Positions 1 to 64,000 of a stretch of 64,000 bases of DNA are shown here, one piece after another. The first letter of the stretch is position 1. Every line of letters begins with the position of its first letter. The notes under the pieces are model-generated. The model was not told where the DNA came from. It searched no databases and was given only the letters and a program-made list of their open reading frames with translations. This DNA comes from Naegleria gruberi (Eukaryota), in assembly GCA_000004985.1 (NCBI GenBank), contig GG738873.1, one strand, 5' to 3'. Position numbers and translations under genes: made by a program.

Positions 1-84
1 GATTTTAGAACAACAACAAATAATCTTGATGTTGCCAGTCTATTAATTGGTCAAACTGTTGAAATTACTTTGTTTGATAATTAA
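1..84 (+). CDS. Partial 3' end of an upstream gene (27 codons, then TAA)
   Basis: Frame 1 is open from the window edge (DFRTTTNNLDVASLLIGQTVEITLFDN) and ends with TAA at 82-84. It is too short to assign. Confidence 0.2.
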   Translation, partial: DFRTTTNNLDVASLLIGQTVEITLFDN

Positions 85-638
85 ACTTCCATTTTGTGAA
101 TATGTTTATTAAGTAAAAGGTTACGAAATGATTATTAAATTTATCAGCTGTTTACTTAGTGAAAATTCGAAGTTGTAATTGGAACCTCTGGACTTTAAAC
201 ATCAAATATTGACACTTAAGATTTAAGATTCAATAAAGCTGGTCTCAAAATTTATGAACATCAAGTGAACTCTCACCCATACATGTGACAGAGACAAGAA
301 ATTATCTTGGAAGTATTTTTTTCATTAATTGATTAATTGTGAGTTCCTCTTTTTGAGATTTCATTCTCAAAGAATAAATAGTAGAACCTAAAGTTTTTGA
401 AGTTCCTTGAGTTGTTTCAAATCAAAATTTACATTATTGGTAGTTTGATGAGGTTGCTAATTGTGTTGGTTGCTCTTTGTTGTCCATTCCTCCATTAATT
501 ATGTTTTAAACCAACAAACACCATTCATCTAGTAAGGACATTTTTTTTGTTGGTTTTCTCAGTGGAAAAGGAAACGTACACCTTACCGTAGATCTAAAAA
601 TCCGCTCAGCTTGTTTACTCAAATTACAGTTATTTGCG

Positions 639-1157
639 GTGCACAACTCAGAAAAAAAAAGAATGATGAAGACCCTCAACGCTGGTTTGCGGTCTAAATT
701 GCAATGTGTGTGTGTAGCTTTTTGTAGGTTGTATATTTCCGCTTACTATAAATTTTTCATAGTAATAATTTGCTTCACATTGAGTGTACATACATTTGAT
801 GCCTCAAATGATCAACAACAACATGCTGTTGAACTTGTAAAAGGATGGAAAGAAAAACAAAATAGTTACAATAGAGTTCTGGTTGGACTAAAACAACAAA
901 AAGATGATTTTTACTCCTCAAAGATAAAGCAAAAGCTAGTGAATATGCAAGAAGCACTTGATGGTGCTTCAAGGATATTGGATGACTTGGGAGTTAATCA
1001 AACAATGTTTGATCAAATGGTCACATCAAAGAATAAGGACTTGATAAGAGCAATGAGCGTGGAAGTGGAATTGCGCAATGTCATTACCTTGGCTGATAAC
1101 TCACAAAGAATATTGGGAGAGAATAGTTTTAATATGATTAATGTAAGTTTATTTTGA
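639..1157 (+). CDS. Hypothetical ORF; possibly the 5' exon of the downstream RCC1-Kelch-FReD gene
   Basis: The first ATG is at 663 (MMKTLNAG...). It has a hydrophobic stretch and then a coiled-coil-like region. A GTAAGT donor sits at 1143-1148. A 40-nt intron (1143..1182, acceptor ...ttgtaaag) would join in frame to a reading frame open from 1165 that runs into the RCC1 gene. Without splicing the ORF ends at TGA 1155-1157. Confidence 0.3.
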   Translation: MHNSEKKRMMKTLNAGLRSKLQCVCVAFCRLYISAYYKFFIVIICFTLSVHTFDASNDQQQHAVELVKGWKEKQNSYNRVLVGLKQQKDDFYSSKIKQKLVNMQEALDGASRILDDLGVNQTMFDQMVTSKNKDLIRAMSVEVELRNVITLADNSQRILGENSFNMINVSLF

Positions 1158-1245
1158 GCATTGACAATTTAGTTTTGTAAAGAATTTCACCGAAGCTATC
1201 TATGGAGAGGAATTATTATTCAGACAAAACACTTTGAACTTTTCA

Positions 1246-4200
1246 ATGAACCACCAAATGTATTTCAACTCTAGACCAGGTATTTTTCCTTCCTATGAAT
1301 ATCATTCTTCTATTGTCAGAGTGAGAAACAGAATTGTTGCAGGTGCAAATCACGTACTTGTATTAATGCCTAATGGTAAATTGTACTCGACTGGTGTCTA
1401 CAATAATGGAAATTTGGGAAGAACAAGTCAGGATTCTAGACTCCTCTACAATAACCCTGTTGAAGTTCTTGACGAATTAGAAATTCTTCAAATTGAAGCT
1501 CACAGAAATAGCAGCATGGTGTTGACTACGAATGGTCTCTATGTTTTTGGTTTAAATGATCGTTCACAATTAGCAACTGGTGGAACTAAATCTGTGTTGA
1601 AAGCAACAAAAGTTCGTGGTTTTAACTTTGACACTAAAATAGTTCAAATTGCTATGGGTAATTATGCTTCGTATGCGATAGATGAAAATGGAAAATTGTG
1701 GGCATGGGGAGCTAATGATCAAGGTCAAATTGGTGACAGAACTTGGGATGAAAAGAATAGACCATTCTCTGTTTATAGATACGGAGCTTTAGCAAATCAA
1801 ACAGTTGTTAGAGTTTGTGCTGGAAATGGTAGTGTACTTGCTTTAACATCAACAGGTAATCTGGTAGCAATTGGAGACAACACATACGGTCAATTGGGTA
1901 CTGGTGATTACGTTTCAAGTGGTGAGCCTGTAATTGTAAAGATGAAACCATTCCAAAATGAGACAATCAAAGAAATTCAATGTGGTATGTTTCATAACCT
2001 TGTCCTTACAGCCAGTGGTAAAGTTTTTGCTTTTGGTGGTAATATGTATGGACAAGTTGGAACTGGTAACACAACAAACATACCAATACCAACTTTGATT
2101 TCTGGTATTGACTGCACCGTAACCAAGATCCACTCAAAAGGTCATGTGAGTTTTGCTGTTTGTGCATCTAAACCAGGGTATTTTTATTCTTGGGGATTGA
2201 ATGATATTGGGCAAACAGGTGCTGGACTTTCTTATGGATTAAAAATTCTATCACCAAAACTTGTAAAATACTCAGCTCACCCAATTGTAGATATTACTTC
2301 CAATGTTGATAATTCCTTCCTTTTTCTTGCTGATGGATCCATTCATGCCACAGGTGGCTGTTTTAATACCCAGTTTTTCCTTGGACAAGATTGCTTTGAT
2401 GCATCTCCCAAGTACTTTTCCGAAACCGTTCTAACAAAGAAGTATGCTTTCTCTATTAACGGACTTTTCACTCAAGTACGACACCAAACCAATATGCAAT
2501 TACACTGGTATCAGAGAAAACCAGTTTATTTCGAAATGGGTGATATTGCATATTTACTTCAAACAGAGAACACTCTTCCAACAAGAAGAAATAACGGGTT
2601 CAATATGTACACCACAAACGTTACAGCAAATGACATGGTATGGAAAATGGTTGAGTATAATGAAACTACCAACACTGGTTTCCCTCACTCTATTTATAAT
2701 ACACACGTCCTTAAACATGGTGAATATGTCTATTTGTTTGGAGGTGTTGTGAATGATGATATTTCAAATAGAATTTACAGAGCACCTGTCTATGATTTGG
2801 TTCAATCATGGGAATTAATTAATGAAACACTTCCAATTCCAATAGCATCTGGAATGCTTCTGACAGTAGGAGATTATGTTTACATTTTTGGTGGTATCAT
2901 TTCTATCTATGAGTTCAATTCTACCGTCGATCTTGGTCCAACAATGAGACACAATGTAACCAATTGTATAATGCGAGCTTCAACAACAAGCATAACAAAT
3001 TGGGAGATTGTACAAGATGTTATTCCCCTTCCCCTGCATTCTGCTTTTATCGAAGTGGTTGGTAATTATGTCTACTTGTTTGGTGGCAGCTCAACAGTAC
3101 GAGGAAGTGGTATTAATATCTTTAGAGCAACATTACAATCTCCAACTGTATGGGAGATGACCTTCGGTCTTCTTCCTTATTACGTTACTAATACCGGTCC
3201 ATTTTCCTCAACAGAAGATAAGTTATATATTTTTGGTGGTACAAACTCATCCACTAGTTCAACTGGGCCTTACTTTGCCTTTGGTAAGAAGAATGATATT
3301 ATTGGATCATGGACTGCAATACCGGATACAAACATAGAGTTGAATATTATTCACAATTCTACACAATTTGATTGGTGCACCAAGTATCCATTGTTATGCT
3401 ATCAATGTTCTAACCCAGATTATTTTTTCAGTGCTGTTACTGGGCACACTGGTCCACAATATTATGAGGCTACTAATCCAAGTGTCTGCTCTTCAGCTGG
3501 TATTTGCGTTGGTAATGATGGATGTAAATGCACTCCTGGTCGATTTGGTGACCGATGTCAATTTACAGGAATAGTGGCTTACAATAATGGCAGACAATAT
3601 GCCGATGGAAATGTTGCTGAGTCTTGTGCTGCCTACAAAAATCCAACTAACACCTCTCGAGTATATCAAGGTATAATTGGTGATGGTTTCTATATTATTC
3701 AAATTATTGGAACAACAACACCAATTAAAGTATATTGTGACATGACTACAAATGGTGGTGGTTGGATAGCTTATTATACAGGTAGTGCTAACAAGCCAGT
3801 ACATTTGGCTAAAGGATATCAAAACCCAGGTGAAGATGTAAACTCTGGAGATTACATCGTAGATCTTAGAAGTTTCTTTTTTACCCAAGTTATGTTTTCT
3901 AAAGGTGGACAAAGCGACTGGTTTACTTGTATTGAGTGTGGAAATGGTTACACAGTTGGTTATTCAAATGATGGTGCGTTGACTTCAAATAGCCTGGGTT
4001 CTTGGCGTGCCGGTGGAGCAGTTACTGGTACCTACCAGTTGTACATTGCAGACAATGCTCCAGCATACGCAGGAACAACAAACTCAGCTGCCTTCATGAT
4101 GTACTATTCAACATCAAGTTATACATTAAACCCAACAAGTGGATACGATACCACCTCATACACAATTACTGGTTACAGAACAGATACTGGAGGCAAGATT

Positions 4201-4314
4201 ACGAGAACATCAGTAGGTGGCAGTTCTATATATAATGAATGCTTTGGCGTTTGCTTTAGAGCAAACTTGGGAGGTTCTTGTGGTGCAGGCAGCATGACTG
4301 TTTACCTAAGATAG
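1246..4314 (+). CDS. Multidomain protein: RCC1-like repeats, Kelch-type repeats, Cys-rich EGF-like module and a C-terminal fibrinogen-related domain
   Basis: The ORF runs continuously to TAG 4312-4314, with the first ATG at 1246. RCC1 signatures are present (GANHVLVL..GKLYSTG, WGANDQGQIGD, GDNTYGQLGTG, GGNMYGQVGTG, WGLNDIGQTG). Four Kelch-like blades carry YVYLFGG/YVYIFGG/KLYIFGG. An EGF-like module reads CSSAGICVGNDGCKCTPGRFGDRCQF. The fibrinogen-related-domain motif reads GFYIIQI...KVYCDMTTNGGGWIAYY. A possible 5' extension is described under feature 639..1157. Confidence 0.8.
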   Translation: MNHQMYFNSRPGIFPSYEYHSSIVRVRNRIVAGANHVLVLMPNGKLYSTGVYNNGNLGRTSQDSRLLYNNPVEVLDELEILQIEAHRNSSMVLTTNGLYVFGLNDRSQLATGGTKSVLKATKVRGFNFDTKIVQIAMGNYASYAIDENGKLWAWGANDQGQIGDRTWDEKNRPFSVYRYGALANQTVVRVCAGNGSVLALTSTGNLVAIGDNTYGQLGTGDYVSSGEPVIVKMKPFQNETIKEIQCGMFHNLVLTASGKVFAFGGNMYGQVGTGNTTNIPIPTLISGIDCTVTKIHSKGHVSFAVCASKPGYFYSWGLNDIGQTGAGLSYGLKILSPKLVKYSAHPIVDITSNVDNSFLFLADGSIHATGGCFNTQFFLGQDCFDASPKYFSETVLTKKYAFSINGLFTQVRHQTNMQLHWYQRKPVYFEMGDIAYLLQTENTLPTRRNNGFNMYTTNVTANDMVWKMVEYNETTNTGFPHSIYNTHVLKHGEYVYLFGGVVNDDISNRIYRAPVYDLVQSWELINETLPIPIASGMLLTVGDYVYIFGGIISIYEFNSTVDLGPTMRHNVTNCIMRASTTSITNWEIVQDVIPLPLHSAFIEVVGNYVYLFGGSSTVRGSGINIFRATLQSPTVWEMTFGLLPYYVTNTGPFSSTEDKLYIFGGTNSSTSSTGPYFAFGKKNDIIGSWTAIPDTNIELNIIHNSTQFDWCTKYPLLCYQCSNPDYFFSAVTGHTGPQYYEATNPSVCSSAGICVGNDGCKCTPGRFGDRCQFTGIVAYNNGRQYADGNVAESCAAYKNPTNTSRVYQGIIGDGFYIIQIIGTTTPIKVYCDMTTNGGGWIAYYTGSANKPVHLAKGYQNPGEDVNSGDYIVDLRSFFFTQVMFSKGGQSDWFTCIECGNGYTVGYSNDGALTSNSLGSWRAGGAVTGTYQLYIADNAPAYAGTTNSAAFMMYYSTSSYTLNPTSGYDTTSYTITGYRTDTGGKITRTSVGGSSIYNECFGVCFRANLGGSCGAGSMTVYLR

Positions 4315-4422
4315 ATCCACAATTTGTATATTATTGTAAATCAATAAATTCGTTATTGTAAAGTATAACACATTTCTAATTTTTGGTCCCCACCTTTTTC
4401 TAATGTTGAATAATCTTATTTA

Positions 4423-5886
4423 TTATTGGCTTTGCTTATTATTTAAGAGTTTTAGTCTTTTGGCAGCACTCTTTCTATATAAATGTTCCAACTTGGGGTA
4501 AACTTTTGCTTCTTCACAACAAGTATAAACCAGCTTGATATCATGTTCTTCAACATCCTTTTCTAAATGAGATATTATTGTTTTCCAATCAGGAATGGAA
4601 TCACTGAAATCCTGATTCAAAGCCTTTGTTCCTCCAAGAATAATGTACATTAGAATGACACTCTCCCATAAATAGCCTATAAGAGATTGCTTCACAACAT
4701 TATTTTTGACATGTTCTGAAACTAATCTCACAGCAAAACATCCTGTGATAGCATGTAGGGTAGCAATGTCCATCTTGTCACACTTCAAATATAAGGTCAA
4801 AGCAGCTTGGCAAAGGTCCTCCAATTCAAATAATAATTGATTATGATCTCCCAATATCATGGAGCATTGTACTGCAAATTCTTTCTGATCAATTACATCA
4901 CGAGCTTCTCTCATCAAGTTATGAATCAAGAATCCTCCCTTTTTTAATAAATCTTGTCTAAACTCATCGGTCAGATATTCTGGATGATTCTTTTCTGTTC
5001 TTTGAAGAATTTCAAGTAAGCTTTGAGGTTTTGAATCATCTGAAAGTGATTTCTTACCCAACGATTCAAGTTTTGGTTCAATATTCTGATAGGAATAAGC
5101 TTGATAGGCCAATGAATTGACAACCATCAAGGTATGGAAATTTTGGAGAATTGAATAACCTAACAAGATGATTGGATGAAAAGCTCCTCCAGAAATTCCA
5201 CTTAGCAATTCAACAACTGATTCATGAGACATGATATTCTCGAACAGTTCCTTCTCCAAGTGCATTGGTAGAATTTCTTCCTCTGAATCACCTTGTTGGG
5301 AACTGTTCATGACTTTAGATTGATCGTGTTGAATGACGTGTAAATAGACTAGAATGTGCATAAATCTACGATAGAAGAGAAAATCTGGACGATTCACACT
5401 AATTCTTCCCATGAAAATCTTATCGAAAATCCAGCTTAATTCTTCCTTAATGAAATGATCGAGTCTTTCCTTTGAAAAGTCCTTTTTCAATTGAGAAAGA
5501 AAAGGTTGATAGGTTTCTTCTTCCCATTTTCTCAATTCTGTGTTTTGATATTTAGCATTAGGATCAATTGGTACAAGTTTCTTCAAGTGATGATTCACAT
5601 TCTCCAAATACACCTTTCTATTAATAATTGGTTGTTCGAAATTTGCCTTAATGTGAAAGAGAGCTGACAAGACCATTGGTAAGTGATTACTCAATCCATC
5701 AGGGATCCTTTCATCCAATCCAAAACTAGGATACAAGTGCACACAAATATAATTCAACAACTCATCCATCCACAATGAATCATCTTGTGAGTCTGTGTCA
5801 ATGCTTTCCTTGGACATGAAATTGGCGGGAAAGATTTCTTGCATTAATTGTTCACTATTCTTTGAAATTTGAGAAAGGTCTGGCAT
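4423..5886 (-). CDS. Questin-oxidase-like (DUF4243 family) protein, single exon
   Basis: A 487-aa ORF runs from ATG (5886-5884) to TAA (4425-4423). The N-terminal motif NHLPMVLSALFHIKA resembles the H-x-P-H/M-x-x-I/L-A-L-Y/F-x-L/I-G/K-A signature of the questin oxidase family. The protein is large and has no TM segments. The family call is from memory only. Confidence 0.6.
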   Translation of the reverse strand: MPDLSQISKNSEQLMQEIFPANFMSKESIDTDSQDDSLWMDELLNYICVHLYPSFGLDERIPDGLSNHLPMVLSALFHIKANFEQPIINRKVYLENVNHHLKKLVPIDPNAKYQNTELRKWEEETYQPFLSQLKKDFSKERLDHFIKEELSWIFDKIFMGRISVNRPDFLFYRRFMHILVYLHVIQHDQSKVMNSSQQGDSEEEILPMHLEKELFENIMSHESVVELLSGISGGAFHPIILLGYSILQNFHTLMVVNSLAYQAYSYQNIEPKLESLGKKSLSDDSKPQSLLEILQRTEKNHPEYLTDEFRQDLLKKGGFLIHNLMREARDVIDQKEFAVQCSMILGDHNQLLFELEDLCQAALTLYLKCDKMDIATLHAITGCFAVRLVSEHVKNNVVKQSLIGYLWESVILMYIILGGTKALNQDFSDSIPDWKTIISHLEKDVEEHDIKLVYTCCEEAKVYPKLEHLYRKSAAKRLKLLNNKQSQ

Positions 5887-6342
5887 GTTGCTTGTTTTTT
5901 TTGAATTGTTTCTCTTGAGATTTTTATTTTTAGAAATTCTATTTATTTATTGAGGAAGATTTTTTTGGAGTTTTGACATTTTTGTAAGTGGACATATAAG
6001 TGCGTATTAATATTTAATTGTGCGCATTTGTAAAATTAATTGAAAACAAGAATGATTCTGTCGTGGATTTCACAATAAATGAATGAGTGGTGTCATCAGG
6101 TTGGAATATATTGTTTACATTATTGATTAATGCATTTTCCAATTCATCATTCCTATGGCACAGTCTCAAGGTTAATATTAAGGTCATATTGAAAGGATGG
6201 ATGTAACCCTTAATAAGACCAAATACGACTGGGAACTCCAATTAGAAAAAATATTGGCAGGAAAAAATTACAGTGAAAATAGACTCCTAAAAAAATGCTC
6301 TGTTTTCAACAGGAGAAGGAATTTCCTCACAAAAAGGAGTGT

Positions 6343-9300
6343 ATGATAATGTATCTAATATTTATTATATTTCTTTGTCAATATTTATCATCATCAACAT
6401 CAACACCATCATTGGGTGGATTAATATTTATTAAGGCAGAACAAACAAGAGTCAATAAGAGACAACAAGATGATACAAGTTTTATCTATCCAACCTATAC
6501 TTCGGAACTCTATGCAGGTAGAACTGATTTCAGTTCATCTATGGACATTTTCTTTAAACAAATGATTCCATCACAGGTGGATTCTAGAATTATCTACATG
6601 TCCTCGAAACTCACCAATTCAATCTATCAATATAATGACACTGATAAGAGTTTGATACAGATATTGCAAGGGAGCTATATAGAAGGGGAGGACACCTTAG
6701 TAAATGGTGATTTACTGATGGTTGAGAAGGAAGAAGTCAATTCTATTCAGTATGATTGTTTATATTATAATATTGAATCTAGAATGTGGAAATATTCAAT
6801 GAGGGACAGAACATCTTCTCGATTAACTGTTTATGGATTGGAACAAGTTTCAAAATTGGGTGTCAATAGACCTTTCGGATTTTTGGATTGGGGAAAGAAG
6901 AATCGAGTGTATGGAGTAGTGGAGGGGAAATTATTTCATGTAGAAAGGGAATACAATTTGACTTGGAATTTCACACAAGTTAAGGAGCTTGATTTGGAAA
7001 ATACTCAATGGGAAGGTTTGGCCATGCATAAAAACAGTGAAATTATGTACTTGATTGCAAATCGTACAATTTTCATGGTTGACATGAGCAAGGACTTGTT
7101 CATTAAGAAATTACAAACTCATGAAAGTCCCAAAATACCTTTTGCTGTTTATCACGATGGACAAGATGAGTATCTTTACTTTACTGCCAATTACGATTCG
7201 ATTTTGGTAAAGTGTCCAACTAAGGAATGCGATAGTGCTCTACCCATCTATACTAGAGACGAAATGATTAGGTCAGGATGGAAAATATTGAGCATTCCGT
7301 CAGCATTTGCCATTACAAAAGATGTTTTCCTATTCAATTCGTATTTTCCAAGGAGGGATGATATTACACACCTTGCACTTTATTCAATGATGGATAATGT
7401 TGCCTATCCAATTTACTCAATGGATGGTCCTATTTGGAATGGTGTTAATGCTTTGAACAGTTCTATATTTCCAACAGGTAAGTTTACAAATTTTTGCCAA
7501 ATTACTATAAATATACAGCGGTAAACTTACTAAAACATGCTGATGGAAGAAAGGAATTGCTTATTAGTGATTATACGAAAATTAGATCAATCTCAATGAA
7601 AGATAGAACCATTTCAGTGGTAAAGGTAGACAATTTGTGCACTTCTTTCACACCACAACTGCCTGCACTCTCCAATATTGGCTCTTCGGTCAACCATTCT
7701 GATGGCAGCTCTACCATATACGCTGCTTCCATTCCAGATACTAATGCACAGTCTTACTCTATCAAAATAGCATCTAATGGGCACACTACGTGGTGTCCTC
7801 TCTCAACAGATATTGAGAACATACCAGTGCCTAATGAGAGCCCTCTGAATCAATCCATGTTTAATGATCCTTCTGGTATTGTCTATTTGAATGGAGAAAT
7901 TTATATTGCTGATACAAAATCCAATAGAATCAGAAAGATTACAAAAGATGCAAGAGTATTGACCTTAGTTGGAGGTGGTAATATTAAGGGAGATAACTTG
8001 ACAGGAACTGATACCTATGCGAATGCCCCTTTCGGTATTGCTGTTTGCAATTCAACAGGAAACGTTTATTTTAGTGTTTCTAACGACCATTGTCTCAAAG
8101 TCTACTCTCAACAAACAGGTCTTGTTCAAAACCTTGCAGGAGATTGTGGAAAACCAGGAATATTTAATTTTCCAAAAGCAATTTCATTGGTGGAGAATTT
8201 CCTCTTTGTTGCCGATTCAATGAATCATAGAATTGCGAGGGTTAATTTAGAGACACGTTTAGTGGAGAGTCTAATTGGAGATGGACAAGCAGGTGAGACA
8301 TCAGACGACAACTATAGCGTAAGATTGAATTCACCAACTGGGGTTCACTATTGTGATGGATATTTATTTGTAGCAGACACTAATAATCATAGAATATTGA
8401 AGGTTTCTCATATACTTGATGTAACAAGTTATGCATACGTTGAAGTCATAGCAACAGGTAAGTTAAAAATTTACATTTTTGGAATATTGACAAAATTACT
8501 AAAAATAGATGATGATGTGAAATTGGCATATCCATATGGTGTTCATGCTTTCAAGATGGGTTACAAAATGTTTTATATCATTACCAATACATATAACAAC
8601 AGATTAATCTTTGCACAAGAAACTCCTTCAAGATATTTCACAGAAATGGGAAGTGGATTGCCAGGTTACAATGGAGACCTTTCCATATTTGAGGCAAGTC
8701 TTTTCAATCCAAAGGGAGTCTGGGTATCTGACAACATTATCTATTTTACCGATTCATCAAATAACCTGATTCGAAAAATCAACTTGTCTCGATTATATTT
8801 TATGGTTGAAACTGTAGCTGGTGGGCATGGTGATGGTGGCTCAATTTTGAATACTCGTATCAAGATTACAAGTTTCTCTCAAGCTCCTGGAGGGATTGTT
8901 GTGACTGATATTCAAAACAACCTGATCAGATTGATAAAACAAGATGGAACTGTCTCTACACTTGTTGGAAGTGGTGGCACACTTTACAATGGAGAGCTAA
9001 TAACTTCCAAGATGGTTAATTTAAATTACCCTTTTGGAGTTTTTGTTTTCAATAATGAAATATACTATTCTGATTCCAAGAATCTGAGAATAAGAAAAGT
9101 GGATCTAGATGGAATCGTCTCAACTGTGATACTCGACGGTAGCTATCCTTCAGCTCTCAGAGTTAGACTTAATGGTGACATAATTTATGTTACTCAAACA
9201 GGAATTAAGATTTTCCATGCCAAAACAAGTGAATTCCAAAATATTGTAACAGACAGCAATTTTCTCAAAGCATCTGTTGAGTACGATTCAGATGATGGTT

Positions 9301-11196
9301 CGATTTATTATGCAACAGATACTTCTGTTGTCAAGTTGACTCCAAGATGTAAGAATGGTTATGTGTTGGATGACCAATTTTCTGAGTGTATTCCAGTATG
9401 TTTCGGATATAATCAATTGGATGTGGAACAAGTTTGTTCTGGACATGGATTGTGTCTAGAGCCAGATAACTGTGGATGTTTTGACCATTACACGGGTAAT
9501 CAATGTGAAAATGCCAAATGTTTCGGTCTTGATGTTAATAATCCAAATATTTGTAATGGAAGAGGTCAATGTGTCTCAGTTGACACCTGTTCATGCTCCC
9601 AAGGCTATTCAGGAATTGACTGTTCCATTCCAGAATGTTTCGGAATCTCTGGAAACATGTCATGTAGTGGATCAGAAAGAGGTAGATGCATTTCACTCAA
9701 CATGTGTCACTGTAATTTGCCTCATTATTCTGGAAGAGCATGCGAGTTAGCAAACTGCTTTGGAATTCCACAAAATGATGCAAAAGTTTGCTCTGGAAAG
9801 GGAAGATGTGTCCGTCCTAACGAATGCAAGTGTGATACTGATTTTTATGACAAGGATTGTTCCAAGTTTGATAATACGAATTGGACAGTTGGAGTTGTTG
9901 TGGGAATTACAGGCGGTTTTGTTATTTTGTTGATGATTGTTGGAGTTGTGTTGATTGTAGTGTTGAGAATTTATAAGAAACAAAAGAAAATATTGGACAC
10001 TGACCTCGAATTGGATCGACAATTGTTGAGTTCTGAAGAAATCAATGGTTATTCTCGTGGTCATACTTCAAATTCAAGTAATAGTGTGGAGGAAGATTTT
10101 TATATCCCACTGAATCAATTAAATATGGACAAACCAATTAAGAGATTGGGAAGTGGTGGTATTGGAAGTGTATTCATGACAAAGTAAGTGTTAAATTTTG
10201 CCTAAATTCTAACTTTTTCATCAATCTTATTTTGAAATATTTCCAAAGATGGAATAATATCATTGTAGCGGTCAAAGTGTTTGATTTGAATAATGAAAAC
10301 ATTGGAATTGAAGATTTTATCAATGAGGCCTTATTACTCTCAAGACTTCGTCATCCAAATATTATTTCTTTTTATGGAGTTTCTTCATCTCCAACCAAAA
10401 GATACATTGCCATGGAGTGTATGGATGCAAGCTTGGAATCCTATATTCAGAAAATGCAAGCATTGCAGTTAAAGCTTCCATTCCGTACAAAAGTGAAAAT
10501 TATTTCAGATATTTGCAGAGGTATCATGTATCTTCACAATTTACAACCAAATTTTATTGTTCACAGAGATTTGAAACCTGCAAATATTTTACGTAAGTTT
10601 ATTTGATTTTTGACATGACTCTAATGTGAGTGAAATAGTTGATAAGGATGGCAATTGTAAAGTTTGTGATTTTGGTTTGGGAAGAGTTTTATCAAAAAAA
10701 ACACTTTCGAATATTACAGCACAGGTTAGTACATTCAAACTATTTCGAATGATTATTTAACTGTATATAGATTGGCACATGTGCATACATGAGCCCAGAA
10801 ATCTCAGGATTCTCTGGTAAGGATATTGATCGTTCACACGTTAAGGCAATTGATATCTTTAGTTTATCCATAATTTTCTATCAAATATTATTCGAAGTGA
10901 TGGATCCATACTCGAGTCAAGATTTGAGAGTGGTGGAAAAGATTGGACTTAAGGAACCAATTCATTATGAATCTTTTTATCATTTGCATAGAGCCATTTG
11001 TGAATTCAAAGTTCGACCTTCAATTCCATTCAATACTATTGAGTCGTGTGTGGAGTGGTGTAAAGTTTATGATTTGGAAGAGAATGCAACAATTTATTGG
11101 AAATTATGTGAAGATGTTATAAAGGAATCATGGAAAGAAGAAGCTTCCGAAAGACCTCCTATTGAAAAATTGGTAGAAATTGTTGATTCATTGTAA
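6343..11196 (+). CDS. Receptor-type Ser/Thr kinase: signal peptide, NHL-repeat beta-propeller, tenascin-type EGF repeats, TM segment and TKL-like kinase domain (5 exons)
   Basis: Exon structure: join(6343..7477, 7519..10183, 10249..10592, 10639..10724, 10771..11196). The 41-nt intron 7478..7518 (GTAAGT..ACAG) is required to fuse two long ORFs that sit in different frames. Introns 10184..10248 (GTAAGT), 10593..10638 (GTAAGT) and 10725..10770 (GTTAGT) restore kinase subdomains: GSGGIGSVFMTK|WNNIIVAVK, HRDLKPANIL|LDKDGNCKVCDFGLGRV, and ITAQ|IGTCAYMSPE. The signal peptide is MIMYLIFIIFLCQYLSS. NHL motifs (NxPxGIAV, IYIADTxNxRIRKI) are repeated. EGF units read CSGHGLCLEPDNCGCFDHYTGNQC and similar. 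The TM segment is VGVVVGITGGFVILLMIVGVVLIVVL. Confidence 0.8.
8458..8508 (+). other. Candidate in-frame 51-nt intron (or retained intron) inside the NHL region of the kinase gene
   Basis: The stretch gtaagttaaaaatttacatttttggaatattgacaaaattactaaaaatag has a perfect GTAAGT donor, an AG acceptor and an AT-rich body. Its length is a multiple of 3 with no stop, so the ORF track reads straight through it (GKLKIYIFGILTKLLKI). Confidence 0.35.
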
Positions 11197-11222
11197 ACTG
11201 TTATAAATAAATATTTAAAAAA

Positions 11223-13073
11223 ATGTCATCATTGATAGATTGTGACAACACCTCTCAACACTATGAATATCTCCCCGAACAGCAATTACACTCACTAAAA
11301 ATCACACCAAATCATGATCACCAACCTTCTACAGCAAGAATTTCACTTCCCGTGATGAATACTCATGATGAGAATATTCAAATTGAAATTAATTCTGATG
11401 ATTATAATATTGATGAGATTAGTGTCGTGTTCTCGGGAGGAAATTTATCCGTGAACAAATGTTACTTGAAGGTGAAGAAGAAGTGTAATGAAAGGTTTGT
11501 TGTGAAATTGAGAGAATTGGAATGTTGTGATTTGATAATTATGAATGAATCGAAAGGGAAGATTGTGTTGGAATATGATTGTTTAATATTAAATCGATTG
11601 GAAATTTCGAATAACCAACAAGAAGAAGAAACGGTAGTGGAAAATCATAGTGATGTTGATTTTTGTGAATTGATAATTGGAGACGGTTGTCAATTTGAGA
11701 ATTATGCCAACTTGCAAGTGTTGAATTTATTGAAGGGTGAAGGATTGGTTAGAAATTTGGGAATGATGTTTTTTGGAAAGGATGTAGAAATCGAGTTGAA
11801 TAATTTGGAAAGTGTTGGAATTGTCAAATTTCCACAATTAGAAAGTTTTGTAAAAGAATTTAAATTAATTAATGGCGAAAGTGAACAAAATTTTACAGAA
11901 CCATTGCCTAGAGGATACAATTATCTCAACAGAGTTGCCCTTTTGAAGGGACTGATAGGGAAGAATACTAAAACCAAAAAACCACAAATTCTCTCCGACT
12001 CAATTCTAGAATATTTAAAGGAAAATCCTGTTAATTCATCAGATGATTTATCTGAGAAGGTGAATGAATATCTATTGAGAGTAGGTGGTACTGAGTACGT
12101 CTCTACATGGGTCTCAACTATTGCCCCGAATATTAGAAAAACACCATCCGCACAAGGTGAAATAAGTGAAAAATTAGAACCATGGACCACTGTTAATGTC
12201 AAATCGATTTATTGTGGAGCTGGAGAGAATGAATTCTGGGCATGCTTGGGAGAAGAGGCCTTTGTATCAACAGATTTTTTGAAAATTAAGCCAAAAGTCA
12301 ATCATCTACTCTATCCTAACATGAAAGGGAGTGATTTACTATCAATCTATGGACCGAACGAACCATTCCTCAACGATAACTTGAAAAATCAATCCAATCA
12401 AGAAATCATTGTTGTAAATACTCCAATATTGGACAGTAATTTACAGTCTATTGGAGAAAAACTTGCTGGAGATTTGGTAACGGTTTATGAATTTACTGAA
12501 ATTAATGGAAAATCACTTGTAAAAATATCTCCTGATGAGGAACATTATATTGAATCGGATTATCTTTCCTCTGAGATGGATAAGAATCTCCTCAATAGGA
12601 ATATTCGAGCATTCCTCGAATTAATTGCCTTTTGTGAAGCTACCTATACATTCGGATACAATCGACTCGTGAATGGAACACCAACCACTGATCCATTCCA
12701 AACATGCTACTCACACGGCATTGTCAATATCACAAGTAATCTCAATACTCATCCGTTCATTCTCGTCTCCCTTAATGCCACTCTAAAATCAACAGCAGCT
12801 GGAAAATATCAATATTTGAATAGAACTTGGCATTCCCTCCCTAAAGAAATTCACAACAATCTCTTTACACCATATGGACAAGACAGAGGAGCCATTGCAC
12901 TTTTAATGAGACGTGAAAGTCTTCAAGCCATCAAACAAGGCAATATTGAACTGGCCCTTAATTTATGTAATAAGGAATGGGCAAGTTTTCCAAACTCACC
13001 ATATGGTCAACCCACTAAAAAGATGGAAGAATGCTTGAAAAAATATTCAGACTTTCTATCAAGATTACAATGA
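11223..13073 (+). CDS. Hypothetical 616-aa protein; the C-terminal ~170 aa resemble the C-terminal lobe of phage T4-type (GH24) lysozyme
   Basis: ATG 11223 is the first codon after an in-frame TAA at 11208, and the ORF ends at TGA 13071-13073. The C-terminus reads ...DRGAIALLMRRESLQAIKQGNIELALNLCNKEWASFPNSPYGQ. This compares with T4L ...[30 protein letters not shown]. An FCEATYTFGY segment is a possible catalytic-Glu region. The resemblance is weak and the N-terminal 400 aa are unassigned. The gene starts only 26 nt after the stop of the preceding kinase gene. Confidence 0.65.
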   Translation: MSSLIDCDNTSQHYEYLPEQQLHSLKITPNHDHQPSTARISLPVMNTHDENIQIEINSDDYNIDEISVVFSGGNLSVNKCYLKVKKKCNERFVVKLRELECCDLIIMNESKGKIVLEYDCLILNRLEISNNQQEEETVVENHSDVDFCELIIGDGCQFENYANLQVLNLLKGEGLVRNLGMMFFGKDVEIELNNLESVGIVKFPQLESFVKEFKLINGESEQNFTEPLPRGYNYLNRVALLKGLIGKNTKTKKPQILSDSILEYLKENPVNSSDDLSEKVNEYLLRVGGTEYVSTWVSTIAPNIRKTPSAQGEISEKLEPWTTVNVKSIYCGAGENEFWACLGEEAFVSTDFLKIKPKVNHLLYPNMKGSDLLSIYGPNEPFLNDNLKNQSNQEIIVVNTPILDSNLQSIGEKLAGDLVTVYEFTEINGKSLVKISPDEEHYIESDYLSSEMDKNLLNRNIRAFLELIAFCEATYTFGYNRLVNGTPTTDPFQTCYSHGIVNITSNLNTHPFILVSLNATLKSTAAGKYQYLNRTWHSLPKEIHNNLFTPYGQDRGAIALLMRRESLQAIKQGNIELALNLCNKEWASFPNSPYGQPTKKMEECLKKYSDFLSRLQ

Positions 13074-13168
13074 AAATCAAAAACTATTAAATCAAAATTT
13101 TTCAAACATCTTTTGCCCTCACATGGATGAGCACAAACGGAGAAGTAAAAATAAAACTTTAAAAAAAA

Positions 13169-13999
13169 ATGAGAATCTTGTCCGTACTTGCAAAATCCAA
13201 AACTTTAATTTCCTTCCACAACTCGGCAGCCAAATCATCGTCATCACTGCTTTTCGGAAAACAAATAAAGAAAAATGGAAATTTAATTAAGAATATTCAA
13301 TACAATTATCAACAGGAGAGAAATATATTTATTAGAACAAAGGAAACACCAAATCCTGCCAGTATTCAATTTTATCCTATGGAAGTGAAAGTGCTGGATG
13401 AGAAGGTGTATCCAGACATTTCTTCATTGGAAATTACTAATCCGTTGCAATCATATGTATCTCCTCTTGCCAAGACACTTTTTAAAATTGATGGAGTGAA
13501 GAGTGTATTTCTCTGTAGAGATTTTCTTACTGTAACAATTGATGATCCAACCAATTGGACCGATGTAAAACATGATGTATTCTCAAGTTTGAATAACTTT
13601 TTTGAGAGTGGAGGTATTGTATTAAATAGAGATGCTCAACCAAATCCTGATACAATGGTTCAGGAAGGAGATGATGAAATAATTATTGCAGTGAAGGAAA
13701 TTTTGGAAACTAGAATTCGTCCTATGGTTCAAGAAGATGGTGGTGATATTGTATTTTCGAGATTTGATGAAGAAACTGGTACTGTTTATGTCAAATTACA
13801 AGGAAGTTGTGCCAGTTGTCCAAGCTCTACAGAAACCTTAAAGAATGGTATTGAAAATATGCTCATGCATTATATTGCAGAAGTGAATGCTGTAGAACAA
13901 GAATTGGACGAATTAGATCAAATTAGTGAAGATCAATTGAAAAAGACTGAAGAAAAGCTTGCCAAAGAAAAGGAAATTATTGATCATTATACTAAATAA
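13169..13999 (+). CDS. NFU1: NFU1-type iron-sulfur cluster scaffold protein (mitochondrial)
   Basis: The 276-aa ORF has a presequence-like N-terminus. It carries an Nfu_N domain (TPNPASIQFYPMEVKVLDE...) and a NifU C-domain with a CxxC motif (YVKLQGSCASCPSSTETLKNGIENML). Confidence 0.9.
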   Translation: MRILSVLAKSKTLISFHNSAAKSSSSLLFGKQIKKNGNLIKNIQYNYQQERNIFIRTKETPNPASIQFYPMEVKVLDEKVYPDISSLEITNPLQSYVSPLAKTLFKIDGVKSVFLCRDFLTVTIDDPTNWTDVKHDVFSSLNNFFESGGIVLNRDAQPNPDTMVQEGDDEIIIAVKEILETRIRPMVQEDGGDIVFSRFDEETGTVYVKLQGSCASCPSSTETLKNGIENMLMHYIAEVNAVEQELDELDQISEDQLKKTEEKLAKEKEIIDHYTK

Positions 14000-14141
14000 A
14001 TGAATTTTCTTTCTTGGATTCTTTTTAAATGAAATTTTAAAGGGTATCATTGGATTATTTAAAAGAGAAACACTTCCATTTTACTTAGAGTTATTATTTA
14101 TTTAATTATTATTCAAAAAGAATTATTCTCGAGTTAAAGGT

Positions 14142-15773
14142 TTAAGCAATAAAGCAAACAGTTGTAATATCATCGAACTTGCCACCAAGTTGGCCAATCG
14201 CAACAGCGAATGGTGTTCTGGCCCATCTATTGAGTGCAACAGTTCTGGCTTCAAGAGTTACTCTTCTAGCCAACTCGCAAGCTTGCAATTCACCTCCAGG
14301 AGTACCTTGAGAAGAATTGGCAAGTAAATTATCTTTCATGTCCCATATTAAATTTCCAACAGATTCTGGGAAGAGATTATCCCAAACGCCATCAGTTGCC
14401 ATCACAAGAACATCATCCTTTTCCAATTTGATTTCTTCATCAACAGCATGTTCTGGCAAATCATGGTAGGCGGTACTATTCCCTGGTGGAACAACACCAA
14501 GTTGGAATGGACAATTGAAATAATGTTGTTTTTCCTTAGTTTGGAAAATACAGGCTCCTTCTCTAAAAACTGCAAGGCCTGAATCTCCCAAGTTAGATGT
14601 TCTCAAAATTTTAGTATTCTTGTCGTAGGAAGCAATCGAAGCTGTGGTACTTCCAGCAAGAACTTGTCTTTCATTTACAATTAAATCATATGCCATTTGT
14701 AAAATCTTGTTTGGATTACTCAAAAGTTGGCTATCACCACCCTCACAAACAAGTTTGGCATTGTACATGAGCTGGTTACTGATGAGAGATGGATCAACTC
14801 CAACCTCGGCCCAACCTCCAACACCATCAGCAACACCAATAATTGTATAATTATCATTCTCAAAAGTGAAGAAGGCATCTTCTCCGCATTGTTCCTTATA
14901 ATCAGAAGAATCTAATGATTTTGGTGCAGCAAATTTCTTTCCAACTCCAAAACCACATGCTTGTTTGGCATGACTCTCAATGGTAAAATCAAATTCGGAA
15001 GGTATTGAAGCACCAACAGGTTTTTCTTGTTGTTGTTGTTTTCTGTACAAATATTGTGGTACGTCACTAGTAGTGGATGGTTTAGCATTCTGAACACAGG
15101 TATTTAAATTATTGTAGGATTGGTATTTGAGTGGGATCATTCCTAGGAGAGATGAATGGAAATGTTTAAAAATGTTGTTAGTAGAGGTATTAGTTGTGGT
15201 GGTGGTGGAGGAAACTGTCCAATTGCTATTATTAAACAAGTGGGTTGGCAAAACTGATCGAACTAAACTATGACTATTACTTAAAGCCTTTGAAGCAAGA
15301 CAAGTTGTAGTTTTTTGAAACATGGGTTCAGAAGCTTGATCTGATGAAGGTAAATCCGACTGAGAAGTTGTAGTAGAGGTACAAAACAAGTCCTTGTATT
15401 TTTTGTTTTGTTGTTCTGCTGCTGCTTCAGAGTGGATGAATAAAGTTGCTGCTGTTGTTGTAGCTGGTGTGTTGAGTGTTAAATTATTGCTCTTACTGCC
15501 TGCTGCTGAATGTTGAAAGGAGGAAATGGATAAATTATCTTCTTCTTCTTCAATAAAATCGAATAAATCTTCAATGTATTGTGGATGTTGGGAGTAACTT
15601 GGACTGTCTGGGTTTTCAAAAGAGGTATTAGATGGTTTTTGATTAATTTGACTTGTTGCTGCTTCAGAGGTAAAAGTATCAGCACTATTTGTTGCTTTTG
15701 TAGGGGTTAGCAAGGATGAGAATGGAAAACTATTTGAAGAAGGTAGAGACAATGATTGGTTTTGAGAGGCCAC
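14142..15773 (-). CDS. PP2C-family (PTC7/SpoIIE-like) protein phosphatase with a long N-terminal Ser/Thr/Asn-rich low-complexity extension
   Basis: The C-terminal catalytic region carries the motifs GVADGVGGW, GSTTASIASYD, NLGDSG, ATDGVWDNL and DDITTVCFIA. The ORF-track start at 15773 is GTG. The first in-frame ATG is at 15323 (MFQKTT...). The open frame upstream of 15773 has no ATG and is preceded by a strong acceptor-like ttcttcacttcag, so the 5' end is unresolved. Confidence 0.8.
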   Translation of the reverse strand: MASQNQSLSLPSSNSFPFSSLLTPTKATNSADTFTSEAATSQINQKPSNTSFENPDSPSYSQHPQYIEDLFDFIEEEEDNLSISSFQHSAAGSKSNNLTLNTPATTTAATLFIHSEAAAEQQNKKYKDLFCTSTTTSQSDLPSSDQASEPMFQKTTTCLASKALSNSHSLVRSVLPTHLFNNSNWTVSSTTTTTNTSTNNIFKHFHSSLLGMIPLKYQSYNNLNTCVQNAKPSTTSDVPQYLYRKQQQQEKPVGASIPSEFDFTIESHAKQACGFGVGKKFAAPKSLDSSDYKEQCGEDAFFTFENDNYTIIGVADGVGGWAEVGVDPSLISNQLMYNAKLVCEGGDSQLLSNPNKILQMAYDLIVNERQVLAGSTTASIASYDKNTKILRTSNLGDSGLAVFREGACIFQTKEKQHYFNCPFQLGVVPPGNSTAYHDLPEHAVDEEIKLEKDDVLVMATDGVWDNLFPESVGNLIWDMKDNLLANSSQGTPGGELQACELARRVTLEARTVALNRWARTPFAVAIGQLGGKFDDITTVCFIA

Positions 15774-16775
15774 TTTCCGATATTGATTAAACTTAGCCTG
15801 AAGTGAAGAAGATGTTAGCTAGTTTTTTTTTTTTAAATTTAAATGAAAGATGGTAAAGTATGGCGCTTAAAAACTACAATTCTCTAAAAATAGAGTCGAT
15901 TTAAGAGTGGAAAAACAAAAAATAGTGGAACTCAAGTTGATTGTTTTAGTTTACATTGAAAAACATTTTTAAGAGAAGGAGTTGAACTGTAACCTCATAA
16001 ATTCCCCACCAGATTGTAAACATTAAGAAGATGGAGTTGTACAACAAAAAATATAAATATTAATAATTGCTTTCAAGAGGTGAGATCTCTGAACAAGAAC
16101 AAACTTATGATGTTGTTCATAATAGTATATTTATTGAATTTTTAAATATCGATTTTATGCATTTTCATGGTTTTTAACAGAGAGCAGCAACAATTATGTT
16201 TACAATACTGTAGTTGAACGTTACAAATAAGGTGATAGAACAATCAACACCTGCCCTCTTTAATATATTAAACCTTCCTATTCGGAAATAGAATAAGCTC
16301 ATAAAATAAGAAAGCACACGGAAGCGTTTACAATAAGTGTTGGATGCCACCAATCGCTTATTTACAATGGTATAATCGTAGATATTATATTCATTATCAG
16401 ACATCTGTCCTAGTAATCAATTAAAATTGCTTGATGGAAAGCAATTACAAGCTATCAACATTGAAAATAATTGAATTTATCTCTTACGATTCTCGGCATT
16501 GCTAGGGCCCAAGTGTTAATTTATCTCTTTAAAGCTTGCCAAAACGGAATAATTTAACGCGTTGCATCTCTCACGAAAGAATATTCTTCGGACTCTTGTT
16601 TACACAACACCATAAAGAAACGAAAAATTTGAAAAAAACAACTAACGCATAACAGCTAATTTAACCAGTAGAGAGAGATTTAATTCCGCATTCAATATCA
16701 CAATAGCAAACAACAACAACTAAAGCACACTCATTAGACGACTCTGAACCCTCCATCACTATTAGCTATCACAAA

Positions 16776-18296
16776 ATGCTAAGTAACAATAATAATATCA
16801 AAGTAGAAGAAGAAATTTTGAATGAGTCCAATATTCAACAAGAAGAATCACTCTTCCTTGAAAAACCAAAGAGAAGACAAGGAAAGAAGAGTGTCAAGCT
16901 TGTAGAAGAACCTATTATTGCTGCTTCTACATCTTCAGAAGATACCAATAATAACAATGATAACGAAGAAGAAGAAGAAGAAGCAGATGATGAATATTCC
17001 GCAGATGACATCTCAGCAGGTACTCATGGTAGTAATCCTTCTAGACAATGGCAAAAGGATGACACTTTTAATAATCAAGCAGGTTATTGCATCTCTGTGG
17101 GTATTACTACCCGTGATGAAAGTTTACCAATTTATGACACTCCTTGCAAAATGTACTCTAGTTTACGTTACAAGCTTCAATATAAGTGTGTCATTGTCAC
17201 ATCAGGATTGTCTGCCAGTTCAACTCCTAAACTCTTAATGTGTCGTGTCACAGTCATTGATGAAGAAACTAGTAAGGAAATTAAGAAAGATAACAAACCA
17301 ATCATTGATGATTCTCTCATTTCACTCAAATGCACAAGTACAAATGCCACTGCTGGTCAATCATTGGTATTTGAAGCCAATCACAAGATTAAATTCAAGA
17401 GTGTTTCATTCCATCATAATAAGAGCAAGTGGAGATTATTACTTCAACTCTTCTCTGACTCTAACCAAAGCATTAATACACCAGTACTTGTCATTAAGAG
17501 TGCTCCATTCCAAGTATACGCAAGAAGACCAAAGGTTTCTGAAAGAGATTCCACCAATGGTCTCCTCACCTCTACACCAGTTCCAACATCAAAGGAAGAA
17601 AAGAAACAAAAGAAGAAGAAGAATGAATTAAAAAAGAGAAAGAGATCTGCCTCAATGGCTAGTAAGGACATTGCTCCTCCAAAGATAGAAAAGCCATCCA
17701 CTGATGAAGAAACTAATGCACCAACCATTCCAATAGTATCAACTGAATCTTGTATTGCAAGTTCATCCAAGGATGCTCCAATCATTACTGAACCAACCAT
17801 TGCCAGCTCATCAACTTCAACCACCACATCTGATCCAACTCTTGTCAAGGAAGAACCAATCTCTCACACTGAAACCAAGACCTCCATCAAACAAAAGAAA
17901 AAGCTCCTTGATAACTTTTCCAAGACACTTGATACTCTCTTAAAGTTCCACTCAGAGATGGACGATGACAGTAAGAGACTTGCATTTGAAATGTTGCAAC
18001 AAAGAATGTACAATCACTTTTATTCTGATTTGGTGCAGCAACATGAATGGATGGCCCAACAAATGGCAATTCAACATCAACACCAACAAATGCAAGATAA
18101 CTTGTCGCCCCAAAATATTGAAACAGACCATGCTGTTCTTGAAGCTGGTTCTGCAGATGATATCATTGTTCAATGTGATAATGAATCTACCCACTATAAT
18201 GACCATATGGAACATGATCACTTTTTGAACATGTGTGACAGTGGCTCATTCGAAGATAATATGATTTTACACAATGATTACCATCCATTTATTTAA
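16776..18296 (+). CDS. Hypothetical nuclear protein: acidic N-terminus, beta-rich central domain (possibly p53-like/NDT80-like fold), basic NLS cluster
   Basis: The 506-aa ORF runs from ATG 16776 to TAA 18296. An acidic stretch reads NNNNDNEEEEEEADDEY. The central segment ...KFKSVSFHHNKSKWRLLLQLF...PVLVIKSAPFQVYARRPK is reminiscent of DNA-binding beta-sandwich factors. A KKQKKKKNELKKRKRS segment looks like an NLS. ORFs nested in other frames were ignored. The domain call is speculative. Confidence 0.65.
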   Translation: MLSNNNNIKVEEEILNESNIQQEESLFLEKPKRRQGKKSVKLVEEPIIAASTSSEDTNNNNDNEEEEEEADDEYSADDISAGTHGSNPSRQWQKDDTFNNQAGYCISVGITTRDESLPIYDTPCKMYSSLRYKLQYKCVIVTSGLSASSTPKLLMCRVTVIDEETSKEIKKDNKPIIDDSLISLKCTSTNATAGQSLVFEANHKIKFKSVSFHHNKSKWRLLLQLFSDSNQSINTPVLVIKSAPFQVYARRPKVSERDSTNGLLTSTPVPTSKEEKKQKKKKNELKKRKRSASMASKDIAPPKIEKPSTDEETNAPTIPIVSTESCIASSSKDAPIITEPTIASSSTSTTTSDPTLVKEEPISHTETKTSIKQKKKLLDNFSKTLDTLLKFHSEMDDDSKRLAFEMLQQRMYNHFYSDLVQQHEWMAQQMAIQHQHQQMQDNLSPQNIETDHAVLEAGSADDIIVQCDNESTHYNDHMEHDHFLNMCDSGSFEDNMILHNDYHPFI

Positions 18297-18879
18297 ATGA
18301 CCCAATTGTTGGGTCATGTAATGGTGATCCACAATTTTTGTACAGTATATTGTTAACTAACTGAAATATTTCGGCCTTTTTCCATATGTTGTAAATAAAC
18401 ATGAGTATCCTTTTAATTATTATTAATTAGAACAATTTTTTTAATGCAATTGTAAATGTTTGGAAAGTGCATCATACCTTCTTAACAGTTCCAAAAACTT
18501 CTCTATTTCACCATTTATGGATCCTCAAATTTCTGCTTCCCACATCTAACAAATTGGTCTTTTTGCAATTCTATTGACAATGAAAGAAGTTGTTTCTAAA
18601 AGCTAGAAAATTATCTGGATATCTGAATATCTCGTTCATTTTGTATTGAATAAACTTCAATATTGTGCCATTCACATTGTCACAAATAACACTACTTCAA
18701 ACTTTCTTTGCAGTGCTCACTCATGTTCATAAACAACCGTTTGAAACTTGAACAAGTACATGAATGAGATTGCAAGTCCGATCTTTATATTGGCAACTGA
18801 ACTCCATGGAGAGTAGTATCTTGTGCCCGACCTTTCCTTGTGGAGAGACCAAGAACAAAGACCAATAACTTTCAAAAAA

Positions 18880-21800
18880 ATGGACAAATTGAAACTCAAC
18901 AACACTAATAGCTCAACATTCTTGCTACTATTGTTGTTTTTGCACTTGTTGTTTCTTGCTGCCCAACCAATTGTCCACGGTCAATCTTTATACCATGTAA
19001 AAACCATAGCAGGTAGTTATCCCTATGGTTACAATGGTGATGACATTGAACCTACCAAGGCAGAAATCACCCTACCTGATGGTCTTGCACTCTCTCCAAG
19101 CAACAATGGTGACATTTTCATAGTTGACAAGATAAATTGTCGAGTGAGACAAGTAGTGGCAAGTAGTGGTAAAATTAAAACAATTGTTGGTGTGGGTATT
19201 CCTGGTTCTGTCACGACAACTATAGCAACTATGGCTCGTTTGAATTATCCTAGTGCACTTGCTTTTCAGAACAGTGATGTCATGTACTTGTCTGATAATA
19301 GTCATGTTATTCGAAAGGTAGTATTATCTAGTAATTTGATTAGTACATATGCTGGTCAAGTTGGTGTACCAGGGAGTATTGGAGATGATGGAGTAGCTAT
19401 CAATGCACTGTTGAATACACCAAGTGGAATTGCCATCTCTCCTGTGAATAATAATTTATATATTGCAGATACCTCAAATAACAAAATTCGTGTGGTTTCG
19501 TATACGGATGGTATCATTAGAACATTTGCTGGAGGTGGAACAGATACATCCACTGTGGTACAGGATGCAACTAATGCACAGTTTAACTTCCCCACTTCCA
19601 TTGCAATCTCTAATAGTGGAGAAGTTTACATTGGCGATGACAAGATTAGAAAGGTGTTCAATAATGGCACCAGTGTACTTCTGTTCACTTCTTTTGGACT
19701 CTCTGGCCAGACTAATACAGTTTATGGAATGGCAGTATCTCCAATAACTGGTGCTCTCTATGTTACTGTTTCAGATAGAGTATACATGATTCAATCGAAT
19801 GGAGTTGCAACATTAATAGCTGGATCAGGAGCTGGCTATGCTGGAGACAATCAATTGGCATCCAATGCCATGTTCAGAGTCACAAGAGGCATTGCTATAT
19901 CCTCAAGTGGGGAGATTTTCATTTCTGATGGTGGAAATAACAGAGTTAGAAAGATTAACACCAACAATATCATCGCCACCGTAGCTGGAACAGGTTCCAA
20001 TCTTGCCTACAATGGTGATAATATTGAGGCAGTGAAGGCAAAACTCTTTGGCCCAGAATCGGTTGCTGTCGCTCCAAATAATGAGGTTATTGTGGCCGAC
20101 ACAAGAAATGATAGATTGAGAAAGATTTCACTTGGTGGAATAATCACAACCATTACTCCAAGTTATAGTTCACCCAGATCTCCTCTCGTGCCCAATGTAG
20201 GGGAGTACTATTTTGTTGATTCGTCAACTGTGAAATATCTCATATCTTCTAGTGGCATTGTAATAACTAAAGCTGGATCTGGAACTACTGGATACAATGC
20301 TGATAACATTCCCGCTACAAGTGCTCATTTAAATTTTCCAAAAGGAATTGCCAGATCCACAAATGGAGATTTGTTCATTACCGATTCTGGAAATCATCGA
20401 ATTAGAAAAGTGTTTTTAAATCAGACCATCATTACTGTAGCTGGTACTGGTACTTCTGCCTACAATGGAGATGGGCTATTAGCAACTAGTGCCAATATTA
20501 ATAATCCATATGGAATTGTACTGACCTCTAATAATGAAGTTATTTTTTCAGAGTATGAAGGCCATCGAGTGAGAAAAATTCTCAATGATGGAACCCTCAT
20601 TACCATTGCAGGAACTGGGGTGGATGGGTATAGTGGGGAGAATTTGAGCGGTTCTAATTCAATGTTGAGATATCCTGCTGGTCTTGCCATTTTATCCAAT
20701 GATGAACTATTGATTTCTGATTCCCAAAACCATGCCATTAGGAAATTATTTAAGAATGGAACTTTGATAACCATTGCTGGTACTGCACCACTGTATGGAT
20801 ACAATGGTGAGAATTTGCACCCTTTGGAAACTCAATTTTATGGACCAATGGGTGTAGCTCTATCTGCTGATGAATCTAAAATTTTCATTGCTGACACAAG
20901 TAATGGAAAGGTGAGAGCGATCTCTTTTGGTTGTGACCTACAGAATCAATGTAGTGGGCATGGAGATTGTGCAGTGAACAATTGTTCGTGTTATTCTGGT
21001 TGGAGAGGAAGTTCTGATTGCTCTCTCTTCTCATGTGAAACATTGAATGCCTGCTCTGGACTTGGTACATGTGTGAGTAATAATACATGCTCATGTACTA
21101 GTGGATGGAAGGGAAGCCTCGATTGTTCCCACTTCTCATGTGAAACATTGAACAATTGTTCAGGGCATGGTGCATGTGTAGGTCCCAATACATGTTCATG
21201 TGATTTGGGGTGGAAGGGAAGCCTCGATTGTTCTTTCTCATGTGAAAAATTGAATGCCTGCTCTGGACATGGTGTCTGTGTGAGCAATAATACGTGTGTT
21301 TGCGATTCTGGTTGGAAGGGAAGTCTGGATTGCAATCTCCCTTCCTGTGAAATGTTTAAAAATTGTTCAGGACATGGCTCTTGTTTGAGTAGTAATACAT
21401 GTTCGTGCTTGAGTGGATGGAAGGGAAGCCTAGATTGTTCCCTATTCTCTTGTGATGCTGTGAAAAATTGTAGTGGAAATGGAACATGTACATCAAGTAA
21501 TGGTTGTTCATGCCTGGAAGGATATGGTGGATTGAGTTGTGATAATAGAATTGTTCCTCCTACCTATGTCTCTCCACTTGCATCCAAGAATGGTCCAGTT
21601 ACTACTACAGGTAATTCTAACATTGGATTGATTGTTGGATTGGTTGTGGGTTTAACATTATTGGTATTGTTAATATTGCTTGCAATCATTGTTACCATCT
21701 GTCTCATTGTGAAATTAAAGAAGAAGAAAAGCAAACCACTGGTTACTAATGAAGAACCAATTGAAATGATAACAACCATTGATGAAAATGTTACTCAAAC

Positions 21801-22752
21801 AGCCAATAGTTCATTACTTACCTCAGATTTCCCAAGCGATACCTTTAACAATTCCTATTACCAGTTGAATTCTTCCAATACTAACACAAGTGCTACTTCT
21901 CCTCCTCAAAACACAGATCATTCTTTGCTCAAAGATAGATACAAGATTCAACAAGTTATTGGTCAAGGTGCATTTGGTAAATGTTATCTCTGTTTGGATT
22001 CTAAAAAGAATGACATGCCAGTTGCCATCAAGACTATTAGTTATGATCAAAGTAGACATTCTAAAATTATTGATGAATGTTCCAAAACACTTTCATACAG
22101 ACATGCAAATCTGGTTGAAGTATATGAATTCTTTGAAGCACAGATTATTCAATCTATTTGTATTGTAATGAAATTTTATGAAGGCGACTTGGAACATGCC
22201 TTGAAAGATTTGAAACAAGATGGAAAGATTGTCTCTGAGAAGATGATCATCTCCATCATGAAACAACTTGGAGATGGTTTGAACTATCTTCACCAAGAGA
22301 AACTAATTGTTCACAGAGATATCAAACCACGTAATATTTTCTACAGTAAATTGGACCGTGAATTGGATGAAATCCAAGTGGTTATTGGTGATTATGGAGA
22401 GGCAAAGGAAACTGGAGAAACTCAAAATTCAGTTGCAGGAACATTGCAATATATGGCGCCTGAGGTCTTTTCTAGAAAATACAGTTATAGTGCTGATATA
22501 TTTTCACTTGGAGTTTCACTCATTCAGGCCATGGCAAATGAATCCTTAGATTTAAACATTACAGCTCAATTATTATACGATAAGGAAGAAGTGGTGTTGG
22601 ACAGAACAATGGAACACTTGATATCAAGAGGTTACTCTGAGAAGCTTTGCAATTTTATTGTGACTATGGTCTCAAAGGAACCGAGTATGAGACCAACAAG
22701 TGCTGACATTCAAAATTTCACTCAAGATGATGGTGCCGAAAAGAGCATTTAA
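18880..22752 (+). CDS. Receptor-type Ser/Thr kinase 2: signal peptide, NHL-repeat propeller (many blades), 7 near-identical tenascin-type EGF repeats, TM segment, kinase domain
   Basis: The first ATG is at 18880 (MDKLKLNNTNSSTFLLLLLFLHLLFLAAQPIVHG). The track start at 18823 is GTG. The ORF is continuous to TAA 22750-22752. NHL motifs repeat (YNGD..A..A.LNxPxGIA...YIADTSNNKIRV). EGF units read CSGHGxCVSNNTCxCxSGWKGSLDC. The TM segment is IGLIVGLVVGLTLLVLLILLAIIVTICLIV. Kinase motifs are VIGQGAFGKCYL...VAIK, HRDIKPRNIF, IGDYGEAKE and GTLQYMAPE. Confidence 0.85.
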   Translation: MDKLKLNNTNSSTFLLLLLFLHLLFLAAQPIVHGQSLYHVKTIAGSYPYGYNGDDIEPTKAEITLPDGLALSPSNNGDIFIVDKINCRVRQVVASSGKIKTIVGVGIPGSVTTTIATMARLNYPSALAFQNSDVMYLSDNSHVIRKVVLSSNLISTYAGQVGVPGSIGDDGVAINALLNTPSGIAISPVNNNLYIADTSNNKIRVVSYTDGIIRTFAGGGTDTSTVVQDATNAQFNFPTSIAISNSGEVYIGDDKIRKVFNNGTSVLLFTSFGLSGQTNTVYGMAVSPITGALYVTVSDRVYMIQSNGVATLIAGSGAGYAGDNQLASNAMFRVTRGIAISSSGEIFISDGGNNRVRKINTNNIIATVAGTGSNLAYNGDNIEAVKAKLFGPESVAVAPNNEVIVADTRNDRLRKISLGGIITTITPSYSSPRSPLVPNVGEYYFVDSSTVKYLISSSGIVITKAGSGTTGYNADNIPATSAHLNFPKGIARSTNGDLFITDSGNHRIRKVFLNQTIITVAGTGTSAYNGDGLLATSANINNPYGIVLTSNNEVIFSEYEGHRVRKILNDGTLITIAGTGVDGYSGENLSGSNSMLRYPAGLAILSNDELLISDSQNHAIRKLFKNGTLITIAGTAPLYGYNGENLHPLETQFYGPMGVALSADESKIFIADTSNGKVRAISFGCDLQNQCSGHGDCAVNNCSCYSGWRGSSDCSLFSCETLNACSGLGTCVSNNTCSCTSGWKGSLDCSHFSCETLNNCSGHGACVGPNTCSCDLGWKGSLDCSFSCEKLNACSGHGVCVSNNTCVCDSGWKGSLDCNLPSCEMFKNCSGHGSCLSSNTCSCLSGWKGSLDCSLFSCDAVKNCSGNGTCTSSNGCSCLEGYGGLSCDNRIVPPTYVSPLASKNGPVTTTGNSNIGLIVGLVVGLTLLVLLILLAIIVTICLIVKLKKKKSKPLVTNEEPIEMITTIDENVTQTANSSLLTSDFPSDTFNNSYYQLNSSNTNTSATSPPQNTDHSLLKDRYKIQQVIGQGAFGKCYLCLDSKKNDMPVAIKTISYDQSRHSKIIDECSKTLSYRHANLVEVYEFFEAQIIQSICIVMKFYEGDLEHALKDLKQDGKIVSEKMIISIMKQLGDGLNYLHQEKLIVHRDIKPRNIFYSKLDRELDEIQVVIGDYGEAKETGETQNSVAGTLQYMAPEVFSRKYSYSADIFSLGVSLIQAMANESLDLNITAQLLYDKEEVVLDRTMEHLISRGYSEKLCNFIVTMVSKEPSMRPTSADIQNFTQDDGAEKSI
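20933..21543 (+). repeat. Tandem ~93-96-nt coding repeats (7 units) encoding tenascin-type EGF modules
   Basis: The units CETLNACSGLGTCVSNNTCSCTSGWKGSLDCSHFS, CETLNNCSGHGACVGPNTC..., CEKLNACSGHGVCVSNNTC... and the rest are highly similar at the DNA level. The antisense ORF track shows the same periodicity (RLPFHPKSHEHVL repeats). Confidence 0.7.
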
Positions 22753-22978
22753 TATTGTAATTAAATTATAAAATAATGGATCAAGTTTGTTTGGAATGTC
22801 ATTAAAATTTCTGTTAATTCCAGTAAATAATCAATTCCAAGAAACTCTCATCTGGTTTTGAGTGATATGTTTGTTGTTATTAAGGTGGATTTTAATGAAC
22901 TTTAGTTTCATTATTCTAATCTTGTGTACAAATTTCTTATTTTAGCACCCAACAATCATTCGGGTAAAATCAAAAAAA

Positions 22979-24058
22979 ATGAAACTAGATGAACTTCCCC
23001 TCGACCTTCTTTTCATCATTTGCGATTTTGCCTTCATTCGCAACAATCCCGATTCTCGCCTCGAATCAAACATTAAAACTTTATGTTCGATGGATTTGAT
23101 TTCATCAGTCCTGAGTAGAAATTACGAATTTAGGGGAAAATTGGAGGCAATTTGGAAAATTATTCTATTAAGTTATTTGGGTATTGTTTTGAATGATGAT
23201 GAGCAGGGAACTGTGAATGTTCTACGATCAGGATTTTCATTCCAAGTTGCTGATTTTGAAAATACATTGGAGAAGGCTAGTAAGAAAACATTTAACAGAT
23301 GTTTTGGGCTAATTAGAGAATGTGAGAAGAGGATTGGAAAGAGGAGATTTCAAGGTTTTGATATTGATACAAAGAGTGATAGAACTGTCTCAATTAGTGT
23401 TGTTGGAATGAGTGGGAGTGGAGTAAAATCCATGTTATATCGATATTTTGAAAATAAGTATATTGGAGATGATATTGGAATGATGGATGTGAATGATGAT
23501 TACAATAAGGAAATTAATATTGGAGACAGAGTGGTGAATTTTCAATTCAGGAATGGAAGTGCTTATCAAGATCGATATTTAAGGGATAGTTAGTTTCATA
23601 TCTGTTGTATGGTTAATTATTTAACAACATATTTAGCTGTTTTTCGATACTCTTCTGGGCATTTACTTGTTTTCAATGTTGATTCTGTTGAGGACTATGA
23701 AATAGAAAGCATGATTAGCACGGTTGGAAGAGTTCATGATGATGAGCTCATGCCCATTATTATATGTCTCAATAAGATTGATGTTATTGAGGGTCATCCA
23801 GAACTATACAAACTCAAACCAGAGTACCTGAAAGAAATTACTGAAAAATTATTCTATACCAATGTAGAAATCATTCCAACCAGTTCCAAGGACAACCTAA
23901 ATATTTCAACAGTTATGGAAAAGATTGCTAAGAAGGCCTACTTTTACATTGATGGATTTGATTGTCTTCGAATGAGAAAACATCTCCAACTGGTTGTTAA
24001 GAAGGATAAAAAGATTCTTAGACAATTTAATAAGAAGTCAAATTGTATCCTTTCTTAA
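22979..24058 (+). CDS. F-box-like N-terminus fused to a divergent Ras/Rab-like small GTPase domain (2 exons)
   Basis: Exon structure: join(22979..23588, 23637..24058). The intron 23589..23636 (GTTAGT...ATATTTAG, 48 nt) joins ...AYQDRYLRD|T|[15 protein letters not shown]. An F-box-like segment reads [14 protein letters not shown]. The GTPase motifs are degenerate. The P-loop GMSGSGVKS stands in for GxxxxGKS. The G3 box DTAGQ is replaced by RNGSAYQ. NKxD is conserved as LNKIDV. SAK is present as TSSKDN. Confidence 0.7.
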
Positions 24059-24107
24059 TCCCAATTGGATACAATAAAATTAAATTATTGAATAAGCAAA
24101 ACGAAAT

Positions 24108-24180
24108 CGCCCACCGTGGGGGTCGAACCCACGACCACAAGGTTAAGAGCCTTGCGCTCTACCGACTGAGCTAGACGGGC
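24108..24180 (-). tRNA. tRNA-Lys (anticodon CUU)
   Basis: Reverse complement: GCCCGTCTAGCTCAGTCGGTAGAGCGCAAGGCTCTTAACCTTGTGGTCGTGGGTTCGACCCCCACGGTGGGCG. The cloverleaf is complete. The anticodon loop is CTCTTAA and the T-loop is GGTTCGA. It is near-identical in architecture to canonical eukaryotic tRNA-Lys-CTT. Confidence 0.9.
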
Positions 24181-24264
24181 TACTGTTAAAGGTCTTTTCA
24201 GTATTCATTCGTAAGTGTTCAAAAGAACAATCTGGGATCTCCTTTTATTGTTATTGACTTAATG

Positions 24265-24423
24265 TTAATAATTATTGCCACATGTTCCACATGCTGCAGC
24301 ATTACCTTGCAATGGAGGAACGCCAGTACTTAAATTTCTTTTACAGTTTTTACACAAGGTAGCTCCACAAGATTTGCAACGAGCACTGTCGCTACTTCCA
24401 CATCCACTTGACCAATTACACAT
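24265..24423 (-). CDS. Speculative small Cys-rich ORF (52 aa, three CxxC pairs) between two tRNA genes
   Basis: The ORF runs from ATG 24423-24421 to TAA 24267-24265: MCNWSSGCGSSDSARCKSCGATLCKNCKRNLSTGVPPLQGNAAACGTCGNNY. It is below the ORF-track size cutoff. The track's overlapping 97-aa ORF is in another frame. Without expression data this may be spurious. Confidence 0.2.
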   Translation of the reverse strand: MCNWSSGCGSSDSARCKSCGATLCKNCKRNLSTGVPPLQGNAAACGTCGNNY

Positions 24424-24887
24424 TCTGATTTTGTTTTTTTGAGAAATTGAAATTGTTTGAGAACAAACTTGTTTATTCTTATACTTTTTTCAAAATCATG
24501 CTTTAGACTAATAGATAACATGGATGGCAAATAATTGGGATCAAAATAATGGATTGGTTGGTTAAATTGTAATAGTTTGTTGTAAACTAGATTCTTCCAG
24601 TTGAATTGGTAACTCTTAAACAATTCCTTACAAACATTGGTACTGCATTACAGTAAGATAAAGAAATATCACACAATGCAAGTTCTTATTACTGCAGAAT
24701 TTCTCACATTTATCACGATGAAAAATGAGAAATTTTTTTTTTGAAAATAGGGGCTGAGCTGAGGTTATTATCTCTATGGTTTCAATAAATAAAACTTTAA
24801 AAATTGAAGGATAGGTAGAATAGATATCTGTCTTTGTATTTTTTAAATATCAAATATTAACTATTCGGGATAGAGTCAAAAATTAAC

Positions 24888-24958
24888 CTCGAGTGCCGGG
24901 AATTGAACCCGGGTCGCCAGAGTGACAGTCTGGAATGCTACCACTATACCACACCCGA
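24888..24958 (-). tRNA. tRNA-Asp (anticodon GUC)
   Basis: Reverse complement: TCGGGTGTGGTATAGTGGTAGCATTCCAGACTGTCACTCTGGCGACCCGGGTTCAATTCCCGGCACTCGAG. The anticodon stem is CCAGA/TCTGG with loop CTGTCAC. The T-arm is CCGGG-TTCAATT-CCCGG. Confidence 0.9.
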
Positions 24959-25112
24959 TTTCACATTCTTTGTCATTAAAGTACGGATATATAAGTGTTA
25001 CCTTAACCATTTTCCAAACTTGGTTTAACGGTGCAATAGAAAATTGGGAACACCCTCAGAACCATTTTTTCATCAATACCTGAATTTGTGAAAAAGATCA
25101 AAATTGGGTTGT

Positions 25113-28100
25113 TTACTTGGATTTTTTCTTTGATGTGGTGGTACTAGTGGATGAAGGGGTAGTTTGTGGAGGTGGATTGATAAGATTGGATAAAATTTGT
25201 TGGTCTTCCTTTAAGAGATTTAAAATTTCTACAGGTGGTTTCTTAGAGAACGCTTGTCCATTTCCCATAGATTGTTGTAAATTCCATAATTTCATTGCTT
25301 CTTGTTCACCTTGTTTTAATTCTCTCTCGACAGCAACAGCTCTTCCTGTAAAATGTTCAAACCATTGTTCAGATTCCTTGACTTTTGGATCATTTTCACC
25401 ATACTTTTCTTTTAAGATCAAGTAATTCTTTCTCTCAAAAGTGACAGCATTCTTGTATTGTCTGAGGAAGTTGTAGGTCATGGCAATGGCATGGAGAGTG
25501 GTTGCTGATTGATCAGAATTTTCACCTAGAGTTGCATTATAAATTCTTAAACATTCGTGCAAGTACTTGAGAGATCTTTGCATGTCTCCCATATCTTGAT
25601 ACATCATGGCAATATTGAGCATGATGTGGGCAAGATCTGGATGATCAAATCCGCAGCACAAAACATGAATATATCTAGCTCTCAAGAAGTGTTTCAAAGC
25701 AAACTCAGCTTGTCCAACATTGAAACATAATAAACCTAAGAGTGAGTGAATTTGAGAAATGGTTGCACTGTCCAATCCCATAACTCTTCTGGAAATTAAT
25801 AAGGCGTTATGTTGATGTAAGAAAGATTGAGGTAAATCGGAGGCATTAAATAAAATGGTGGCAAGGAAACTGAAACAGGTGGCTACTTCGTTATTCATTG
25901 GGCCCTTAACTTGTTGGAACATGATAATGGCTTGTGAGAGGAATTCAAAGGCCATTTCAAAATTTCCTTTAGTGAGTTGTTGTCTACCAACATCCAAGAG
26001 ACTGTGTGCAGTCTTTGATCTTGGTGTACTGTGTTTGACAACAGGTTCAAGGGAAAGAATATCATTTTGGTTGAAAGGATTAGCAGTATTGAATTGGTAT
26101 TCTCTCAAGAGAATTTGAAGACCAATCTTCATACAGAAACTTCTAACAGTAGCAATAGTCTTGAATTTAGTGATAAAATCATCTTCTAATTCAAATCTGT
26201 AATGAGTCTTGACACGTTCCTTAATGAGGGAGAAGAGGGTAGCTTGAGTAATGTCAGTCTCTTCGAGAGCCTTCTTATCCTTCTTGTTTGGTTCATGTTC
26301 ATCAACATTGGTACCAAAGATGCAACACAAGAATTTGGAAATAAAGGTTGCCAAATTGGAATCTTCAACACTTCTCAAATACTTGTTATAGATGTGTTTG
26401 GCTGCTCTTGTAATCATTTCTTGCTTACACATCATTATAAGATGAGGAACAGAATGTTCCTTGGCAAGTTCAGCAATCTTACCTAGATATCTCATATTGA
26501 TACCTCTTTCATGCATGGCATCAGTGAGAGTTCTACCATCAAATGGATTTTCTTCTCTGAGCTTGAATGATTGAACAAACTTTGGAAGGAGGAATTCGAG
26601 GAGGAATTTACCCAATTTTTGAACCTCTTGAATATCTTGATCAATAACTTCTTGAGAACCTCCCAACTTGGTGTTAGAGTGAATATCAGTATTGAATGCA
26701 ATAACCAATTCATCCTTCTTTGTTTCTTCCTTCTTTTCCTCAGTTTCTTCCTTCTTTTCTTGTTGTTTACGTTTCTTTTGAGTAGTGACATAACTTTGAA
26801 TCAATTCTGGTCTGAAAATGGCAATCTTATTTTCAAGGAAATTGGTGTCTCTTGGAGTAATACTGATCAAATCCAAAACATAGAAACGACCATCTGAACC
26901 AACAATACCCTTGCATTCGGATGGACACAAAATGGTATGTTCCTTTCCACTTTCATCGATAATGGTATGTTCCTTAATGTGGAGCTTTTCAGCAGCTTCC
27001 TTCATGAGAGAGTGGTACTTTGGATCTGTGACAAATGATTTTCCTTCATCAATAGAACCATAGACATGTTTAGATCCTTGATCACCTTGCAAAATACCTG
27101 GAATAATACTTTGAGCGACAACTCTGTAACCTCTATAGTCAACAATTGCAGATGCAAGAGTGTGAACACCAGGAACATCAGCTTCATTGAAAGCAATAAC
27201 ACCCTTGAGGTCATTATTGGCATTTTCATAAGCATATTGATCCATATCATTTTCATCCTTTGGTTCATCAGTATTAATTGAAAAACTAAAGAAGATATTG
27301 TTTTGAATATAGACGTGGGATGATTTTTTGTCAGTTGGATTGATTGGTGAGAGGCTCTTATCAACAACTGCCTTGGCACCTTTAACAGCAGCATCAACAA
27401 AATCACAATGAATCTTGAAAAGAGTTCTATCTCTAATCAATCTTTCATCCATAGCTCCTGAAGGGAGCTCCTTACAATTTTGATATTCTTCATTCCATTC
27501 TCTTTGTTGAATTCTTGGATCAGTTCCCAACATGGTAAAGAATGATTCTTCAGCTCTATTTGGATCATATTCGTGTTTTTCCTCAATATTAATCCACTTT
27601 CTGACATGGAAAGGAACTGGTGTGACCTCAAATGGATGCTTCTTAATTCTGGAACTCAAGAGTTTTGGGAAAGTGGCTCTGAACAATGGAGAAATGTCAC
27701 AAATAAGACCAAGAAGTGTTTGATTCTTGTGTGGCTTGCTGGAAGGTAATGGATTGAACTTGATACCCTTTGTAGCATTCACATAGAATCCAGAAGGTGT
27801 GGCAGTAATGTGGAAAATTGCATTTTCCAAAGTTTCAATTTGCAAGTAGAACAAGTCACCCTTGATTTTTCTGTGTTCTGGAACAGGATTCCATGCAGAG
27901 AAGGTAATACTCTTGACACATTTTGGAAGTTCAGTATTAGAAAGCATGATGAGAGGTTCAAGAGAGCCAATTTTGAATGAATCGGCATCATATAAATTCT
28001 TTGTGTTAAATTCTTCTGGTGTTTGTGGCAATTCGACAACGCTAATCTTGTTTGTAAGATTTGGTTTCTTTTCATCGGAATTACCTTCATTGCCATTTTC

Positions 28101-28876
28101 TTCTTCATTCATTACCACAGTCTTTAATTCAACACGATCAATCTTTGAAGAAGATGTTGAAACCTTCTTCTTCTTTTTCTTTTTAGTTTCCCCAGCTGAT
28201 GAATCTGTATTTGTTGATTGTGAAGATTGATGGGATGGCAGTGTTTGACCTTCTAATTGTAAAAATTCCAAATCACAATTTAAAGCATGACCCAAATCGT
28301 TATACAGTTCAGAATTCACAGATGAGAAGAATGAAGGGAAGGAATGTTGGTTGTTTTTGGTTGCAGAATGGACAATGCCAGTAGAAAGATACAAATCGTC
28401 AATTTTAGAATAAAGTAATTCTCTCAAACGATATACGTGAGTTCTAGCTGATTTGTTATCATATGGCAGTGTGTGCATATTAATTTCTACTCCATCTTTA
28501 ATTTCAGGATAATCAGCAATGTCGGAAAAGTCATCCAAAGTCTTTCCTTTCACTGTGAATTCATAACTAGTAATGTAACTGGTCTCTACACATTCTGCTA
28601 AAAGTTGTTTAATTTCCAATGTAGAGTCACCTTTAGTAATTTGGAGTTTCAATTTACTACCAGTCAAAGTTTTGATGAAAACAGAGAAAACTTCTGCTTC
28701 CATAAAGGGTTGCTCTTGTTCTTGTTGTTCCTTTTCCATTTGATGCTCCACTTCTTGAACATATTGTTCCAAGTATTCATCCAAGTCTACACAATGTTGT
28801 CATGACAATCAAAAAATAAAAACAACCTACCTGCTTGAACCTTTTCTTCCAAGTGCATTGAAAAATCAAAAGACAT
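25113..28876 (-). CDS. CLU: CLU / clustered mitochondria (TIF31-like) protein homologue, 2 exons
   Basis: Exon structure: join(28876..28831, 28786..25113). A 46-nt first exon encodes MSFDFSMHLEEKVQA, followed by a 44-nt intron 28787..28830 (GTAGGT...TGTGTAG). The long ORF DLDEYLEQYVQEVEHQ... has no in-frame ATG before residue ~17. It carries a CLU central domain (GSDGRFYVLDLISITPRD) and C-terminal TPR-like repeats (LAHIMLNIAMMYQDMGDMQRSLKYLHECLRIY). The size is 1220+ aa with a Lys/Ser-rich tail. Confidence 0.85.
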
Positions 28877-30786
28877 TTTGATGACGAATTATTTCTATAC
28901 TATTAGTTGAATGTATTTGAATCCGAAAGAACCCGACAATAATAAGGATGATAATGATGAAAAACCCAACAAAAAGTAATATGGTATTTTTTAGGGTTTC
29001 AAAAATCAACCAGAATGTGTGGTGTGTTTTGTTGAATTTTTTTTTCTTTGAGGTTTTTTGCTTCAACTAAAATTTTCTCTATCAATTTGACCGACATGAT
29101 TTTGATAGAATCGAGCAGCAGAAGATATGAATTGCTGCTTCACACACTCAAGATGAGCCAATCGGATAGATGCTTGAGAGTAATCGGCACTAATTGATTT
29201 TCAAGTGGTTGCCTAAAGGGATTATTCAAGTCAATCAATTTGATAATAGTGATAAATAATGATAATTGTGAATAAACCTGAATTGTAGTCTGTCATTTTG
29301 AATATCATTGGATTTGCAATGGTATTTAATATTCACAGTTTAAGGGTAGTCAAAAATGCATTATTGAAAAATTGTCCTCGTTTCATTGAGCTCCTGATAA
29401 CAATAGATTCTTTATACATAACAAACTTGAATACATCTCTGTGGAGAAATGGCCATTTTCACATATCTTCTCTTATATCTGTATTTGTAAAGTTGCTTAT
29501 TCCCTGCTGTTGACTTTAAGTGTTCGAAAAGGTATAACATTTTTCCAAAATTAAGATAACATGTCACCTTAGTCACTCAATATGCATATTATTTGACTTT
29601 TTTCAAAGAGATTTGAGCTCAAACTGTAAGATCTGAAAATACAGGATTCTCAGTGCTAACCATGATTTTGCTTTTCCATCTTAGAGATCTATCATTGAAT
29701 CTCCTAGCAGTTTGATAATTACAACATCTGTTCGTCTCTTTACCAAAACTTTCTCAACCAACATTGAATTAATACAATGCCACAACAGTTTAACATGACC
29801 AATTTATTAGATATTGAACAGCACATCCTGACTATGGAGTGGGTTAAAAAGACCATGGATTCTTAATGAATTGGATCTTATTGTTTTGTATTGTTAGTCA
29901 TAACCAAAGAATCACTTGCATTTTTCATTCAACTTTTTGCAGTTCTCATCCAGCTGTCACCCTCAAAACAAACCCATCACACCGAAAAAGAACCTGACAG
30001 AATAGCAAACACTGCTTGGTTGAATGCAAACCAAACAACATATTTTCTGCTTGATTAGCTAGTAATCTCCCTCACTACCAGTCATCAAACGCTGAACCTC
30101 TTCAATTTCTTCTTCTTCATTCACAAACAACATCAATAGCAATCTGAGTAAGTAGGAGAATCATTCCCAAAGCTCTCAGTTATTGCATTTGGGTTGAAGA
30201 TTCTCAGCAAGAAACTACGTCGAAAAAAAATCGCAACCGCCCTTTTACCGCCAACTCTCTTTCCAAACAACAACATACTTATTGTGTGTTCAATACTACT
30301 AGACTTCTTGGTACATTACGCAGCGAGAATCATCATTAGTAATAGACAATAATACATTCTAACAACAAGAGTAGTACATCAAGAAGAAGAAGAAGAATTT
30401 TTTCAATTCACTCTAGTAGAAATATTTGAAAACGTTTAATAGCCTGTGGCGATACAACTAAACCTTTCCCTTTTTCATAGTCAAAAGTTCAACCTCGGTT
30501 GTGTGGCTGTTCCGAAGATTCTCATCCAAGATCATCATCATCACTAGTAGTATCATCTTTTGAGGATCCATCATCCCCTTCATATCTTTATATTTATTCT
30601 GTTTATAGATATTGTTTCATACTGTACATATATTCCAATTCTAATTATCTGGCACGATCAGCATTGAACAAGTTAATTGATTATCTAAACTACCATTATC
30701 CCTTTTCCATTTAATCTATATCATCAACAAGATTATATATAACTGAAAAGAATCATTTCAGAAAAAAGTTTAAACATCTCTCGACT

Positions 30787-30844
30787 GTAAGTACAAGTTA
30801 CAATATTTATTCATGATCATTTATTTCAATTTATTGAATCATAG
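30787..30844 (+). other. Candidate 5'-UTR intron immediately upstream of the ATG at 30848
   Basis: The span has a GTAAGT donor at 30787 and an AT-rich body ending ...ttgaatcatag|aatATG. It is 58 nt long, which fits the local intron size range. Confidence 0.3.
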
Positions 30845-30847
30845 AAT

Positions 30848-31609
30848 ATGACAAGCCTGATTGATACTGTTGAACAAGTTGTCTCCCCAACATCAACAAC
30901 ATCTCCAATGATTAACATACACTCAGCGTGTACTTCCTCCTGTTCCTTTGATTGCACAGCAGAAAGAGAAACAACATGCTATGAAGATGCCTGCTCTGAA
31001 CATAGCTGTGGTGATCACCACCACGAAGAAACAAGAGAGCATGCACCAGCTACAAATATGCCTCTTGTAGTAGGCCCTGCTCTAGTTTCCCCGACTGCTG
31101 TTGCCAATGGCTGCAAATCGTGTTATACTAGACCACCACATTTGAGAGCCAAGTGTTGTGGACCTGGTAAGGCAAAGCTCTTTAAGAAAAAGTCAAAGGT
31201 TTTGGGAGCTGTATTGGCAGAGAGTGGAATTCTTTCTGATTTGTTAGAGAAGGAAAAACAAGAAAAGGATTCCCTCTCGAATACTGGTTCATACATTCAC
31301 CTCACTCAATTTACATCTGTTGTTGGTGAAGAAAACAATTGTACAAAAGAAGTACTCACCACTACTTCACATAAGGAACACGTAGACGAGACATTGATAG
31401 AACAAGCCAACCATAGCAGCTTACCTCCACTGGTAGATGTTTCCACACATCAAGAAGCCATTGAAAAACCTTCGAGAATGAGATCCTTTTTGAGTGGATT
31501 ATTACAGAGAAAACAAAAGGTTATGGTAACTCTGGGTTTTTCTGGTGATTCCTCAACAACAAGTATGGAAACAACTTCTGATTCTTCACTGACGACAACA
31601 GAAAACTAG
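30848..31609 (+). CDS. Hypothetical Cys/His-rich protein (253 aa)
   Basis: The ORF runs from ATG 30848 to TAG 31607-31609. The N-terminal half is Cys/His-rich (CTSSCSFDCTAERETTCYEDACSEHSCGDHHHEE...CKSCYTRPPHLRAKCCGPGK). The C-terminal half is Ser/Thr-rich. No family was recognised. Confidence 0.5.
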   Translation: MTSLIDTVEQVVSPTSTTSPMINIHSACTSSCSFDCTAERETTCYEDACSEHSCGDHHHEETREHAPATNMPLVVGPALVSPTAVANGCKSCYTRPPHLRAKCCGPGKAKLFKKKSKVLGAVLAESGILSDLLEKEKQEKDSLSNTGSYIHLTQFTSVVGEENNCTKEVLTTTSHKEHVDETLIEQANHSSLPPLVDVSTHQEAIEKPSRMRSFLSGLLQRKQKVMVTLGFSGDSSTTSMETTSDSSLTTTEN

Positions 31610-31900
31610 ACACTTCCTGATGTTAACAAGTTACAATATTCCTATAGTCAAATGACAATAGTCATTCTCGTTTTCCAATTGTGCTTCATAGCACTTCCAT
31701 TAGCGAAACATTTCGATGAATTTGTGAAATGTCAAGATGGAAAATCCCTCCATTAATTTATTTAACTCCTAAATGAATGGCAAGTGCCATTACTCACCTC
31801 TCATAATAAATCTAAAAACCGAACGATTTCATTATTAAACAAGTCAAAAGTCTTGAACAAAATTCAATCTCTGCAAAGAGATATTGGAATATTAAGTTTA

Positions 31901-33568
31901 TTACTGAATCACACTTTTAAGGTCCCACCTTTCAGTAGGAGGATAGTGGACTGCATGTGACTTTCCTACTTCAACTCGAGTTTTCAAAGTTAATAACTCT
32001 TCGCGTTCGTTCTGACTACAAGAATTGAAACATGTGGCATCTAGAACAATTACTTTGATATCAAAACCTCTATCTTCCATCATTCTCAATAATGAGATAA
32101 TGTTTGACTGGTAAACATGAACCCAAACCATATTAATAATCAAATCATCTCTCAACAATGGAATGATCTTTTCAGAATCTGAATCAATGTTGAACAGTTG
32201 ATAATGTGAAACGTAGCCAACATATTGATTTTCAACTCCTGGTAAAGTTGTTTGGAAATTGATTACCATTGTTTGTAATCCCGTCTCTGTTAAATCAAGT
32301 GAATTATTCAAAAAATCGAGAGATTTCAACTCGATAAAATTGGAGCTAGAATAGGCTCTCACATTAACTTCACTATTGGAAGGATCGAATATTAGGTGAG
32401 CATTCTTTAAAATCATTAACATTCCAAATGATTTGGTATAGGCATCACTTTCAATTGTTAAATATTTGAGAGGAATTTCTTTAGTTCTCTTCAGTAGCCA
32501 GTAATAAGAAACGAATCCCAATCCAAAAAAGCCAAAGGTATTAATTGAAATAGTGTCAAGATTACATTTGAATTTGTTTTCCGACTTCATCAAATGATGA
32601 ATGAACATGGTATTGGTAACTCTATCAGAACATTCGTGGAATAGATTGTAAATTTTAGAAATGGACGAAAGGCTTCTAAATCCATGATATGTCTTGAATA
32701 TTTTCTCCATAAAAGTGTGCATCTTATCATATGGAGCCAATCTAAGAATTGCAATCTCGCCTCTATTTGGCATTGTCAAGTTGCTAAGCCATGAGAAATT
32801 CGTAGAATAATGAAGAAAATAGTAGAATCTCTTACAAGTCAAAGAAATTGAGGGAAAATCTCTTGGAAACACTAGAAAGGAAAGGACATGTCCCATTAAA
32901 TCATCAATTAGCCACTCTGGCCCAACTGAATACTCTTTCACTAATCTCACTGCATGATTCTCTGGTTTCTTTTCACTCATTTCGGTAATTCTATTGGAAA
33001 TTTCCTCTTCCACACACTCAATACAAATAACAATCTTTTCGTCGGGTGCAAACAAATACATGAGCTCGTCAAGTTTCTCTTTCAGAAAATCGACCAATAA
33101 TTCATTGGTTTCCTTTTTAAACTTTTCCAAGGTTAGCAATTTCAAACTGTTTTCATTTAAATTGAAATAATTATGCAGCACGTTTAATGCCATTCTCCAT
33201 TCCTCTGCATTTGTATATCTATTTAGAAATGCAGTTTCTAGAAAAACCTTCTCCATTGACAACCAATTTTCACTCACAATATCATACATGTTAGATTGCT
33301 GATTGATTTGTGCCAATTCATCATCAATTATTTTCAATAATTCTTGATCATGATCATCAACCACTTCTTCTGCATTTCCCATTCGATTCCTTCTTCTTCT
33401 CCTACTATGAAAATAATAGAAAATCAATTTATGAATCAACTCGCTCACTAAACGATGACACCGAACACATTTCAATTGTGGCCAACAATGAATTAAACAG
33501 AGGGAGTAGTTTCCGTGAGCACATGGAGGACTATTACAAATGGAACAAGTGTATCGACGTGAACACAT
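31901..33568 (-). CDS. Hypothetical protein with Cys-rich N-terminus and an F-box-like segment (555 aa)
   Basis: The ORF runs from ATG 33568 to TAA 31903-31901. The N-terminus reads MCSRRYTCSICNSPPCAHGNYSLCLIHCW...CVRCH. An F-box-like stretch reads LMGHVLSFLVFPRDFPSISLTCKRFYYFLHYS. An alternative start is MGNAEEVVDD. No catalytic family was recognised. Confidence 0.6.
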   Translation of the reverse strand: MCSRRYTCSICNSPPCAHGNYSLCLIHCWPQLKCVRCHRLVSELIHKLIFYYFHSRRRRRNRMGNAEEVVDDHDQELLKIIDDELAQINQQSNMYDIVSENWLSMEKVFLETAFLNRYTNAEEWRMALNVLHNYFNLNENSLKLLTLEKFKKETNELLVDFLKEKLDELMYLFAPDEKIVICIECVEEEISNRITEMSEKKPENHAVRLVKEYSVGPEWLIDDLMGHVLSFLVFPRDFPSISLTCKRFYYFLHYSTNFSWLSNLTMPNRGEIAILRLAPYDKMHTFMEKIFKTYHGFRSLSSISKIYNLFHECSDRVTNTMFIHHLMKSENKFKCNLDTISINTFGFFGLGFVSYYWLLKRTKEIPLKYLTIESDAYTKSFGMLMILKNAHLIFDPSNSEVNVRAYSSSNFIELKSLDFLNNSLDLTETGLQTMVINFQTTLPGVENQYVGYVSHYQLFNIDSDSEKIIPLLRDDLIINMVWVHVYQSNIISLLRMMEDRGFDIKVIVLDATCFNSCSQNEREELLTLKTRVEVGKSHAVHYPPTERWDLKSVIQ

Positions 33569-34169
33569 TTTTTTGATCTTGTTGAACAGTTTACAATGAT
33601 GCTAATTGAGATGATGCTTCAAAATTATGGTGTTCATCACGAATATTAGTATTGTTTAAAATTCGAAAGATAATATTCGAATTTAGTTCATTCCGAAGTT
33701 TAGTTGTTATTATTGAAAATATAATTTATTTTCAATTCCAATCTGATGTTTCTCAATTCAATACCATATAATCCTCTCTCATTCTCGATATTAATAATAC
33801 TTTAAATCTGTGATGAATTTAATCATAATAATAATATTAAATCTCTTTAAAGTTTTCATCAATGAGAATGAATTATTCTTCATGATGTTCATCATGATCA
33901 TGTCCGTGATAGGAATTTGTAAATTCGCCCAAAGTTTTGAATACATTTGCAACGAGTTGGAAAAATTTAATAAAAATATCGCGCATTGCAGCTAACATTT
34001 TTTTTTCAAACCAAAAATCTCGGAAAATTGTAATATTTATTTCATTTAATTGCTTTACCAATTATCAATAATTATTTTGTGAATAATAACAGGCAAGTGA
34101 GAATGAGTTAGTTGGGTGCACACAACTAGAAGAAAACTTGGCCAAGTTCATTCACCTTCCAAAAAAAAA

Positions 34170-35144
34170 ATGTCCTCTCTCAAAAAGCAGGAAGAAACTC
34201 TTTCCTCATCCGATGAAGAAAAGCTCTTGAAAGCCTTTCGTGAATACTCTGCAACTGTTTCCATCGATACAATCGATGGCCCAGTGGAGGTGATCAAAAA
34301 CGAATATGCCAACATGGTGAACAAAGTGGCACATGAGGGAGAGCTCATGCTACAAATATTACCATATTATTCGGGCTTGTTTGATTACTTGCCATCTAGT
34401 TTGAAACAGGATAATGAGTTTAGGATGGGAGCTGTTAAGATTTCCACTAGTTATGCTCGAAATTTTTATCAGATTGATAATGTGGATATTTGTAAATATG
34501 TGTTGGATCATACGAAAAGAAAAAGATGGGACACTAGAAATGTATTGATGAGTTTTTCAAAAACAGTGTTGGAGAATGAGGATATTTCAAAGAAATTGGC
34601 AAAGAAGTTTCCAATGTTCATTAATCTTTGTCCAAAATTGTGTCGTGATGTAAAATTAGTCAAGATTGCAATTGAGAATGATGGAAGGGCTATTCGACAT
34701 GCTTCGAGGGAATTGTTGAGAAATATTAACAATAGGCATTTGATTTTGACAGCTGTCAAGAATTCAAGAAAGAGTCTTTATTACGTTTTGGATTGTATTG
34801 ACAGATCATTTGCAAAACATCCAATCCTCAGTAATGCTGCATTCATGAATTTCAAAAAGAGATGGTTATGTCACATAATACCAGCTAGCATTGAGGTTGA
34901 AATGAGAAAATTATTCAGAGAAGAATATTCACAAGCTGTGAAAAGCAAAGGAAATTCATATAAGGATCCATTGACACATGGAAAGAGTGGAAAAGCACTT
35001 CCAAAGGAATATTTCGAACAAGAATATGTTAATTTTTGTAATGAAGAGGAACAGTTTTTCAAATCTCATTTTCTCTATTGTCATGATAATTTCTTTGGAC
35101 ATTTTTCTGATCTCTCCATAACAACAACAACAACATTCGAATAA
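34170..35144 (+). CDS. DUF4116 domain-containing protein
   Basis: The first ATG is 34170 (MSSLKKQEETLSSSDEE...). The track start at 34116 is GTG. DUF4116-type repeats are present (KIAIENDGRAIRHASRELLRNINNRHLILTAVKNSRKSLYYVLD). The gene ends at TAA 35142-35144. Confidence 0.7.
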   Translation: MSSLKKQEETLSSSDEEKLLKAFREYSATVSIDTIDGPVEVIKNEYANMVNKVAHEGELMLQILPYYSGLFDYLPSSLKQDNEFRMGAVKISTSYARNFYQIDNVDICKYVLDHTKRKRWDTRNVLMSFSKTVLENEDISKKLAKKFPMFINLCPKLCRDVKLVKIAIENDGRAIRHASRELLRNINNRHLILTAVKNSRKSLYYVLDCIDRSFAKHPILSNAAFMNFKKRWLCHIIPASIEVEMRKLFREEYSQAVKSKGNSYKDPLTHGKSGKALPKEYFEQEYVNFCNEEEQFFKSHFLYCHDNFFGHFSDLSITTTTTFE

Positions 35145-35513
35145 GCTGATTTTTCTATCATTGACAACACACTGTAAATAAAACAACAACGAGAAATATA
35201 TTTTACAATTTATTAATCCTAGCGCTAGAGATCTCATTGCTGGTTAAAAAGATTTTCATCACTCCTTACTCCGGGTTAGACGAATCTAATCCCAATTGGA
35301 AACTAATCTTCCTAAACTCTAAGTAAATTGACCACCAAATCCTTTGGATCCAAATGGCCAACTGCAGATGTCATCAGCTTATGACCTCAAAAGTTCCATT
35401 CAAAAAAAACCCGCCAACGGTCACTAAGAGGATAAATTGCTTGGTGCAGAAGAAGAATATATAGTTTAAATAGATTACACTCCAACTCCCTATTATTTGT
35501 TTTTATAGGAGTG

Positions 35514-38500
35514 ATGAAAAAGAGTAGAATAATGCTTCAGGATGAGGATGAATACTCCTCCGAATTGGTTCTAGAGGAAATTCCCATTCAGCAAGTGGGT
35601 GCTCCTCAGAAAATGTATAGTACAACAACAATGATTGGAACATCAACAAATAATCAACATCATCATCAGCATAATCATCAACATGATAATAGTAGCAGTA
35701 ACATTGGTAACCATAGTAATATCAATAATAATAATAATAATTATAGTGGAATATTGCAGAGGAAGGAAAATCTTGTTGCATCTCATCATCAAATAGTAAC
35801 ATCTAATTTAATAGAAAATCAATCACAGATGCAGCAAATTCGCACTGTCCATGTCCATGATGAGGCCAGGAATGAAGATTTTTGTGGAAATTCCATCAAG
35901 ACGACCAAGTATGAATTCTGGAACTTTATACCAAAGAATTTGTTTGAACAATTTCATAGATTTGCTAATTGTTGTAAGTTGTTTGATATTTCGAATTTTG
36001 GAGTTGTGAATGGAAATAGATTTCATGGCAATGGCCTTATTGCAGACAATTCCTGGGTTGTCACCAACTGGACGATGGACCTCTTTTGTGCCATTGAGTG
36101 TTGTCTTATTGTGCACAATGATAAAGGATGCCTATGAGGATATAAACAGAAGGATTTCTGATAGAGAAACCAATAATCGAGTGGCACATGTGCTTAGGAA
36201 TGGAGTTTTTGTGGATGTTCCCTGGAAGAGTGTCAAGACAGGAGACGTCATTAAGGTGAATAATATGGAACAATTTCCGTGTGATATATTAATTTATTCT
36301 ATATGCCCAATGGAGAAGAAATCTGGAGAGAATTTATGCTATGTGGAAACTTCACAATTGGATGGGTAGGTATCTCAAAATAATCGTTCTAATTAATCTG
36401 TTTATTATTCACAGTGAAACAAATTTAAAGATTAGAATTGCAAATGCAGAAACGAGCCGATTTACATCACCACTAGATTTTGAAAATAAGAGAATGAAAA
36501 TTGAATGTGAAATGGCAAATAACAGACTGTACAAATTTGAGGGAACATTGACAATGGAAAATGGAAAGAAAATCTCCCTCTCTCCAGACAATATTTGTTT
36601 AAGAGTAAGTTTTAATGAAATTTCTCGAGCATGATAAAATTTCTTTAGGGGTCAAGTTTAAAGAATACTCAGAATATCATAGGCGTTGCTGTATATACTG
36701 GAAATGATACCAAATTTATGAGAAATACCAAGTAAGTACTTTATTAAGTTTATGAACTAACAGAGAAAATTAAGGAAAACTCCACACAAAATGAGCAATA
36801 TTGAACGCCTAACAAATAGATTGGTGTTGATGGTTTTAGGAGTTCAATTATTTCTTGTGACTTGTTGTGATATTGGATTAATGATTTGGACTAGTGAGCA
36901 ACAACCAAAAGCTTGGTACATTTTCCCAAAAGCAAGGGAACATGACATTGGATTTATATTATTTGGTGGATTTAAAGGATTCTTTACAATTTTGATTTTA
37001 TTGACCAACTTGATACCTGTTTCGTTGTACGTTTCGATTGAAGCAACTAAATTGATTCAAGGGTCAATGATTAGTAAGGATCTAGAAATGTACCACGAAG
37101 AAACAGATACAAGAGCAAATGTAAGAAGTTGTGCTCTTAATGAGGATTTAGGACAAATTAATTACATTTTTTCTGATAAGACTGGAACACTGACAGAGAA
37201 TAAGATGAATTGTAAGTTTTATATTATTAACAACAATCAAAATATGTTTACATTCTAAATTTTTTAACATGACAGTATTGAAAATATCAATTAATGGAAA
37301 GGTGTACGATATAACAGATCCACAAATAACAAATGGAAATTGGAGACAAACAGAGGATTCCAATGAAATTTTACAATTCCTATTGTTACTTTCACTCTGT
37401 CATACAGTTATTCCTGAGAGGTCTTCCAAGGAAACGAACGGAGCCCAAGACAATACCATCTACCATTCATCCTCTCCTGATGAGATTGCTCTAGTTAAGG
37501 CAGCCAAGTTTTTAGGAGTAGAATTTCTCGATAAGACCACACACCAAGCCAATGTGAAAATACTCGAAGAATTCACATTGAAATATGATTTATTGGATTG
37601 TATTGAATTTTCAAGTGAAAGAAAGAGGCAATCTGTCATTCTCAGAAATGAGAGAGGTGAAATTATTCTCTACACAAAGGGAGCTGACTCTGTCATGTTT
37701 CCCTTACTTAATCCAGAATCCAATCACTTGCCTAGTACTTTACAACATTTGGATAGATTCGGTTCTACTGGTTTGAGAACGTTGGTGTGCGCAATGAGAG
37801 TACTGGATGAAAATGAATATCAACTATGGCATGAAGAGTATGAAAAAGCTAAAACTTCCCTCGACAATAGAAAGGAAAAGATTGAATCAGTTGCCACAAA
37901 AATTGAAAAGGATCTTTTATTATGTGGAGCTACTGGCATTGAGGATAAGTTACAAGAAGGAGTTGCCGATACTATTTACAATTTGAGATTGGCTGGTATT
38001 AATATTTGGGTATTGACTGGTGACAAAATGGAAACAGCCATCAATATTGGCTATTCGTGTGAACTTTTGGGCTCATCTATGAAATTATTAAAGGTAGAAG
38101 GAGAAACCTATGATGCAGTGGAACGACATCTTACTCACTGCCTTGCACAATTGAAAGAAAGTACTTTTTCCAAATTGGATAATAGCGATGTCATTTCTTC
38201 AGAGTATGCCTTAGTAATAGATGGAGAAAAGATGGAATTGGTTTTTTCGCATCAGAATTTGATAGATTTATTCCTTCATGTCTCAATCAAGTGTAAATCA
38301 GTAATTTGTTGTAGAGTTTCACCAAAGCAAAAGGCAGATATTGTCTTGCTAATCAAGAATAATGTTGAAAGTGTCACTCTGGCAATTGGAGATGGAGCTA
38401 ATGATTGCAACATGATTCAAAGTGCTCATGTTGGCATTGGTATTTCAGGATTGGAAGGATTAGCAGCCGTCAATGTTTCAGATTATTCAATTGCCCAATT

Positions 38501-39493
38501 TAGATTTTTGAAAAAACTTTTACTCGTTCATGGAAGATGGAGCTATAGAAGAGTTTCAAAATTGGTGCTCTATTGCTTCTATAAGAATAGTGTACTCTTC
38601 CTGACTCAGATGTGGTATATTTTCTTCAATGGATTTTCTGGAACTAGTATTCACGACAAGTGGAATATCACCATGTATAATTTACTCTTTTCAGGAATAC
38701 CTATTGTTGTATTTGCTGTTTTGGATAGAGATGTTTCTTCAAAGAGTGCTAACATGTTTCCTGAACTCTACTTCCAAGGAAGAAAGAATAGATTTGTAAG
38801 TAATTTATATTGTTGATAATTAATCCCAATTAGTTCAATTGGAAAGTTTTTATTTCATGGATTGTTAATTCAATTTTCCATTCACTTGTTTGCTTTTTCG
38901 TTCCATACCTGGCCTTTGCAGAGAGTAAATTTCCTGATGGACAAGATATTGATGCACAAACAATTGGTATAGTGATGTATACCTGTGCTGTTCTTGTCAT
39001 TACAATGAAACTGGCCATTGAAACCTCAACTTGGACCTGGATTAACTTTTTAACATATGGTCTCAGTATTGCTTTATGGCCTATTTATTTATTTTTCTAC
39101 GGATCTACCTTCCAAATGTTTAGAAGAAGAGCTCCTATTGTGAATGAGTCATATGACATTTCTCAAAGGTATAGAATTATATTTACTGCTCAATTTTGGT
39201 TGGTTGTTCTATTAGTGGTAATTACTTGTTGCATTAGGGATATTTTCTGGAAGTGGTGGATTAGATATTTCCAAACTAAAAAATTATACTACCTTGTACA
39301 GAGTTTGCAACACGAATCCATTACTAGAGATCACATTGCTCACGAAATGCCATTCATTGATAAGGAAGAAATGAGGCCACCAACTATCTCCCTTAAATCG
39401 AGATCATTATCAACTAGATTATCATATTTTAAGGAGAAGGTATTTTCGTACTTTGGTACAGTTTCAAGAAAAAAGTATTCTGAATTTGAGTAG
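35514..39493 (+). CDS. P4-type ATPase (phospholipid flippase, Drs2/ATP8-like), 7 exons, with an Asn/His-rich N-terminal extension
   Basis: Exon structure: join(35514..35973, 36020..36365, 36415..36604, 36649..36731, 36775..37211, 37276..38795, 38834..39493). The introns are 46, 49, 44, 43, 64 and 38 nt, all GTAAGT/GTAGGT...AG, and each restores a P4-ATPase consensus. The restored segments are FHRFANC|YFMAMALLQTIPGLSPTGRWT, ETSQLDG|ETNLKIR, NICLR|GSSLKNTQNIIGVAVYTGNDTKFMRNTK|KTPHKMSNIERLTN, ICSDKTGTLTENKMN and KNRF|FNWKVFISW. The motifs DKTGTLT, TGDKMETAINIG and GDGANDCNMIQSAHVGIGISG are present. Confidence 0.9.
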
Positions 39494-39660
39494 GATTAAA
39501 TCAATTAAACTTTGTTTACAAAGCAAAGATGCACTTATTTAAACTTCTAAATCTCTGATCTTCAGTTAATGCACTGATCATTTTGGATATAAGTAATTAC
39601 AACGTAGTTTAGAGGTACAGAAAATGAACAATTATTCTGAATTAGAGTAGAATTAAACCT

Positions 39661-42600
39661 TTACTCACTGTCATCCATTTCATCTTCTTTTTCCATAATA
39701 ACATCAAAAACATTATCCTCCTCATTCAATTTCTTCTTCCTCTTAATGAATTTTATATCCTTTCTCTCTCTGTGAACACGATAATTCGAATAATAGCCCG
39801 TACTATTCCTATTCTTCATCATCATGTTAGCAAAATAAATTAAATTTCCTTTAAAATAATAGGTTTTCAAGTCTGGATTTCTTTTATCACGTAGATACGC
39901 TCTGTATTTTCTTTCAAGTATGTCACTAGCTTCTTCGTATATTATTGTTGGAGTCTCATTCGATTCTGAGTAAGACCAAATATACTTGCATAATTGCTTT
40001 TTCAAGTGTTTTGGATTTGTATAGGCATCTTGAAAGAAATTTCTTGTATGTGGATGGAAACTTTCATTTGTGTGAATGAATAAATTGCAATATAACTTAC
40101 CTTCCAATTGATTGAGTTGTTGGATTAATGATAATCCATTCAATGTGAGATGCAAGGTTACTGATTGGATTTTTTGTATTCATAATATGTTCAATATCAT
40201 TCAATGAGAATTCAAAATATGTTTTTCTTTTGTTCTTTTTCTGATAGTCAGCAACTGTCTGAAGTTTACGGTAGTAATTGGAGGTTGAATTTGCTCGTAC
40301 AGGTACTTGTCTATAATCATGATCTTCAGAAGGGTCAATCATCTTCATTGTTTTCTCCAAATTGTTTTTACCTCCAATAGATTTAAATACAGCATTCCTT
40401 CTTCTATTATTCTTATAACCATGGATAGTTAGTAGAATTCTTGCTAGTCCAGTAACTTGCTTAATGTTTGCAATCTTCTTCTCCCTTGTTGTAGAGTGTC
40501 TTCTTGGGAAATACAAACTAATCCTATCATAAAGAACACTGTTAGCTAATTTCTTGTCATCGTACCCTGGACATCCTATTCTGAAGCCCCTTAAAGCATA
40601 CTTAACAAGCCTTAACTCAAAAGTTGTAGATTGACGATCAACATCAACCAAATTACATCTTGTAGAAAGAGCAACAACAGCTCTTGGTAAGCAGTAAAGT
40701 TGATTTCCATCAAATCTAATGACATTAAATTGAATTTTCACAACATGTAAAGAAACTTACCCAACACAACAGGTGGGAATGTCGAACCCCATAAGTACCT
40801 CTGCAGGTGATTTGTATAAACGAGTAATTACTTGTACTGCAGGCAAGTTATCAAAATTGAATGTAATGGCATGCTGAGTTCTTGTAATGACAATATTTCC
40901 ATCATTTAAATTCGTTTTGAACAGTTTGTAAAGATAGATTATTTTTTCTTCTGCTTGCTTTTCAGTAATGCCATAAAGAAACAAGTCGAGATCACTATTT
41001 TTCCACTGAGGTGATTTTCTATAGTAGGATTCAATATTAGAATATACTCTCTTTGGTGGTGGGGGCCTTGTACCCAAGTATGGTTCAGTTCTACTACTAT
41101 TAGTTTTAAAAGAGAACTCCTCATCTGAACTAGCTGTAAAATAATCTTCATCTATTTTTTCTGAATTACTGTCATCGCTAGACTCACAGTCATCAAAATC
41201 CCAATAGATTCTTTCTCTTGGTTTTGGCTGTGAAGCATCGAACCAATCAAGAGGAATCTCTAATAAACAAGCCAGAATGCCACCACCTAATTTGTCTATT
41301 ATGAGAAAAATTGAAGAAGAATGAATACATACCTGCAGCAAATACATTACTCCAATCCATATCCTTGAATAAATCTCCTGAAAAGACATTGAACTGAGAG
41401 AAGAAAACTTCTCTCGATTTGCAAACCTTAGGTATAGGTGGAGCTTGCAATCCAGAAAACTCATTCACCAACTCGGAACAATCAATAGGACTTTCAAAAT
41501 CAAACAAGAGAGGAACATTTGGTTCAGTTGGCTCAAACATTTTCCTGGAAATATTCTCGTTGGCAAATACGTTAATCATGTGAAGATAGGGATCATTTAA
41601 AATTGGATTTTCTCTATCAGAGACGAACATTCTCCTCAAGAAATCTTCTTCTTGCTTGATTTTCAAATTATTGGAACCTATATCTTCTACAGGAAATCTT
41701 AAGGGGTCCAAGAAATCGACCAAGGAGTGAATTTTAAATTCAATAGCTTCCTTGTAAATCAACTTTCGTTTAGCAGCATCTTTTGGAATATTGTGAGTTG
41801 TACCATATTGTAAATACTGGAAAATGTGGTGAAATATTTCACCATCTCTGTCAATAAATATTTCACTAGTAATATCTTTCAACTCGGTGAGAATTGATGG
41901 AAAGACACTATCCTTATGAATGAGTAATTTTTCCATGCTGATTGTAAATTTGGTTCCTCTAACATTGAAAATGATAGGAGTCTTTCTAAGTGTAGATTCT
42001 TTTTCTTTTAGAAGTTGATCTTCCCTATTCAATTCCTCCTTCTTTTGCTCTACATAATCTTCCAAGATTTTCTTTTCTTGAATGGTAATGTTTGCAAACT
42101 TGTTCAGCCATTTCTCATCTTGCTCATCTTGATCTGAGCTCATTACATTTCTAATTTCCTTTGTTGTAGTACCTTGTTTGACTACTCCTTCCTCCTCCAA
42201 CTTTTTCAATTCCTTTTGATATTGATTAATGAGTAAGGCAATTCTAGCGCTCAATTTACTAGTTCCAAAAAAGTCAGAATCTCTCAATAACTCTCTCAAA
42301 TGAATAAGTGCACTTTCAGATGCCTCCTCCCACAGACCCACGTAATTAGTAGATCCAGTCCTCAAATGCTCCAACAAGATGGGAAAATAATCAGGATTCA
42401 ACTCGTCCAATACAATAGCATCATGTTCACTCTCTCTATCAATTCCAACACCCGATGACAACATGGTCTTGAGCATATTCTCTCTCTTGTTAATGGTGGC
42501 AAGTGTGGTGATGAACAATTTTCCTCCGACCATCAATTTAATCACTACTTGATCACTATTTTCCAAAATTTCCTTCACAATCTTTTGATGGTGATCACCT

Positions 42601-42977
42601 TGATAGGATGAATCGTCATGTATGGTAGATTTAATTGATGATGACGAAGAATTTGAATTTAAATTATTATTATCACTATTATTATTAATATTGATGTTAG
42701 AAAACTTCTCCAACACTTCCAACTCTCTCCTCCTCAGTTCATTCCTCTCCCGTTCTCTCTCCAGTCCAATCAGTGCATCAATTCTAAACTTTTCCACTTG
42801 TTCCCTCTCCCGAATGTGTTTTGGTGTTTCAATTTCTTCATCATCAGCAGCGGATGATGCGAGTGAGAGCAAACTTTCTTTGGATGTTTCATTGGCGGGA
42901 AAATCTGTAAAGCGTTTTCTTTTGAGTGGTGTTTGTTCTTCTTCTTTAATGTTGGTATTGTTGTTACTGTTGATCAT
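39661..42977 (-). CDS. Protein with two BTB/POZ (KCTD/T1-type) domains and a C-terminal domain with a nucleotidyltransferase-like acidic motif (4 exons)
   Basis: Exon structure: join(42977..41333, 41286..40761, 40715..40101, 40060..39661). The introns are 46, 45 and 40 nt (GTATGT/GTAAGT...TAG/AAG). They restore the frame at NVFAAG|GGILACLL, PTCCVG|FDGNQLY and QSIG|SFHPHT. BTB 1 reads VIKLMVGGKLFITTLATI...DELNPDYFPILLEHLRTG. BTB 2 reads IIFNVRGTKFTISMEKLL...IFHHIFQYLQYG. The C-terminal region carries WKNSDLDLFLYG plus a downstream GFDIPT, a [DE]h[DE]h ... h[DE]h pattern like the polymerase-beta superfamily. The G[GS] element is not evident, so this assignment is tentative. Confidence 0.75.
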
Positions 42978-43405
42978 AGGATGGATTTCAAATATTGTGT
43001 TTTTGATTTTTTTTTGATTTGAAATTCTAATGGAAAGTGGAAGTCATTGATAATGTGTGAATTTTTGTAAAACCTAAAGTTTGGGAACAACAAAACTGTA
43101 GACGAAACTGTACTTTTGATATTCGAAATGCGGGTTGTATGGAGGAATTAAGGAATATTATTCGCATGAATCCTGAAATTATAACTGAGATTGTAATCAT
43201 TGAAAATTCACATTCAAATAGAAAACCATCCCACCAAAAACATGCCAAGATTTCCTTAGCACCATCAAAAATCAACATGAAATACCACAAACAAACTTGA
43301 TTATAATAAAGCACACACCATTACAATCATGCAGCTGTCAAACGTAATGACATTCGACATATCAGAAAGATCACTACTGGCAGGAAACCTCATCATTAAA
43401 AAAAA

Positions 43406-44178
43406 ATGTCCAAAACTTTAATCTCTCTCTTCCTCGTTATTGCTTTTGCTTTGGTTGTTGCATGCGTGGATGTTACTCCTGAAGAATTGAAAGCAATATT
43501 AACCAACGTCCCAAAGGCCAAGGTCACTAACTATGCTCAATACATGAATGATGCCATGGATGAAGGTGATATTGATACCTGTTGTGAAATTGCTGCTTTC
43601 ATTGCTCAAGTAGGTCATGAAAGTGGTGATTTGAATTGGTTTGTTGAATTTGCCTCTGGTTCTGCTTATGAAGGTAGAAAGGATTTGGGTAATACTGTCA
43701 AGGGTGATGGTGTTAGAGTAAGTGTTATCTTTTAACTGTTTGACTCTTTACACTCTATTCAATTATTATCAATATTATTAATGTATTATTAATCAATCGA
43801 ATAATAATATTATAGTATAAGGGTAGAGGTCCAATTCAAATTACTGGTCGTGCTAATTATCGTGCTGCTGGTAAGGCTTTGGGTGTTGATTTGGAAAATA
43901 ATCCACTCCTTGCTCAAGAACCAGTCATTGGTTTCAAGACTGCTGTTTGTAAGTTGTTTTTTCGCTAAATTTCAGTTTGTTGTAATATTAATATTAATAT
44001 CATTATTAATATCTCTCGTTTTAAATAGGGTTCTGGAATACTAGAAGTTTGAACAAGTATGCTGACTGTTCTCAAGCTAACTTTGATATCATTACCAAGA
44101 GAATCAATGGTGGTTTCAATGGTAAGGCTGACAGAGATGCCAAGTTTGCTAAGGCCAAGAAGGTTTTGAAGTGTTAAA
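43406..44178 (+). CDS. Secreted glycoside hydrolase family 19 (chitinase/lysozyme-like) protein, 3 exons
   Basis: Exon structure: join(43406..43717, 43816..43948, 44030..44178). The introns are 98 and 81 nt, GTAAGT...TAG, and about 80% A+T. The signal peptide is [19 protein letters not shown]. The GH19 signatures are [12 protein letters not shown] and, across intron 1, GDGVR|[15 protein letters not shown], then ...TAV|WFWNTR. The protein is 185 aa. Confidence 0.85.
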
Positions 44179-44446
44179 TAAATCATTTTTAATTCTTTCA
44201 AAATAATTGAAAATGCATATCTGTTTCACAAAATGCATTCCATTTCAATCAATTAGGAATTGGAGTTGCATTCTTAATCATAAATGCAAAAACAAACAGC
44301 ATGCATCCAGTTTGGTACATCACACTCTTAATAATTGAGAGTAATTAATCAAGAAGAAATGTTTAATGATGGAAGTAAGGTTCTGCAAACTTTCAATTAA
44401 TTTTTTTTAGTTTTGAAAAAAAGATTTAAAGGCGGGATTAAATAGT

Positions 44447-44827
44447 ATGCAAAAGGTTTTCAAGCGAGTTGAAAAATTCATCTCAACACCCCATTCCGAT
44501 GATGATCGCTCAATGGTGGATACGGTCACTGAGAAATTGTATGAAGAATTGAAAAAGTGTTTGGAAGTGGTGGCGAAAACAAATGGTGATGATGGATTAA
44601 AGTTTGTAAAATTAATGATAATTTCAATGATTGCTCATCAGAGTGGTGATGGAAATAATCAGAAGAATAATAATAGTAATGGAAGGAAGGAATTAATAGG
44701 GAATTTAATGACGGAATTTGTGAAGAATTGTTGTAGGATTGAATTGAGAAGTGTAGGTAAAACACTCTTATTTGATGTGATGATAATATTTGGTTGGTTA
44801 ATAATATTAATTGGAAAAGAGGATTGA
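44447..44827 (+). CDS. Small hypothetical protein with a C-terminal hydrophobic segment (126 aa)
   Basis: The ORF runs from ATG 44447 to TGA 44825-44827. It carries an Asn-rich stretch and ends in LLFDVMIIFGWLIILIGKED. No family was recognised. It may be independent, or part of the downstream large gene through an unresolved splice. Confidence 0.35.
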   Translation: MQKVFKRVEKFISTPHSDDDRSMVDTVTEKLYEELKKCLEVVAKTNGDDGLKFVKLMIISMIAHQSGDGNNQKNNNSNGRKELIGNLMTEFVKNCCRIELRSVGKTLLFDVMIIFGWLIILIGKED

Positions 44828-44976
44828 AAATACATTTAGAAAATTAAATAATAATTGGGGAAATAATTCGAATGGGGAGAATCAAGAAAAAGTGGTGGGG
44901 AAATTATTGATGGATCGATTGAGTAGTCAATTGATTTTTAATTCGGCCAAGTTTCAGTCTTTGAATTTCTTATTGG

Positions 44977-47900
44977 ATGAGTAAGTGAGTTGGAGTTTAA
45001 ATTTATTGACTTGCAAAGTTCCAATTATTTATTATCATTATATGTGTATTTTCAAAATTTAATAGAGACAGATGCGAGTGTAAATATAATTCCAAGAGAT
45101 TTGAAAAGTAGTTTTCAATTGTTGGAACAGTATTGTGAAAAATTTCACAATGCAGAACTGATTAATATATTGTACAAATTAAAAAAAATAGCTGAAGAAC
45201 AAGAGTTGATAGAGTATTCACATTTGACAATTATTGAAACAGCCAAGATGGAGTTAGAGTGGAAGGAAATGAATGACAGGAAATCATCCTCTCAGAGGAA
45301 AATGGAAATACTTTCATCCTTATTTTCCAATGTAAATAGTAATTATTCGGACGATTCATTTGAGGAATTATTTCAAACTTTTGAAAAGATATATAGACAA
45401 GCAATTAGAAAAATAACAAAGAGTCAACCCACGAAAATTAATGAAAATTTGAAAAAGGGAATACTGACATTTGATTTCATTCACAAAATGGCTCAACATT
45501 CCATTCCATTTATCTCGGTAAATCAAGGCGAACTAAATTTATCCAAAGCAGAGGTAAACCTAGAGTTTGAAGAAGAGGATGAGATCAATAATTCTGATTT
45601 TATGACCAATCTCGGTGATACAACTCTACAGGTGTTATCAAATATAGAATCATACGTTGGAACGTCATTTCTCAACTATGAGAAAATATCTCCTGCCATG
45701 AGTGCTCACTTAAAACACAAATTTCTTTCCCAAGTTAGTGAAGCTTTAAAATATGAAAAGGTCAACCCTACACTTGAAAAGACACTTCCCTCAATAAGAG
45801 AGAAAACAGTGAAGAAGATACAGGACTCATTCCATGTCGATCCAACACTGAGCTTTGTTTTTGGAACACCCTCGACCGACAAGGATGGCAAGTTAATTAC
45901 AAATAACAGTAGGAAAAATTTATTCTTAAAGAGAGACGATGTGAACACTTACTTGGAACTAGTGGACAATACCTTTATACAGGAGAATTACTATTCTATT
46001 GAAAATGATTCGATTATTGGAGAAAGCAGTAAGGAAGATTTGCTTGATTGTTGGAGAGCCGAATTCAAAACACGGCAACTCCATAGTATACCAGCAATCC
46101 AAATGAAAGACGTACTCTTCACTTCCTCCTTATTTATGGATCCTTTGAATATTGAAATGCTCATATCCTCGAACCTTGAACCAAAAAATCCAATTCTCCA
46201 ATTAATTCAAGCTCAAAGTATATCAACACATGAGGATTACATTGGAAAATTGAAAGGATTATTCAAATATAACAACTTACAGTGGATGGGAACATATCAT
46301 TCACAGTGCCTACGTGATTTTTTTGGAACTGACTTGATTGATGTTACTAATGTGAATAATGCACGATCTCTCAGCATGTCCATAGATTTGGATAATCTCT
46401 CAAGTATTGCATACTCATTTCTCAAAATCTCTGAAAATCACCGTAGCTTGTGCAATCAGGTATTTGAAGAAAATAATTCGAGCGCTCTATGGAGAGACTT
46501 TTACCTTGATAATTACCAAGTTCTAAACCCTATGAAAGATCTATCAGAATCCATTCTAGAAAATAGTATCCAGCACACAACTTCATTGAGAATTTTAAAA
46601 GAGATTGGAACCCACCAAAGTAATAATGAAGTGAGCAGTAATTGTGATTGGATTTCTCTAATGAAGTCTATAGCCAACAAACTCCATTTTAACAAATCTA
46701 TATTCTGTAACTTTGTGGATGAATTGGATAAAGCAACAGTGAAGTCTAATTTTTTGGAATTATCATCAATAATAATGAAATTCTATTACTCAATTCATCA
46801 AGTAATGACAGAATTAGTTGAGATTTTGCAAACACAATCCATAAGCGAATTATTCATTGTTTTATTGTTAATATCCTCCATTGGAAACAAAACATACTCT
46901 ATTATTGATTTCAGCTTTTCTAATGCGCTGAAATCTCGATATTTTCATACTCGGTTTGTTGAATTGATACTGCATCTGCTGCACCAACAAGATGATGAGT
47001 GCAAATTCCAATCAATAGCTAAGGACATTCAAATGTTATCATTTCTGAATGTATGCTTGATTGGATTTAGAGATGGTCTCTTCCTTTCCAAGATTAAAAT
47101 TGCTAGAGCCATTTCTATGGAACTAATTTCCAATACTCAATCAATCAATAGATCATATTTAGAATCTCCAATTTTAAATATTTGCAAAATACGAATAGGA
47201 AATAATTACATGCTCTCAAATAGAACCACTGCAAGGTTACTAGTTTATAATCACTTGAAAATTGTGAATGAAAAGTCAAAAGAAATGAAATCCATTGAAG
47301 ACAAACTACTTTTGGAAAATATGTTTGTGGAAAGCAAAACTCATGAATCTAAAACTACGAAAAGCGACAAGAACACTTTAAAAGGCGTAAATTTGATATC
47401 CATCAAGGATCAACAAGTTGTGAAAAACTCTTACAAATTTTTGGATGATCAGCTTAAAGAAATTATTCATGAAATGCGACCAAAATCACAAAAAAGTCAC
47501 CAACCGATTCTAAATGATGAGAAGGATGACTTTGAAGACATTCTGGATAGTTTATCATCAGTTTGTGAAGTTATTATTGTACCCTCTGAAGATTCTGAGA
47601 CTCTGACACGCTCTCCATCAAAAGTGAAGAAAATGCTATTGGAATCATTGCCCTCATTACTTTTTGAGATGTTACACACTTTTCCAGACTCTGTAAATCA
47701 TTGGCTTTCCTTCATTGTGCAACAGACCATGTCATTTCTTAAAACTTTAGAGTGTTGTCAAATAATTTCACTCAAATTCAAAATTCATGGAGAAAAGTCT
47801 GTACAATTAACCAGTAGAAAGGTTAGCTTTGTGGACATTTCCATGTTCTTGGCCATGCAATGCGCAAACGCTTTATTTCAAACCATACGGAAGAATATTG

Positions 47901-48859
47901 AACCTTTTAGCAAGATTTTATTCGAAATGTGCCTCATTGTCGAAAACTTTCTCATTCCAGATAATGAAGCCAACAATGCCTCCCAAAACATTCAATCCTT
48001 GAAGGCCAAACTAGAGAAATACGCTCTCACAATCCAAGAAATACTGAAACCAGACTCTCATTACATAATTCAATCAATAAGAAATCAAGTTGGTCAAGAA
48101 GAATTCATTGATATTATCAATCATTTACAAGTGGAAAATGAGGAAGGCCTTTCCCAAATATTGGAACATGAAATATTATCCTTCACCAAACAACACATTA
48201 TACAGGAACGTTTATTGGACTATCACTTGTGTATGAATCAATTTTATGGAGAATATTTGGAAAATATGATTCCTCTTGGTGAAACTATAGAGTATTTGAA
48301 ACTTTCAATATACGAAACAAATATTCCAATGCCAAATCGTCATTATTGGAGAGAACAGCTCTTTTTGAGTTTGGATTTTGAAGAGTACGCAGAAATACTC
48401 CAACAAGTACTTGATAGCTGTCCTAAGGATTTGGATGAGAATGCAGAATCGAGTACATTAATTCTACTCCAACAATTAATTCTCGTGTTGGGTAATTATC
48501 CATTTCACAAGCTACTCACATCTACTGAGAATGATAGTATTCCCTATCTTCATCCGATTATTCATTCGTCAGTGATATCAAAAATTGCCTCTGATCCTCT
48601 CATTCAACAAGAAATTACAAACATGAAACCTTCACTCAAAGTATTGGTGGGAAAGTTATTTGATGCCTTGATTAGAAAGTGTTGTCAAGCCAAAATGGAA
48701 TTCAACATGAACTATATCAAATCTGTCAAGCACGAATTAATCAAATCCTTACATGAATCACACAATTTAGCTGAAAACTATCGTGCATCCAATATGGTTC
48801 TATCAGATAAGTTACACAATTTTCTAATTAAAAACTATTCAAGAGGAGGAGAGGAATAA
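44977..48859 (+). CDS. Large hypothetical protein (~1270 aa), start codon probably split from the body by an intron
   Basis: The long ORF is open from 44990 and ends at TAA 48857-48859, but its first in-frame ATG is only at 45248. The sequence ttattggATGA|gtaagt at 44977-44986 and the acceptor aatttaatag|AG at 45064-65 allow join(44977..44980, 45066..48859). That gives MK|TDASVNIIPRDLKSSFQLLEQ... with an 85-nt AT-rich intron. The protein is largely helical-looking (HEAT/ARM-like). No family was recognised. Confidence 0.65.
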
Positions 48860-49265
48860 ATGCCTCTCTATTTGCCATTATCGTATTACCATTGCTTATT
48901 AAATAACATATTTTTTATACATGCCTTTTGGAACTTGTGTATTGGAAATGGTTTAAGGGAAAATGCATTAAGACCAAATTAAGGAAGCCTTGTCGTGACC
49001 TAAGAGGATCGACCCTCCTCTTCTATTACAGTGTTTTTATGAAGATATTTGTGCGTGTTAAGGATCATTTTAGCAAAGGAATACTGAAAGTCCATCCTTT
49101 CCAATTGAACCAATGGTGCAGTTTGCAGAAGAACAAAACCTTGAGCAATTGATGGTAAATTTTGTTTATAATTTCACATTCTCACATTCACTAATCATGA
49201 TCATATGTGCGTATGATGCTTCAACACTAAAATCTGGTTGATAGAATGAGAATTGAGCCATCAGA

Positions 49266-50264
49266 TTAATAGGAAACCATTTTAGAAAGACCTTGTTGCA
49301 AATAATGTGGATCATTGCCTCTGTAAAGTTGAAGCAAGTCCTCCTTAACAGGGCTCTTCAAAGGGAACAGTCTCTTTCTCTTTGACTTTCTGACATCAGT
49401 CGAGAGAGCAGAGAGAGCTTCCAATTTTTGAATGAGACCATTATTTTCATCTTGTCTTGAAAGGATGGCTTGCAAAACGCAAGGATAAGATGTTGATTCC
49501 TCCTCTTCATAAACAATAGAATCATTCGATGAAGTATTGATTTTTGCTGATTCCTTCTTGATGGCACCTTCATTTGAAGGGAGAGCATCCTCATCTTCCT
49601 TGATATCTGTAGATTGCAATTTGTTTTCCTTACTCGTTCCTTTGTGGATTCTGTGGGCCAAGCTCGATGAGCTTCCACTGCTTCCAGAGGAAGCATAACC
49701 ATTAAATGCAGTTTCTTGCATTTCTAAATGAGGTAAAGTATGAGATGATGCTCTGCCAGTATTACCAGATTCATTCAAAGCAGGTGATGAAGTTTCAAAT
49801 GAACGATCGTCAGCAGATTGTTTCTTTGCAACAATTGGCTTTCTATTGCTACTGCTGCTATGATTACTCAGCTTTTCTTCATCACTCTTTTCCTCTTCTT
49901 CCTCCTCCTCTTCTTCTTCTTCAACTTCAATTTCTTCTTCTTCCTCATCTTCATCCTCTTCATCATCAGATGGTACTCTTCTCTTTACACTTGGTTTTGA
50001 CTTTTTTCTCTTTGAGAAGGAGGTAGTCTTTTTCTTTCTCTTTCCTTGTGAACTCTTTGATCCACCTCCTTCTTTCTGTTTACGATGCTTGTACCATAAT
50101 CTGTAGCATCTATCACATAATTCTCCTTGTGACAAGTCTCTTTCAAAGAATGAACAGAGCACATCTACATTCTTTGGGTGGACTTTGTATCTGCAGCTGA
50201 ATATAGTTGGTGGGTGTGTTCGCGAGCACACAACACACATGCGATCTTTATGAGCCTTAGACAT
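49266..50264 (-). CDS. Acidic nuclear-type protein with N-terminal CxxC...CxxC zinc-finger-like module and a poly-Glu tract
   Basis: The ORF runs from ATG 50264-50262 to TAA 49268-49266. The N-terminus reads MSKAHKDRMCVVCSRTHPP...CDRCYRLWYKHRKQ. It is followed by basic KRKKK patches, then EEEEEEIEVEEEEEEEEEEEK encoded by a (GAA/GAG)n simple repeat, and a Ser-rich tail. Confidence 0.65.
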   Translation of the reverse strand: MSKAHKDRMCVVCSRTHPPTIFSCRYKVHPKNVDVLCSFFERDLSQGELCDRCYRLWYKHRKQKEGGGSKSSQGKRKKKTTSFSKRKKSKPSVKRRVPSDDEEDEDEEEEEIEVEEEEEEEEEEEKSDEEKLSNHSSSSNRKPIVAKKQSADDRSFETSSPALNESGNTGRASSHTLPHLEMQETAFNGYASSGSSGSSSSLAHRIHKGTSKENKLQSTDIKEDEDALPSNEGAIKKESAKINTSSNDSIVYEEEESTSYPCVLQAILSRQDENNGLIQKLEALSALSTDVRKSKRKRLFPLKSPVKEDLLQLYRGNDPHYLQQGLSKMVSY

Positions 50265-50759
50265 TGTTATCTATCTGTTCATGACGATGATGATTTTGAT
50301 TTGGTGTTGTATGGAATTGATTTAATGCATTAAACATTGAAATCCATCATTAGAACATTAAAAAGATATGCAATACCTACATGATGATCAATGGTAATAG
50401 TATTAAACAACTTTCTCTCGTAATATACAATAATATCTCTCGAATATAATGCAAAATGCAAATGCTATACAAAAAAATCTATCTACAAATTCTACTTCTT
50501 CTTCAAAAGACGTCTTTCCCTTTGAGTTGTATCAGAGCAATATAACACAATAGCAATCCACTGTATATGAAATGTTACTTGTTCTTCAGCGCGTTTCTAT
50601 CAACGTGTGAGGGAGACTCCAATTGTGTCTTTTTTTTAATGATGATTTTGGCTAATCTGGGATGATTTGGTGTGTACCTCTGAATTGCTGAACAATTTCG
50701 CTGCAAGCGCGCTCTTCTCTCAGCTAAGTTTTTCTCTCGGCGCACCAAGTTGTTGTTGT

Positions 50760-51400
50760 GTTGGAAATGCATTTTGCATGATGGTTGTTGTGTTGATGGC
50801 AAAAAGCATCAATTTACAAACTTACACGGATCGTAAAGTTGTTATAATTAGCCATTTTTAAGACGCTACACGCACCTTTATCTCCTAAAGATTTCATCGA
50901 AAATTTGATGGCTGCAGTTAGACTAGAAATTGGTGCAGCATAATTGTTGCACACAGTTGATATCAGAAAATGCATTCCAGTTGAATGGATAACAAAATGC
51001 ATTTCTTGTAATTTGGATTCTTGGAGAAAGAAAAGTTCTCGGATTGAATTTTGGTCCGGCCTAATTGTTTTGCATGACAGGTTGGAAATTTCAATGGAAA
51101 TAGTGTCGTTTTGAAATTGTTGCTTGCATTTTCAATGCATGACTTTCACTGCATGATAAATATCCATATGCATGATTCGTTCGTCCTCTTCTATATTGTA
51201 TTAATAGCAGTGATGCACTCATTTTGATTATTAAATGGAGTTGGATAATTTGCATTTCAATGGAGAACCAATCAGGTAATCATGCAGGAAATTTGGAAGT
51301 TTTCAGAGTGGTTCACATTGCGAAATATTCTCAATGCATTTCTTAACTGTTGTCATGCATACCAATCTCCAATTCACAATCAACAAACAACAAATGCATG
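50760..51400. promoter_or_regulatory. Cluster of at least 13 TGCAT(G)/AATGCAT motifs in the 1.5-kb intergenic region upstream of the zinc-finger gene
   Basis: Hand count of TGCAT on the top strand within ~640 nt. The starts are near 50767, 50775, 50970, 50996, 51070, 51125, 51135, 51150, 51168, 51250, 51335, 51355 and 51395. Three copies fall within 40 nt (caatgcatgactttcactgcatgataaatatccatatgcatga). The expectation for a 5-mer is under 1. Confidence 0.35.
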
Positions 51401-51761
51401 ACGATTTTTGAATTGTGGCCAGACCTCGCTTATGGGAAATTCCAATACCGTATCCTTTAGTTTCTTTTTTGGCAAAATATTCAAAATAGTTGTCAAAAAT
51501 CAATTTCGGCAAATGACCTACAATATAATCAATCTCTCATGTGTCTCACTGTTAATTTGGAAAACTAAAAGCACAACGCGTAACCATGTGAAATCGTTAG
51601 TATTAATCAAAACAATCATACAAAAACGAAGAGCCTGGTATTATTATCTTTCTCACTTTTAAATGATTTATGTTTAATGTTGTCCTTGTCATAAATGTAA
51701 TTTTAAATGTTCGGAAAAGATTTATTTACATTTCAACAGAAAACAATCATCATTAAAAAAC

Positions 51762-54700
51762 CTAGTTGGTTGTTGCTTGAGGTTTTTGCATTTCAACATC
51801 TCTGGTCACTGAAACAGTTGAAGCATTGGATGCAGCCTTGTTAGAAGTACACTTCCACAAAACAATAACAACAATCAATGCAATCACCAACACTACAATA
51901 ATTGCAAAACCAACCACTGATGCAATAATTGCTCCAATATCTCCTGGAGTTAACGTAACACCAGTATTATCAGCATTCAAAGCTCCGGTTGCTTGGGCTT
52001 GCAATGGTTCGGGAATGAAGATGTGAGTTGACAATTTGGTGAACATGACTCTTTCCTTCTCAGTTTCAAAGTTTGGATAAATAGGAAGCTTAATCTTCAT
52101 AGTTTGTGGATTTTCGAGGACAACCTTGTGCTTATTAAGAGAAACACTATATGAAAGCATTGGAAGAATGATATTATTCCAGTTGGAGTGTTCTTCTTGT
52201 GTCTTGATACTGTTAATGAACTTGACAAATGAGTTTGCATTTCCAATATAGTGTTGATTGAAAGTATATTGAGCATCATTGACAAGGACACAGAGGTAAA
52301 TATTGTGTTCCTTTGTCAAATCAGAGAATTCCAATTCATCAGTATATTTTCCTTCATTATTGGTAAACTTGATTGAAACAGTAATGTTTTCATTCTTTAG
52401 TTCACTAAAGTGAATAGTTCCAGAGACTGTGTCTTGTAAGTTTCTCATGACAGCCCTAGATTCTACACGCATATAGACGGTTCCTTCCATGAGACCAGTA
52501 TTGGATTGCTTTGAGAAGCCAAAAACATTGGTTCTACTCGACTTGGAAGTGTAGAGACTTTCCAATTTGTTTTCTTCAGACTGCAACTTATAGCCAATAT
52601 AACCTTGAGTAGAATTTTCCATACCAATAACCATACCTAGACTACCGAAAGAGTTTCCTCTGTCTATGGCCAAACCAAATGGTGAAAGAGTTGAGTATTT
52701 GAATGACGTGTCAGCAGTTAAATCTAATTGATAGATTTCTAATGGTTCAATAAGGAGTTCTAATTCTGCAAATGATCCCGACACTTCAAGGTAAATAACC
52801 TTTGGAATGGAATTCAATGAGTTTCCAGTCTTTGACAAGGTGACAGCACTGGTCATGGCAATCATTGATGCAGTACTAAATGATGAGCCAGTCAACATTT
52901 TAATGGTAACATCAGCATTCTTAGGTAAGATTGGTGTTACGACAAATGAATGGAGGGATTGAGAAATTCCAGTATTTGGAACATACATGATAGCAGTTCT
53001 GGATTGAACACCATCAAAGACATGTCTAACAGTCTTACCACTGTTACCCTTATAGACTGGGAAGACAGTAAGTGTAGAATCGCTTCCAGTATAAGTGAGG
53101 AATAATGGGAATGAATTGGCTTTAACTTCCAAAAGATTTCCAACAAGAGTTCCATCATTAAGAGTGAGTTGACCAACTGATAAGCTAAATGACAAATAGT
53201 CTGGAACAATAGAAGGAATATCAATCAAAATGAGACCTGATCTAATCTTTACAGATTTTCCGAATTGAATAGAACTTCTATAATAATTGAAATTGACTGA
53301 AACTTGCTCTGTTTCTTCCTTACTGATAATGACCTTAACAATGTTAGTATTTTCAGCGACAAGATTTTGGAATGGAATTTGAACACTTTCTTGAGAAATT
53401 TCATAAGAAACAGAACCATAAGAAATTTGACATGCAACGGTAAAGCCCAAATTCAAAGTAATGCCATCATAGTAATCAAAGTTATCGGCGGCAATTGAGA
53501 TTTGTCTGGCAACAATTGTTGAATTATCAGTGATAGTTTCAACAATATTCTGCATTTCACTCACATCATAGATATAATCAATAGCCATAGTGTTTTCAAT
53601 GGATCTTCTTGACTTTTTCAAGCAGATACCACACAGTGAGCTAATGGCAGTTTCAGAAACAATTGGAAAGTCGTAAGTATAACCGTCCCATATGGTATAA
53701 TCATACAATTCAATTTCATCAATACCAACTTCACCATCAATACCCCAATAGACATTCATACCAAGTTTACAACCTGATTTTGGATTAGTTTGAGTTTTGA
53801 CATTAATGTATGGATTAATCTTAAAAATAATTGGGAATAATTCATAGAATGTAATATATAGAGTTGGTTCAAGAGTTGCCTTAGCTTGAGTTTGAAGAGA
53901 AAGATATTCACTCACTCTGAGACCACCACTAACTGATCCACTAGTTGTAGTCTTTTTATGGTTTCCCTCAATATATTCAAAACCTGCAGAGCCAGATCTT
54001 GTATAATCGCTTGTAAAGCTGACAGATGCACTGGCCTCCAAGTAGATTTTCAAACCGACTCCCATTCCAATTGCCATCTCAACAGGCAAAGGTCCAACAG
54101 CAAAGGCAGCAGTGTAAAAGTCCTTCTTCTTCATCAACTCAAATTCTCTTTCATATTTGCCTGTGGCCGTAACCTTCAAAGTTGGAAGTGTAACTCTCAA
54201 GGCATAAAAACCAGTACCTCTAGCAGTGTCTAGAATTTCCCATGGCATGTCAGTTTCAATGTATATATAATAACCAGCATAGAAACTAAAGAAACAATTG
54301 GTACATTCAAAGGTAAGGAATGAATAGGACATTGTAACTGACGATTGATCATAGGTAGGAATATTATTTGTGTAGAGAATCTTTCCCTTGCTATCTCTTT
54401 TCACATTCCAACCAATTTCAAATGCCTTATCATTGCTAGCAGAGCCAGAGAATCTTCCATTCTTGGCAACATAACCTAGTGGTCTACTCTTTAATAATTT
54501 GAGTTTTGAAAAGACTTGGAGGAGGGATAATTTACCAGTTTCTAATTGGAAATAAGTAATGCCATTCTCCTTGTTGTAAATCAACTCTGATTTGGTGACT
54601 AATCTGTAGAGAACTTTTTCATCAGTCTCTGCTTGATCATTGAGAGAGTGATCATAACAGGCAAAACTCTTCTTGCTTGAAACAAGCAAATTTCCAACAG

Positions 54701-55118
54701 CAAGATGATTCTTCATCATTTCAACATGATTTGGAACAGAGGCATCTGGTCTAATATACAAAATATTCCTAGTACAACCAATATCCATCACATATGGGTG
54801 ATAGTCAAGATTGTAGGTATCAAAGGCTAAAACAGCATCATACATGAATTGCTCAGAGCTTGGGGTTTCTTCAGTGTAACGAGCATTCCAAGGATTCTTA
54901 GAGGTAAAACGTTGCTGGGCCTTATTAAGATAGGGAATACTTTGAGGATTTCTCTTCGAAATAGATGGTAATGTTCTACCATTCTTGATTCTGAAGAGGA
55001 AATAATCTGAGGGTGTTTCAAAGTTTGGTCGTGTTGTCGTGCTTTCAGCTATTAAGAATCCCACTAAAAAACAAGTTATCCACACAAAGAGGATGGATTT
55101 TAGTAGAAGCCTAATCAT
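51762..55118 (-). CDS. Large type-I membrane protein (1118 aa): signal peptide, ~1040-aa extracellular region, single TM, short cytoplasmic tail
   Basis: The ORF runs from ATG 55118-55116 to TAG 51764-51762. The N-terminus reads MIRLLLKSILFVWITCFLVGFLIAES. The C-terminal TM segment is GAIIASVVGFAIIVVLVIALIVVIVLW, followed by a 30-aa tail. The ectodomain is beta-rich with many N-x-S/T sequons. No family was recognised. Confidence 0.8.
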   Translation of the reverse strand: MIRLLLKSILFVWITCFLVGFLIAESTTTRPNFETPSDYFLFRIKNGRTLPSISKRNPQSIPYLNKAQQRFTSKNPWNARYTEETPSSEQFMYDAVLAFDTYNLDYHPYVMDIGCTRNILYIRPDASVPNHVEMMKNHLAVGNLLVSSKKSFACYDHSLNDQAETDEKVLYRLVTKSELIYNKENGITYFQLETGKLSLLQVFSKLKLLKSRPLGYVAKNGRFSGSASNDKAFEIGWNVKRDSKGKILYTNNIPTYDQSSVTMSYSFLTFECTNCFFSFYAGYYIYIETDMPWEILDTARGTGFYALRVTLPTLKVTATGKYEREFELMKKKDFYTAAFAVGPLPVEMAIGMGVGLKIYLEASASVSFTSDYTRSGSAGFEYIEGNHKKTTTSGSVSGGLRVSEYLSLQTQAKATLEPTLYITFYELFPIIFKINPYINVKTQTNPKSGCKLGMNVYWGIDGEVGIDEIELYDYTIWDGYTYDFPIVSETAISSLCGICLKKSRRSIENTMAIDYIYDVSEMQNIVETITDNSTIVARQISIAADNFDYYDGITLNLGFTVACQISYGSVSYEISQESVQIPFQNLVAENTNIVKVIISKEETEQVSVNFNYYRSSIQFGKSVKIRSGLILIDIPSIVPDYLSFSLSVGQLTLNDGTLVGNLLEVKANSFPLFLTYTGSDSTLTVFPVYKGNSGKTVRHVFDGVQSRTAIMYVPNTGISQSLHSFVVTPILPKNADVTIKMLTGSSFSTASMIAMTSAVTLSKTGNSLNSIPKVIYLEVSGSFAELELLIEPLEIYQLDLTADTSFKYSTLSPFGLAIDRGNSFGSLGMVIGMENSTQGYIGYKLQSEENKLESLYTSKSSRTNVFGFSKQSNTGLMEGTVYMRVESRAVMRNLQDTVSGTIHFSELKNENITVSIKFTNNEGKYTDELEFSDLTKEHNIYLCVLVNDAQYTFNQHYIGNANSFVKFINSIKTQEEHSNWNNIILPMLSYSVSLNKHKVVLENPQTMKIKLPIYPNFETEKERVMFTKLSTHIFIPEPLQAQATGALNADNTGVTLTPGDIGAIIASVVGFAIIVVLVIALIVVIVLWKCTSNKAASNASTVSVTRDVEMQKPQATTN

Positions 55119-55332
55119 TTTTTTTTAATTGTTAAATGATGAACTTGATGAGGAAGAGACTGATTGGCGCGAGTTTGAACCGTAACGATAATTAATCTTG
55201 TTTGTAGATGAAAATATTATTAAGGAAGAGCAACAATATACCGTGGTAAAACTACCAACTAAAAGGCATAATGTTTGATGGAGACATTATTGAGAAGTTA
55301 ATGTTTGACAATGGAAAAAAGGAATATGTTTA

Positions 55333-58300
55333 TTAGTGAAGGAAAAGAGTAACTATAAGTACAAACAATAATGCTATAATATTACAATAGTAAGACAAGC
55401 TAGCTTGAGAGATGATTGTTTTCTGCTTGACCAAAGTTGTGAGTGTGTAGGCACCAGTACTGCTAATATCTGCAACAACAGAATCTTTAACAAAGGTTCC
55501 AACAGTACATCCAGAATCTGTACTGAACACATCCTTGCTATCGTCATACTTTTTACAGATGAGCTCTGTATTTTGAGGAAGGGAAGTTTCATTCTTCAAA
55601 GTTTGCATTCTCAATTTTACAAGGTTGGTATTTGAAAGCTTGAATGGAGAATAGCTATTTTCTGGAACAATGTTAAACTCAATTACCTTGGTGAACATAT
55701 CAAAGTCAGAGCCGAGAGAGAATTTAGAGACAGCATTTCTCTTGTCATAGATCATAAATCTTAAACTGGCGGATGCAACGTTTGGAATCAACTTGGAGAA
55801 TGTAGAGGAGAGTGTGATGGTATTTGAATTGTAGAGAATGTCATAGAAATTATTCATACTTGGGGAGGAGAGCTTTCTACTATATCCAACAACTCCATTA
55901 CCAATCACAACAGAGGCAGGCATATCTGGAGCATTATTCTTTGTTGAGGCTGCTACAATATTAGTGTAAGTAACGCCTAAATTCTTTAAATCATCATCAG
56001 TGAACAAATTCAGAGATCTTCTACGAGTTGATACATATCCAGAAAGAGCATTAGTGGCAGCAATAACACTAGAAATAGTGTTTAAGTCAAAGTTAACACT
56101 TTTAACAGAGGCTACAGTCTCAGTCGTAGATGCAAGTGTGGAAATGATAAGAGAGGTTGTCTTATCTGTAATAAAACCTCCAGTGACAGCTGGAATAGCA
56201 TTTGAAATAACAGAAGCTGTTGAGATTGCAGAGTCGCTTGTTTCCGGAACGAGACTACTTTGAGAGGATTTGGTGGAGATTACAGCCGAAACTAAATTAT
56301 TGGCTGCTTGTGAAATCTTCTCCTTTTGAGTTGCATCCAGAGAAGAGCTTGTTACAGATCCAATTACCAATAATGCATTTGATGCATCAGTGGAGGAGAT
56401 GGTGGCAACTTGTGAGCTGATAGAGCTCAAAACTTTGAATGTTTGCTCGACTGACAAGTTTTCCACTTTAACCTGCAGGATAGATTCTGTTGAGGCACCT
56501 TTGGCATCTGAAACAACAACCTTAACTGGCACCTTGTAAGAATTTGAAGAAGATCCAGAGGCCAGTCTCACACGAATTGATTTCAAATCAACAACTTTTT
56601 CCGATAGAGGTTTCCAATAGGTGCCATCATTGAAGAAGTATTGATAAGAAAGAGGGGCTTGAGGATCATTCCATCCGTTACCACACTTTAAATCAAATTC
56701 GTCCAAAGAGTAGCCACTTTGTGGGAAAACCTCAAATACACCTCTAGTTGGTGGGAAATTGACAGTGAAAGAGATTGATGCAGAACCATTCTTATTTCCA
56801 TCAGTAATCAACAAATCAAGAGAAATTGTTAAACCTGGAACAAGACTACTCTTTGGAATGATAATATAACTGAGACTTGTCTCCAAATTTGTTAAATCAA
56901 GGTTAGAAGATGTCCATTTGTATGATGGGTTGGATAAGGAATCCAAAAGGTTAGAGTTGAAAATTACATCCTGACTGCTGTCAACTGCCGATAAGTCAAT
57001 ACTTTGAGAAATACCTTGAGGCTTGGCAGAAATAGAAGCCTTGATAATCTTATCCTTTGAATCTGATAAAATTGTAACCAATAACACCTTTTGAATGCTT
57101 CTTGAACCTTTAGAGTAGGTTGCAGTGAAAGAATATTTTCCTGGCTGAAGGAGTTGACTGAATGGAGAACTCACAGAACCACAACCAGTATTGGTGGAAA
57201 TCTTAAAACATGCAATTGTGAGTGAATCAGAATCAGAGGTTGCACTTGGATCATTCTTAACAGCAGAAAACGAAACAAGTTCGTCGTAACCTTGAGAGAA
57301 GTCGGTTACATTGAAAGATAATTCTAATGGTTGACTAATTGCCTTTACAAGGAAAATTACACTAGTTTCAAGAGCTTGATCGGCAGTAACGGTTGCCTTA
57401 AAATAATAATTTCCTTCCTTCTTAATTGAAGTATAGCCAGAGCCAAAAATGAGCATTCTATTACTTGTGGAAAGTTTGAGAGAGGTGTCTACAGAGTTCA
57501 ACTCAACTGAGTAGCTAACTTTCAGCAAGCTAGAATTTCCGCTGTAACATGATGGGAAAGTGATAGATGGGACAATAATGGAAGAGCCTCCAATTAACAC
57601 TTGAACTTCTTCTGGAATATTTATGAATGGAACAACTGTAGTAACAACAGAGAAGGACAGAGTTTGATTGGAAGAATAACCAAATTGATTTGTAACCTTA
57701 ACTACAACTGAGTAACTTCCAACATTGAGTGCATTTGCTTGTATTGTAACAACAGATGTTTTAAGAGAATTGATCATATTGTTCAAAGTGGCAGAAGATG
57801 ATGACCAAGAATAGGTCAAAGCTCTTCTATCAGAAGATGAAGATGAGGAAGCGTCAAAAGATACCTTATCACATGTTGAAACAATGGACTTATCAGACTT
57901 CAATACAGCATCTGGCGGATTAGAAACAAGTGAACCAGTGGAAACAATCACACTAACAAAATTAGTTTTCTTTAGCAAATCAGAATAGAACATTAAGGTA
58001 CTTCCAGGAACAATTGTTGTACTTGAGCCTAAAATTATTTGGAATGAATTTTCAGAACTGGTATAAAGACAAGAAGCATCACTACCACCAATCAATGGAA
58101 GACTCTCTGCTGCAATGAAATAAGAGCATTCAAACTTTGTACTTATTGGAGAGTAAACTGTACCAGTAATTACATCTCCGTTCTTATTGAAGGAGAAAGA
58201 AGAAACACTCACAGAATAGTCACAATTTTCTCCATACCAACCAGTTTGACAAGATGAACAAGTTTTTCCAGAGAAATGACCAGAGCAAACACATTCTCCC

Positions 58301-60360
58301 ATAGAATTACAATTTCCATGAGATGAGCAATTACGGGCAGGAGTACAAACATTATCGCAATTAGATCCAAAATATCCTGCTGTACAGTTTGTGCAAAACT
58401 CGCCCGAAAAATTATCAGAGCAAATACAATTCTTATTGCTGCCACAAGTTCCTCTTCCATTACATGTTTTTTCAGCACTGCATGCTGCTTCTGTGCAATT
58501 AACCCCTGAAAAGCTTGGATTACATTCAGTACATTGTGAATTTCCATTCCAGTTGGAAAGGCAAGAGCAAGTATCTACAGCAGTGCAAGAACCATGGCCT
58601 CCACAAACGCTAGATGAACTCTTGCTGATTCCATAGCATTTGAATGAATTGCATGTTTCACCTTCGAATCCAGTTTTACATTTACATTGATTTGGAGAAA
58701 TACATTCACCTTGACCACTGCAAACATTCTTATCACTTGATGGAATATCAAAACACAGAGGAACTGCACAATTAGAGCCATAATAACCAAATACACAAAC
58801 ACATCCAGAATCTGTGCAATTTCCTTTAGAGTTGCAAACACTAGAATTATCAGAGCTAATCCCATTACACACATATTTTGGAGCTGATGGGGATGAATTA
58901 TTGTTTGAGTTAGTGCTATTTTGTGGAATTGTTGAATTTTCATAAGTTGAGCTGTTTGTTATTACTGTGCTGTTGTTGACAGTCGTATTAGAGTTATTAG
59001 AGCTATTGTATACATTAGTATTATTTTGAATTACTGTTGAGTTATCTTGGATTGTATTGTTCCCATTGGTTGTGCTATTGGAAGAATTTGTGCTATTAGA
59101 TGTAGAATTTCCTGATGAGGTATTGGTAGAATTGTCAATGCTTGTATTATTCCAAGTGGTACTATTGTCTGAAACTACAGGATTGACTGGATTAGTGGTA
59201 TTGCTGTTATCTGAAACGTTGTGATGTACAGTGTTGTTATTAGAAATATCAGTATTGTTGGTCAATGTACCATTTCCATTTAAGGTACTATTATTGGTGG
59301 TTGCAGAGTTGTTTGAGGAAGTCAAACATGTGCTACCCGAGAATCCATCATTACAGACACAAGTATTAAAATCAGTACATGCCCCATTTCCATTACACAC
59401 TTGGCTACTAGTACTTGCTACCCCAAAACATGAGGTCACATTACAAGAAGCTCCTGTAAACTTGGAAACTTTCAAACCCATTCCTGATACATCAAAGGAA
59501 AGAGGGCCACCAACTGCAATAATAATACTCCATTGCTTGATGAAAATACCAACCTTGTCATAAACTGTTGTTGTTGGAACTGTTCCATAGTGAATCCAAT
59601 CAGTTCCAGTGGCAGTCTTGTAATAAAACTTGTAACCTAATGGATTCTTTCTAACAAGAAGAGGTGCATGAGTTTGAGAAGATGAAAATGTGAAGGGACC
59701 ATCTGAATAGTGATTAATCAAATCTTCAGGGAGAACATCACAATACTTTTCATTATTGACAGCTATTGTCAACTTTGATGTATCGGTTGGACCACTTCCA
59801 ATGAAATAGTTGGCATTATTTGGATTGAGGCTATTATTTCTCCATACAACCACACCAATATGAGTTAGGCCTCCTCTAGCTTTCATGTCAATAACAGCTT
59901 CATAGGACCATTCATTGAAAATGCTTCCATCTACATTTCTTGGTACATCATTAAGGATTAATTCACCTTCCATTCTGTTACACCACCACATATCTTGTGC
60001 CTTATTCTTAGTTGAAATCGATATGTTTGGATAATTTCCTTGAATCCTATTCATTTCATAACTATTGAACAATGTGTTTGGGCTTGGATCATAGAATCTC
60101 ACTCCCCAACCAGAATCAAAGTTTTGAAGATAATCGACAGCTTGAGATGAATTTGTTCCCATACAAGAACAAACATCTTGAGAAATACACGATCCCCTTC
60201 CTGAGCAAACACTTGAATTGGAGGCTGCAATACCATAACATGAAATCTCTGTCGATTCAACAACCTTAATATTATTGAATATAATAAAGCCAAGAAGGAT
60301 ATTTAGCAAGGTCACGAAGTTAAATAATAACCTAAAAGAACCAGTTATTCTTCCCTTCAT
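55333..60360 (-). CDS. Giant membrane protein (1675 aa): signal/anchor, EGF-like modules, unknown ~300-aa globular region, hyper-N-glycosylation-sequon mucin-like stalk, laminin/tenascin-type EGF array, long Ig-like/beta-repeat region, C-terminal TM
   Basis: The ORF runs from ATG 60360-60358 to TAA 55335-55333. EGF-like modules read CSGRGSCISQDVCSC and CNGNGACTDFNTCVCNDGFSGSTC. A ~150-aa N/S/T-only segment is dense in NxS/T sequons. Nine or more Cys-rich EGF units follow (CSGQGECISPNQCKCKTGFEGETC, CNGRGTCGSNKNCICSDNFSGEFC...). After a long beta-rich region, the hydrophobic C-terminus reads YYCNIIALLFVLIVTLFLH. Confidence 0.85.
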   Translation of the reverse strand: MKGRITGSFRLLFNFVTLLNILLGFIIFNNIKVVESTEISCYGIAASNSSVCSGRGSCISQDVCSCMGTNSSQAVDYLQNFDSGWGVRFYDPSPNTLFNSYEMNRIQGNYPNISISTKNKAQDMWWCNRMEGELILNDVPRNVDGSIFNEWSYEAVIDMKARGGLTHIGVVVWRNNSLNPNNANYFIGSGPTDTSKLTIAVNNEKYCDVLPEDLINHYSDGPFTFSSSQTHAPLLVRKNPLGYKFYYKTATGTDWIHYGTVPTTTVYDKVGIFIKQWSIIIAVGGPLSFDVSGMGLKVSKFTGASCNVTSCFGVASTSSQVCNGNGACTDFNTCVCNDGFSGSTCLTSSNNSATTNNSTLNGNGTLTNNTDISNNNTVHHNVSDNSNTTNPVNPVVSDNSTTWNNTSIDNSTNTSSGNSTSNSTNSSNSTTNGNNTIQDNSTVIQNNTNVYNSSNNSNTTVNNSTVITNSSTYENSTIPQNSTNSNNNSSPSAPKYVCNGISSDNSSVCNSKGNCTDSGCVCVFGYYGSNCAVPLCFDIPSSDKNVCSGQGECISPNQCKCKTGFEGETCNSFKCYGISKSSSSVCGGHGSCTAVDTCSCLSNWNGNSQCTECNPSFSGVNCTEAACSAEKTCNGRGTCGSNKNCICSDNFSGEFCTNCTAGYFGSNCDNVCTPARNCSSHGNCNSMGECVCSGHFSGKTCSSCQTGWYGENCDYSVSVSSFSFNKNGDVITGTVYSPISTKFECSYFIAAESLPLIGGSDASCLYTSSENSFQIILGSSTTIVPGSTLMFYSDLLKKTNFVSVIVSTGSLVSNPPDAVLKSDKSIVSTCDKVSFDASSSSSSDRRALTYSWSSSSATLNNMINSLKTSVVTIQANALNVGSYSVVVKVTNQFGYSSNQTLSFSVVTTVVPFINIPEEVQVLIGGSSIIVPSITFPSCYSGNSSLLKVSYSVELNSVDTSLKLSTSNRMLIFGSGYTSIKKEGNYYFKATVTADQALETSVIFLVKAISQPLELSFNVTDFSQGYDELVSFSAVKNDPSATSDSDSLTIACFKISTNTGCGSVSSPFSQLLQPGKYSFTATYSKGSRSIQKVLLVTILSDSKDKIIKASISAKPQGISQSIDLSAVDSSQDVIFNSNLLDSLSNPSYKWTSSNLDLTNLETSLSYIIIPKSSLVPGLTISLDLLITDGNKNGSASISFTVNFPPTRGVFEVFPQSGYSLDEFDLKCGNGWNDPQAPLSYQYFFNDGTYWKPLSEKVVDLKSIRVRLASGSSSNSYKVPVKVVVSDAKGASTESILQVKVENLSVEQTFKVLSSISSQVATISSTDASNALLVIGSVTSSSLDATQKEKISQAANNLVSAVISTKSSQSSLVPETSDSAISTASVISNAIPAVTGGFITDKTTSLIISTLASTTETVASVKSVNFDLNTISSVIAATNALSGYVSTRRRSLNLFTDDDLKNLGVTYTNIVAASTKNNAPDMPASVVIGNGVVGYSRKLSSPSMNNFYDILYNSNTITLSSTFSKLIPNVASASLRFMIYDKRNAVSKFSLGSDFDMFTKVIEFNIVPENSYSPFKLSNTNLVKLRMQTLKNETSLPQNTELICKKYDDSKDVFSTDSGCTVGTFVKDSVVADISSTGAYTLTTLVKQKTIISQASLSYYCNIIALLFVLIVTLFLH
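58860..59330 (-). repeat. Low-complexity coding region (Asn/Ser/Thr-rich, NxS/T sequon array) within the giant membrane protein
   Basis: The encoded segment is ...NNTDISNNNTVHHNVSDNSNTTNPV...NSTSNSTNSSNSTTNGNNTIQDNSTVIQNNTNVYNSSNNSNTTVNNSTVITNSSTYENSTIPQNSTNSNNNSSP. At the DNA level it is AT-rich and cryptically repetitive. Confidence 0.5.
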
Positions 60361-60684
60361 GATGATGAATATGTATTAATCTTGAGGGTATTTTTTACTT
60401 TTTTCTGGTTGTTATGATGACGCCTTAACGTTCATTGGTGGGAAACGAGAGAGAGGAACTCTTCATAAGAACCGGAATTATTTAACATGTTTGTAAAATG
60501 GTAAACAATTAAGGGTGGGCGAAGAGGTTTTATCATACGCACTTCATTGTGAGAATCTTTTTAATGGCATGCAATCATGATATATTATAAATAATAGTTA
60601 CTTTTGTTTTTATTTGCCTTATACTATATAATATATTAAATACTACCACTCTCACAATTATACATTCCGAACCAAATGGAAGAA

Positions 60685-61242
60685 TTACAAATCATCATTA
60701 TTTAATTGTGAATATTGTGATGGTGATGAAGAACCTCTTGAACGAGCAGTTACAATAATTCTATTCAATCCACAACAACAAAGAGGCAATAAACAGAACA
60801 ATAAAATAGCTCCACTAGCTCCAATCCAAGATCCGATAATAATCTTTTGATTTGTTGACTCCTCAGTGTTACTGTTAGGCTTCTTGATATTCTCACTCAG
60901 AGCCAATGAATAAATAACAATCAGTGCAATGGTTGCTCCCATCGAAATTAAAATCCAAATCATCCAATGGAAAGCACAACCAAGTAAATATTTGGAGAGT
61001 TTTCCTGGTTCATTTCCGAAACAGTCAATCACAGAAGCAACACCAACTACTCCAGTCAAGATGAAAACAGAGAGTGCAACATAGGTGAGAATGGTGAAGG
61101 CAAGTTCTCCACCTTCTGGGTGATAGCCATCTTTCACTTGGAGAACAATTTGAGCAATTAGATAACCCAATGATGGGAGTAAAAGACCGATTGAGCCTAT
61201 CAGTGTGCAAATGATGGATGCTGCAGAGGAAGAGACGGCCAT
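60685..61242 (-). CDS. Small four-TM membrane protein (185 aa), family unknown
   Basis: The ORF runs from ATG 61242-61240 to TAA 60687-60685. It has four hydrophobic segments (IICTLIGSIGLLLPSLGYLIAQIV, FTILTYVALSVFILTGVVGVASV, MIWILISMGATIALIVIYSLAL, IIGSWIGASGAILLFCLLPLCCCGL) and a Ser-rich cytosolic C-terminus. Confidence 0.55.
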   Translation of the reverse strand: MAVSSSAASIICTLIGSIGLLLPSLGYLIAQIVLQVKDGYHPEGGELAFTILTYVALSVFILTGVVGVASVIDCFGNEPGKLSKYLLGCAFHWMIWILISMGATIALIVIYSLALSENIKKPNSNTEESTNQKIIIGSWIGASGAILLFCLLPLCCCGLNRIIVTARSRGSSSPSQYSQLNNDDL

Positions 61243-61514
61243 ATTGTGTTTTTAATTTTTTGATTGTGAAAATAATTGGCTGTCAGATGTTATGATTATC
61301 ATAATCGCAACGAACTTCTTGTAGAGATATTCTTTGAAAAATCCTGCTATTATTAACATAATCGCACTTTTGAGGCATGTAACAATTAAAGAATTTGTAA
61401 AACATTTAATTATTATTTATTGGAATTCTTCTAAAGGTTTAGTTTTGCATTTGGTGTTTATTAGTTTTGCAACAGTCAACAGAACTGGAATGGAACTCAT
61501 CATTCACAGTAATA

Positions 61515-62672
61515 TTACAATGAATATTGACTACAGATTGGCTCACAAAAATCAATAAATGATTTTTGAAGGATCTTATTATTGGCAACTGCACTTGGAT
61601 TCACTGGACGGCAATCATCAAAATAGCTACCAGAGATGGATTTAACATCTGGGGAGCATGCCAAATGAATAGTGTTTTGAGATCCTTGTTTAACATTCTT
61701 GAAGAATAATAATTCAGGAATTCCCAAAAGCAAATTAATATAGAGTGGGGCCTCCCTTGTAAGCTGACTGGAAATGGCTCCAGGATGACAACAATTAATG
61801 GTTACCTTACAATTAGGAGTATTCTTAATTCTCTCATTAAAGTGATAGGTTTGATAAATGTTGAACAATTTGGACATGCCATATTGCTTGTTGGTATCTA
61901 GAAGGTTCATTGTGGAAAATCTTTTGGTTGGTTTGATTACTCGATCTCCCATTGTGTAGGTATTTTGTTCCTTATCGAAAAAGTCAGCATCACTAACAAA
62001 TGAATGAGCCAATGAGGCAACAATTACAATTCTTGCACCATTTGGATTGCTATTCAAATTGTTCCACAATAGCTCAATCAGTAAGTGATGTCCCAAGGCA
62101 TTTGATTGAAACATTTCCTCATATCCTTGCTTGGAAAATCTCAATCCAAGTGCAACACATCCAGCATTATTAATCAACAAATCCAAAACCTTTCCCATTT
62201 GAAGAAATTCCTTAGCACATTCTCTAACACTTTCCAAATCATTGAGATCCAATCGGATGAAATTCAATGAACCTCCTTCTAATCTCTTCTCTCCAACAGT
62301 GTCTTGAATTTGTCTGATTACTTGTTTGGTTTTTTCTGCATTTCTACATGCCAAGTAGACACAAGCTCCCTGTCTGTACAATACTTGTGCAGTGTAAACT
62401 CCGATACCAGAAGTTGCTCCACTGTGATCATCAAATGATCATACATTATAATAACTGTTATTAAATAATCAATATATTACTGTATAAACTCACGTAATCA
62501 TAACAAGCTTTCCTCTCATGTCAACTTGTTCACCATTTGTTGAAACACCATTCACTACAAAATATTTAAGAGCAGAGTAGGAGGCCAACAGGGCAAGTGA
62601 TGAACTGAGCGCGATAGGATGTTGAGTCCACAATGATTGAATGGAGGAGGTGAGAGTTTCAAGTAGGGACAT
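61515..62672 (-). CDS. Short-chain dehydrogenase/reductase (retinol-dehydrogenase-like SDR), 2 exons
   Basis: Exon structure: join(62672..62494, 62421..61515). The 72-nt intron 62422..62493 (GTGAGT...CACAG) splits the Rossmann motif. Exon 1 ends ...GKLVMIT and exon 2 continues GATSGIGVYTAQVLYRQGACVYLACRNAEK, giving TGATSGIG. The downstream sequence NAG...catalytic region is consistent with the SDR family. Exon 1 has a hydrophobic N-terminal anchor. Confidence 0.85.
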
Positions 62673-62767
62673 TTTTTTCTGATTGGTTGACTTGCTATTG
62701 CGCTAGCATTAATATTGAGGACTATTATTGGCAAAATATGATATCGGTAGTGGTCAATAGTAAAATT

Positions 62768-62859
62768 TGATGAGAGTGGGATTTGAACCCACGCCCTTGC
62801 GGAACACGGCATTAAATCATACCTTAACGTGTCGTCTTAGACCACTCGACCATCTCACC
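62768..62859 (-). tRNA. tRNA-Leu (anticodon AAG) with a 12-nt intron after position 37
   Basis: Reverse complement: GGTGAGATGGTCGAGTGGTCTAAGACGACACGTTAAGG[TATGATTTAATG]CCGTGTTCCGCAAGGGCGTGGGTTCAAATCCCACTCTCATCA. The acceptor stem is GGTGAGA/TCTCATC, with one G-U pair. The D-arm is GTC..GAC. The anticodon stem is ACACG/CGTGT with loop TTAAGG^C. It has a long variable arm and the T-arm GTGGG-TTCAAAT-CCCAC. The exon loop is identical to canonical tRNA-Leu-AAG. Confidence 0.8.
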
Positions 62860-63016
62860 CTTATTGATGTGGATTAAGGCACTTTTATCGTTCACAAATC
62901 ACTAAATTTATTTTTAATTATTCCTTTCTTAATTTTTCTAATTATTAATTATTCCCTTTCTTATTTATTTTATTAATTATTTAATTAATGTTATAAATTT
63001 TATTAATTTTAAAAAA

Positions 63017-64000
63017 ATGGGTCAAGGATCAAGTCAATCAACACCTCGTCTCGAAGACATTCTCACCTCTCCCTCACAATGGTTCTACTTTCGTGATTAT
63101 CAGGCTCATGCAACATGTTCTGAAAAGATTCGCCTCTATAAAGAGTTGAACAAACTTGTTGATTTACGAAGTGGTGTTGATGGTGATGAAGAGTTTCATG
63201 ATGATGGTTCCGACGCACATAAAACATATCATAACAAATCTGTAAATAATTTATCATCGGAGGAGAAGAGAAAAAGTAATCAAAAATATGAACAATTGAA
63301 GGATTTAATGTTAGAGAATGCATGTGTAATGTGTCAGACATTTTCGGGAAGGATTGAGGAAGTGGAGAATGAAAATAAGTTGAGAGAATGTTTTGGTGAT
63401 GAATTGGTGGATTGGAGTCAAATGAAGAAGAGGAATAATGAGGAAAAATTTAATGAAGAGGAACAATTGTTGAGTTTACCAATTTTACCTTTGGATTATG
63501 ATAGATTATTATATTGTTTTCAAAGTAATAATGCAACGATACCAATGTTTGATGCATTGGCCAAGCACAAATCATTCCTGACACAGAGAGGATCTTTACG
63601 AGAATTATTTCCACACATTACCAATAATTTGAGAGAACAAAGGCCTATTGCTGAATTATTTTCGATTAAGAATACACCAGAACATAACTTTTCATTGTTG
63701 AAAGACTTGTCTAATAAGCAAGCTTCTAAAGAATTTCAAGTTTTAGATAGTTGTATCAACAAGTCAGAAGCTCAGGTCAATCCAAACAGTACAAGCTGTT
63801 TGGGTGAAGCTTTAATTTATTCACATGCAGTCACACCAAAATTTTGCCAGAGACAAATTAGAGATTGTCTCGAGCGAAAGATTCCTTCGTTCGTTGTCAA
63901 TGGTTTGGATGATGATGAAGCTTGGGAACACTTGTCAGTCATTGACTATACACAATGTTTGTTGAATAGGTCTAAGAGTATGACCTTAAATGAGGCTCAT
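63017..64000 (+). CDS. 5' part of a gene continuing beyond the window; N-terminal MGQGSS (possible N-myristoylation site)
   Basis: The ORF begins at ATG 63017 and is open through 64000 with no stop. It does not appear in the ORF track. It reads MGQGSSQSTPRLEDILTSPSQWFYFRDYQAHATCSEKIRLYKELNKLVDLRSG.... No family was recognised. Confidence 0.55.
   Translation, partial: MGQGSSQSTPRLEDILTSPSQWFYFRDYQAHATCSEKIRLYKELNKLVDLRSGVDGDEEFHDDGSDAHKTYHNKSVNNLSSEEKRKSNQKYEQLKDLMLENACVMCQTFSGRIEEVENENKLRECFGDELVDWSQMKKRNNEEKFNEEEQLLSLPILPLDYDRLLYCFQSNNATIPMFDALAKHKSFLTQRGSLRELFPHITNNLREQRPIAELFSIKNTPEHNFSLLKDLSNKQASKEFQVLDSCINKSEAQVNPNSTSCLGEALIYSHAVTPKFCQRQIRDCLERKIPSFVVNGLDDDEAWEHLSVIDYTQCLLNRSKSMTLNEAH

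What the first reader, a model, noticed from the sequence alone, without database searches (positions are those of the whole stretch)
50760..51400. Dense palindromic ATGCAT / TGCATG motif cluster in the largest intergenic region
A ~640-nt stretch lies upstream of the acidic zinc-finger gene and downstream of the type-I membrane protein gene. It holds at least 13 copies of TGCAT against fewer than 1 expected. Many sit inside AATGCAT or TGCATGA, and three fall within 40 nt. ATGCAT is palindromic. CATGCATG (the RY element) and UGCAUG (RBFOX) are known protein-binding motifs in other systems. This could be a clustered transcription-factor binding module, an enhancer, or an unannotated non-coding RNA with repeated protein-binding sites.
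Basis: seen in the sequence. Interest (0 to 1): 0.55.

Follow-up and report, generated by a model that had tools for sequence, protein, structure and literature searches.

The report
Conserved ATGCAT site cluster upstream of gene
A real, non-random cluster of about 20 short ATGCAT-type DNA sites lies upstream of a conserved Naegleria gene of unknown function; related amoebae show the same enrichment upstream of the same gene, so it is most likely a bank of binding sites for an unknown transcription regulator.

Summary
The window is Naegleria gruberi. Positions 50760-51400 hold 13 TGCAT on the + strand and 23 on both strands. No 640-bp window in 200 whole-window shuffles exceeds 13, and none of 3,000 local dinucleotide shuffles reaches the observed count.

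The sites share a palindromic TGCA core with half-sites TGCATTT or TGCATGA (about WMATGCATKW), and they occur in both orientations.

The cluster lies 0.5-1.14 kb upstream of NAEGRDRAFT_80043, a 332-aa protein with an invariant Cys-rich N-terminal domain found in only about 30 protein clusters. The same motif is significantly enriched upstream of its orthologues in N. lovaniensis, Willaertia magna and a Naegleria-like metagenomic contig. There the flanking genes differ and the DNA cannot otherwise be aligned. More distant Acrasis-type relatives lack it.

There is no Rfam hit, no unusual RNA folding, no conserved ORF and no repeat-family signal.

Best reading: a homotypic cluster of binding sites for an unidentified, probably dimeric, DNA-binding factor that controls this gene. 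The factor, the transcription start and genome-wide specificity remain untested. This is a new example of a known kind of element, of moderate interest.

The parts
50760..51400 (.). Main motif cluster. It has 16 TGCA cores, of which 13 carry at least one TGCAT[TG][TA] half-site, 0.5-1.14 kb upstream of the ATG at 50264.
   Evidence: 23 TGCAT/ATGCA hits; 0 of 3,000 local shuffles and 0 of 200 whole-window shuffles reach this.
51125..51175 (.). Densest sub-cluster, with four sites in 51 bp (TTGCATTTTCAATGCATGACTTTCACTGCATGAT...ATGCATGA). It includes a 14-bp near-duplicate, TTTCAATGCATGAC / TTTCACTGCATGAT.
   Evidence: D19; period 14, 1.9 copies.
50765..50781 (.). Double site AAATGCATTTTGCATGA, with two TGCA cores 7 bp apart. 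16 nt (ATGCAAAATGCATTTC on the gene strand) are identical to a double site upstream of the Willaertia orthologue.
   Evidence: TGCA-W3-TGCA occurs only 3 times in 144 kb, always in these upstream gaps.
50446..50465 (.). Proximal double site ATAATGCAAAATGCAAATGC, about 190 bp upstream of the ATG, again with 7-bp core spacing.
50323..50332 (.). Proximal full palindromic site TAATGCATTA, about 65 bp upstream of the ATG.
50265..51761 (.). The whole intergenic gap. It holds 21 half-sites (14 per kb, against 0.98 per kb in the rest of the window).
49266..50264 (-). Presumed target gene NAEGRDRAFT_80043. It encodes 332 aa with an invariant Cys-rich N-terminal domain of about 55 aa, basic tracts, an acidic tract and a conserved C-terminal RKSKRK motif.
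   Evidence: The annotated protein is 100% identical to the ORF.
51762..55118 (-). Upstream neighbour: a 1,118-aa predicted type-I membrane protein with no homologue found. An AATAAA on its strand at 51726-51721 lies about 40 nt after its stop, so its 3' end probably precedes the cluster (inference).
44213..44306 (.). Second, smaller cluster of the same motif (3 ATGCAT plus 2 further TGCA cores) between a GH19 gene's stop and the next gene's ATG. It shares AAAATGCATTCC with 50966-50977.
   Evidence: (P about 1e-3 after correcting for windows).
50820..50825 (-). GTAAGT donor-like site. This is speculative: a possible 5'-UTR intron ending at an AG 11 nt before the ATG.
   Evidence: Similar donor-like and acceptor-like sites occur in the orthologous gaps, but about 0.5 are expected by chance per gap.

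Best explanation
The region is a homotypic cluster of cis-regulatory DNA sites belonging to the 5' control region of NAEGRDRAFT_80043. Each site is a palindromic TGCA core flanked on one or both sides by the half-site extension TTT or TGA (TGCATTT or TGCATGA; two-sided form about WMATGCATKW). That form is expected for a dimeric sequence-specific DNA-binding protein. Many closely spaced sites of mixed quality would recruit several copies of that factor and give strong, cooperative or threshold-like control of transcription of the downstream gene.

Shown here: the cluster is real, it is specific to this gap, the sites are independent of orientation, and the enrichment is conserved upstream of the orthologous gene in Naegleria and Willaertia with turnover of individual sites.

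Inferred: that a protein binds the sites, that the effect is on transcription, and that the target is the downstream gene. The factor is unknown. Feedback by the gene's own Cys-rich product is possible but untested.
For: (1) Non-random local cluster.

(2) In the N. gruberi window the gap is the outlier among 21 ORF-free segments: 18.8 TGCAT per kb, against 0-12 per kb in the other 20 segments (combined about 3 per kb). It holds 8 of the 9 non-ORF TGCATGA/TCATGCA copies.

In both, the densest 640-bp window of the 21-kb locus lies 0.5-1.3 kb upstream of the orthologue, as in N. gruberi.

(4) An unbiased k-mer screen that excludes N. gruberi ranks TGCATTT/AAATGCA first of 3,223 7-mers (21 against 1.6 expected, 5 taxa).

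(5) Other intergenic regions of the same loci have 0-3.4 TGCATTT per kb (at most 2 copies each, combined 1.0 and 0.45 per kb), against 3.1 and 7.2 per kb in the gaps (6 and 9 copies).

(6) The half-site test is significant in N. gruberi (0/2000), N. lovaniensis (2/2000), Willaertia (0/2000) and L006 (2/2000), with balanced orientation (9/12, 6/5, 5/5, 3/2).

(7) The gaps do not align except at motif-length matches, and the upstream neighbours differ: a membrane protein, a 196-aa protein and a Methyltransf_8 protein. The motif therefore travels with the downstream gene.

(8) The 7-bp double site occurs only in these gaps.

(9) Heterolobosea are reported to keep conventional gene-by-gene transcriptional control (bioRxiv 10.64898/2026.07.29.740908).
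Against: There is no direct evidence of protein binding, chromatin accessibility or transcription. The transcription start is unknown. The cluster may lie partly inside a long 5' leader or a 5'-UTR intron.

The enrichment is absent upstream of the Acrasis-type orthologues (L003, L004, L005), so it is not a universal feature of the gene family. The orthologous clusters are much weaker than the N. gruberi one, and in N. lovaniensis a coding-region window scores nearly as high (10 against 11).

Local micro-duplication contributed to the N. gruberi density. The half-site definition was refined on the same sequences, although avoid that circularity. Genome-wide specificity could not be tested.
Confidence: 0.6

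Rival explanations
1. RNA-level element. The cluster is transcribed, either as a long 5' leader of the Cys-rich protein gene or as an independent non-coding RNA. The repeated (U)GCAUG / AUGCAU motifs then act as RNA-binding-protein sites or as upstream AUGs that throttle translation.
For: Every ATGCAT or TCATGCA carries an ATG. The gap has 36 ATG on the gene strand. Donor-like and acceptor-like sites hint at a 5'-UTR intron and a distant start. In N. gruberi, TGCATGA is 6:2 in favour of the + strand.
Against: Half-site orientation is balanced in all four taxa, and 6:2 is not significant. There is no Rfam family. Folding is no more stable than shuffles on either strand. There is no alignable sequence conservation. 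RBFOX proteins are, to my knowledge, restricted to animals.
Confidence: 0.15
2. Neutral by-product. Local slippage or micro-duplication of a short AT-rich unit multiplied a chance ATGCAT-containing seed, with no function.
For: There are short near-duplicates inside the cluster: 14-bp units at 51130-51156, 27-bp-spaced copies at 50962-51003, and 7-bp AATGCAA units at 50448-50462.
Against: Tandem structure accounts for only a few sites; the others sit in unrelated contexts. The same enrichment recurs upstream of orthologues in other genera where the sequence is not alignable, and neutral duplication in one lineage cannot produce that.
Confidence: 0.1
3. Remnant of a dispersed repeat or mobile element carrying ATGCAT-rich sequence.
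For: The gap is long for this compact genome. The whole genome could not be searched.
Against: The gap has no match longer than 24 nt elsewhere in the 64-kb window, and its best match is the other motif cluster. No terminal repeats of note were found, and no ORF with coding conservation. The same motif enrichment at the orthologous position in other genera is not expected for an insertion.
Confidence: 0.05
4. 3'-end or termination element of the upstream membrane-protein gene, or a shared insulator between two tandem genes.
For: The cluster lies downstream of that gene on the same strand. The second cluster (44213-44306) also directly follows a stop codon.
Against: The cluster starts 363 nt past the stop, beyond an AATAAA at 51726-51721. 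In N. lovaniensis and Willaertia the upstream neighbours are unrelated genes, yet the motif persists with the downstream orthologue.
Confidence: 0.05

Closest known systems
Homotypic clusters of transcription-factor binding sites in promoters and enhancers (described for animals, yeast and plants; e.g. review PMC4621482)
   Same: Many copies of one short motif lie within a few hundred bp of non-coding DNA upstream of a gene, in both orientations. The enrichment is conserved across species while individual sites turn over and the DNA does not align.
   Different: No factor is known, and there are no binding or accessibility data. The organism is a heterolobosean, for which I found no characterised cis-element in the searched literature.
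Plant RY/Sph element (CATGCATG / CATGCA) bound by B3-domain factors ABI3/VP1, FUS3 and LEC2 (from my own knowledge)
   Same: It shares the CATGCA core: 8 copies of CATGCA/TGCATG in the cluster. RY elements are also often present in several copies in a promoter.
   Different: The full octamer CATGCATG is absent. About half of the sites are AAATGCA / TGCATTT, which lack the leading C. B3 factors belong to the plant lineage, and their presence in Naegleria was not testable here.
Apicomplexan TGCATGCA motif bound by an ApiAP2 domain (PF14_0633; PMC2965767)
   Same: A TGCA-centred palindromic promoter motif in a protist, conserved across species upstream of related genes.
   Different: TGCATGCA itself does not occur in the cluster. 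The flanks here are T/A-rich (TTT or TGA) rather than a second GCA.
Fungal APSES factors (Efg1, Sok2, Phd1) with a TGCAT / ATGCAT core, and the animal POU octamer ATGCAAAT (from my own knowledge)
   Same: The core is the same, TGCAT. Two exact octamers (ATGCAAAT / ATTTGCAT) occur at 50454-50461 and 51248-51255.
   Different: As far as I know these factor families are restricted to fungi and to animals respectively. Most sites here do not fit the octamer.
RBFOX (U)GCAUG RNA elements
   Same: The same hexamer, in six + strand copies.
   Different: RBFOX sites act in RNA and are strand-specific. Here orientation is balanced across taxa, and nothing indicates that the region is a structured or conserved RNA.

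Membership tests
Homotypic cluster of transcription-factor binding sites | Significant local over-representation of a single short motif in non-coding DNA | tested here: met
   23 hits against a shuffle maximum of 13; the gap is the outlier among 21 ORF-free segments.
Homotypic cluster of transcription-factor binding sites | Sites occur in both orientations (recognition on duplex DNA) | tested here: met
   forward/reverse 9/12, 6/5, 5/5 and 3/2 in four taxa.
Homotypic cluster of transcription-factor binding sites | Motif enrichment is conserved at the orthologous gene without alignable sequence (site turnover) | tested here: met
   Significant in N. lovaniensis, Willaertia and L006; absent in Acrasis-type relatives.
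Homotypic cluster of transcription-factor binding sites | Occupancy by a sequence-specific factor and an effect on transcription | not testable with these tools
   Needs EMSA or DAP-seq, ATAC-seq and reporter assays.
RY/Sph element - B3 domain system | CATGCATG octamer, or at least a CATGCA core, at the sites | tested here: not met
   there is no CATGCATG in the cluster. CATGCA/TGCATG is present at 8 positions only, and the other sites are AAATGCA-type.
RY/Sph element - B3 domain system | A B3-domain factor encoded by the organism | not testable with these tools
   The N. gruberi proteome is not searchable here, and the literature searches found nothing.
RBFOX-type (U)GCAUG RNA element | Strand-specific occurrence within a transcribed RNA | tested here: not met
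   One search shows balanced orientation. Whether the region is transcribed is unknown.
ApiAP2 TGCATGCA promoter motif | The TGCATGCA octamer | tested here: not met
   none of the six TGCATG is followed by CA; all are followed by A[CT].
Structured non-coding RNA gene | A match to a known RNA family, or folding more stable than shuffled sequence | tested here: not met
   no Rfam match at E<=1; z -1.68 and -1.49 with 20 shuffles.
Dispersed repeat / mobile element | Further copies elsewhere, terminal repeats, or a transposase ORF | tested here: inconclusive
   none in the 64-kb window or in the related loci. The whole genome is not available.
Zinc-finger or SANT/Myb DNA-binding protein (the downstream gene product) | A significant match to a known DNA-binding domain or fold | tested here: not met

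The most novel reading that the evidence does not exclude
The Cys-rich N-terminal module of NAEGRDRAFT_80043 is invariant across Heterolobosea, occurs in only about 30 protein clusters out of 1.84 billion, and has no known fold match. It could be a previously unrecognised DNA-binding domain that recognises the WMATGCATKW palindrome. The site cluster upstream of its own gene would then be an autoregulatory switch: a lineage-specific transcription-factor family found together with its cis-element, with further targets such as the cluster at 44213-44306.
Probability: 0.1. Interest if true: 0.65.

Novelty: new member of a known kind. Interest (0 to 1): 0.42.

Why it matters
In the literature I could search, almost nothing is known about cis-regulatory DNA in Naegleria or any other heterolobosean. 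This group includes the lethal pathogen N. fowleri and a classic model of rapid cell differentiation. A motif that is statistically robust, conserved across genera and tied to one conserved lineage-restricted gene gives a concrete, cheap starting point: pull down the factor, test reporter constructs, and scan the genome for a regulon. If the downstream protein proves to bind the motif itself, that would define a new DNA-binding domain family. If not, this remains an ordinary but useful promoter module.

Tried and rejected
(1) Hidden protein-coding gene in the gap. Six-frame peptides of 25 aa or more were compared with the orthologous gaps. The only hit below E=0.001 (25 aa, with a stop in the subject) showed no nucleotide-level conservation. 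Rejected.

(2) ncRNA. Rfam at gathering threshold and at E<=1, and folding z-scores. Rejected.

(3) Alignable conserved non-coding element. blastn with word size 7 between gaps gave only motif-length matches.

(4) Tandem repeat. TRF finds only a 14-bp unit of 1.9 copies and 7-bp units.

(5) General intergenic or 3'-end motif. Other intergenic regions of the window, L001, L002 and L004 do not show the enrichment.

(6) Regulon test through the gene next to the second cluster. That large + strand ORF has no detectable orthologue, so the test was not possible.

(8) The look-up of encoding contigs could not return the N. gruberi contig itself, so the public gene models around the gap were not seen.

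(9) Literature searches for a Naegleria promoter motif or transcription-factor repertoire found nothing relevant; the hits for TGCATG were primers.

(10) Helical phasing of sites. Spacings are irregular apart from the 7-bp doublets.

Full report
**What the window is.** The 64-kb window has about 35% G+C, is gene-dense, and carries long ORFs with few introns. The 1,118-aa ORF at 51762-55118 (-) is 100% identical to a Naegleria gruberi predicted protein. The 332-aa ORF at 49266-50264 (-) is identical to NAEGRDRAFT_80043. Pfam hits elsewhere in the window fit this free-living heterolobosean amoeba: CLU, NHL-EGF receptor kinases, REJ and DUF4116. The finding lies in the 1,497-bp gap 50265-51761. 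It is 3' of the membrane-protein gene and 5' of NAEGRDRAFT_80043, and both genes are on the - strand.

**Checking the observation.**
- By the window-wide rate, 0.83 + strand copies are expected.
- A stricter control is dinucleotide-preserving shuffles of the region itself. These keep the inflated TG/GC/CA/AT content and give 3.2 +/- 1.6 for the + strand and 6.1 +/- 2.5 for both strands. None of 3,000 shuffles reaches the observed values.
- As a scan statistic, the best 640-bp window has 23 hits, the next best real window has 9, and the largest maximum in 200 whole-window shuffles is 13.
- The motif is not over-represented in the window as a whole, so the signal is purely local.
- The only inaccurate detail is 'largest intergenic region'. 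28800-30844 is a longer ORF-free stretch.

**Anatomy of the sites.**
- Aligning all TGCA cores in the gap shows two recurring half-site extensions, TGCATTT and TGCATGA. Two-sided sites read about WMATGCATKW, for example AAATGCATTT, TCATGCATTT and AAATGCATGA.
- Compared with 439 background TGCA cores, the position after the core is T in 61% of cases against 27%.
- The longer form ATGCATGACA recurs in four taxa.
- Spacing is irregular, with one exception: a doublet of cores 7 bp apart (TGCA-W3-TGCA). It occurs only three times in the 144 kb held, twice in this gap and once in the Willaertia gap. Sixteen nucleotides of it are identical between the two genera.
- A few sites arose by micro-duplication. 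Most sit in unrelated contexts.

**Comparative test.** NAEGRDRAFT_80043 has orthologues in N. lovaniensis, Willaertia magna, Acrasis kona and several metagenomic or SRA contigs. I fetched their loci.
- In both, the densest 640-bp window of the whole 21-kb locus falls 0.5-1.3 kb upstream of the orthologue, as in N. gruberi.
- An unbiased k-mer screen of the six upstream regions other than N. gruberi ranks TGCATTT/AAATGCA first of 3,223 7-mers (21 against 1.6 expected).
- Other intergenic regions of the same loci do not share the enrichment. Nor do the 20 other ORF-free segments of the N. gruberi window.
- The half-site test against local shuffles is significant in N. gruberi (0/2000), N. lovaniensis (2/2000), Willaertia (0/2000) and the Naegleria-like contig L006 (2/2000). 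It is not significant in the Acrasis-type clade (L003, L004, L005).
- The gaps are otherwise unalignable, and the upstream neighbours are unrelated genes. The motif therefore follows the downstream gene, and individual sites turn over.
- Orientation is balanced in every taxon.

**Rivals tested.**
- There is no Rfam family at gathering threshold or at E<=1.
- Folding energies are within the range of shuffles on both strands.
- There is no conserved ORF.
- There is no tandem array beyond two copies.
- The gap's best match elsewhere in the window is only 24 nt, and that match lies in a second small cluster of the same motif at 44213-44306.
- That second cluster sits between the stop of a three-exon GH19 gene and the next gene's ATG. 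It suggests the motif is used at more than one locus. The neighbouring large gene has no detectable orthologue, so this could not be tested by comparison.
- A repeat-family origin cannot be formally excluded without the whole genome.

**The downstream gene.**
- Its product has an almost invariant 55-aa N-terminal module (CVVCSRTxPxTIFSCRYKVHxKN...GELCDRCYRLWYKH). This is followed by basic and acidic tracts and a conserved C-terminal RKSKRK...SP motif.
- An exhaustive HMMER search finds only 30 representative clusters among 1.84 billion proteins.
- No Pfam family matches.
- A weak similarity to the NCoR/SMRT SANT1 domain (E=0.08) is not confirmed by a profile search (E=1.1).
- The composition suggests a nuclear protein. 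Calling it a zinc finger or a DNA-binding protein is unproven.

**Interpretation.** The best-supported reading (confidence about 0.6) is a homotypic cluster of binding sites for an unidentified, probably dimeric, DNA-binding factor that forms the upstream control module of NAEGRDRAFT_80043. It is conserved in the Naegleria-Willaertia lineage.
- Shown: the cluster is non-random, it is specific to this gap, orientation is balanced, and the enrichment is conserved.
- Inferred: protein binding, an effect on transcription, and the identity of the target gene.
- Donor-like and acceptor-like splice sites in several taxa raise the possibility of a 5'-UTR intron. That would place the sites close to the transcription start rather than at a distance. 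This is weak evidence and needs RNA data.
- Heterolobosea are reported to retain conventional gene-specific transcriptional control (bioRxiv 10.64898/2026.07.29.740908), which makes a promoter module plausible.

**Comparison with known systems.**
- The element works like the homotypic site clusters known from other eukaryotes.
- It is not a member of the RY/B3 system, because CATGCATG is absent and half the sites lack the C.
- It is not the ApiAP2 TGCATGCA motif, because the octamer is absent (PMC2965767 for that motif).
- It does not fit the RBFOX class, because there is no strand specificity.
- Core resemblance to the fungal APSES and animal POU motifs rests on my own knowledge and is only an analogy.

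**Verdict.** The finding is real and biologically meaningful. It is a new example of a known kind of element in a lineage where no such element has been described in the literature I could search. Interest is moderate (0.42). The most novel reading still open is that the orphan Cys-rich domain is itself the factor that binds these sites (probability about 0.1).

Noticed in passing
window 44213-44306: A second, smaller cluster of the same motif: 3 ATGCAT plus 2 more TGCA cores in 94 bp, with P about 1e-3 after correcting for windows. It lies 36-129 nt after the stop of a GH19 gene and about 140-235 nt before the ATG at 44447 of a large + strand gene. It shares AAAATGCATTCC with 50966-50977.
   Followed up: partly
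window 43406-44177 (+): A three-exon gene (introns 43718-43815 and 43949-44028, GTAAGT...AG) encoding a 197-aa secreted glycoside hydrolase family 19 (chitinase class I / lysozyme-like) protein (Pfam E=3e-20).
   Followed up: yes
window 49266-50264 (-): NAEGRDRAFT_80043 carries an invariant 55-aa Cys-rich N-terminal domain found in only about 30 protein clusters out of 1.84 billion. It has no Pfam family and no fold match, so it is an unclassified domain largely restricted to Heterolobosea.
   Followed up: partly
window 28800-30844: A 2,045-bp stretch with no convincing ORF between the divergent CLU gene (25113-28784, -) and the ORF at 30848-31609 (+). It is longer than the gap under study and may hold an unannotated intron-rich gene or a large divergent promoter.
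   Followed up: partly
window 50820-50825 (-), and L001, L002, L005, L006 upstream gaps: GTAAGT/GTAGGT donor-like sites in the gaps and AG acceptors 1-14 nt before the ATG in several taxa. In L006 three TTGCATTT sites lie 18-58 nt upstream of the donor. This may be a conserved 5'-UTR intron.
   Followed up: partly
window 51762-55118 (-) and 44990-48859 (+): Two very large ORFs (1,118 aa and about 1,290 aa) have no detectable homologue other than the N. gruberi entries themselves, so they appear to be species-restricted orphan genes.
   Followed up: partly
window 24108-24180, 24888-24958, 62768-62859 (all -): Three tRNA genes found by Rfam.
   Followed up: no
L002 12657-14815 (Willaertia magna): A 2.2-kb divergent intergenic stretch with only 11% G+C, far below the locus mean of 26%.
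   Followed up: no
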